Source of the DNA: a virus
Lineage: Duplodnaviria; Heunggongvirae; Uroviricota; Caudoviricetes
Virus record (IMG/VR): IMGVR_UViG_2778261639_000004
Span: 1 to 20,754 of that record
Length of the DNA: 20,754 nucleotides
Direction: 5' to 3' (one strand)
Below the pieces are notes generated by a model, which had not been told where the DNA came from, ran no database searches, and saw nothing but the letters and a program-made list of their open reading frames with translations. Made by a program: the position numbers and the translations under genes. How positions within the stretch are numbered: position 1 is the first letter of the stretch; every line of letters starts with the position of its first letter. Of this stretch, positions 1 through 20,754 are shown piece by piece.

Positions 1-8928: not shown

Positions 8929-10692
8929 ATGAATGACGTTACAGTTCTTACATCGGTTACTTACCCATCACCCGAGTCGTTGGCTCTGGTGGCTGATGTG
9001 CAATACCACGAACCATATCTGTCAGCCGCTCTAAACCGAAAATTCAGGGGAATTGTTGACCCAGGATTTTATGCTGGTTTCTTGCCTAAGCCTGGCGGTG
9101 GAATGAACCTGTTAATCACCTCAGTGGATGGAGATAAAACCGCTGGCGCGGCGTCAGTGGATATTGGTGAATTCTACCAGGTAACTATTCAGCATCGTAA
9201 GGATATCTCTCTTGCACTTAACGCAGGCAAGAAATATGCAATTGTGCTGAAGGGAAGATACCTTCTTGGAGAAGATACCTATCAGGTGAATACCGCGTCA
9301 CATATTCATGCAGCTGAATTTGTTGCCAGAACCTATACCGATTCATATCAGTTAGGTGATGGGGAACTGCTGGTTTGTACGGTGAATATCCCTGCTGGCG
9401 TATCTACCATTACTCAAGAGATGATTGATACATCCGAGCGTATCAACCGCACGATCGGCATTGATATTTCAGACTCTGTAACCAGTACCAGAAGTGATGT
9501 TGCTGCGAGTTCGCTGGCAGTTAAAAAAGCCTACGATCTGGCGAAAAGCAAGTATACGGCGCAGGATGCAAGCACAACGCAAAAGGGATTAGTTCAGCTC
9601 AGTAGTGCCACTAACAGTACGTCCGAAGTGCTGGCCGCCACACCGAAAGCTGTCAAGGCTGCATATGACCTGGCTAACGGGAAGTATACAGCCCAGGATG
9701 CAACCACGACACAAAAAGGGATAGTTCAGCTCAGTAGCGCCACGAACAGCACGTCTGAAACGCTGGCAGCGACACCAAAAGCTGTTAAGGCGGTAATGGA
9801 TGAAACGAACAAGAAAGCACCATTAAACAGCCCGGCACTGACCGGAACGCCAACAACACCAACAGCGCCACAGGGGACTAATAGTACCCAGATCGCAAGC
9901 ACGGCTTTCGTTATGGCCGCGATTGCCGCACTTGTAGATTCGTCACCTGATGCACTGAACACGCTGAACGAACTGGCTGCGGCGCTGGGCAATGACCCGA
10001 ATTTTGCGACCACCATGACTAACGCGCTTGCGGGTAAGCAACCGAAGGATGCCACCCTGACGGCGCTGGCGGAGCTTGCTACATCAGCAGATAAACTCCC
10101 ATATTTTACAGGGGCAGATCGTGCCGCGTTAACCGCGTTGACAAGTGTTGGACGTGCCATTCTTGGTAAAACCAGCACTCAGGGAGTTCTTGATTACCTT
10201 GGTTTGGGAGAAGGTTCGGCATTACCTGTTGGTGTCCCTGTTCCATGGCCTTCCGCCACTCCGCCGACAGGCTGGCTGAAATGCAACGGTGCAGCTTTTT
10301 CTGCTGAAGAATACCCGGAACTGGCAAAGGCTTATCCGACAAATAAATTGCCTGATTTACGTGGTGAGTTTATTCGTGGCTGGGATGACGGGCGTGGAGC
10401 TGACAGTGGTCGGGGATTATTAAGCTTTCAAAAAGCCACTCTGGTTGAAAGTTTTGGTCTGGTCAGGTCATCAACCACTGGCTCTTATCGTCTGGTTACC
10501 AGACCGACAGAAACTGTTTCTGATAATACGTCTAACTATATGACGACTGATTATGATTCCCATGAAGGTTTATATTCCTCTGCAACAGCATACCCCTCTA
10601 TCGAATTGAAACCAACTGGAGCAGGCGCAGGGGCTGGTTTTAGGGTTCGACCAAGGAATATTGCATTTAACTATATTGTGAGGGCTGCATAA
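8929..10692 (+). CDS. Tail fibre protein (587 aa): constant N-terminal part plus the currently expressed variable C-terminus
   Basis: ATG at 8929 with AAGGA 8 nt upstream. Two tandem 44-aa fibre repeats (AYDLA.KYTAQDA.TTQKG.VQLSSATNSTSE.LAATPKAVKA). C-terminal collar-like motif GWLKCNGAAFS...LPDLRGEFIRGWDDGRG. The crossover site at 10187-10212 lies inside the ORF. The track start at 8842 overlaps the upstream gene and lacks a ribosome-binding site. Confidence 0.85.
   Translation: MNDVTVLTSVTYPSPESLALVADVQYHEPYLSAALNRKFRGIVDPGFYAGFLPKPGGGMNLLITSVDGDKTAGAASVDIGEFYQVTIQHRKDISLALNAGKKYAIVLKGRYLLGEDTYQVNTASHIHAAEFVARTYTDSYQLGDGELLVCTVNIPAGVSTITQEMIDTSERINRTIGIDISDSVTSTRSDVAASSLAVKKAYDLAKSKYTAQDASTTQKGLVQLSSATNSTSEVLAATPKAVKAAYDLANGKYTAQDATTTQKGIVQLSSATNSTSETLAATPKAVKAVMDETNKKAPLNSPALTGTPTTPTAPQGTNSTQIASTAFVMAAIAALVDSSPDALNTLNELAAALGNDPNFATTMTNALAGKQPKDATLTALAELATSADKLPYFTGADRAALTALTSVGRAILGKTSTQGVLDYLGLGEGSALPVGVPVPWPSATPPTGWLKCNGAAFSAEEYPELAKAYPTNKLPDLRGEFIRGWDDGRGADSGRGLLSFQKATLVESFGLVRSSTTGSYRLVTRPTETVSDNTSNYMTTDYDSHEGLYSSATAYPSIELKPTGAGAGAGFRVRPRNIAFNYIVRAA
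9529..9792 (+). repeat. Tandem duplication of a 132-bp unit (~80% identity) encoding the 44-aa fibre repeat
   Basis: Copy 1 at 9529-9660 and copy 2 at 9661-9792, read directly; in frame within the tail-fibre gene. Confidence 0.8.
10187..10212. other. Left crossover site for the DNA invertase (TTCTTGATTACCTTGGTTTGGGAGAA)
   Basis: 26-bp site inside the tail-fibre ORF. Its reverse complement shares the first 14 bp with the site at 12090-12115, and the constant/variable fibre junction (…LGLGE…) maps here. Confidence 0.6.
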
Positions 10693-11294
10693 TGGATAAC
10701 GCCATATTAAATAGCGAGATTATCGCCACCAAAGCAGGGAATATTACCGTCTATAACTATGATGGTGAAACTCGAGAATATATTTCCACTTCAAATGAAT
10801 ATCTTGCTGTTGGCGTCGGTATCCCTGCATATTCCTGTTTAGATGCCCCTGGCACACATAAGGCGGGTTATGCTATCTGCCGTTCGATAGATTTAAACTC
10901 ATGGGAATATGTGCCAGACCATCGCGGTGAAATCGTCTATAACACCGAAACGGGAGACGCCAAAGAAATCACAACTCCGGGTGATTACCCCGAAAAAACA
11001 ACCACTATCGCCCCGTTAACGCCATACGATAAATGGGATGGTGAAAAATGGGTGACAGATACTGAGGCACAACACGGTGCCGCAGTAGACGCGGCAGAAG
11101 CACAGCGCCAGTCACTGATTGATGCAGCAATGGCTTCCATCAGTCTGATTCAACTGAAATTGCAGGCCGGACGTAAACTGACGCAGGCAGAAACAACCAG
11201 ACTTAACGCTGTACTGGATTACATTGACGCGGTGACGGCAACAGATACCAGCACCGCGCCGGATGTCATCTGGCCTGAACTGCCGGAGGCGTAG
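10692..11294 (+). CDS. Tail fibre assembly protein (200 aa)
   Basis: ATG overlaps the fibre stop (TAATG). C-terminal LDYIDAV...APDVIWPELP is typical of tail fibre assembly chaperones and is shared with the inverted copy. Confidence 0.8.
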   Translation: MDNAILNSEIIATKAGNITVYNYDGETREYISTSNEYLAVGVGIPAYSCLDAPGTHKAGYAICRSIDLNSWEYVPDHRGEIVYNTETGDAKEITTPGDYPEKTTTIAPLTPYDKWDGEKWVTDTEAQHGAAVDAAEAQRQSLIDAAMASISLIQLKLQAGRKLTQAETTRLNAVLDYIDAVTATDTSTAPDVIWPELPEA

Positions 11295-11709
11295 GCCATT
11301 CAATATCTGGCGCACCGGAAGTATCGATCAGCTCCAGTGCGTCCAGATAATCCAGCCACAAATTATATTGCGCCAGTTCATCACCTTTCAGACGACCAAT
11401 AGCGGCTTTGCCGGGCCATTGCTTACTGTTCATGTATTCGTTGGCCTGGTTAATTAGTAGCTGTCTTTCTGATTCAGTAATTTCAATAAGTTCTTCATGC
11501 GTGGGTGGAGGAATATCTGCCCACGCAGGCAGCCCATCACCTCCGGCAATACGGATTTTTCCTTGTGGCGGTTCAGCCATAAATTCACTGATAATATTTT
11601 GATTCACCTCTTTAGCATCTGATAAATCCCATCCCTCTGATTTATATTTATCAATCATATCCACAGGGAAAAAAGCATTATGCCTTGCGCTATAAACATA
11701 TTCGTTCAT
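11266..11709 (-). CDS. Alternative tail fibre assembly protein (147 aa), inverted copy
   Basis: - strand ORF with ATG at 11709 and AAGGGTGA about 8 nt upstream. C-terminus LWLDYLDALELIDTSGAPDIEWPTPP parallels the + strand copy. The GTG at 11718 in the ORF track has no usable ribosome-binding site. Confidence 0.75.
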   Translation of the reverse strand: MNEYVYSARHNAFFPVDMIDKYKSEGWDLSDAKEVNQNIISEFMAEPPQGKIRIAGGDGLPAWADIPPPTHEELIEITESERQLLINQANEYMNSKQWPGKAAIGRLKGDELAQYNLWLDYLDALELIDTSGAPDIEWPTPPAVQAR

Positions 11710-11729
11710 ATAAATCACCCTTAATAAAA

Positions 11730-12115
11730 TTACTCACCAACAGCCCACCAACTGTAATTCATCGATACTGTGGAACTGGTTGATGCAGTTCTGTAAGCGG
11801 AATTAAAACCGGTTAATGTTGGACCTTCTGCGGTCATCACGAATCCCCGTCCAGCACCTAAAGGTGCACCACCATCACCAGAATGAGTAAGCATGGCGCA
11901 GTCCACTTTTTTAGGAAAAGGGATGCTGAATGTAATTCTCATTGTTTGCGTCGATAATGTCGGCGTAACCGCACCTCGACCATATTGCAGGATTTTACCG
12001 TTGGGTAATTTCATCCATCCATCACCACTGGCAAAAGAAGCCATATCCGGTATCTGATTTTCCCCTGTTCCCACATCCCGTTTTGCCGCTTCTCCCAAAC
12101 CAACGTTTAAGAAAA
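11730..12115 (-). CDS. Alternative tail-fibre C-terminal cassette, promoterless in this orientation
   Basis: - strand frame is open from the right crossover site to the stop at 11730. The frame across the site encodes …VGLGE…, matching …LGLGE… at the left site, so inversion would fuse it to the constant part of the fibre gene. Confidence 0.65.
12090..12115. other. Right crossover site (TTCTCCCAAACCAACGTTTAAGAAAA)
   Basis: Matches the Salmonella hixL sequence as I recall it at about 19/26 positions, including the AAACC…GTTT core; inverted relative to the left site; 56 bp upstream of the invertase start. Confidence 0.6.
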
Positions 12116-12170
12116 TGCAGAGATTACGGCTAACTGGCATCATCCCCGGTTTTTATTCAGGGGATCCATC

Positions 12171-12743
12171 ATGCTTATTGGCTATGTCCGCGTATCAACA
12201 AATGACCAGAATACAGAATTGCAGCGTAACGCGCTGGAGTGCGCAGGATGTGAACTGATTTTTGAAGATAAAATCAGCGGAACGAAATCAGCCAGACCGG
12301 GATTGAAAAAACTGCTCAGAACGCTATCAGAAGGAGATACGCTGGTTGTCTGGAAGCTGGACAGACTGGGCAGAAGTATGAAACACCTGATCACGCTTAT
12401 TGAGGAATTGCGGGAAAAAGGTGTTAATTTCCGTAGTCTGACGGACAGCATTGACACATCAACACCCATGGGGCGTTTCTTTTTTCACGTCATGGGAGCT
12501 TTAGCCGAAATGGAACGTGAATTAATTGTAGAGCGTACACTGGCCGGGCTGGCAGCAGCACGCGCACAAGGACGCATTGGCGGACGTCGCCCGAAGTTGA
12601 CAAAAGAACAACATGAGCAAATAGCGAGGTTGATCGAAAATGGCTACAGCAGGAAACAGTTGGCAATTATTTACGATATCGGTGTATCGACGATTTATCG
12701 TTATCATCCTGTAGAGAAGCGCCAAACTCAATCTGAGCTGTAA
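12171..12743 (+). CDS. cin: Serine-recombinase DNA invertase, Hin/Gin/Cin/Pin family (190 aa)
   Basis: N-terminus MLIGYVRVSTNDQNT with the catalytic Ser in the VRVST context, VVWKLDRLGRS, and a C-terminal HTH (GRIGGRRPK…GVSTIYRY). Adjacent to the invertible segment. The symbol cin is chosen from the P1-like context; Gin and Pin are close relatives and cannot be told apart without alignment. Confidence 0.9.
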   Translation: MLIGYVRVSTNDQNTELQRNALECAGCELIFEDKISGTKSARPGLKKLLRTLSEGDTLVVWKLDRLGRSMKHLITLIEELREKGVNFRSLTDSIDTSTPMGRFFFHVMGALAEMERELIVERTLAGLAAARAQGRIGGRRPKLTKEQHEQIARLIENGYSRKQLAIIYDIGVSTIYRYHPVEKRQTQSEL

Positions 12744-13178
12744 TTCTAATGCCGCGTCGGTGTAATTTATCTTGATAGAATAGGTACATTTATCGCGCGG
12801 CACATCAATTCGATGTATCTAGCGCCTGCTGACCGCTAATGAAAACTGTTCTCGAAATGTTGTCCCTAGTCCGAGACTAGGGTATCACCTCTGGAAAGCA
12901 TACGCAGAACCTTTTTTAACCCAGGGTGCCCAGCCTTTTTGCTGCTCGCCTTATTCGCAAAAATTAGCTCACATCCTGCGCTTTCAAGTGCTTTTCACTG
13001 CATAGCTGTGTTTTGTTCATTTGTCTATATGCGTACATAGCCTATTAGCATATTTTCTGCCCACTATCGTTATTTATTGCAAGCTACAGGTTTTAATTAA
13101 CAAAACCAGTGTGTGTGGAAATCACAAAGTGCATACCGTTCTCAAATGTTGTTCAACTTACTGTTGTATAGGTAAAAA

Positions 13179-13442
13179 ATGACATTTTATGTACATATCG
13201 TGATGTTATCCCTTCTTGGTGGGGTGTATTCGTATTTGAGTGGGCTATGTGAAAACCGTTACGAGTCTTCATGCAAGAAATTGCTGGCCGAATGTATTTC
13301 CGCCGTACTTGCTGGCTTTATTGGCATGTATCTCGCGGAATATAAGGACATGAATGAAAGCCTTCAGAGCTGCATGGTTCTTATTTTCAGCGCCAATAGC
13401 AGGCTTATTATTGAAGGTTCCAAAAGTCGGTTGAATAGGTAA
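13179..13442 (+). CDS. Possible small membrane protein (87 aa, two hydrophobic segments)
   Basis: Only ORF in the invertase-holin spacer; weak AGGT ribosome-binding site; hydrophobic stretches MLSLLGGVYSYLSGL and ISAVLAGFIGMYL. May be non-coding. Confidence 0.3.
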   Translation: MTFYVHIVMLSLLGGVYSYLSGLCENRYESSCKKLLAECISAVLAGFIGMYLAEYKDMNESLQSCMVLIFSANSRLIIEGSKSRLNR

Positions 13443-13466
13443 GTCTCTTAAGCAACAAATGACCGG

Positions 13467-13490
13467 TTGAGAAGTTACTTTGCATACCAT
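13467..13490 (+). promoter_or_regulatory. Candidate activator-dependent late promoter: ttgagaAAGTTACTTtgcaTACCAT
   Basis: Same 9-mer AAGTTACTT (13472-13480) with the same 4-bp spacing to a TAnnnT hexamer (13485-13490) as at 8434-8452; lies 29 bp upstream of the holin start. The -35-like TTGAGA is only 12 bp from the -10, so sigma-70 alone is unlikely to use it. Confidence 0.4.
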
Positions 13491-13518
13491 TACCTCCTGA
13501 CAACGTAGGAGGGAACTT

Positions 13519-13848
13519 GTGCTTGACACACAGGAATTAGCTCCAGTTGCTATTGCGCTCCTGCTTTCAGTAATTGGTGGGATAGGCACGTTCCTGATGG
13601 ATGTCCGAGACGGTCGCCAGTCTGGCAATTTGTTGGGATTGGTTACGGAGATCTTTGTTGCAGTGACAGCTGGCGCGGTGGCGTACCTATTGGGGCAACA
13701 CGAGGGCTGGGAGTTATCAATTACGTACTTAATGGTAACGATAGCCAGCAATAACGGTCATGAGGTGATTTCAGGGATGAAACGAGTGAATATCGATAGC
13801 ATTCTGAATGTTCTTACAAGTTTGGTGAAAAAGGGAGGTGGGAAATGA
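13519..13848 (+). CDS. lydA: Holin (109 aa; P1 LydA-like)
   Basis: GTG start with AGGAGGGA upstream; two to three hydrophobic helices and a charged C-terminal tail (KKGGGK). First gene after the invertase, as I recall for P1. Confidence 0.65.
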   Translation: MLDTQELAPVAIALLLSVIGGIGTFLMDVRDGRQSGNLLGLVTEIFVAVTAGAVAYLLGQHEGWELSITYLMVTIASNNGHEVISGMKRVNIDSILNVLTSLVKKGGGK

Positions 13849-14288
13849 TTGGCTGGGGTGTATGCGCTCTTGCGTTAGCCTTAGCCGATCGCTATTTGCT
13901 AAAACGCAAGGACATCACGCATTTAGAACTTGGTGATGTGGAAATTAAACCGGGTTTCATCCGGGTGCCGTTCAAATACCGGTCTAAATTCCCGTTTTTG
14001 CGCGGCGCAACGGTCAGATATTGGATCCGCGATGTTCAGAAGCCGACGACAGTGATTGAAGGCGAACAACGTTGTCTGACGTCGGCTGAACAGGGCGAAA
14101 ACAGTGAATGGTTGTACATACCCACTGAATATATGGGTAAAGGAGAGCGACTGTGGAATTTCAACGTCATGGTTACGCATGGCGACTCGTTCATTAACCC
14201 GTTGTATCGGATTTTCCCTGTTACTCAGCAAATCCGCAGAAGTTACGTAATAAATCTCGCACAGGATGTGTCAGATGACGAAAAATAA
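13845..14288 (+). CDS. lydB: Antiholin or lysis regulator (147 aa; P1 LydB-like)
   Basis: ATGA overlap with the holin stop; single N-terminal hydrophobic segment; symbol by synteny and length. Confidence 0.55.
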   Translation: MIGWGVCALALALADRYLLKRKDITHLELGDVEIKPGFIRVPFKYRSKFPFLRGATVRYWIRDVQKPTTVIEGEQRCLTSAEQGENSEWLYIPTEYMGKGERLWNFNVMVTHGDSFINPLYRIFPVTQQIRRSYVINLAQDVSDDEK

Positions 14289-14877
14289 GTATGCAACGGT
14301 CGATTTTGACCAGGTTAATGAAAAGGGGCTGAAATCCCTTATCGCGGCGATCAATAAAACTGGTGTTGCGGTAATTGAGGTTGACTCCAGCAACCGCGCA
14401 ACAACGAAAGATGGCGTTAAAGTTAAAACCGCAAAGCTGGTTCTTAACGACGGACAAATTCTTGCCATACAGGTAAACGATACTGGCGATATATCGTCTG
14501 TGAAACTGAATGGAAAAGCTATTCCTAACGCTCAGTCGCCGGATATCAAGACGCTTGGTACCGTCATGGGACAGGCGGCCCGCAAAAACTCCGCAAAATT
14601 CCAGAAATCACTGATCGCCAAAGCGAAGCGTGTTGCCAATCCGGTAGACAAGAAACCGGCAGTTAAATCCAACTTTCAGCGCCTGCAAGAAGCAAAACAG
14701 CGGAATGCTCAGGTGGTTGCCGCTTATAAATCAGCGCAGAACTCGGTGTCTTTCAATCAACAGCAGATCACTGATTTGCGGGCGAAGCTGGATAAGGAGA
14801 CAGGCCGACTCAATAACGAAAAGGCCCGAAATGGCGAACTCAAACGCCGTCTTAAGCAACTGAAAGCAGGAAATTAA
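14275..14877 (+). CDS. hdf: Short paralogue of the downstream DarA-like protein (200 aa; P1 Hdf-like)
   Basis: ATG at 14275 with AGGA 8 nt upstream (the ATG at 14266 has no spacing to it). Residues ~50-120 align with residues ~140-215 of the next protein (…NDGQILAIQV… / …SDGQTISILF…; …RKNSAKFQK… / …EKNSAKFQR…). Confidence 0.6.
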   Translation: MTKNKYATVDFDQVNEKGLKSLIAAINKTGVAVIEVDSSNRATTKDGVKVKTAKLVLNDGQILAIQVNDTGDISSVKLNGKAIPNAQSPDIKTLGTVMGQAARKNSAKFQKSLIAKAKRVANPVDKKPAVKSNFQRLQEAKQRNAQVVAAYKSAQNSVSFNQQQITDLRAKLDKETGRLNNEKARNGELKRRLKQLKAGN

Positions 14878-14878
14878 C

Positions 14879-16798
14879 ATGGAACAGTTCAATATCAATA
14901 AAGGGGTGACGATCAAGCCTGGGCTTGACGTGCTTCCCCCGCCAGTGACTGATGATGAATATCGCGCATTAATGGCCGGTGAGGACCGCTATCTGATGAC
15001 GGAATCCAACACCCTGGAGGAAATCGAGGCTACGTTCTTCTATGACACGCCGATCCACTGGTGCGCTACGGATTTACTGGAGGCGATTAGTTCTACTCGT
15101 TTGCAGTTACACCGGACCATGCAGGCATTTGTCCGGGCATTGAACCATAAGCTGAATGGTACCGGAATCTCTGCGGGGAGTGATAAAACGGGGGATGTTG
15201 CCCAGAGCGGCGCGCGCGAGATCGGCGGCGCTGAAATTGGTCGGGCACGTAACGTTAACGGGCTGCCGGTCCTGCCAGCCATTATTCCGCTCAGTGATGG
15301 TCAGACTATCAGCATTTTGTTTCATAGCCCGACAGCGGAAAACCGGATCACCAATAGCGATACGCTGGTTGCTTTCCAGTTCTTACTGAATAAAAAAGAC
15401 GTTACTCACACCGTTGCTCCGATGAGTGGACGTGATATGACGCTGGCGCAGGTCACCATGAAACTTGCCAACCTTGCAGAGAAAAACTCGGCAAAATTCC
15501 AGCGTGCGCAGAAGAAGAAAAAAGCCCTGGTTGATGAAATAACCCAACTACAGGCTGACAGTGACCAGAAAGAGGATGCCATGAGCGACCTCGCGGATCA
15601 GGTGGCAGCGGTAGAAGGCCAGAAGGCAGATCTGGAGCAGAAAATTAACGCGGTTGCTTCGGAAGCGGATTCTCTTTATCAAGAAAATGAGCGTTTGCAG
15701 GCGGAGATTGATCAGCTCAATCGCACTGGTGGGCGCGATACCATTGCTCCAGCGGGGATGACTGGTGGGCACTCTCGCGCGCTGACGGATCGCCTTGCCA
15801 GTATCAAAAATCGTATGCATATGGACGGGGAAGCGACGCTCAGTAATGGTGCATCAATGAAGCAATTCATTGGGGATGGCGAAGGGTATATCCAGTTAAC
15901 CGATCCGGATGGCAGCGTATACATGATCAAGGCTAAATCCATACAGGGTGTGGACATGGCAGATGCGATCGGCAAGCTGTTTAAAGCCTATAAAGCGGGT
16001 GATGTATCGGAATATCTGGTCCAACCAGAAGAACATAAACCGGAAAACGTCGAACCTGAACCAGCGGAGGATACCGGTAGCTCTTCGCCTGAACCAGAAG
16101 TCTCTGTAGGTGCATATCGATATGCCCTGCAAATGCGTCCGGCGGCCCCTGGCGCAATACCTGAAGGTAACAAAGCGATTCTGCCGCGCCCTGATGAAGG
16201 TGATCCGTATTATGAATATGCACGCTACGGCATTGCTACTTACGATACCCCGCTTTCTGATCAGCAAATGAGTGAGTACGACCTGAAGTTATTGCCTCGC
16301 GAGGATTCTTTCGACTTCCTGGCGAAGACACTTACTAATGGTCCGTTTGGCAAATATGCACAAAAAGCTCTGGAGCTGGCCACCAGCTCACCAGACGAGT
16401 TCCGCGTAATGCTGAAGACTCAGTTTCAAAAAACTTTCCCCAATATTGCGTTTCCGGGGGGCGCTGGCACCGAGAAAATGGTGCAGAGCATGATCAATGC
16501 ATTGCAGGCCGAAGTCGGTGAGATTACTCAGCCAGAACCGGCCCCGGCACAGCCTGATGAAACGGTTAGCGAAGCAGATGCAGAGGCTAATAAAGCCATT
16601 GAATATCTCAATAACGTGATGGATATGCAAAGCACTGACATGGCGGAGATCCGTAACGCCCGGGGCAATGTCCGGGAAGCGATTGCAGCCCTTCAGGCTG
16701 CCGGACGTTTTGAGGAAAACGAAGAGCTGGTTAATGGCGCTGCTCGCCACCTGGCTGATCTGCTGGTAGCAATCCAGAAAGCGGGGGTAGCGGCATGA
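14879..16798 (+). CDS. darA: Antirestriction, capsid-internal protein (639 aa; P1 DarA-like)
   Basis: Long ORF starting 1 nt after the upstream stop; internal coiled-coil segment (QLQADSDQKEDAMSDLADQVAAVEGQKADLEQKINAV…); Pro/Glu-rich linker. Symbol by synteny, length and the Hdf paralogy; not checked against a database. Confidence 0.65.
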   Translation: MEQFNINKGVTIKPGLDVLPPPVTDDEYRALMAGEDRYLMTESNTLEEIEATFFYDTPIHWCATDLLEAISSTRLQLHRTMQAFVRALNHKLNGTGISAGSDKTGDVAQSGAREIGGAEIGRARNVNGLPVLPAIIPLSDGQTISILFHSPTAENRITNSDTLVAFQFLLNKKDVTHTVAPMSGRDMTLAQVTMKLANLAEKNSAKFQRAQKKKKALVDEITQLQADSDQKEDAMSDLADQVAAVEGQKADLEQKINAVASEADSLYQENERLQAEIDQLNRTGGRDTIAPAGMTGGHSRALTDRLASIKNRMHMDGEATLSNGASMKQFIGDGEGYIQLTDPDGSVYMIKAKSIQGVDMADAIGKLFKAYKAGDVSEYLVQPEEHKPENVEPEPAEDTGSSSPEPEVSVGAYRYALQMRPAAPGAIPEGNKAILPRPDEGDPYYEYARYGIATYDTPLSDQQMSEYDLKLLPREDSFDFLAKTLTNGPFGKYAQKALELATSSPDEFRVMLKTQFQKTFPNIAFPGGAGTEKMVQSMINALQAEVGEITQPEPAPAQPDETVSEADAEANKAIEYLNNVMDMQSTDMAEIRNARGNVREAIAALQAAGRFEENEELVNGAARHLADLLVAIQKAGVAA

Positions 16799-17160
16799 CA
16801 CTATCAGCTATTGAGTTAATGGATCTCAGCGATAAGTTGGATGCTCTGATGTCCAAAGCGGCTACCGCGAGTGGCATGGAGTTGCTGGATATCAGCGATG
16901 AAATTGACCAGATCATGCAACAGATGGGGTACGGCGCGTCCGGCGGCAGTAGTGGCGAGGAAAAACAACCTTCGGTACATGATGGTGTGCCAAAACTGGT
17001 TGCTGATTTCCTGGCTGATAAATTCGTCGATCAGAGCACTGATGCATTTATCGGTACGTTACAGGACTTGAGTCAATATGTTGGCACATACATCGACCTG
17101 GACCAGGTTAAACAGCACACGGCGGCATGGATAGCCGCCAACATTAAAGAGGCAGAATAA
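16795..17160 (+). CDS. ddrA: Small acidic protein (121 aa; P1 DdrA-like by position)
   Basis: ATGA overlap with the upstream stop; acidic with a Gly/Ser linker (GYGASGGSSGEE). Confidence 0.5.
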   Translation: MTLSAIELMDLSDKLDALMSKAATASGMELLDISDEIDQIMQQMGYGASGGSSGEEKQPSVHDGVPKLVADFLADKFVDQSTDAFIGTLQDLSQYVGTYIDLDQVKQHTAAWIAANIKEAE

Positions 17161-17172
17161 GGCGTAACAGGG

Positions 17173-20136
17173 ATGAGCTTAAGCGATCAGGTGGTAATGG
17201 CCACCAGTATAGAAACGCTGATCGAGCTGCTAAAAAACCTGCCCGATTACGGGCGGGTTTCGTATGTGGTGACAGCGAAGGGAGACGAGGTAAAAACAGC
17301 GTTTGATATCGTCGATGCCTCAGCTCTTTTGGTATCCAATACTCTGGACGGGAAAATTAACCCTGACTATCCCCAGGAACTTCAGCCGCGCGACCGGACC
17401 CGCGCATCCAGTCTTCTTCAGGTCAACCAGATATCCAAGGATTTGCGTCCTGCCCAGCTGACCGATTCCGGTTTATCCAGCCATGGCGCGCCGATAATTG
17501 GTGAGGACAATGCCGTTGAGTCAGGTAATGGACGGACCATGGGGATCATCAAAGCCTATCAGGACGGCAATGCGGATCGGTATCGTGAGTACCTGATTGA
17601 TCATGCGACCGAATTCGGCATACGACCTGAAAAGGTTGAATCAATGGCGGCTCCGGTACTGGTGCGCCGCCGGTTAACTAAGATTGACCGCGTTCAGTTT
17701 GCCAAGGACTCAAATATTTCTGATCTTCAGGAAATGGCAGCCAGTGAAAAGGCTTTTGTTGATGCTGACAGCATAACTCCGGCGATGATGGCGCTGTTTA
17801 ACCCATCAGAAAGCGGAGATCTGCTTAGCCGCAGTAATGACGCGTTTATTCGCGGATTCATGACGCAAGTTGGTGCCACACAGGCTGCTGGCCTTGTAAC
17901 GGAAGATGGGCGACCAACACGGCAACTTGTTGACCGTATACAAAACGCGATCTTTGCCAAGGCATATAAGGATGCGCGCCTGGTAAGAATGGTTGCAGAA
18001 GAACCTGATCCGGATATGCGTAATGTTCTGACGGCGCTTAATGCGGCAGCCAATGATTTTGTCCAGATGCAGGCTTTATCAGGAGAAGCGCACAAGCAGG
18101 CTGTGACAACTATTGTTGATGGTATTGAGACAGCGGATAGTCTCGATAAAAAGGCGCTGGCGGCATTGAAAGATGCGGTAGACCTGGTAAGGCAATCGAA
18201 GGAGTCAGGCCAACATATTACCGATGTTATTGCTCAGGGGGATATGTTCAGCGAAACAGCCCCGGAAGTGAAAGCTCTCGCGTTGTTCATCGTCGCGAAT
18301 AACCGTAGCGCGAAGCGTATGGCCACCGCCTTTAAGTTGATGGCGCAACGTATCAATGATGAGTTACAGCACCAGGGCCAGGCGCTTGGGGATATGTTTG
18401 GCGGCGGTGATGTGTCGTTACAGGATATCCTTCGCCAGGTATCTCAGGAACTGGAAAACGAAGGTATGCAAGGGATATCCGGCGGTAGTTACAACGGTGT
18501 TGCTCCATATACCAGCTTGCTATTACATCGGGCATCCGGCATCAAAGACATTATTCATCTGATCAGGCTGCTATCCCGCACCGATCCCCAGGATGAGCAG
18601 CTTGTACAAGTGCTTGCGCATTTTGTCCGAATGCCTGTTGCCGACGTAAAAAAATGGTGCCGATTATTCGGTATCAGCAATTCGTTACTTCGCGGATTGT
18701 TAAATCACGCATCCTCCCTTGGGCGCGACGGCTTTGATGAGATAGCGCAGGCGATAAAAAACGGAGATATGCCACCAGCTATTGACTGGTTTTCCATTCG
18801 CCCAACCAGGGTGAAAGCATTCCTTAGCGCGGCGCATTCGGCATCACCATTGGCAGAAATGGTTCAGAGGTTGTCGCTCATATTCACAGACCATACCGCG
18901 TTGGGTGATCTGACTCTGGACGAGATGAAAGAAGCCTCCATTCAGTGGGCCGATCAACAAAATGAGGTTAACTCTGACTTCTTGCCAGCATTCAGGAAGG
19001 CCGTTAGTAAAGCGGATGATGCCCGTGGAATTCTGAAGGCATTTAAGGCATTGCAAAGTCGTGTTAATAAACATGTCGGTGATATCGATGGGGTAACGGC
19101 GGAAGGCCGGGATATCCTTAAAGAGCACGGCATAACGCCAGAGTTTATTGATGAGATCAGGACTGATATGCAGCGTGAGGTCGTATCGTCCCTGCAAATC
19201 GTAGCCAGAGCGTTGGCGGATGCTAATCCGAAGAGTGCGGCCATTGTTAACCGGGTTATTGGTGATATTGAAGCATCGGAGGGCATGGGGGCACTGAAAC
19301 TCTTCCTTTCGCGAGCGTTTAATCCTAACGGCAATATTCTCCCTGGCATTATTGGTGAGGCTAAAAGGTATGTCAGTGAAGAAGAACTTGAGCAGCTTGA
19401 CCAACTACTTAAGCGATTCTCATATAACCCGCAGACACGCTGGCAAATGAATCAGCGAAGTATGGGTTCGGTCCACGAGAAAGTGTTATCTGCCATGAAC
19501 AGTGCGATCGCAAACTCATCCGTATCTGAAGAAAAAGCTCTTGAGTGGGCCGACTCTTTTATCACGGAAGAAGTGGAAGAAGCCCGCGCTGGACAGAATG
19601 GTGGGATAGACCTGCGCAAGGAACTTGCTGATATTTATCGCCTGACCGGCGGTAAAATTTCGACCTTATCAAAGGTGGTTCACCACCAGGGAAGGGCATA
19701 TGCAAATCTTAATGGTGTTGTTGCTGTCAATTTGAACGATGAAAATGCAAGTGCACTGTGGCACGAGCTGGGTCATCATCTTGAGTACAGTAACCCTGGT
19801 TTGTTAGAGAAAGCCCGGTCATTCCTGAAGGCCAATGTTGAAGGGGATAAGCCATCTTTCGTTAATATCGGTGGGCGTGGCAAGCCTGAATGGTGCTTCA
19901 GATCTCGATTGAGTAATATTTATATGGCGAAGGTATACCCGCCAGCCTCAGTGAGTAACTCCGGGAAAATTCGGCAGAAAGCACCGACTATTTCAAAAAC
20001 ATCAGCAACGGAAGTATTCTCTATGGCTCTTCAGTTGTATCATGACAAAGAGGCCGCTGCCGCATCACTGATGAATGGTGACGGATTGCTGGAACTGTTA
20101 TTAGGTGTGGCAAAGGAGCTAAATAATGCAGATTAA
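17173..20136 (+). CDS. ddrB: Large protein (987 aa) with a C-terminal HExxH motif (P1 DdrB-like by position)
   Basis: Long ORF on the operon strand. HELGH at residues 864-868 (nt 19762-19776) is the zinc-metallopeptidase consensus; no other domain recognised by eye. Symbol by synteny only. Confidence 0.55.
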   Translation: MSLSDQVVMATSIETLIELLKNLPDYGRVSYVVTAKGDEVKTAFDIVDASALLVSNTLDGKINPDYPQELQPRDRTRASSLLQVNQISKDLRPAQLTDSGLSSHGAPIIGEDNAVESGNGRTMGIIKAYQDGNADRYREYLIDHATEFGIRPEKVESMAAPVLVRRRLTKIDRVQFAKDSNISDLQEMAASEKAFVDADSITPAMMALFNPSESGDLLSRSNDAFIRGFMTQVGATQAAGLVTEDGRPTRQLVDRIQNAIFAKAYKDARLVRMVAEEPDPDMRNVLTALNAAANDFVQMQALSGEAHKQAVTTIVDGIETADSLDKKALAALKDAVDLVRQSKESGQHITDVIAQGDMFSETAPEVKALALFIVANNRSAKRMATAFKLMAQRINDELQHQGQALGDMFGGGDVSLQDILRQVSQELENEGMQGISGGSYNGVAPYTSLLLHRASGIKDIIHLIRLLSRTDPQDEQLVQVLAHFVRMPVADVKKWCRLFGISNSLLRGLLNHASSLGRDGFDEIAQAIKNGDMPPAIDWFSIRPTRVKAFLSAAHSASPLAEMVQRLSLIFTDHTALGDLTLDEMKEASIQWADQQNEVNSDFLPAFRKAVSKADDARGILKAFKALQSRVNKHVGDIDGVTAEGRDILKEHGITPEFIDEIRTDMQREVVSSLQIVARALADANPKSAAIVNRVIGDIEASEGMGALKLFLSRAFNPNGNILPGIIGEAKRYVSEEELEQLDQLLKRFSYNPQTRWQMNQRSMGSVHEKVLSAMNSAIANSSVSEEKALEWADSFITEEVEEARAGQNGGIDLRKELADIYRLTGGKISTLSKVVHHQGRAYANLNGVVAVNLNDENASALWHELGHHLEYSNPGLLEKARSFLKANVEGDKPSFVNIGGRGKPEWCFRSRLSNIYMAKVYPPASVSNSGKIRQKAPTISKTSATEVFSMALQLYHDKEAAAASLMNGDGLLELLLGVAKELNNAD

Positions 20137-20431
20137 AATCGCAGCGCCATTAGGCGGAGATGCCATTATCGAATTTGATGATAATGAAGAAGTTTCCGGG
20201 CGTTTAAGCATTATCTCCGGTGACATTACCGAGGACATGATCGCTGAAGCCATAGCTGGGGCAAATCCCAATAGCTATATGGGATTCGTTAACACCCTTG
20301 ATGCTCCCGCAAGTGATGTTCTCCGAACGCTGCATCTTTACGCTGGCTGGTTTGTCGATTGGCCAGCAGTAGAGGGTGGCGATGAGGACGACGATGATTT
20401 TGGGGATCATGTAGACCAGATCGTATATTAA
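20126..20431 (+). CDS. Very acidic small protein (101 aa, about 22 Asp/Glu, C-terminal GGDEDDDDFGD)
   Basis: ATG with AAGGAG 8 nt upstream; overlaps the 3' end of the upstream gene by 11 nt; last gene before an AT-rich non-coding stretch. Confidence 0.5.
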   Translation: MQIKIAAPLGGDAIIEFDDNEEVSGRLSIISGDITEDMIAEAIAGANPNSYMGFVNTLDAPASDVLRTLHLYAGWFVDWPAVEGGDEDDDDFGDHVDQIVY

Positions 20432-20754
20432 CTCCCTGATAGTGCACAAATAATCTGTTCTGATATGTTAATTGTGTACTTAAAGTAAACGCGTAGTGGC
20501 TTGCTTTAGGTTATGGAAGCAAGCTATTGCCTAATATGTTAGATCAAAAAATTTTAATTTTTGCGTTTCGCTCACCACATATTGAACACTTTAGCCGATC
20601 TTTTTATTGTTGCAGAGTCAATCCTGAAGCTACATATTGTTTAATATCTCTTCGTCATTGCATATTCAGAGGGTAAAGATATACACATACTAAAATGAAT
20701 TGGCTTAGCTCGTTATTAATCAGAATTCGATGAGACTACTCCATTTTAGGGAAT

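What the first reader, a model, noticed from the sequence alone, without database searches (positions are those of the whole stretch)
10187..12115. Invertible tail-fibre switch with two hix/gix-like crossover sites and a promoterless alternative C-terminus
Two 26-bp sites in inverted orientation (10187-10212 TTCTTGATTACCTTGGTTTGGGAGAA; 12090-12115 TTCTCCCAAACCAACGTTTAAGAAAA) share a 14-bp half and resemble the hix/gix consensus. The left site sits inside the fibre ORF at …LGLGE…, and the - strand cassette encodes …VGLGE… across the right site, so inversion would swap about 160 C-terminal residues (collar-type domain) for about 120 different ones and switch the assembly chaperone. The segment is ~1.9 kb, far shorter than the 4.2 kb P1 C-segment and closer in size to the e14 P-segment, which suggests a mosaic host-range module on a P1-like backbone.
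Basis: partly seen in the sequence, partly recalled or inferred. Interest (0 to 1): 0.6.

Follow-up and report, generated by a model that had tools for sequence, protein, structure and literature searches.

The report
Pin-type invertible tail-fibre switch, P1-like plasmid
A P1-like phage-plasmid has swapped P1's own 4.2-kb host-range switch for a compact 1.9-kb flip-flop DNA segment of the well-known e14/P2-prophage (Pin) type. Flipping it gives the tail fibre one of two alternative tips and matching chaperones. This is a real but ordinary and already widespread example of a textbook mechanism.

Summary
Two 26-bp sites lie in inverted orientation at 10187-10212 and 12090-12115. They share a 14-bp inner half and the same TT/AA core. 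A modelled inversion of 10201-12101 fuses the minus-strand cassette in frame. S(+) is 587 aa with a Collar-domain tip, and S(-) is 547 aa with a Gp53-like_C tip. Each tip is followed by its own Caudo_TAP chaperone.

An intact 190-aa serine invertase sits next to the right site. It is 83% identical to PinE, 76% to Cin and 72% to Gin, and 98% to an O157:H7 P2-like prophage invertase. Its 5' end keeps the enhancer region, with two Fis-consensus matches 48 bp apart.

The sites are nearly identical to the e14 pix sites. Two O157:H7 genomes carry 26-bp sites identical to the window's, and differ in that region essentially only by inversion between them, so both isomers exist in nature.

The backbone is P1 (96.7% identity), including the late promoter LPs. 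P1's cin survives only as a decayed 5' remnant.

The same replacement junction occurs in 147 PLSDB plasmids and in 171 of 5,426 complete E. coli genomes.

Verdict: a new member of a known kind, of low to moderate interest. Inversion in this molecule itself is inferred, not shown.

The parts
8434..8452 (+). Late promoter LPs of the tail-fibre operon (P1 type)
   Evidence: Window 8405-8490 matches the P1 region that contains the annotated LPs (-22 box and -10) at 85 of 86 positions, and the LPs stretch itself is 100% identical. Its function here is inferred from the P1 annotation.
8483..8917 (+). Gene R (tail-fibre protein R, 144 aa)
   Evidence: The ORF is listed. It lies in the 95%-identical P1 block 8402-9675. 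The precomputed Pfam hit is PF26881 Phage_P1_tail_fiber_R.
8929..10692 (+). Tail-fibre gene S in the present orientation (587 aa). The constant part Sc is 8929-10200 and the variable tip Sv is 10201-10692.
   Evidence: Translation is. Pfam finds Phage_fiber_2 repeats and a Collar domain at aa 435-482. The N-terminal ~250 aa are nearly identical to P1 S. From 9578 onward the DNA is 95% identical to the fibre gene of an O157:H7 P2-like prophage.
10187..10212 (.). Left crossover site (pixL-like), core TT at 10199-10200, inside the fibre ORF at ...DYLGLGE...
   Evidence: The identical 26-mer is the inversion breakpoint in O157:H7 BB24-1 versus FRIK944. The same 26-mer occurs in P1-like plasmids L002 and L012.
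10201..12101 (.). Invertible segment (1,901 bp between the two core dinucleotides)
   Evidence: The modelled inversion is in frame. The homologous segment is found in both orientations between identical flanks in nature. It is in the opposite state in phage pro483 and in prophages of strains CEC08123 and PA2.
10201..10692 (+). Sv cassette: the tip now fused to Sc (159 variable aa, Collar domain)
   Evidence: Pfam PF07484. It is 58% identical to e14 StfE overall, and the first 200 nt are 95% identical. The same tip occurs at 95-99% identity in E. coli proteins of 176-177 aa and 260-276 aa.
10692..11294 (+). Tail-fibre assembly chaperone for Sv (200 aa, TfaE-like)
   Evidence: Pfam Caudo_TAP, E = 6.6e-32. 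It is 90.5% identical to e14 TfaE.
11266..11709 (-). Alternative tail-fibre assembly chaperone (147 aa), expressed with Sv' after inversion
   Evidence: Pfam Caudo_TAP, E = 9.7e-31. It is 53% identical to e14 TfaP and 97-100% identical to the chaperone of the O157:H7, CEC08123 and pro483 modules. Its ATG at 11709 lies 21 nt after the Sv' stop and is preceded by AAGGGTGA.
11730..12143 (-). Sv' cassette. Positions 11730-12101 supply 119 alternative C-terminal residues (Gp53-like_C). In the present orientation the frame continues across the right site to an ATG at 12143, giving a 137-aa ORF.
   Evidence: Pfam PF21882, E = 3.1e-13. The ORF is listed and translated. The cassette is 97-99% identical to the tip that is fused to the fibre in BB24-1, CEC08123 and pro483. 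The modelled fused junction is found contiguous at 99.4% identity in two E. coli chromosomes.
12090..12115 (.). Right crossover site (pixR-like), core AA at 12102-12103, 55 bp upstream of the invertase ATG
   Evidence: It matches the e14 right site at 25 of 26 positions. The identical 26-mer is the breakpoint in the O157:H7 isomer pair.
12171..12743 (+). DNA invertase (190 aa, Pin/Gin/Cin/Hin family serine recombinase), transcribed away from the segment as gin and pinE are
   Evidence: Pfam Resolvase plus HTH_7. The full-length alignment to Gin crystal chains 4m6f and 3uj3 has E = 3e-92 and the Ser9 motif YVRVSTNDQ is intact. It is 76% identical to Cin, 83% to PinE, 98% to the FRIK944 prophage recombinase, and 100% to the invertase of P1-like plasmid pRHB25-C13_2.
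12193..12255 (+). Candidate recombinational enhancer (sis) inside the invertase gene, with two Fis-consensus matches (12193-12207 and 12241-12255) whose centres are 48 bp apart
   Evidence: Gene nt 19-90 match the annotated P1 cin enhancer at 57 of 72 positions, pinE at 61 of 72 and gin at 58 of 72. The consensus matches fall at the same positions in cin, pin and gin. The consensus and the 48-bp rule are recalled from the Hin/Gin/Cin literature, and function here is inferred.
12875..13051 (-). Decayed 5' remnant of the ancestral P1 cin gene (about 58 codons, with in-frame stops including one at the catalytic Ser codon), followed by the P1 cin promoter region and lydC
   Evidence: The DNA is 82% identical to P1 14828-15248. 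The translation is MLIGYVRI*TNEQNTAMQ*K....

Best explanation
This is a functional Din-family (Hin/Gin/Cin/Pin) site-specific inversion switch of the Pin/e14 subtype. It controls the receptor-binding end of the tail fibre of a P1-like phage-plasmid.

Proposed mechanism:
- The tail-fibre operon R-S-tfa is transcribed from the P1 late promoter LPs.
- The first 424 codons of S (Sc) lie outside the segment.
- The 190-aa serine invertase, encoded just right of the segment, binds the two 26-bp sites at 10187-10212 and 12090-12115.
- With host Fis bound to the enhancer inside the invertase gene's own 5' end, it exchanges strands at the central TT/AA dinucleotide and flips the 1,901-bp segment.
- In the orientation sequenced, Sc is fused to a 159-aa Collar-domain tip and is followed by a TfaE-like chaperone.
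- After inversion, Sc is fused in frame to a 119-aa Gp53-like tip and is followed by a TfaP-like chaperone.
- A lysogen population therefore releases two virion types with different receptor specificity (bet-hedging on host range).

Proposed history: the region from inside Sc (about 9578-9675) to inside cin was replaced by the homologous region of a P2-like or e14-like prophage. This left a dead cin stub.

What is shown: the anatomy, the in-frame fusion, the homology, and natural isomers of a module with identical sites. What is inferred: invertase expression and activity, Fis dependence, the flip in this very molecule, and different receptors for the two tips.
For: - Sites: the exact 14-nt inverted repeat occurs only at these two places in the window. 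The cores are identical and both lie in the same codon phase.
- Homology of the sites to experimentally defined crossover sites, taken at annotated positions: P1 cixR/cixL, the Mu G-segment boundaries and the e14 pix sites. The inner half-site GGTTTGGGAGAA is identical to e14's, and the right site matches e14's at 25 of 26 positions.
- The site lies at the same fibre position as cixR in P1 S.
- The in-frame fusion was modelled.
- Domains: Collar versus Gp53-like_C tips, two Caudo_TAP chaperones, and Resolvase plus HTH_7.
- The invertase is full length and aligns end to end with Gin structures. It is 72-83% identical to Gin, Cin and PinE.
- The enhancer region is conserved, with two Fis-consensus matches 48 bp apart at the same positions as in cin, gin and pin.
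- Natural inversion: O157:H7 BB24-1 and FRIK944 have 100% identical flanks (4,511 and 2,300 nt). Between them, a 1,917-nt segment with 1 mismatch is inverted. The breakpoints fall in 26-mers identical to the window's.
- The modelled inverted left junction exists contiguously in 8 complete E. coli genomes, at up to 99.4% identity. Phage pro483 carries the same cassette pair in the other state.
- Among P1-like plasmids with the 100% identical invertase, the collar-type cassette is on the fibre strand in some (window, L012, L013) and on the opposite strand in another (L002).
- e14 and P2-like prophage segments of this kind flip measurably in E. coli cultures (PMC4272514; PMC12529663).
- The LPs promoter is 100% conserved.
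Against: - There are no reads or alternative assemblies for this molecule, so flipping here is not observed. The window is one draft contig, NLVG01000072.1.
- The left site's outer half (TTCTTGATTACC) is a poor dyad partner, matching 7 of 12 positions. P1 cixR is similarly imperfect.
- The simple sigma-70 scan found no promoter for the invertase.
- Fis sites were judged only by a degenerate consensus recalled from the literature.
- The receptors of the two tips are unknown.
- A related phage record (vB_EcoM-813R1) has the same invertase split into two ORFs, so some copies of this module are decaying.
Confidence: 0.85

Rival explanations
1. The switch is a frozen relic. The sites, both cassettes and the invertase gene were inherited from a prophage donor, but in this P1-like element the segment no longer inverts at a useful rate. 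The cause could be an unexpressed invertase or an enhancer or left site that is too degenerate. The element would then make only the Collar-tip fibre.
For: No promoter-like site was found upstream of the invertase. The left outer half-site is degenerate. One relative (vB_EcoM-813R1) has a split invertase and only one recognisable site. Venturini et al. (PMC6906374) judged the switches in their three P1-like plasmids, which differ from this one, to be probably impaired. No orientation data exist for this contig.
Against: The invertase ORF is intact and 100% identical across several P1-like plasmids that hold different cassettes or orientations. Identical 26-mers are the breakpoints of a natural isomer pair with essentially no other differences. 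The silent cassette and its chaperone are intact ORFs, 97-100% identical to copies that are expressed elsewhere. The enhancer positions are conserved.
Confidence: 0.1
2. Dual use, not exclusive of the main explanation. The minus-strand ORF 12143-11730 (137 aa: a 13-aa leader encoded outside the segment plus the Gp53-like tip) is expressed on its own in the lysogen. It would act as a free receptor-binding protein that blocks adsorption of other phages, as reported for e14 StfE2. Inversion would then toggle a lysogen defence phenotype as well as virion host range.
For: The ORF has its own ATG outside the segment. It has the same architecture as e14 StfE2 and weak homology to it (28% identity, E = 1e-5). 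StfE2 is reported to block T2 adsorption (PMC12529663). Gene callers annotate this ORF as a gp53-like domain protein in many genomes.
Against: No promoter-like site was found on the minus strand. The Shine-Dalgarno context is poor, with GGGG abutting the ATG. The leader residues are largely dictated by the outer half-site sequence, so the ORF may be incidental. The e14 result relied on plasmid overexpression.
Confidence: 0.1
3. The inverted repeat is a chance match, and the minus-strand ORFs are ordinary convergent genes with no recombination.
For: With 2 mismatches allowed, 2 of 100 shuffles gave two or more matches to the 14-mer.
Against: The match is exact, lies at the codon-phase-compatible position, and sits at the homologue of cixR. 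It is nearly identical to the e14 pix sites and is the actual breakpoint of natural isomers.
Confidence: 0.01

Closest known systems
e14 P-segment / PinE (E. coli K-12 cryptic prophage e14)
   Same: The architecture is the same: Sc-[Sv tfa | tfa' Sv']-invertase, with the invertase transcribed away from the segment. The size is about 1.8-1.9 kb. The inner half-sites are identical and the right site matches at 25 of 26 positions. One cassette is shared: TfaE is 90.5% identical and the first 200 nt of the collar tip are 95% identical. A short leader ORF crosses the right site.
   Different: The invertase is only 83% identical to PinE. The second cassette (the Gp53-like tip and its chaperone) is divergent: 53% for the chaperone and no DNA match for the tip. 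The constant part is a full-length P1/P2-type fibre of 424 aa, not e14's short StfP stub. The context is an active-looking P1-like phage-plasmid rather than a defective lambdoid remnant.
Invertible tail-fibre (gene H) module of P2-like prophages (E. coli O157:H7 FRIK944 / BB24-1; phage pro483)
   Same: This is the closest relative and the likely donor type. Window 9578-12714 is 93-97% identical to it, apart from 10397-10647. Both 26-bp sites are identical in the O157:H7 prophages, and the invertase is 98% identical over 181 aa. pro483 carries the same cassette pair at 88-98% protein identity, but its sites and invertase (82% identical) differ. Both orientations are documented there.
   Different: The N-terminal two-fifths of the fibre, the promoter and all surrounding genes are P1, not P2. 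The invertase C-terminus differs (190 versus 199 aa). The distal 83 aa of the collar tip are a different allele.
P1 C-segment / Cin
   Same: The backbone, operon and promoter (LPs) are the same, the crossover falls at the same position in S (...YLGL), and the logic of alternative Sv/U sets is the same. The sites follow the same 12-2-12 plan with a TT core.
   Different: P1's segment is 4,256 bp, and its Sv/U/U'/Sv' are homologous to Mu's. None of the four cassette proteins here matches P1 or Mu at E < 1e-3. P1 cin is transcribed toward the segment and ends at cixL, whereas here the invertase reads away from the segment and cin is only a decayed stub.
Mu G-segment / Gin
   Same: The gene order and invertase orientation are the same. 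The invertase is 72% identical and aligns fully with the Gin crystal structures. The enhancer lies in the 5' end of the invertase gene.
   Different: The G segment is 3 kb with 34-bp inverted repeats and a TC core. The cassettes are unrelated.
p15B Min multiple-inversion system (shufflon-like)
   Same: It is a P1-related plasmid with a Din-family invertase acting on tail-fibre gene ends. This rests on the P1 record's notes, on PMC6906374 and on recalled knowledge.
   Different: Min has six crossover sites and many cassettes. This window has only two sites, so it is a simple two-state switch.

Membership tests
Din-family (Hin/Gin/Cin/Pin) DNA inversion system | A small (~185-200 aa) serine recombinase with an N-terminal catalytic domain (active-site Ser9/10) and a C-terminal HTH | tested here: met
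   Pfam Resolvase (E = 5.8e-52) plus HTH_7. The full-length alignment to Gin chains 4m6f and 3uj3 has the YVRVSTNDQ motif intact. It is 72-83% identical to Gin, Cin and PinE.
Din-family (Hin/Gin/Cin/Pin) DNA inversion system | Two 26-bp crossover sites in inverted orientation, each made of two imperfect 12-bp half-sites around a 2-bp core, with the same core in both sites | tested here: met
   Sites at 10187-10212 and 12090-12115 have cores TT and AA. They align position by position with the annotated cix, gix and pix sites.
Din-family (Hin/Gin/Cin/Pin) DNA inversion system | A cis-acting recombinational enhancer with two Fis sites 48 bp apart, usually in the 5' end of the invertase gene | tested here: inconclusive
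   Sequence only. The region matches P1's annotated enhancer at 57 of 72 positions. Two matches to the degenerate Fis consensus lie 48 bp apart at 12193-12207 and 12241-12255, at the same positions as in cin, gin and pin. Binding and function cannot be tested here.
Din-family (Hin/Gin/Cin/Pin) DNA inversion system | The segment is actually found in both orientations | tested here: inconclusive
   This cannot be tested for this molecule, which is a single draft contig. It is met for a module with identical sites: BB24-1 versus FRIK944 differ essentially only by the inversion. The inverted junction is present in 8 genomes.
Phage tail-fibre host-range switch (Sc + alternative Sv/chaperone sets) | The crossover site lies inside the fibre ORF, so that both orientations give complete in-frame fibres with different C-termini, each followed by its own assembly chaperone | tested here: met
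   The modelled inversion gives 587-aa and 547-aa fibres sharing 428 N-terminal residues. The tips are Collar and Gp53-like_C, each followed by a Caudo_TAP gene.
Phage tail-fibre host-range switch (Sc + alternative Sv/chaperone sets) | The two tips confer different receptor or host specificity | not testable with these tools
   The tips belong to different Pfam families, which suggests different receptors, but no receptor can be assigned by sequence.
P1 C-segment / Cin system proper | A functional cin gene abutting cixL and transcribed toward the segment, and a 4.2-kb segment carrying Mu-like Sv/U and Sv'/U' | tested here: not met
   cin is a 177-nt remnant with stop codons. The segment is 1.9 kb. 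There is no similarity to P1 or Mu Sv/U proteins. The active invertase is on the other strand relative to P1 cin.
e14 Pin / P-segment subtype | pix-type sites (inner half GGTTTGGGAGAA; right outer half TTTTC(A/T)TAAACG), a ~1.8-1.9-kb segment, TfaE/TfaP-type chaperones, and an invertase downstream that reads outward | tested here: met
   Sites were compared. The chaperones are 90.5% (TfaE) and 53% (TfaP) identical. Layout is shown. The invertase is 83% identical to PinE, so it is a paralogue-level relative and not PinE itself.

The most novel reading that the evidence does not exclude
The 'silent' cassette may not be silent. The 137-aa minus-strand ORF (12143-11730) starts outside the segment and ends in the Gp53-like receptor-binding domain. 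It could be expressed in the plasmid-prophage state and block adsorption of competing phages, as claimed for e14 StfE2. The Pin-type module that has replaced cin in about a third of P1-like plasmids would then be a combined host-range and superinfection-defence toggle. That could help explain why it spread on this backbone.
Probability: 0.08. Interest if true: 0.6.

Novelty: new member of a known kind. Interest (0 to 1): 0.22.

Why it matters
P1-like phage-plasmids are frequent carriers of resistance genes such as mcr-1 and blaCTX-M, and their host range depends on this fibre tip. Earlier surveys noted that the cin/C-segment region varies, and one suggested the switch is often impaired (PMC6906374; PMC9603915).

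The analysis here shows that in this element the P1 switch was replaced wholesale. The same junction occurs in 147 PLSDB plasmids and in 171 of 5,426 complete E. coli genomes. The replacement is an intact, compact Pin-type switch shared with P2-like and e14-like prophages, so such elements probably still alternate between two receptor specificities. They can also trade tip cassettes with chromosomal prophages.

This is useful for predicting the host range of resistance-carrying P1-like elements and for annotation, but it adds no new mechanism.

Tried and rejected
- Extra crossover sites (a Min-like shufflon): searches for the half-site and for AAACCNNGGTTT found only the two sites. Rejected.
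- A terminator-like hairpin at 12132-12151 between the right site and the invertase: folding gave z = 0.10 against shuffles. Not supported.
- The sigma-70 promoter scan of 8300-13300 found nothing near the invertase or on the minus strand near 12143. It found fewer sites overall than the shuffles did. Uninformative.
- Rfam scan of the whole window: no family matched.
- NCBIfam gave no named family for the fibre, tips or chaperones, and only sub-threshold hits for the invertase.
- Similarity of the cassettes to P1 or Mu Sv/U/Sv'/U': none at E < 1e-3, so the idea of a shortened C-segment was rejected in favour of replacement.
- The ~1.9-kb 'circular plasmid' records that match the segment were considered as possible excised circles. 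They contain only the segment interior (window 10207-12091) joined head to tail, without the shared half-sites. Inverted sites cannot excise a circle, so these were judged to be assembly artefacts.
- The present-orientation junction query (9701-10700) found no record covering 80% or more. The cause is the divergent distal tip (10397-10647), not a missing junction. The tip allele itself exists elsewhere at 95-99% identity.
- Structure prediction and fold searches were not run. They would not change the verdict.

Full report
**Observation**

- Left site: 10187-10212, TTCTTGATTACC-TT-GGTTTGGGAGAA.
- Right site: 12090-12115, TTCTCCCAAACC-AA-CGTTTAAGAAAA.

Read in inverted orientation, the sites share an exact 14-nt stretch. 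The repeat finder extends it to 18 nt at 94% complementarity, the best inverted pair in the region. The sites match at 19 of 26 positions. The 14-mer occurs nowhere else in the 20.7-kb window even with two mismatches allowed, against a chance expectation of 0.26. No additional half-sites were found, so this is a two-site system, not a shufflon.

**Anatomy**

The plus strand carries the following:
- R at 8483-8917.
- The fibre gene S at 8929-10692 (587 aa), with three Phage_fiber_2 repeats and a Collar domain at aa 435-482.
- A 200-aa Caudo_TAP chaperone at 10692-11294.

Converging on these from the minus strand are:
- A 147-aa Caudo_TAP chaperone at 11709-11266.
- A Gp53-like_C cassette that ends at 11730. 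Its frame runs across the right site to an ATG at 12143.

A 190-aa Resolvase plus HTH_7 protein is encoded at 12171-12743 on the plus strand, 55 bp beyond the right site.

I modelled strand exchange at the central dinucleotides, 10199-10200 (TT) and 12102-12103 (AA). Both cores occupy codon positions 2-3 in the same frame. The inverted molecule encodes a 547-aa fibre that shares 428 N-terminal residues (through ...DYLGLGE) and then continues AAKRDVGTGENQ... for 119 new residues. The present orientation has 159 variable residues.

**Backbone**

The window is 96.7% identical to phage P1 over 83% of its length, and 96-98% identical to many ~95-kb non-mobilizable E. coli and Salmonella plasmids. 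Gene order follows P1: pmgC, tub, pmgB, sit, pmgA, bplA, 16, R, S ... lydC, lydA, lydB, hdf, darA, ddrA, ddrB. The annotated P1 late promoter LPs is 100% conserved upstream of R at window 8434-8452. The window is the whole of draft contig NLVG01000072.1 of GCA_002510355.1.

**What replaced what**

P1 identity holds at 95% up to 9675 and resumes at 82% only at 12875. Between those points, window 9578-12714 is 93-97% identical to the tail-fibre, invertible-segment and invertase region of a P2-like prophage of E. coli O157:H7. The exception is a 250-nt stretch (10397-10647) in the distal collar tip.

The left junction lies inside the 131-nt tandem fibre repeats at 9529-9791. These are shared fibre motifs and a natural place for homologous exchange.

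Right of the new invertase sits a relic of P1 cin on the minus strand, about 58 codons at 13051-12875. It has in-frame stops, one of them at the catalytic serine codon (MLIGYVRI*TNEQ...).

The P1 C-segment is 4,256 bp, with cin reading toward the segment. Here it has been replaced by a 1,901-bp segment whose invertase reads away from it, as in Mu and e14. None of the four cassette proteins resembles P1 or Mu Sv/U/Sv'/U' at E < 1e-3.

**The sites compared with defined sites**

I extracted the crossover sites at the annotated positions in P1 and Mu, and the matching ones in e14:

| Site | Sequence |
|---|---|
| P1 cixR | TTATCCAATACC TT GGTTTAAGAGAA |
| P1 cixL (reverse complement) | CAATCCTAAACC TT GGTTTAAGAGAA |
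| Mu gix | TTATCCAAAACC TC GGTTTACAGGAA |
| e14 left | CTCTCGAAAACC TT GGTTTGGGAGAA |
| e14 right (reverse complement) | TTTTCATAAACG TT GGTTTGGGAGAA |
| window left | TTCTTGATTACC TT GGTTTGGGAGAA |
| window right (reverse complement) | TTTTCTTAAACG TT GGTTTGGGAGAA |

The window's inner half-sites are identical to e14's, and its right site differs from e14's by one base. These are pix-type sites. In the fibre protein the crossover falls at the position homologous to P1 cixR...YLGL|RELG in P1 and ...YLGL|GEGS here.

**Invertase and enhancer**

The invertase aligns end to end with the Gin crystal-structure chains (4m6f and 3uj3, E about 1e-92), and the YVRVSTNDQ serine motif is intact. Its identity to relatives is as follows:

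| Relative | Identity |
|---|---|
| Invertase of P1-like plasmid pRHB25-C13_2 | 100% |
| O157:H7 FRIK944 prophage recombinase (over 181 aa) | 98% |
| PinE | 83% |
| Cin | 76% |
| Gin | 72% |

Nucleotides 19-90 of the gene correspond to the enhancer annotated inside P1 cin. They match cin at 57 of 72 positions, pinE at 61 of 72 and gin at 58 of 72.

I scanned with the degenerate Fis consensus (G/T)NNYRNN(A/T)NNYRNN(C/A), recalled from the Cin-enhancer literature. It matches at gene nt 23-37 and 71-85 (window 12193-12207 and 12241-12255). The centres are 48 bp apart and fall at the same positions in cin, pin and gin. This fits the known two-Fis-site enhancer, but it is sequence inference only.

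**Does this module flip?**

I cannot test this molecule. For a module with the same sites the answer is yes.
- O157:H7 strains BB24-1 and FRIK944 were compared over 8.7 kb. The flanks are 100% identical (4,511 and 2,300 nt). The 1,917-nt stretch between them has a single mismatch and is inverted. The breakpoints lie inside 26-mers identical to the window's two sites.
- A 1,000-nt query built from my modelled inverted left junction (Sc + Sv' + chaperone') is found contiguously in 8 complete E. coli genomes, at 99.4% identity in CEC08123 and PA2.
- Phage pro483 carries the same cassette pair with the Gp53-like tip fused to its fibre.
- Among P1-like plasmids with the identical invertase, collar-type cassettes lie on the fibre strand in some and on the opposite strand in another.
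- Published read-level work shows that e14 and P2-like prophage segments of this family flip in ordinary E. coli cultures (PMC4272514). PinE, PinQ and PinR invert the e14 segment (PMC12529663).

**How common is it, and is it known?**

A 651-nt probe across the invertase 3' end and the cin relic is fully covered in 147 PLSDB plasmids and in two phage records, vB_EcoM-813R1 and vB_EcoM-673R5, annotated 'Hin1/Hin2'. A 201-nt junction probe is covered in 171 of 5,426 complete E. coli genomes, mostly on ~95-kb plasmids.

Surveys of P1-like elements list the cin-Sv'-U'-U-S region as hypervariable (PMC9603915). One judged the variant switches in its three plasmids to be probably impaired (PMC6906374). 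I found no paper that describes this Pin-type replacement as an intact switch, but the literature search was limited to open-access text.

The exact 587-aa fibre is on record only in this contig. Every one of its parts exists elsewhere, and the collar tip allele occurs at 95-99% identity in E. coli proteins of 176-177 aa and 260-276 aa.

**Interpretation**

The best explanation (confidence 0.85) is a working Pin-type, Fis-dependent two-state inversion switch. It alternates the receptor-binding tip and chaperone of a P1-like fibre, and was acquired by homologous replacement from a P2-like or e14-like prophage.

The rivals are:
- A locked relic (0.1).
- An additional, non-exclusive role for the 137-aa ORF that crosses the right site (0.1). 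It has the architecture of e14 StfE2, a short leader encoded outside the segment plus a Gp53-like domain, at 28% identity. StfE2 has been reported to block T2 adsorption (PMC12529663). No promoter or good ribosome-binding site supports its expression here.
- Chance, which the natural isomers exclude.

**Verdict**

This is a new member, and a new mosaic combination, of a textbook class. It is widespread in databases. Interest is low to moderate (0.22).

Noticed in passing
window 12875-13051 (- strand): A decayed 5' remnant of P1 cin, about 58 codons with in-frame stops, one at the catalytic Ser codon. It still carries part of the old enhancer sequence and forms a ~94-nt, 78%-identical inverted repeat with the 5' end of the new invertase gene (12171-12264 versus 12958-13051).
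   Followed up: yes
window 9529-9791: Two tandem 131-nt copies (81% identical) encode Phage_fiber_2 repeats. The switch from P1-like to P2-prophage-like sequence (P1 identity ends at 9675, prophage identity starts at 9578) falls inside them, which suggests homologous exchange within shared fibre repeats.
   Followed up: partly
window 10397-10647: The distal ~83 codons of the collar tip are a sub-mosaic unlike the O157:H7, e14 or pro483 cassette. The same allele occurs at 95-99% identity in E. coli proteins of 176-177 aa (silent-orientation ORFs) and 260-276 aa (short e14-type fibres).
   Followed up: partly
PLSDB records NZ_CP148551-CP148556 and NZ_CP104636 (L009 = NZ_CP148554.1, 1-1891): Several 1.8-1.9-kb 'complete circular plasmids' consist only of the interior of this kind of invertible segment (window 10207-12091 equivalent) joined head to tail. 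They are most likely assembly-graph artefacts of a flipping segment, not real plasmids.
   Followed up: partly
L013 (CP098993.1) 3262-3287 and 5093-5118: In this P1-like plasmid both inner half-sites carry the same G-to-A change (GGTTTAGGAGAA / TTCTCCTAAACC), while the outer halves and the invertase are unchanged. This is consistent with inner half-sites travelling with exchanged segments.
   Followed up: no
window 11730-12143 (- strand): A 137-aa ORF starts with two ATGs outside the segment, crosses the right site and ends in the Gp53-like domain. Its architecture matches e14 stfE/StfE2, which a 2025 paper reports as an adsorption-blocking protein. No promoter or good ribosome-binding site was seen.
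   Followed up: partly
L008 (phage vB_EcoM-813R1, ON470617.2) 5673-6244: The same invertase is split into two ORFs annotated Hin1 and Hin2, and only one pix-like site is recognisable. The fibre region is annotated as four 'fragment' ORFs. This could be a decaying or mis-sequenced copy of the module.
   Followed up: no
window 12715-12874: About 160 nt lie between the end of prophage homology and the start of the cin relic, and match neither P1 nor the O157:H7 prophage. The stretch contains a short hairpin, CCCTAGTCCGAGACTAGGG (about 12865-12883). It is conserved at 99% or more in about 150 E. coli records, mostly P1-like plasmids. Its origin is unknown.
   Followed up: partly

Follow-up and report, generated by a model that had tools for sequence, protein, structure and literature searches.

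P1 is a plasmid prophage in which three holins and a SAR endolysin have to be kept silent over many generations, and neighbouring genes (invertase, lydC, sim and par) are transcribed while the lysis genes must stay silent. For the holin gene lydA this raises the question of how a transcript that enters from upstream is told apart from one that starts at the gene's own late promoter. We considered this question for a stretch of 20,754 nucleotides from IMG/VR record IMGVR_UViG_2778261639_000004, referred to as the window throughout. A preliminary description, prepared from the letters alone, had placed a late promoter and a hairpin immediately in front of lydA and had suggested that the hairpin would hide the Shine-Dalgarno sequence in read-through transcripts only.

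The lysis locus, its upstream neighbours and the late promoter

As judged from sequence matches, the window is assigned to a P1-like phage (Punavirus). Positions 12100 to 14900 are 98% identical to vB_EcoM-813R1 and, from 12875 on, 93-94% identical to P1 itself, and the dar operon (lydA, lydB, hdf, darA) is syntenic with that of P1-like phages (93-98% identity). The genes that matter here are the following.

12171-12743, plus strand: serine invertase gene (Hin/Pin-like; Pfam Resolvase and HTH_7), co-directional with lydA
13179-13442, plus strand: lydC, a holin paralogue (LydA-type; Pfam PF16083), directly upstream of lydA
13519-13848, plus strand: lydA, holin of 109 amino acids with a GTG start, 99% identical to P1 LydA (Pfam PF16083)
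13845-14288, plus strand: lydB, antiholin, the next gene of the dar operon (Pfam PF16084, E = 5e-102; P1 annotation)

In P1, a putative early promoter has been predicted in front of lydC, and both lydA and lydC are lethal when cloned (PMC9025707). A terminator scan found no terminator-like site between the lydC stop (13442) and the promoter that follows (from 13472 on), and only weak sites were detected after the invertase gene (12749-12763) and inside lydC. Read-through RNA, the existence and amount of which are assumed here, would thus likely have lydC as its nearest source, with the invertase gene as a possible, more distant one. The preliminary description had named the invertase gene as the origin of read-through; it is indeed co-directional with lydA in the window, but the nearest source is lydC. 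In P1 itself cin is divergent, whereas the present invertase gene points towards lydA, and lydC is the more general source because cin points the other way in P1. Salmonella and Citrobacter relatives carry a co-directional invertase gene directly 5' of lydA and have no lydC.

Two further observations concern this upstream region. What remains of the 5' part of P1 cin, decayed and interrupted by two in-frame stops (MLIGYVRI*TNEQNTAMQ*...), is present at 12872-13051 on the minus strand, adjoining the intact Hin/Pin-like invertase gene (12171-12743) on the opposite, plus strand. The invertase module has thus been replaced relative to P1, so that the new invertase gene is co-directional with lydC and lydA. 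Furthermore, according to published plasmid tables, an intact lydA-lydB-hdf fragment is carried on pUC18 (PMC9025707), which is compatible with silencing of lydA and not diagnostic, because lydB is present and the orientation of the insert is not given.

The promoter in front of lydA consists of these elements.

13472-13480, plus strand: -22 box of LPdar, AAGTTACTT, a 9-bp inverted repeat and Lpa site, identical to the annotated '-22 signal' in AJ000741 and AF234172
13485-13490, plus strand: -10 hexamer TACCAT of LPdar, the annotated minus_10_signal in P1 records
13497-13499, plus strand: predicted late transcription start, the 7th to 9th nucleotide after the -10 hexamer

All coordinates given previously proved correct (AAGTTACTT at 13472-13480, TACCAT at 13485-13490, CCTCCT at 13493-13498, AGGAGG at 13507-13512), and the call of a late promoter was borne out, since the motif at 13472-13490 coincides with LPdar as annotated in two independent P1 records (AJ000741 and AF234172). 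Being identical to it in sequence and position, the promoter was already known; it does not differ from the annotated P1 LPdar, which is kin to LPs, LPsit, LP23, LPpac and others. On this sequence identity, 13472-13490 is taken to be the Lpa-dependent late promoter LPdar that precedes lydA, lydB, hdf and darA. Its 9-mer AAGTTACTT conforms to the Lpa-site consensus AAGT[G/T]ACTT, is centred near -22 and is identical in LPdar and LPs, while the -10 hexamer TACCAT conforms to TANNNT and is located 4 bp 3' of the repeat (spacer TGCA) without a -35 element. The 4-nt spacing between 9-mer and hexamer is common to eight P1 late promoters. P1 has been reported to possess 11 such promoters, the 9-bp inverted repeat being the Lpa-binding site (PMC10695390); the lpa gene itself is outside the window.

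The preliminary description had spoken of a second motif copy and had advised a search for more. Exact matches to AAGTTACTT-N4-TANNNT occur at 8434 and 13472, two against 0.01 expected from shuffles of the window. When up to two mismatches were allowed, four matches were found in the window against 1.46 expected, which is not significant. The first exact copy is also annotated in P1.

8434-8452, plus strand: late promoter LPs, before the tail-fibre genes

Sigma-70 holoenzyme starts transcription 6-9 nt downstream of the -10 hexamer. The start predicted near 13497 agrees with this geometry as well as with the name '-22', as a 9-mer centred on 13476 places +1 at about 13498.

The hairpin over the lydA Shine-Dalgarno sequence

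Directly behind the -10 hexamer, folding predicts a hairpin with the following arms.

13493-13499, plus strand: 5' arm, the anti-Shine-Dalgarno sequence CCUCCUG
13506-13512, plus strand: 3' arm UAGGAGG, containing the lydA Shine-Dalgarno sequence AGGAGG (13507-13512)

The arms form seven pairs (six Watson-Crick pairs plus G13499-U13506) around a 6-nt loop. The predicted energy is -9.1 kcal/mol (z = -3.45), a value not reached by any of 200 dinucleotide shuffles. The hairpin persists in contexts of 46, 121 and 141 nt; no Rfam family matches in the window. The complementarity of CCTCCT to the holin Shine-Dalgarno sequence AGGAGG that had been pointed out before therefore corresponds to a stable predicted hairpin, supported by folding and by the gene-wise ranking given below. 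The helix covers the whole Shine-Dalgarno sequence, which ends 6 nt before the GTG start at 13519, and its 5' arm begins 3 nt after the end of the -10 hexamer (13490). A late transcript with the predicted start at about 13497-13499 cannot form the hairpin, because this start falls inside the 5' arm, of which the late RNA would keep 2-3 nt at most. Ribosomes finishing lydC would not melt the structure, as the lydC stop is situated 51 nt before it.

The arms include a perfect inverted repeat of 6 bp, spaced by 8 bp, which could also be bound by a protein such as a repressor or the invertase, or could terminate transcription arriving from upstream. Termination was rejected since the stem lacks a following T-run, and nothing was detected at this place by the terminator scan; a binding site is not annotated here in the richly annotated P1 record, and one of the two arms simply is the Shine-Dalgarno sequence. 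We therefore regard this explanation as most improbable.

How unusual the occlusion is was assessed by calculating, for 90 annotated P1 coding sequences, the energy needed to open the Shine-Dalgarno hexamer when pairing with upstream sequence only is considered. The gene lydA ranks first with 10.6 kcal/mol, followed by pmgC with 10.4 kcal/mol; the median is 2.2 kcal/mol. Used as a thermodynamic proxy, truncation of the RNA at the predicted late start reduces the opening cost by 4.8-5.6 kcal/mol for lydA and by 5.7 kcal/mol for pmgC, while in 60 other genes with a recognisable Shine-Dalgarno sequence the effect of a corresponding cut has its 95th percentile at about 2.5-2.9 kcal/mol. When the 60 nt upstream of the predicted start were shuffled (mononucleotide shuffles), the occlusion was equalled in 1 of 300 cases for lydA and in 0 of 300 for pmgC. 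With dinucleotide-preserving shuffles in a 150-nt context the fraction was 0.075 for lydA in the window, and this test was not significant for most lydA relatives; it discriminates weakly, because any long RNA offers a G-rich Shine-Dalgarno sequence something to pair with. For lydA on its own, the statistical case is good without being overwhelming.

The complementarity might be coincidental, a strong AGGAGG happening to lie 8 nt from pyrimidine-rich letters where transcription from a conserved promoter begins, and holin control being purely transcriptional (via Lpa) with LydB in addition. By simple arithmetic, in about 1% of genes the Shine-Dalgarno sequence would have a perfect 6-mer complement no farther than about 30 nt away, and about 25 genes were scanned; the value of 0.075 in the 150-nt test points in the same direction. 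The local 60-nt shuffle test (1 of 300) argues against coincidence, as does the fact that the two genes ranking highest among 90 are both located directly behind late promoters. Further evidence on both sides comes from the comparisons below.

The preliminary description had also expected that a late transcript devoid of the anti-Shine-Dalgarno arm would be the one from which holin is translated. Relief of masking is indeed predicted, but the Shine-Dalgarno sequence does not become fully free: its computed opening energy is about 5.5 kcal/mol in the late transcript versus 10-11 kcal/mol in read-through RNA, the remaining cost stemming from GGAG, which can pair with CUCC at 13541-13544. From the difference of 5 kcal/mol we would guess that the hairpin changes translation by one to several orders of magnitude. 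In the predicted fold of the late leader (13508-13544) the GTG start lies in a CUUGUG/CACAGG helix, and this fold is no better than those of shuffled sequences; it may keep holin translation modest even late.

Other late promoters and relatives of lydA

A second case of the same arrangement was detected at the beginning of the window.

144-162, plus strand: late promoter LPsit, AAATGACTA-CTCG-TAGAAT, a diverged third motif copy, annotated as LPsit at the homologous P1 position
153-187, plus strand: hairpin masking the pmgC Shine-Dalgarno sequence (GAGG, 185-188), 14 pairs, -18.1 kcal/mol, z = -7.0
194-760: pmgC, the first gene of the window

Here the -10 hexamer (157-162) is itself part of the 5' arm, the 3' arm ends in the pmgC Shine-Dalgarno sequence, and the predicted start at about 169 falls in the hairpin loop, leaving a late pmgC leader that is predicted to be unstructured (z = -0.7). 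In Cronobacter phage JK004, the PmgC protein of which is 75% identical, the -10 hexamer TAGAAT is changed to TAAAAT and a matching C-to-T change is found in the 3' arm (G-C to A-U); the hairpin has a different loop and a stem of 13 perfect pairs. The two substitutions compensate each other, in a helix of which a promoter element is part. P1 thus appears to use the masking design at least twice, at LPdar/lydA and at LPsit/pmgC.

The pmgC case bears on the idea that the hairpin acts on the late transcript itself, either as a 5' stem-loop stabilising the mRNA or as a brake on the holin that sets lysis timing, which needs a late start upstream of 13493. Stem-loops at the 5' end stabilise mRNAs in Escherichia coli, lysis timing is known to depend on holin dosage, and hairpin-containing RNA could originate at a sigma-70-like site (TTTTCA-16-TATTAT, 9 of 12 matches) located at 13384-13411 inside the 3' end of lydC, provided that it is active; such sites are not commoner in the sequence than in shuffles. 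However, the 5' arm at lydA begins only 3 nt after the -10 hexamer while sigma-70 starts 6-9 nt downstream, and at LPsit a role of this kind is impossible, the -10 hexamer being inside the arm. We consider it very unlikely that the hairpin serves the late transcript.

For eight P1 late promoters placed next to a gene start, we determined the relief, i.e., the Shine-Dalgarno occlusion that is lost on truncation at the predicted start (values in kcal/mol).

pmgC: 5.7
lydA: 4.8
pacA: 3.6
gene 23: 1.8
gene 26: 1.7
lyz: 0.0
R: -0.05
prt: -0.7

The four largest values belong to promoters with a co-directional, non-late upstream neighbour (simC, lydC, lpa and parB), sim, lpa and par being presumed by us not to be late in P1. 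Of the remaining four promoters, that of R has a late neighbour and the others a divergent one. Such an ordering has a probability of 1 in 70 by chance, and the margin between gene 23 and gene 26 is small. Of seven P1 late promoters subjected to the shuffle test, only those of lydA and pmgC were individually significant. Masking as a general rule for all late promoters was rejected, since truncation brings no relief at LPs, LPprt and LPlyz. At LPs, whose upstream neighbour, gene 16, is itself late, no anti-Shine-Dalgarno sequence was found, and truncation at the predicted start changes the opening energy by -0.05 kcal/mol.

Three observations on these promoters are added. A GC-rich hairpin, CACCCCGTCCGCAGGGCGGGGTG, occupies positions 8410-8433, after the stop of gene 16 and before the -22 box of LPs; its stem is not followed by a T-run, and the P1 annotation does not list it as a terminator. 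At LPpac (P1 OP279344.1, 84038-84092, outside the window), the heptamer CTTTCGT, in overlap with the spacer and the last part of the -22 box, is the complement of ACGAAAG at the Shine-Dalgarno sequence of pacA. At LP23 (P1 OP279344.1, 54210-54280, outside the window), CTCTTCC directly 3' of the -10 hexamer is complementary to GGAAGAG at the Shine-Dalgarno sequence of gene 23. The complementary heptamers at LPpac and LP23 are suggestive, neither being individually significant.

Among P1-type copies retrieved from IMG/VR and metagenomes, the block reaching from GAGAAGTTACTT into lydA, and with it the 5' arm, is invariant in 202 of 209. The exceptions comprise A13492C (twice), which would add a C-G pair, C13493A (once), which disrupts the outermost pair, a single change located outside the stem, and a GTG to ATG change of the start codon. 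Because of this invariance, covariation for the lydA hairpin was not seen among the approximately 200 punaviral copies, a point that may be counted in favour of coincidence. Upstream of about 13460, in turn, at least six unrelated sequence variants occur among the P1-type copies. In P1-like phages, homology ends abruptly about 10 nt 5' of the -22 box, and beyond this point P7, RCS47 and Ro157c2YLVW either carry unrelated sequence or lack lydC/cin altogether. The position of the break implies that promoter, leader and lydA behave as one exchangeable module.

Invariance together with the promoter is also what would be expected if CCTCCT were a DNA-level part (discriminator or initially transcribed sequence) of an Lpa/SspA-dependent promoter and the pairing were incidental. 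CCTCCT does lie between the -10 hexamer and +1, where the sequence affects promoter kinetics. In contrast, the other P1 late promoters carry GAGGCT, CTCTTC, CCGTTC, GTGTCT, CGCGTC and CGGTTA at this place, and since these sequences are unrelated there is no shared promoter element at the position of CCTCCT. A DNA-level role is quite improbable on these grounds.

More distant lydA homologues (36-80% protein identity) were compared as well. In Citrobacter-type plasmids and viral contigs, ATGTAACTT-TCAA-TAAAAT (or TACACT) is followed at once by CGGACC...GGTCCG, a hairpin that contains the Shine-Dalgarno sequence GAGG and has an energy of -15.4 kcal/mol (z = -5.85; 0 of 200 shuffles reach it). Its stem is kept while the loop varies between members. 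Judged by sequence, this is the arrangement of P1 built from unrelated letters. In the JK004/Salmonella lineage, the anti-Shine-Dalgarno sequence of lydA (ACTTACCTTT, GCTTACCCTTC) is located 5' of the -22 box, its pairing partner being GAGGTGAGT or GGGGGGAGC, and two of the eight pairs of the helix are changed on both sides (three sequences only); late lydA RNA would lack the anti-Shine-Dalgarno sequence in this lineage, too. Three relatives (L093, L094 and L095) have recognisable promoters and no convincing anti-Shine-Dalgarno sequence, and in L171, L094 and the Pantoea type terminator-like hairpins are found just upstream instead. Leaders of lydA homologues for which no convincing Lpa-type promoter could be placed, i.e., those of the D6 type, the Pantoea type and L090, were left out of the comparison. 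The masking device is thus best described, from the available sequences, as recurrent among lydA relatives and not universal.

Some relatives deserve a separate remark. In D6-like Escherichia coli plasmids and contigs (L088 and L229-L247), the 60 nt 5' of the lydA homologue contain a long hairpin, GGAAATAACA...TGTTATTTCT, that ends exactly at the Shine-Dalgarno sequence GGAGGGG and has the palindromic CTAAGTTAG in its loop; a P1-type -10 hexamer could not be placed in these leaders. In positions 1-60 of IMGVR_UViG_2597489893_000001 (L077), 28 unrelated bases are joined directly to ACCTCCTGACAACGTAGGAGG, so that the promoter is missing and the hairpin kept, which probably reflects a contig end or an insertion junction. 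A scan of genome contigs yielded only one P1-like locus and one irrelevant match.

With regard to coincidence, the relatives devoid of any anti-Shine-Dalgarno sequence speak for it. The non-homologous Citrobacter-type hairpins, placed like that of P1 with respect to the -10 hexamer, and the compensatory changes in the JK004 lineage speak against it, and taking both sides together we hold a chance origin of the pairing to be rather unlikely.

Proposed mechanism, known systems and meaning

The reading that we prefer for lydA, with a probability of about 0.6, is a translational insulator of the T4 gene e type, in which read-through transcripts would be silent and late transcripts translated. The underlying anti-Shine-Dalgarno logic, put forward in the preliminary description, has found computational support in folding, gene ranking, truncation and shuffle tests, the LPsit/pmgC case and distant lydA relatives. 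In this model, RNA entering from upstream (from the lydC promoter, the invertase gene or other sigma-70 starts) would contain both arms and fold the hairpin of -9 kcal/mol, the ribosome-binding site would be hidden, and holin would consequently not be made early or in the lysogen. Once Lpa activates LPdar, RNA polymerase would start at about 13497-13499, inside the 5' arm, and the resulting late mRNA without the anti-Shine-Dalgarno sequence would allow translation of lydA. Rho-dependent polarity on the untranslated read-through RNA may follow from this in addition, which is speculative.

In T4, a helix in early read-through RNA hides the ribosome-binding site of gene e and reduces lysozyme synthesis about 100-fold, whereas late promoters located in the DNA encoding the 5' strand give rise to translatable RNA; soc, 49 and I-TevI are controlled in the same way (PMC3014915). 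The predicted situation at P1 lydA is alike in that a helix sequesters the Shine-Dalgarno sequence in long transcripts, that the late promoter is in the DNA encoding the 5' strand, so that late RNA would be devoid of this strand, and that the protected gene is a lysis gene, harmful if expressed too early. It is different in that the phage is unrelated and the gene encodes a holin instead of an endolysin, that P1 uses sigma-70 with Lpa and a -22 inverted repeat instead of gp55/gp33 and TATAAATA, and that the helix is shorter (7 bp) and known in P1 from sequence and folding. A further parallel is provided by phage lambda, in which the 'sdi' stem-loop at the 5' end of the S gene modulates ribosome access at the holin gene and hence lysis timing. 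Like sdi, the lydA structure is an RNA structure at the 5' end of a holin gene; unlike the hairpin proposed for P1, sdi sets the ratio of holin and antiholin start codons within one transcript and does not discriminate between transcripts with different 5' ends. No mention of a masking structure for P1 was found in the searched literature or in the detailed GenBank annotation of P1. While the promoter was already known, the hairpin masking the Shine-Dalgarno sequence in P1 is therefore new as far as found.

On a more tentative level, P1-family phage-plasmids may systematically set late promoters inside or 3' of a masking 5' strand just where prophage-expressed or early genes (lydC, sim, lpa, par) are transcribed into the borders of late operons. 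Such a general, promoter-selective translational insulator would have arisen independently of that of T4 and may add Rho polarity that silences the late operon in the lysogen.

If true, the model proposed for lydA would explain how this gene is kept silent without an upstream terminator, and also why free recombination affects all the sequence upstream and leaves the promoter-leader block invariant. It would also matter for the engineering of P1 vectors, in which insertions 5' of lydA or pmgC might otherwise be assumed to be polar or toxic, and would provide a simple, testable rule for late-operon boundaries in P1-like phage-plasmids, including those that carry resistance genes.

Follow-up and report, generated by a model that had tools for sequence, protein, structure and literature searches.

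A 20,754-nt stretch of viral DNA (IMG/VR record IMGVR_UViG_2778261639_000004; hereafter, the window) carries seven adjacent ORFs at 13519-20431, raising the question of whether these genes constitute the darA antirestriction operon of phage P1, as a sequence-only reading had proposed, and whether such an operon is properly described as an anti-defence module. The window covers pmgC to hxr (20.7 kb), with the darB, ulx, lpa and pro loci lying outside it. Our analysis indicates that the segment is almost certainly the dar (darA) late operon, carried by a temperate myovirus of the P1/P7 type, a phage-plasmid of the genus Punavirus.

Identity and organisation of the operon

We determined the sequence identity, gene order, promoter, terminator and domain content of the operon directly from this DNA (Table 1). 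The ORF listing bore out the proposed sizes and order of the seven genes, all on the + strand, and the GenBank annotations of P1 and P7 agree with the suggested match to P1 lydA-lydB-hdf-darA-ddrA-ddrB plus one more gene, with the order unchanged. The arrangement on a single strand (lydA, lydB, hdf, darA, ddrA, ddrB, hxr) is that of a P1-type dar operon; in P7, hdf, ddrA, ddrB and hxr are named odaE, odaC, prt and odaA, respectively. The additional gene is hxr, which the P1 entry AJ000741 includes in the darA operon as ORFVIII, before the terminator. All seven proteins matched their P1 counterparts at 97-100% identity, including the 639-aa and 987-aa products on whose similarity to DarA and DdrB the proposal hinged, and domain models agreed for DarA, Hdf and DdrB.

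Table 1. Features of the operon and its upstream flank, in window coordinates.
Feature	Coordinates	Strand	Length	Product and comparison
cin remnant	12875-13051	-		Truncated; between invertase and operon
lydC-like	13179..13442	+	87 aa	Accessory holin; Pfam Phage_holin_3_3 E=1.2e-9; PHROG 1527 holin
LPdar	13472..13490	+	19 nt	Predicted Lpa-dependent late promoter; -22 box AAGTTACTT, -10 TACCAT
lydA	13519..13848	+	109 aa	Holin; GTG start; 109/109 identical to P1 and P7 LydA; Pfam PF16083, PHROG 1527
lydB	13845..14288	+	147 aa	Antiholin, LydA antagonist; 143/147 identical to P1, 145/147 to P7; Pfam PF16084 LydB E=5e-102
hdf	14266..14877	+	203 aa, or 200 aa from ATG at 14275	200/203 identical to P1 Hdf
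darA	14879..16798	+	639 aa	Internal head protein (antirestriction, head-size determinant); 629/639 identical to P1 DarA
ddrA	16795..17160	+	121 aa	Virion protein, acidic (pI 4.1); 116/121 identical to P1 DdrA
ddrB	17173..20136	+	987 aa	Polyvalent virion protein; 973/995 identical to P1 DdrB, 981/995 to P7 Prt
hxr	20126..20431	+	101 aa	Acidic orphan; overlaps ddrB stop by 11 nt
Terminator region	20441..20530	+		Two hairpins; second with 15-bp stem at 20493-20530

The successive gene junctions comprise a 4-nt overlap, an overlap, a 1-nt gap, a 4-nt overlap, a 12-nt gap and an 11-nt overlap, and this tight spacing is consistent with a single transcription unit. The ATG at 14275 is the hdf start annotated in P7. 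Upstream of lydA, LPdar is identical at 19/19 positions to the copies annotated in NC_005856 and P7, and the pattern AAGTTACTT-N4-TANNNT was matched exactly at just two sites in the window, LPdar and 8434-8452, ahead of gene R. At the other end, AJ000741 places the terminator 30-103 nt past ORFVIII, to which the hairpins of the window correspond; P1 and P7 conserve this sequence, and the predicted RNA fold (-34.5 kcal/mol, z=-3.9) was not equalled in stability by any of 200 shuffled sequences. A search for the C1 operator consensus across the window returned no site. Late in lytic growth, LPdar would drive one transcript from lydA through hxr, ending at the hairpin terminator.

Relatives, flanks and integrity

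Megablast of 13000-20754 returned 19 P1-like phage records at 96-98% identity across 94-100% of the query, and the full-length operon DNA is 96-98% identical to that of P1, P7, phi456, JL22, SJ46 and RCS47. The module also occurs in 618 plasmid records, representing Enterobacteriaceae P1-like phage-plasmids (e.g., pMCR_SCKP-LL83 (MF510496), SJ46, RCS47 and JL22), and in approximately 395 of the 5,426 complete genomes of E. coli. Values of dN/dS against P1 and P7 for hdf, darA, ddrA, ddrB and hxr were 0.04-0.26; since 19 phage and 618 plasmid records match and dN/dS is low, the operon ORFs are not chance occurrences.

P1 itself (AJ000741; NC_005856) has the seven genes with the same order and overlaps, an identical LPdar and a conserved terminator, at 96.2% nucleotide identity over 99% of the query. 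It differs in its DdrB, from which the window lacks eight residues, in its LydC and, from approximately 20652 onward, downstream of the terminator, where the window tracks P7 rather than the isaB/IS1 region of P1. P7 (NC_050152), with the gene series lydA-lydB-odaE-darA-odaC-prt-odaA, shows 98.1% nucleotide identity, an OdaA identical to Hxr at 101/101 positions and an identical downstream flank up to the window end, although it carries the long DdrB allele. The LydC-like protein is divergent from both, with 54/94 residues (57%) identical to P1 LydC and 23/96 (24%) to that of P7, so the similarity to P7 begins only at approximately 13468, just before LPdar. In P1, lydC forms a monocistronic early unit (PMC9025707); it lies just upstream of the operon as a separate unit, outside the seven genes.

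The suggestion that the operon sits directly next to the invertase was only roughly accurate: the two are near each other, but the intact invertase stops at 12743, which leaves 775 nt before lydA, and the cin remnant and lydC intervene. This + strand enzyme is of the P2-cassette type, 76% identical to P1 Cin, opposite in orientation to P1 cin and replacing it. It matches serine-recombinase models and, at approximately 190 aa and beside an invertible tail-fibre segment bounded by an 18-nt inverted repeat (10196-10213 and 12089-12106), has the features of a Cin/Gin/Pin/Hin serine DNA invertase. Among the 618 plasmid records, 373 match no less than 80% of 12000-20754 and carry the + strand 'pin' recombinase and the 87-aa LydC-like protein along with the operon; none is 100% identical over the region, the best reaching 98.0%.

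The mosaic neighbourhood, with its cin remnant, replaced tail-fibre and invertase cassette and divergent lydC, together with a 24-nt deletion in ddrB, could be taken to mean that this copy is a decaying, non-working remnant in a defective prophage-plasmid. We regard this as highly improbable: all seven ORFs are intact, the ddrB deletion preserves the reading frame, neither the promoter nor the terminator has changed, dN/dS is well under 1, and the tail and baseplate genes in the flanks are intact. The deletion, which is the main difference from P1 DdrB, removes eight residues (SGGLFESV) after residue 435 relative to P1 and P7, and the same 987-aa allele recurs on seven public contigs, which also argues against decay. 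On public contigs bearing the exact allele, the porin and ssb genes come next, as in P7.

Lysis, head assembly and antirestriction

The operon is not purely an anti-defence module, as it mixes lysis, head morphogenesis and antirestriction (PMC9025707, PMC12810830). Its first two genes encode a holin and an antiholin rather than antirestriction proteins (PMC9025707); LydA would act as the main holin and LydB as its antagonist, the two jointly setting lysis timing. In P1, CRISPRi scored lydB as the sole essential gene of the operon, and the dar genes of the operon were dispensable on a non-restricting host (PMC10695390).

The next three products are recognisable as Dar proteins. Hdf, a basic protein (pI 10.2), matched Pfam DarA_N (E=2e-21) and PHROG 1620, 'Hdf-like antirestriction'; DarA scored 1097.5 bits against the NCBIfam equivalog NF052326, 'antirestriction phage head protein DarA' (cutoff 350), and contains DarA_N (E=1e-41) and DarA_C (E=6e-17) domains (PF18788, PF18789); and DdrA matched PHROG 1855, 'DdrA-like anti-restriction protein' (E=8e-58). 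PADLOC matched DarA to LmuB, JetC and PbeC only within its coiled-coil segment; we discounted these matches as compositional, and the NCBIfam SMC matches for the same reason.

Hdf, DarA, DdrA and DdrB are all present in purified P1 virions (PMC9024508), and cryo-EM of P1 has located 55 DarA-Hdf pairs on the inside of the capsid, with ordered loading (PMC12810830). On this precedent, Hdf of the window is presumably the inner-capsid partner of DarA; the two would bind pairwise inside the procapsid, on its inner face where pentons and hexons meet. Loss of DarA or Hdf reduces normal-size P1 heads from approximately 80% to approximately 15% (PMC12810830). These structural roles, together with the holin-antiholin pair and the essentiality of lydB, favour viewing the operon mainly as a lysis and head-morphogenesis cassette, in which antirestriction is secondary and the anti-defence label wrong. 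We consider that view unlikely, though deserving of some weight, given that darA was genetically defined by lost protection from type I restriction and that DdrA, DdrB and the DarB/Ulx branch are without a known morphogenetic role. Head morphogenesis and antirestriction are coupled roles of this operon, not alternatives.

In P1, the six virion Dar proteins work in cis (PMC12707154). At infection, the Dar proteins would exit the head with the DNA and act in cis to shield that same DNA from type I restriction, with DarB and Ulx supplied from elsewhere in the genome. Protection would be split, with DarA, Hdf and DdrA countering EcoA and StySA, and EcoB and EcoK being countered by the DarB branch. 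For the present element, packaging, its order, injection and protection in cis are thus expected by extension from P1, at 97-100% protein identity.

DdrB and Hxr

The last two genes had been singled out as the least characterised, which is apt for Hxr but not for DdrB, a virion protein detected in P1 with 59.5% mass-spectrometric coverage (PMC9024508) and already described as having ParB-like and metallopeptidase domains and undergoing processing (PMC5512222). Both domains were confirmed here: a ddrB-ParB domain at residues 36-167 (Pfam PF18763, E=8.3e-40) and, at approximately residues 780-987, a zincin-like metallopeptidase fold with the invariant HExxH motif present as HELGH at 864-868. DdrB thereby carries both of the polyvalent-protein hallmarks that we tested (Iyer et al. 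2017). Sequence searches of solved structures gave nothing significant, whether the query was full-length DdrB or its C-terminal domain and whether it was run singly or as a profile; the best match was FtsH across HExxH (E~0.7). By analogy with P1, DdrB probably cleaves itself here as well, which would yield the virion form of approximately 76 kDa.

The distant P1 relative Escherichia phage D6 (MF356679) has cin, lydA, lydB, hdf, darA, ddrA and ddrB in the order found here. Its 454-aa DdrB corresponds to the N-terminal module alone (61% identity over residues 2-467), and D6 has neither the metallopeptidase domain nor an Hxr homolog. D6 orf23 and orf24 were considered as equivalents of Hxr or the DdrB C-terminus and were rejected for lack of similarity.

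Hxr is lineage-restricted and translationally coupled to ddrB. It is strongly acidic (pI 4.05, 22 D+E against 3 K+R, net charge approximately -19) and contains a poly-Asp tract. The P1 genome annotation describes it as an Xre-like transcriptional repressor, a label whose sole support is the original annotation note of 28% identity with a phage Xre repressor across approximately 58 residues; many records now repeat it. We give this assignment very little credence, as Hxr returned no helix-turn-helix (HTH) or other Pfam or NCBIfam domain even at E<=10, and so lacks the HTH expected of the Xre family, and its charge is unlike that of a DNA-binding repressor. In addition, its AF2 model, of moderate confidence, adopts a beta-beta-beta-alpha-alpha-beta arrangement rather than the five-helix Xre fold, with no HTH protein among its fold matches, and the gene would be expressed from a late promoter as the last in an operon of virion proteins.

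A speculative reading, to which we attach a low probability, is that Hxr is not a repressor and may instead be an unrecognised seventh Dar component or helper. Inhibition of restriction or of other DNA-binding defence proteins, in the manner of a DNA mimic, is one role it could have; alternatively, it could chaperone or inhibit DdrB or the basic Hdf while the head is being loaded. That Hxr is absent from the P1 virion proteome carries little weight, given a study cutoff of two unique peptides: with just three K/R residues, Hxr yields at most three to four peptides on tryptic digestion, of which two span 34-41 residues, and could easily be missed.

In summary, this operon is already known from sequencing in 1997, the P1 genome in 2004, genetics in 1987 and 2017, and cryo-EM in 2026, and its re-identification here has little discovery value. 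Its use lies in annotation hygiene, as many records still label these genes 'hypothetical', Hxr 'putative repressor' and DdrB 'Prt', and in two small leads. One is independent structural support for placing the DdrB C-terminus among zincin peptidases of the anthrax-lethal-factor/PPEP type; the other is Hxr, a genuinely uncharacterised acidic protein inside an anti-defence operon.

Identity and distribution of the dar operon

Seven closely spaced plus-strand ORFs occupy positions 13519-20431 (109, 147, 203, 639, 121, 987, and 101 aa), with adjacent genes overlapping by 4-23 nt or separated by gaps of at most 12 nt. In coordinates and sizes, the ORF listing agrees with the sequence-only reading; the third ORF, hdf, encodes 203 aa, or 200 aa when started at the second ATG (14275). 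That reading had likened the gene order to P1 lydA-lydB-hdf-darA-ddrA-ddrB plus one more gene, and our comparison bore this out. P1 is annotated in the same orientation as lydC, LPdar (the Lpa-dependent late promoter), lydA, lydB, hdf, darA, ddrA, ddrB, and hxr, so that the extra gene is hxr in P1 and odaA in P7, where the final five genes are named odaE, darA, odaC, prt, and odaA. A megablast search of 50,697 phage records with 13000-20754 as the query returned 19 P1-like genomes, at 96-98% identity over 89-100% of the query, among them P1 (NC_005856; AJ000741, "Bacteriophage P1 darA operon"), P7, phi456, JL22, SJ46, and RCS47. In AJ000741 (1997), hxr appears as ORFVIII, the last ORF of the operon, with a terminator annotated 3' of it.

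Identity to the P1 proteins was 109/109 for LydA, 143/147 for LydB, 200/203 for Hdf, 116/121 for DdrA, and 98/102 for Hxr, which is also identical to P7 OdaA (101/101). The 639-aa and 987-aa proteins proved similar to P1 DarA and DdrB, as had been anticipated, with 629/639 and 973/995 identical residues. The seven-gene feature is the dar operon already known, and the window as a whole represents a structural region of the P1/P7 type (pmgC, tub, pmgB, sit, pmgA, bplA, gene 16, R, S, and U). Matches were found in 618 PLSDB plasmids, mostly non-mobilizable phage-plasmids from E. coli, Salmonella, and Klebsiella, and the ddrB segment was present in 395 of 5,426 complete E. coli genomes, nearly always plasmid-borne. 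By dN/dS against P1 and P7, hdf (0.07), darA (0.11-0.23), ddrA (0.26), ddrB (0.04-0.09), and hxr (0.13) are all kept as coding genes.

Domain architecture of the operon proteins

Domain tests independent of the annotations matched LydA and LydC to Phage_holin_3_3, LydB to PF16084, Hdf to DarA_N, and DarA to both DarA_N and DarA_C; DarA also passed the NCBIfam DarA equivalog (1097 bits, cutoff 350). DdrB carries a ddrB-ParB domain at aa 36-167. Because no Pfam model covers its C-terminus, the metallopeptidase that Iyer et al. (PMC5512222) assigned there was put to a direct test. Exhaustive phmmer searching with aa 741-987 as the query yielded 388 homologs; HExxH was present in 147 of 148 aligned segments, with H864, E865, H868, E871, Y917, and E947 invariant and E906 nearly so, and an AlphaFold2 model of the domain from an 18-sequence alignment reached pLDDT 89.8 and pTM 0.87. 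DdrB is therefore a ParB-like domain fused to a zincin domain, in agreement with the publication. An antisense 122-aa ORF with a TTG start within ddrB (17727-18095, minus strand) corresponds to P1's annotated "iddB"; nothing in this analysis supports it as a real gene, and the ddrB frame is under strong purifying selection.

The window's ddrB has an in-frame 24-nt deletion at 18478 (codon 435/436), falling between two 9-nt direct repeats (TCCGGCGGT) and removing SGGLFESV from a Gly/Ser-rich stretch past the N-terminal module. This short allele is rare: its junction occurred on 0 IMG/VR contigs and the long allele on 56, and the top matches among complete E. coli genomes all carried the long allele. 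The exact 987-aa DdrB was found on seven public contigs, for example GCA_002485275.1 NNUQ01000065.1, where hxr, a porin gene, and ssb come after it, as in P7.

The last two genes had been described as the least characterized, which holds for Hxr alone and not for DdrB, whose domains are published. Hxr (pI 4.05; 22 acidic versus 3 basic residues) contains a poly-Asp tract that differs in length between relatives. Searches against Pfam and NCBIfam found neither a helix-turn-helix nor any other family, leaving its designation as an Xre homolog or putative repressor unsupported. Its predicted mixed alpha/beta fold, of moderate model confidence, had no match in a fold search. Homologs were confined to P1-like elements. 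The only diverged copy (61% identical) lies at 2024-2326 of a 2.7-kb contig from Logan SRR4294974, with roughly 60 nt resembling the 3' part of ddrB ahead of it, no ddrB gene, and a DinI-family gene nearby; given this context, Hxr may exist outside the dar operon.

Flanking invertase cassette and regulatory signals

Features flanking the dar operon
Feature	Position	Strand	Description
Serine recombinase (invertase), 190 aa	12171-12743	+	76% identical to P1 Cin
cin remnant	12875-13051	-	first ~59 codons and upstream promoter region of the original P1-type cin
LydC-like holin, 87 aa	13179-13442	+	54/94 (57%) identical to P1 LydC, 23/96 (24%) to P7 LydC
LPdar late promoter	13472-13490	+	19 nt identical to P1's; -22 box AAGTTACTT, -10 TACCAT
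Two hairpins (second with 15-bp stem)	20441-20530		3' of hxr; conserved with P1 and P7

The operon had been placed directly next to the invertase, which is indeed nearby, but the cin remnant and lydC intervene. Rather than being P1 cin, the invertase gene is part of a P2-like tail-fibre/invertase cassette that shares 88.8% identity with a P2-like prophage in E. coli O157:H43 T22. The gene lies on the strand opposite to P1 cin, and its transcription therefore runs away from the invertible segment, as with Mu gin and pin. This "pin" arrangement is common to many P1-like plasmids. The cin remnant is a leftover from replacement of the C-segment/invertase cassette. Together with the start of the intact invertase gene (12171-12271), its segment at 12951-13051 makes up an inverted repeat of 101 nt (76%).

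An 18-nt inverted repeat, ACCTTGGTTTGGGAGAAG (94% complementary), has one arm at 10196-10213, inside the tail-fibre gene S, and the other at 12089-12106, immediately ahead of the invertase. Its arms are probably crossover sites of the cix/gix type, likely bounding an invertible segment of about 1.9 kb (Sv-U / U'-Sv'), less than half as long as the 4.2-kb P1 C segment. Gene S encodes only about 590-616 aa, compared with 988 aa in P1. The LydC-like holin is far more divergent than the remainder of the region, and the match to P7 picks up again precisely at LPdar; the cin-lydC interval thus appears to be a hotspot for recombination among P1-like elements.

Besides LPdar, the late-promoter pattern AAGTTACTT-N4-TANNNT has one other exact match in the window, at 8434-8452 (plus strand), 31 nt 5' of gene R (8483-8917). 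P1 likewise has a late promoter ahead of R, and this match probably serves the R-S-U tail-fibre operon in that role. The hairpins following hxr are far stabler than shuffled sequence (z = -3.9). Past this terminator, at 20652-20754, the P1 match ends (isaB/IS1 region) and the P7 match goes on; beyond the P7-like flank, related contigs carry an NmpC/OmpD-type porin gene and then ssb.

Expected functions and the conserved core

The "anti-defence module" proposed from sequence does contain antirestriction genes, but the operon is mixed, combining lysis, head morphogenesis, and antirestriction. In P1, LydA acts as the main holin and is antagonized by LydB, and upstream lydC encodes an accessory holin under its own early promoter (PMC9025707). 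Dar proteins guard only the DNA packaged with them, in cis, against several type I systems and BREX (PMC12707154), and purified virions were found to contain Hdf, DarA, DdrA, and DdrB (PMC9024508). By cryo-EM, 55 pairs of DarA and Hdf sit on the inner face of the capsid at penton-hexon junctions, where they contact DNA, and emptied heads lack them; deletion of darA or hdf lowers normal-size heads from ~80% to ~15% and keeps out all remaining Dar proteins, which otherwise load after DarA/Hdf in the order DdrA, DdrB, DarB, Ulx (PMC12810830). On a permissive host, every dar gene and hxr are dispensable (PMC10695390). Given 97-100% identity, the window's proteins would be expected to have the same roles.

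The distant P1 relative D6 retains lydA through ddrB and lacks Hxr; its DdrB (6992-8356 of the D6 record; 454 aa) comprises the ParB module without the metallopeptidase domain. By this comparison, the two halves of DdrB are separable modules, and the operon's conserved core stops at the ParB module.

Follow-up and report, generated by a model that had tools for sequence, protein, structure and literature searches.

DdrB belongs to the Dar antirestriction system as a polyvalent internal head protein, and the idea that it carries a peptidase domain is already known, the computational case having been made previously in the literature. The ddrB family is among the suspected zincins of Lenart et al. 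2013 (PMC3650047), and Iyer et al. 2017 (PMC5512222) placed a metallopeptidase domain at the C-terminus of DdrB and proposed self-cleavage to the 76-kDa head form. In the databases, the P1 RefSeq/GenBank note for ddrB reads 'possible metallopeptidase', the P7 gene is named prt ('putative protease'), and the phage JL22 gene is annotated as 'putative metallopeptidase'. Since these annotations and the two papers all propose a peptidase, the suggestion in a preliminary description of this DNA that no such activity had been assigned to this Dar component is not supported. In the literature searched, we found no published tests of zinc binding, activity or motif mutants of DdrB.

The polyvalent-protein MPTase of the latter paper (PMC5512222), which has DdrB among its own examples, shares with the domain examined here a core composed of a β-sheet, the HExxH helix and a Glu helix. 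It also shares the setting in phage head proteins, where the domain is fused to partners such as ParB-like, MuF and InPase domains, with multiple copies possible. In the phage-type clade of that study, the third position after HExxH is acidic, as is E871 at this place in DdrB, whereas the residue before the active-site helix is His in the clade and Arg841 in DdrB. ArdC of plasmid R388 (PMC7213743) is, like DdrB, a mobile-element antirestriction protein with a DNA-related N-terminal domain and a C-terminal gluzincin domain containing HExxH and a Glu, and with its ssDNA-binding and metalloprotease domains it counters type I restriction, as Dar does. The nearest folds of ArdC are Spartan and IrrE, whereas those of the DdrB domain are lethal factor (LF), PPEP and MtfA. 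These anthrax lethal factor-like peptidases (LF and PPEP-1/2/3; Pfam ATLF) and MtfA show only 12-16% identity to the DdrB domain, and they are secreted toxins or cytoplasmic regulators, while DdrB is a phage head protein.

DdrB is the least-understood large component of the P1 Dar system, and its domain is shared by hundreds of phage head proteins. Peptidase activity, if confirmed, would reveal how a single multi-domain head protein is cleaved into working parts, or which host target it attacks. Here we add a residue-level putative catalytic set (H864, E865, H868, E871, Y917/Y922 and E947), domain limits (aa 765-987) with LF/PPEP/MtfA as the nearest solved folds, and a concrete explanation that competes with self-cleavage, namely cutting by the prohead protease Pro at [LI]xE sites.

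The ddrB gene and the layout of its product

The window, which is the whole 20,754-nt stretch of DNA that was analysed, contains the following genes around ddrB.

14266-14877: hdf, directly before darA in the operon
14879-16798: darA, between hdf and ddrA
16795-17160: ddrA, between darA and ddrB
17173..20136, + strand: ddrB coding sequence, 987 aa and stop (open reading frame listing and translation)
20126-20431: hxr, the 3' neighbour of ddrB

The ddrB gene starts with ATG at 17173 and ends with TAA at 20134-20136 on the + strand. By sequence comparison, the encoded 987-aa product is the DdrB protein of a P1-like phage-plasmid, orthologous to that of phage P1. The gene order hdf-darA-ddrA-ddrB-hxr matches the P1, P7 and JL22 annotations (lydA-lydB-hdf-darA-ddrA-ddrB-hxr), and the setting in an antirestriction operon, as given in the preliminary description, is borne out by this arrangement. 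P1 DdrB (NC_005856 P1_gp022, YP_006491.1), P7 'Prt' and JL22 DdrB represent the same gene with the same operon order and motif. When the protein was aligned with P1 DdrB, 973 of the 995 aligned positions were identical (98%, full length) with a single 8-aa gap, and the DNA was 96.6-97.5% identical to that of 19 P1-like phages. The difference in length (987 aa here and 995 aa in P1) corresponds to 24 nt deleted in frame after aa 438, with loss of LFESVSGG, between two 9-bp direct repeats, and there are 14 substitutions, none of them at the putative catalytic residues. The family phrog_2299 is matched by DdrB across the full length.

The protein is divided as follows.

17278..17673, + strand: N-terminal DdrB-type domain of the ParB/sulfiredoxin superfamily, aa 36-167 (PF18763 ddrB-ParB, E 8.3e-40)
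18580..19464, + strand: variable helical middle region and linker, aa ~470-764 (local phmmer against retrieved homologues)
19282..19455, + strand: predicted flexible inter-domain segments around the I-G-E729|A motif (low pLDDT)
19465..20133, + strand: C-terminal zincin (gluzincin-type) metallopeptidase-like domain, aa 765-987

The full-length AF2 model was moderate (pLDDT 67.7, pTM 0.41) and was used for domain limits and linkers only. In this model, the ParB-like domain has pLDDT of ~80-90, and the middle region is all-helical with mixed confidence. Local phmmer comparison showed that orthologues keep aa 1-470 and 760-987, while the middle stretch is replaced. The pLDDT falls below 50 at aa 704-707, 714-720 and 751-761, and a cut within the aa 704-761 region would give an N-terminal piece of ~77-83 kDa. 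The computed masses of aa 1-695, 1-705 and 1-729 are 75.9, 76.9 and 79.4 kDa, respectively. The range of 75.9-76.9 kDa for fragments ending at aa 695 to 705 supports a processing role, as do the breaks of low confidence that closely precede the C-terminal domain at aa 704-720 and 751-761. Among the homologues, the zincin domain is joined to ddrB-ParB, to InPase and two ParB domains, or in three copies to MuF. Two or three copies are present in the homologues P0026, P0052 and P0092, and a stand-alone homologue is encoded between a MuF gene and capsid genes.

Conserved residues and predicted fold of the C-terminal domain

The preliminary description had located HELGHHLEY at nt 19762-19788 in the C-terminal part of the protein, and translation confirmed this as aa 864-872. 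The stretch cacgagctgggtcatcatcttgagtac occupies nt 19762-19788 and encodes H864-E-L-G-H868-H-L-E871-Y872. The conserved elements of the domain are listed below.

19693..19695, + strand: R841 in an R-A-x-A stretch upstream of the active-site helix (alignments)
19762..19785, + strand: HExxHxxE, putative active-site helix (sequence, invariance, and helix aa 860-873 in the models)
19888..19938, + strand: E906-x10-Y917-x4-Y922 conserved block (alignment conservation)
19939..20001, + strand: insertion of ~19-21 aa, aa 923-943, between Y922 and the Glu helix (spacing and low pLDDT)
20008..20022, + strand: T946-E947-V-F-S950, 'glutamate helix' motif ExxS (conservation and helix position)

A word-indexed homologue search returned few distant relatives, and the family came from an exhaustive HMMER search with aa 740-987 as query (E<=1e-3), which gave 388 cluster representatives. 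HExxH was present in the matched region of 155 of the 157 retrieved proteins, the two exceptions being fragments without that region. In an alignment of 145 homologues with ~25-45% identity, H864, E865, H868, Y917 and E947 are invariant, and E871 (144/145), Y922 (143/145) and E906 (142/145) are nearly so. Position 946 is T or S in all 145 sequences, and position 841 is R in 144 and K in one, being invariant across a 52-sequence set. We infer a role for R841, which falls between the predicted strands aa 834-837 and aa 849-852 of the models. The spacing between E906 and Y917 is 11 in 143 of the 145 sequences. The spacing from Y922 to E947, on the other hand, is 25 in only three of them, P1-type DdrB included, and is most commonly 6. 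The pLDDT is low in this insertion, at model residues 160-170 of the domain model and at aa 927-934 of the full-length model.

The AF2 model of the domain alone was obtained with pLDDT of 92.9. A zincin fold, which is defined by a mixed β-sheet with its edge strand above the active-site helix, was found in this predicted structure, and HExxHxxE lies on a helix (model residues 96-109, aa 860-873) and E947 stands at the N-terminal end of a later helix (aa 948-954). Structure prediction had been proposed in the preliminary description as a check on the motif, and it placed the motif on a helix within a zincin fold with E947 starting the later helix. The HMM search against peptidase families, which was also proposed there, gave no match to a peptidase family of Pfam or NCBIfam, and the sub-threshold matches were zincins. 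Pfam searches with the full protein and two fragments (E<=10) returned only ddrB-ParB, NCBIfam gave no match to DdrB, and PHROGs gave only families of 'unknown function' for the C-terminus. Neither the protein nor the 52-sequence profile had a significant sequence match in the PDB; sub-threshold matches aligned on HExxH were ADAM8 and a botulinum-like toxin, and those among family members were Zincin_1, Reprolysin and ATLF. A Foldseek search against the PDB returned no match; the nearest solved folds were those of LF, PPEP and MtfA. Membership in Pfam ATLF or MPTase-PolyVal was considered and set aside: the ATLF HMM matched one of 52 members at a sub-threshold E of 0.029, and MPTase-PolyVal was unmatched even at E<=10 by DdrB, its C-terminal fragment and 52 family members. 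No MtfA-family model was among the 25 listed families.

The gluzincin glutamate-helix motif is (E,H)xx(A,F,T,S,G) (PMC7213743), and E947-V-F-S950 agrees with it. We infer E947, rather than E871 or E906, as the third putative zinc ligand beside H864 and H868, with E865 as the putative general base. By analogy with ArdC, in which E228 orients H205 (PMC7213743), E871 probably has the same role towards a His ligand, and Y922 (or Y917) is a candidate for the oxyanion-stabilising tyrosine. In PPEP-3, the closest structure, Tyr190 precedes the third ligand, Glu197, by 7 residues (PMC12828418), and the commonest spacing from Y922 to Glu in the DdrB family is 6. Between the second His and the Glu ligand, the commonest spacing in the family is 63, with 79 in DdrB and 40 in PPEP-3.

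Whether the motif arose by chance or belongs to a catalytically dead scaffold domain needs to be considered, given the missing match to any peptidase family of Pfam or NCBIfam and the 19-21-aa low-confidence insertion that separates the conserved Tyr from the putative third ligand in P1-type DdrB. However, HExxH occurs once in DdrB, with 0.025 occurrences per protein expected by chance from its own composition (20 His and 62 Glu). Moreover, the motif and E947 are invariant in the 145 homologues, the Tyr residues are conserved and the predicted fold is that of a zincin. Dead zincins usually have the Glu or a His missing. The chance reading was dropped because of the conservation, and we regard this explanation as a whole as very improbable and close to refuted. 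The suggestion of the preliminary description that this could be a real zinc-type site is favoured over a stray motif by the invariance of the putative ligands H864, H868 and E947 and base E865 and by the zincin-fold model, and aa 765-987 appear to form a genuine zincin (gluzincin) metallopeptidase-type domain with a putative metal site.

Possible roles of the putative peptidase domain

We adopt the published hypothesis that aa 765-987 constitute a zincin of the polyvalent-protein type acting as a processing peptidase, and consider the chances of this role to be about even. In such a mechanism, H864, H868 and E947 would bind zinc and E865 would activate water, while E871 would brace a His ligand and Y922 or Y917 would stabilise the transition state. 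The peptidase would act on the flexible linker that precedes aa ~765 of its own protein, and possibly on other Dar cargo as well, and the cleavage would release the ParB-like module of the N-terminus, giving the ~76-kDa form of P1 heads. Domains of this type are known from large polyvalent proteins with several domains, which are packaged in phage heads and ejected together with the DNA. A processed 76-kDa form of DdrB in P1 heads is known to us as cited by Iyer et al. 2017 (PMC5512222). DdrB peptides were absent from the proteomics supplement of Gonzales 2022; purified virions contain DdrB (39 peptides, 59.5% coverage), and either end could be the packaged one.

The same 76-kDa form could also be produced without the DdrB peptidase, since DdrB has [LI]xE sites like that of DarA. 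P1 Pro is a T4 gp21-like prohead protease (HHpred 99.4% to 5JBL) to which two cleavages are ascribed, one in the major capsid protein after E120 and one in DarA near aa 69, and the L-L-E68|A site of DarA lies exactly at the start of the cryo-EM density. Among the sites in DdrB, cleavage at E651, E661 (I-D-E661) and E729 (I-G-E729) would leave fragments of 71.1, 72.2 and 79.4 kDa, respectively, and E661 and E729 are in or near the linker. The peptidase domain might then be active in some other, possibly dispensable job. In agreement with this, ArdC, the one analogous antirestriction protein for which there is such a test, keeps full function when a metal ligand is mutated (E229A), so that its peptidase site is not needed for antirestriction (PMC7213743), and plaque formation does not require ddrB. 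However, [LI]xE triplets arise often by chance (DdrB has 11), and Pro cleavage of DdrB is a proposal from site matching. The strict conservation of the whole putative catalytic set over 145 diverse homologues indicates, in addition, that the activity matters for something. We consider maturation of DdrB by Pro somewhat unlikely. The domain might instead be packaged, ejected with the DNA and directed against a host protein, for example a subunit of a type I restriction enzyme or some other defence factor. The system to which DdrB belongs as a virion protein counters type I restriction, effector action on host proteins is listed as a possibility for such domains by Iyer et al. 2017 (PMC5512222), and effector proteases that are secreted or injected, e.g. 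LF and PPEPs, are among the closest solved structures. Against this role, protection by Dar is confined to DNA that came from the same capsid, and a co-infecting dar- phage is not rescued (PMC12707154); a free-floating protease against host restriction enzymes fits poorly with such cis-only action. If, as predicted by Iyer et al., the N-terminal part makes up the 76-kDa head form, the virion would lack the peptidase domain, and the role assigned to DdrB is that of helping DarB to enter the capsid. With no substrate found for ArdC and its E229A mutant fully functional (PMC7213743), host defence proteins are the weaker of the two targets suggested in the preliminary description, the other being co-packaged virion proteins, and we judge this role distinctly unlikely.

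Compared with the processing role that we prefer, an improbable variant is that the whole DdrB, or a form with both ends, is ejected. The ParB-like module would then hold it on the incoming phage genome, and the zincin would cleave proteins colliding with the DNA, e.g. translocating type I restriction complexes. If true, DdrB would resemble Spartan or Wss1 in being a protease tethered to DNA, which would explain the cis-only protection by Dar.

The ddrB gene and its setting

The open reading frame proposed in the preliminary description was recovered with a product of 987 amino acids, and it is the ddrB gene of a P1-like phage-plasmid. Its DNA is 96.6-97.5% identical to that of 19 P1-type phages, the whole window finds matches in several hundred P1-like plasmids of E. 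coli and Salmonella, and the protein shares 98% identity with P1 DdrB, from which it differs by 14 substitutions and a single 8-aa deletion. The antirestriction-operon setting was also borne out, with the genes in the P1 order, lydA-lydB-hdf-darA-ddrA-ddrB-hxr.

Features of ddrB and its product
17173-20136 (+), ddrB
17727-18095 (-), predicted antisense ORF of 122 aa within ddrB
18478-18486, site of 24 nt absent relative to P1 (aa 438/439)
20126-20136, final 11 nt of ddrB, overlapped by hxr from its ATG at 20126
aa 36-167, ddrB-ParB domain
middle of DdrB, between the ddrB-ParB and peptidase domains, long helical region
aa 765-987, peptidase domain

The absent 24 nt encode LFESVSGG. At the P1 locus (L001, 7306-7338) the 9-bp direct repeat TCCGGCGGT stands on either side of them, and the window retains one of the two copies; the loss has the appearance of an in-frame deletion by slippage, in a segment that is rich in Gly and Ser and of low model confidence. 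The antisense ORF has the same position as P1 iddB, annotated 'unknown protein function'. The overlap of the two genes suggests translational coupling of the Xre-like hxr to the dar operon.

Conserved residues and predicted fold of the peptidase domain

The HExxH motif noticed in the preliminary description was confirmed, as nucleotides 19762-19788 encode H864-E-L-G-H868-H-L-E871-Y. It is the only HExxH in DdrB, where 0.025 would be expected by chance from the protein's own composition. The family was collected by exhaustive HMMER search with aa 740-987 as the query, which gave 388 cluster representatives at E<=1e-3 and 34 at E<=1e-10. HExxH is present in the matched region of 155 of the 157 retrieved proteins, the remaining two being fragments without that region. 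When 145 homologues, mostly with 25-45% identity to DdrB, were aligned, H864, E865, H868, Y917 and E947 were invariant, R841 was Arg in 144 and Lys in one, and E871 (144/145), Y922 (143/145), E906 (142/145) and T/S946 were near-invariant; a curated 52-sequence alignment agreed with this picture. These conserved residues form the family signature R-A-x-A ... HExxHxxE ... E-x10-Y-x4-Y ... (T/S)-E-x-x-S, the final part of which is consistent with (E,H)xx(A,F,T,S,G), the 'glutamate helix' motif of gluzincins as given for ArdC (PMC7213743).

Structure prediction and a peptidase HMM search had been proposed as checks. The AlphaFold2 model of aa 765-987, built with the 52-sequence alignment (pLDDT 92.9, pTM 0.90), has a zincin-type fold with HExxHxxE on the helix of aa 860-873 and E947 at the N-terminal end of the helix of aa 948-954. 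No Pfam or NCBIfam model, MPTase-PolyVal and ATLF included, detects the domain, and none of the curated sequence families that could be tested fits it. Foldseek comparison of the domain with the PDB gave no match.

Structural neighbours of the domain model, with scores
PPEP-3 (142 residues aligned), 8.0
PPEP-2, 7.5
Certhrax lethal-factor-like domain, 7.1
Anthrax lethal factor, 6.9, 6.4, 6.2
MtfA, 6.7
Edema factor (lethal-factor-like domain), 6.3
M1 and M32 peptidases and Wss1, 5.0-5.5

By the zincin paradigm, zinc would be held by H864, H868 and E947, with E865 as the putative general base. PPEP-3 relies on H153, E154 and H157, with Tyr190 as the oxyanion residue and Glu197 as the third ligand (PMC12828418). 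The DdrB family has a conserved Tyr most commonly 6 residues ahead of the invariant Glu, whereas P1-type DdrB carries an extra loop of ~19 aa, of low model confidence, between the two. Assignment of the peptidase domain as a zincin by its predicted fold and catalytic residues is well supported computationally.

The zinc-peptidase reading of DdrB is already known from the 2004 annotation and from analyses of 2013 (Lenart et al.) and 2017. The preliminary description knew of no peptidase assignment for this Dar component, but the P1 reference record gives ddrB as 'unknown protein function; possible metallopeptidase', the P7 orthologue is named prt, 'putative protease', that of JL22 is a 'putative metallopeptidase', and Iyer et al. 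2017 described a C-terminal zincin-like metallopeptidase domain (PMC5512222). The value of the present analysis is solely a residue-level specification for experiments on DdrB. The name prt denotes the ddrB orthologue in P7 (AF503408 / NC_050152; locus L002, 3001-5988) and the portal gene in P1, a double use that could mislead annotation transfer.

Proposed processing role and alternatives

We favour a role of the peptidase domain in processing DdrB itself or co-packaged Dar proteins. Purified virions contain DdrB, and Iyer et al. 2017 describe its processing to a 76-kDa form ahead of packaging; those authors proposed that the domain performs autoproteolysis and that the N-terminal ParB-like part stays in the head (PMC5512222). 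The calculated mass of DdrB fragments from aa 1 to 695-705 is 75.9-76.9 kDa, and the full-length model (pLDDT 67.7) is interrupted by stretches of low confidence, aa 704-720 and 751-761, just ahead of the peptidase domain. Our literature search found no biochemical or genetic test of the DdrB motif. As the main alternative, the head form could be generated by P1 Pro, since this prohead protease is of the T4 gp21-like kind and DdrB contains matching candidate (L/I)xE sites at E651, E661 and E729; cuts at I-D-E661 and I-G-E729 would yield 72.2- and 79.4-kDa products. Cleavage of the capsid protein after E120 and of DarA near residue 69 has been ascribed to Pro; at the DarA site, L-L-E68 before A (window 15074-15082, L66-L67-E68) is a T4 gp21-type (L/I)xE motif. 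This motif falls exactly at the point up to which a cryo-EM study reports DarA as missing (the first ~69 residues), and it offers a candidate rule for recognition by P1 Pro, applicable to DdrB.

The preliminary description had also raised a protease acting on host defence proteins. A diffusible protease that destroys restriction enzymes is difficult to square with the finding that Dar protects only DNA of the same capsid (PMC12707154), and a DNA-tethered, cis-acting DdrB protease is an interesting reading of low probability. In ArdC, the closest functional analogue, the metal-ligand mutant E229A still overcame restriction with full activity, and no substrate was identified (PMC7213743). DdrB motif mutants could therefore well show wild-type antirestriction without disproving a peptidase.

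Relatives of the peptidase domain

DdrB orthologues of 950-1014 aa retain aa 1-470 and aa 760-987 with the middle replaced. In P0019, P0021, P0024, P0030 and P0031 the middle of ~290 aa is unrelated, so DdrB is a mosaic of exchangeable modules. Elsewhere the peptidase domain is joined to InPase and two ParB domains, or occurs in ~600-aa proteins or as a small stand-alone protein. One such homologue of 447 aa directly follows the Phage_Mu_F gene in two loci (L005, 4569-5912; L006, 4239-5582), the order being terminase, Mu-type portal, MuF, stand-alone homologue and capsid genes; it is apparently a split form of the MuF-effector fusions. Some domain homologues match the PHROG family 'minor head protein'. 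These settings are the pattern of the head-packaged, ejected polyvalent proteins of Iyer et al. (PMC5512222). In the homologues P0092, P0026 and P0052 a single polypeptide contains the domain two or three times, with P0092 combining MuF and three copies.

Follow-up and report, generated by a model that had tools for sequence, protein, structure and literature searches.

A strongly acidic gene at the end of the late darA operon of a P7-like phage-plasmid and its linkage to the HExxH domain of DdrB

The window, a 20,754-nt stretch of DNA (IMG/VR record IMGVR_UViG_2778261639_000004), is that of a P7-like phage-plasmid and carries the operon lydA-lydB-hdf-darA-ddrA-ddrB-hxr, at the head of which the late promoter LPdar is the sole annotated promoter. 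The gene under study lies at the 3' end of this operon and is a 101-aa open reading frame (ORF) with an ATG start and a TAA stop. The operon and the features in and around this gene are as follows.

13472-13490, + strand: late promoter LPdar, identical to the element annotated in P1 and 29 nt before lydA
13519-13848, + strand: lydA
13845-14288, + strand: lydB
14266-14877, + strand: hdf/odaE
14879-16798, + strand: darA
16795-17160, + strand: ddrA/odaC
17173-20136, + strand: ddrB ('prt' in P7), encoding 987 aa; its domains, taken from PMC5512222, are a DdrB-type ParB domain (residues 36-167) and, at the C-terminus, a zincin-like HExxH domain
19564-20133, + strand: C-terminal HExxH (metallopeptidase-like) domain of DdrB, with the motif RAY..LWHExGHxxE..E..Y..Y..[ST]E[VI]xSM[GA]LQ
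20113-20118, + strand: Shine-Dalgarno sequence AAGGAG for hxr, read from the sequence, inside the 3' end of ddrB and 7 nt before the ATG
20126-20136, + strand: 11-nt overlap between the end of ddrB and the start of hxr
20126-20431, + strand: hxr (P1) / odaA (P7), a 101-aa acidic protein with a predicted folded core (residues 1-82) and a predicted disordered acidic tail (residues 83-101)
20372-20428, + strand: the acidic C-terminal tail (residues 83-101), with a (GAY)n-encoded Asp run at 20381-20398 and a conserved hydrophobic-hydrophobic-Tyr ending (here IVY)
20441-20530, + strand: two stem-loops (20441-20480 and 20493-20530) 3' of the hxr stop, the operon terminator region as annotated in P1 record AJ000741

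The initial annotation of this locus had allowed that the ORF may be a known P1 gene, and by sequence comparison it is P7 odaA, or P1 hxr (also designated P1_gp021 and darA-operon ORFVIII), with which the late darA operon ends. The encoded protein is 100% identical to P7 OdaA, differs from P1 Hxr by a few substitutions and one Asp in the acidic run, and matches PHROG 2292 with residues 1-101 against a 105-position profile (E = 1.1e-58); the gene shares its position, the 11-nt ddrB overlap and the terminator region with its P1 and P7 counterparts. Because hxr is intact in 78 of the 78 readable P1-like loci in IMG/VR, matches a PHROG family, and keeps its position and overlap in relatives at 30-45% protein identity, it is a real gene and not a chance ORF. 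Our literature searches returned gene tables only, and no experiments on hxr/odaA were found in them.

The strong acidity ascribed to the protein from the sequence is borne out. Hxr contains 15 Asp and 7 Glu (22 acidic residues out of 101) against 1 Lys and 2 Arg, giving a computed pI of 4.05 and a net charge of about -19 at pH 7. Of the window's 18 + strand ORFs with 90 aa or more, none is as acidic; the C-terminal DEDDDD run is present at residues 86-91 (nt 20381-20398).

The proposed 11-nt overlap with the HExxH gene is exact, and the translational coupling proposed with it is probable, given the start of hxr within the end of ddrB and the Shine-Dalgarno sequence inside ddrB. The same 11 nt and the same synteny are retained among P1-like elements at 30-45% identity, while the genes after hxr and the sequence beyond its terminator region vary. 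The placement of the gene at the operon end agrees with two strong hairpins downstream of hxr (z = -3.5), where the P1 record annotates a terminator. Simple scans found no T-run terminator after hxr and no promoter-like site within 19800-20754, and there is no Rfam match in or after hxr.

The predicted secondary structure of Hxr is E-E-E-H-H-E, strand-rich with two helices 17 residues apart. Nine of its 22 acidic residues lie in the predicted disordered tail, which varies in length; the Asp run comprises 4 to 8 Asp among P1-like elements, and the tails differ in length and sequence, yet end in IVY, FVY, IIY or LLY. Many members of the wider Hxr family end in Asn rather than in an aromatic residue. 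This family comprises about 45 clusters of roughly 95-119 aa with no Pfam domain, has a pI of 4.05-4.3 throughout, and comes mostly from Enterobacterales contigs of 80-100 kb, where a DdrB-like gene always precedes the hxr homolog. Pfam searches with Hxr returned no family at E <= 1, a PDB-sequence profile search returned chance matches only (E >= 0.58), PADLOC and NCBIfam returned no match, and a structure search with the Hxr model found no solved structure with an Hxr-like fold. Matches to FG-GAP/VCBS repeat proteins (P0020, P0025 and P0027-29) in an exhaustive HMMER search were judged compositional and rejected: the repeat 'GDVTGDGVAEIVTGAGPGG' aligns with 'SGDITEDMIAEAIAGANPNS', and many such repeats add up in the score.

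The gene immediately upstream encodes DdrB, whose C-terminal domain carries HELGH at residue 864 (nt 19762-19776) and has a pI of 9.2 in P7. Processing of DdrB has been reported, with its own peptidase domain as the probable agent (PMC5512222); the processed form is given as 76 kDa. P1 becomes less restriction-sensitive when ddrB is lost. DdrB residues 691-693 are IVN, and a fragment ending there would have a mass of 75.7 kDa, compared with the reported 76 kDa. The same IVN is the C-terminus of Hxr relatives. We considered that the Hxr C-terminus mimics a DdrB cleavage product and rejected the idea, as IVN is not conserved at that position of DdrB and does not covary with the C-terminus of the partner.

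The DdrB-type HExxH domain is a conserved unit trailed by hxr-like genes. With P7 as the seed, genome-wide and IMG/VR scans yielded mostly P1-like loci that were nearly identical, and a Desulfovibrio seed gave access to diverse ones. The domain occurs in Vibrio phages of the Ackermannviridae and in prophage-like loci of Desulfovibrio, Bilophila, Caldilineaceae, Verrucomicrobia, Streptococcus and Anaerovibrio. It forms the C-terminus of capsid-delivered proteins with unrelated N-terminal parts: ddrB-ParB, MuF, portal+MuF, ART-PolyVal+LPD3 and PBECR2+ParB. When a small acidic next gene is defined as one that starts within about -40 to +12 nt, encodes 70-130 aa and has a pI <= 5.2, such a gene follows the HExxH gene in 30 of 39 non-redundant loci, compared with 11 of 72 other ORFs of the same loci (Fisher p = 2e-10, optimistic as are the other linkage p-values, as the loci are phylogenetically non-independent and small genes are common in phage genomes). 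Most of the exceptions hold a longer acidic ORF at the same place.

The HExxH domains can be aligned across all of these lineages, and the partners fall into 14 superclusters unrelated by BLASTP. These partners nevertheless share features of their C-termini: a hydrophobic-[Y/F/N] ending occurs in 13 of 33 partner clusters compared with 4 of 184 background ORFs (p = 3.5e-9), and the last 20 residues are net acidic (p = 1e-8). Partner charge is inversely related to the charge of the peptidase domain, with marginal significance (Spearman -0.42, p = 0.046), and the partners in Vibrio phages are neutral or basic (pI 6-9.6). A Foldseek search of BFVD with the Hxr model placed at rank 34, at a non-significant TM of 0.44/0.48, a Vibrio phage VAP7 protein encoded right after the HExxH protein of that phage, and hhalign of the Hxr and VAP7-partner families gives an end-to-end alignment (E = 1.4e-3). 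An iterated HMM search stayed within the Enterobacterales family, with the VAP7 partner as its best outside match (E = 0.12); the Hxr profile has no significant match to the VAP7 protein alone, and hhalign of Hxr with partner families outside Enterobacterales reaches a probability of 17.5% at best. Because homology of Hxr to these partners is weak or undetectable, part of the cross-family pattern may be analogy.

The gene linkage together with the shared tail pattern leads us to read Hxr as the cognate partner, comparable to an immunity protein, of DdrB's zincin-like HExxH domain and as a putative inhibitor that binds it, and we assign this reading a rough probability of 0.5. For the putative binding, the charge relation and the shared C-terminal motif are indirect pointers. 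The partnership itself is likely; that its effect is inhibitory, as opposed to activating or chaperoning, is more tentative and has in our estimate somewhat less than an even chance. With hxr in the late LPdar operon and its start within the end of ddrB, synthesis of Hxr and DdrB at about 1:1 would be favoured. The alpha/beta core of Hxr (residues 1-82) might dock onto the mildly basic peptidase domain, and the flexible acidic linker could then bring the carboxylate of the C-terminal hydrophobic-hydrophobic-Tyr into the active-site cleft or close to it. The peptidase would thus be restrained, or its activity timed, in the producing cell, and DdrB would then be processed to its 76-kDa form and packaged, leaving Hxr behind. 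hxr is non-essential for plaque formation, implying that the phage tolerates unrestrained DdrB when grown on a permissive laboratory host.

The linkage to the HExxH domain also serves a reading of Hxr as a chaperone that helps DdrB to fold or to be packaged and does not inhibit it. Such a chaperone would bind the nascent C-terminal domain, keep DdrB soluble or present it to the procapsid primed by DarA and Hdf, and then be released. The incorporation of Dar proteins in a fixed order (PMC12810830) and the absence of Hxr from the list of virion proteins fit such a role; the convergence of unrelated partners on acidic tails that end in a hydrophobic-aromatic residue is left unexplained by it, as is the fact that the partner follows the peptidase domain whatever the N-terminal capsid-targeting part, and we consider a chaperone unlikely.

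Six Dar components are recognised, and Hxr is not among them. Co-expression with these six packaged proteins raises the prospect that Hxr is a seventh packaged component, injected together with DdrB, whose acidic tail would have its effect in cis on the complex of DNA and protein entering the cell. LC-MS/MS of P1 virions, in a study whose knock-out set did not include hxr, does not list Hxr (PMC9024508), although the 13-kDa DdrA was detected. Tryptic digestion might miss the protein, whose only sites (K4, R26 and R67) yield one ordinary and two very long peptides, one of them highly acidic; against this, peptide 5-26 should be detectable if Hxr were abundant, and packaging of Hxr appears quite improbable.

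The initial annotation had proposed an anti-defence factor, in particular a DNA mimic of the Ocr or ArdA type. Its placement of the gene in an anti-defence locus holds, as hxr is part of the anti-restriction operon of Dar; a trans-acting mimic like Ocr does not accord with a gene that accompanies the HExxH domain, even where a phage has none of the other Dar genes. A free mimic, with an acidic surface that stands in for DNA phosphates and titrates BREX, type I restriction enzymes or further defence proteins that bind DNA, would suit the 22% acidic residues, the net charge of -19, the acidity maintained throughout the family and the operon context, and known mimics differ so widely in fold that a missing fold likeness is not decisive. 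Yet Hxr matches neither Ocr, ArdA, ArdB nor any PDB chain by sequence or fold, the Pfam and PDB-sequence profile searches included, and much of its charge lies in the disordered tail, whose length varies. The late promoter alone drives expression, no internal promoter being predicted, and the absence of Hxr from the published virion proteome implies that it would not be there when incoming DNA is attacked; Dar protection, moreover, acts only in cis in co-infections. Ocr (T7 gp0.3) and ArdA resemble Hxr in being small, very acidic and encoded by mobile elements in an anti-restriction setting, but they are made immediately on entry and are free-standing, whereas Hxr is late and tied to a peptidase domain. 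We therefore regard a DNA mimic as very improbable. The Xre-like transcriptional repressor named in the database label of P1 Hxr has a negligible probability: the label is backed only by a note in the P1 record, which gives 28% identity with an Xre repressor across about 58 residues, and it is contradicted by the missing match to any helix-turn-helix family in Pfam even at E <= 1, by a pI and net charge unsuited to DNA binding, by a predicted fold without a helix-turn-helix and by structural neighbours that include no repressor.

For the partner reading of Hxr, two groups of known proteins offer pictures of how its tail could act. E. coli SSB (...DDDIPF) and T7 gp2.5 (...DDF) bear flexible Asp/Glu-rich tails that end in hydrophobic-aromatic-COOH and dock in basic/hydrophobic pockets of their partners; they serve as a model for binding by the Hxr tail by analogy only, as Hxr has no OB fold. 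Potato PCI and leech LCI are small proteins whose C-terminal tail plugs the active site of metallocarboxypeptidases. Although not homologous, they give the closest mechanistic picture for the tail insertion that we infer, and they differ from Hxr in that its putative target is an uncharacterised zincin-like domain.

At the level of gene organisation, the closest likeness is to the immunity genes of MuF toxins and polyvalent proteins, which likewise are small, fast-evolving, domain-less, co-directional ORFs right after a gene with an enzymatic C-terminus (Jamet 2017, PMC5576092; Iyer 2017, PMC5512222), and the linkage statistic for them is of the same kind (89% vs 25%). Several HExxH proteins of the present set belong to the MuF proteins. 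Unlike in MuF systems, the N-terminal part of P1 DdrB is of the ParB type, and its peptidase, which is not known to be a toxin, probably processes its own protein; neutralisation by Hxr is putative. To our knowledge, no immunity genes of these kinds have been described as encoding acidic tails that end in hydrophobic-Tyr/Asn.

In its widest form, the proposal would be that a DdrB-type zincin domain and a small acidic protein make up a widespread, so far undescribed effector-inhibitor module of capsid-delivered phage proteins, spanning Proteobacteria, Firmicutes, Desulfobacterota, Chloroflexota and Verrucomicrobia, in which the flexible acidic tail of the partner would bring its terminal hydrophobic-Tyr/Asn carboxylate into the active site of the peptidase; Hxr would then be a seventh Dar gene that times DdrB processing and tunes DarB-dependent protection against EcoB and EcoK. 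We put this forward as speculation, with a low probability of holding in full.

The gene hxr/odaA was already known as such; the linkage between the HExxH domain and small acidic ORFs is new here. The Dar proteins of P1, a workhorse phage, are textbook examples of injected anti-restriction proteins, and the last gene of the darA operon is absent from every Dar model. It has carried an unfounded 'repressor' label since 2004, which has spread to hundreds of records of P1-like plasmids and is corrected here. Assignment of Hxr to DdrB bears on the role of the DdrB peptidase and on the restriction phenotype of ddrB loss. The gene-pair pattern hints at inhibition by a tail plug and, if it holds, would let partners be annotated for one clade of the metallopeptidase domains found in phage polyvalent proteins.

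The initial annotation had described an acidic 101-aa ORF with a DEDDDD run, overlapping the upstream HExxH gene by 11 nt, and had suspected a P1 gene that already had a name. The window sequence bears out this description, and the suspicion was correct: the gene is hxr of P1 and odaA of P7, where it is annotated with function unknown, so that a name exists and the function is blank. The relevant features are:

13472-13490, P1 late promoter LPdar, present without change in the window
17173-20136, + strand, ddrB ORF, 987 aa, HELGH at residue 864
20126-20431, + strand, hxr/odaA ORF, 101 residues, read from the window

Hxr contains 15 Asp, 7 Glu, 1 Lys and 2 Arg (pI 4.05, net charge about –19; DEDDDD at residues 86-91); of the 18 window ORFs on the + strand with 90 or more residues, its own is the most acidic. 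The ddrB gene ends 11 nt past the hxr ATG, which is preceded at 7 nt by AAGGAG. Over its last 1255 nt the window shares 99.8% identity with phage P7; identity with P1 is 95.5% across 92% of this stretch. Plasmid records with related sequence number 488, most of them from E. coli. The 1998 darA-operon record lists hxr as ORFVIII, with a terminator annotated after it; two strong hairpins lie at the matching place in the window. Taken with the P1 and P7 annotations, these hairpins and the unchanged LPdar give the operon order LPdar-lydA-lydB-hdf-darA-ddrA-ddrB-hxr, and hxr is a real, conserved gene of a late operon.

The window ddrB has 987 codons, compared with 995 in P7 (AF503408) and in P1, and carries an in-frame 8-codon deletion (SGGLFESV) between two SGG repeats at ~18477 (DdrB residue ~435) and six further substitutions; the window therefore derives from an element resembling P7 and not from the reference P7 genome itself. 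A 122-aa antisense ORF within ddrB (17727-18095, – strand) corresponds to iddB of the P1 annotation, function unknown. Similarity to P1 ends ~220 nt past hxr (window ~20652-20754), where P1 has isaB and IS1, P7 has the porin gene nmpC, and Rosenbergiella, metagenome and Logan-assembly relatives have toxin-antitoxin pairs, an Arc-like gene or a CHAP-domain gene. At its end the darA operon thus borders on a region of variable cargo.

These same relatives, 30-45% identical, keep the gene order lydB-hdf-darA-ddrA-ddrB-hxr, with ddrB and hxr overlapping by exactly 11 nt. A conserved HExxH domain (RAY..LWHExGHxxE..E..Y..Y..[ST]E[VI]xSM[GA]LQ) makes up the C-terminal ~190 residues of DdrB; Iyer et al. 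placed it among the zincin-like metallopeptidases of polyvalent proteins, with DdrB itself as its proposed substrate (PMC5512222). Using tblastn and pattern scans, we located this domain at the C-terminus of large proteins in Vibrio Ackermannviridae phages and many IMG/VR contigs, and also in prophage-like loci of Desulfovibrio, Bilophila, Caldilineaceae, Verrucomicrobia, Streptococcus and Anaerovibrio. The N-terminal parts vary (ddrB-ParB, MuF, portal plus MuF, ART-PolyVal plus LPD3, PBECR2 plus ParB), and the next gene is nearly always a small acidic ORF whose start lies only a few nucleotides from the stop codon. An ORF of 70-130 aa with pI ≤ 5.2 directly follows the HExxH gene in 30 of 39 non-redundant loci; among the other + strand ORFs with 150 aa or more in those loci, 11 of 72 have such a neighbour (Fisher p = 2e-10, which states the evidence at its strongest because the loci are not phylogenetically independent). 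Most exceptions have a longer acidic ORF at this position. These data show that hxr is tied to the DdrB HExxH domain, not to the Dar system as such.

Several of these loci have unusual architectures. One open frame spans portal, MuF and HExxH domains in L101 (2-2881), L141 (445-3432) and L152 (1-3357), three distantly related contigs of prophage or viral origin; this suggests portal-MuF-peptidase fusions, or else unrecognised stops or frameshifts; in L101 an apparent HK97-type prohead protease follows the small acidic ORF. A clade of HExxH proteins (loci L097, L098-L100, L105-L107, L111, L113 and L124) has ~170 aa extra after the peptidase domain, and the acidic protein downstream reaches 285 to >1000 aa in several of its loci, with a start resembling the small partners. 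In L112 (2269-4916), two successive genes finish with the same stretch of the peptidase domain (...DPEYFKLIVG...), as if the HExxH gene had been duplicated in tandem, without a small partner between the copies.

The partners, meaning the small ORFs directly downstream of the HExxH genes, fall into 33 clusters and 14 superclusters by BLASTP, and iterated HMM searches did not bridge the superclusters. The Hxr family aligns with the partners of Vibrio phages VAP7/YC over 83 columns (hhalign, E = 1.4e-3, probability only 17.5%). Independently, a non-significant BFVD match of the Hxr model (Foldseek, rank 34, TM 0.44/0.48) corresponds exactly to the gene that follows the one for the VAP7 HExxH protein; common ancestry is possible. 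A C-terminal hydrophobic-[Tyr/Phe/Asn] is present in 13 of 33 partner clusters versus 4 of 184 background ORFs (p = 3.5e-9), as in ...QIVY (P7), ...EQRIY (Desulfovibrio), ...NPRIY (Verrucomicrobia), ...PDVIY (Streptococcus) and ...PGRIY (Anaerovibrio), and partners carry a net negative charge over their last 20 residues (p = 1e-8). Hxr relatives and analogues thus have in common an acidic tail whose C-terminus is constrained. The net charges of peptidase domain and partner show a weak inverse correlation (Spearman –0.42, p = 0.046), and the P7 peptidase domain has a pI of 9.2 within an overall acidic DdrB.

By profile, Hxr matches PHROG 2292 alone, function unknown, and none of the Pfam, NCBIfam or PADLOC models. 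Its close and moderately distant relatives are few, unnamed, ~95-119 aa long and without Pfam domains, mostly on 80-100 kb Enterobacterales contigs representing P1-like and related phage-plasmids; G53, V65-L66-R67, W75 and W79-P80 are invariant in the core family. An AlphaFold2 model built on a 21-sequence alignment is moderately confident (mean pLDDT 76; core 81-89, weaker in the loop at residues 21-30) and predicts a strand-strand-strand-helix-helix-strand core (residues 1-82) and a disordered tail (residues 83-101). A profile search of all PDB sequences gave no match. The Xre label of hxr is unsupported by the Pfam and NCBIfam searches, the predicted fold and the PDB search, and this database annotation is probably wrong.

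The gene is intact in 78 readable P1-like loci of IMG/VR, with residues 1-82 nearly invariant and variation concentrated in the tail. The Asp run ranges from 4 to 8 residues through in-frame changes of a GAY repeat (window tract 20381-20398), and the C-terminus is IVY, FVY, IIY or LLY in 77 of the 78, alternative tails included; in more distant members of the family, IVN or VVN is the usual ending. A few database entries (relatives P0005 and P0012) are frameshifted in or before the Asp tract, e.g. ...WPAVEVAMRTTTMIW..., which could reflect sequencing errors or slippage at the repeat. In relatives P0015 (184 aa) and P0040 (187 aa) the whole core domain is tandemly duplicated in one polypeptide, with the poly-Asp tail on the second copy only. 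IVN, the C-terminus of many Hxr relatives, also occurs at DdrB residues 691-693 (window 19243-19251), probably by coincidence, as the motif is not conserved in DdrB homologues; the DdrB N-terminal fragment to Asn693 has a calculated mass of 75.7 kDa, in agreement with the reported 76-kDa processed form.

The initial annotation had put forward Hxr, from its acidity, as a candidate Ocr- or ArdA-like DNA mimic, a mechanism our analysis leaves unsupported and weakened. Hxr has no detectable relation to Ocr, ArdA or ArdB, and hxr lies in a late operon, with no promoter of its own in a simple scan. The 13-kDa DdrA was detected in purified P1 virions but Hxr was not (PMC9024508); since Hxr offers just three tryptic sites, its absence is moderate evidence at best. 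Classical co-infection experiments limit Dar protection to DNA packaged with Dar (PMC12707154), whereas a mimic that diffuses and titrates enzymes would act in trans. On a permissive host, hxr can be knocked down by CRISPRi without loss of plaque formation (PMC10695390), which also counts against a mimic; we found no literature test of hxr on restricting hosts, and hxr is outside the knock-out set of Gonzales et al.

A role of Hxr as cognate partner of the DdrB peptidase domain is better supported. Hxr would bind the HExxH domain and regulate it, most likely as an immunity-type inhibitor, with its core docking on the peptidase domain and its tail bringing the C-terminal carboxylate towards the active site. 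Precedent for such a pair is provided by MuF toxin genes, 89% of which are followed by small ORFs read as immunity genes and a fifth of which have metallopeptidase ends (PMC5576092); neither this study nor Iyer et al. (PMC5512222) mentions hxr or the tail motif. The cognate-partner role is testable. On this reading, Hxr would be a further example of the known pairs of an effector domain and a downstream small partner, and the one feature that may be new is the acidic tail that recurs with a hydrophobic-Tyr/Asn C-terminus.
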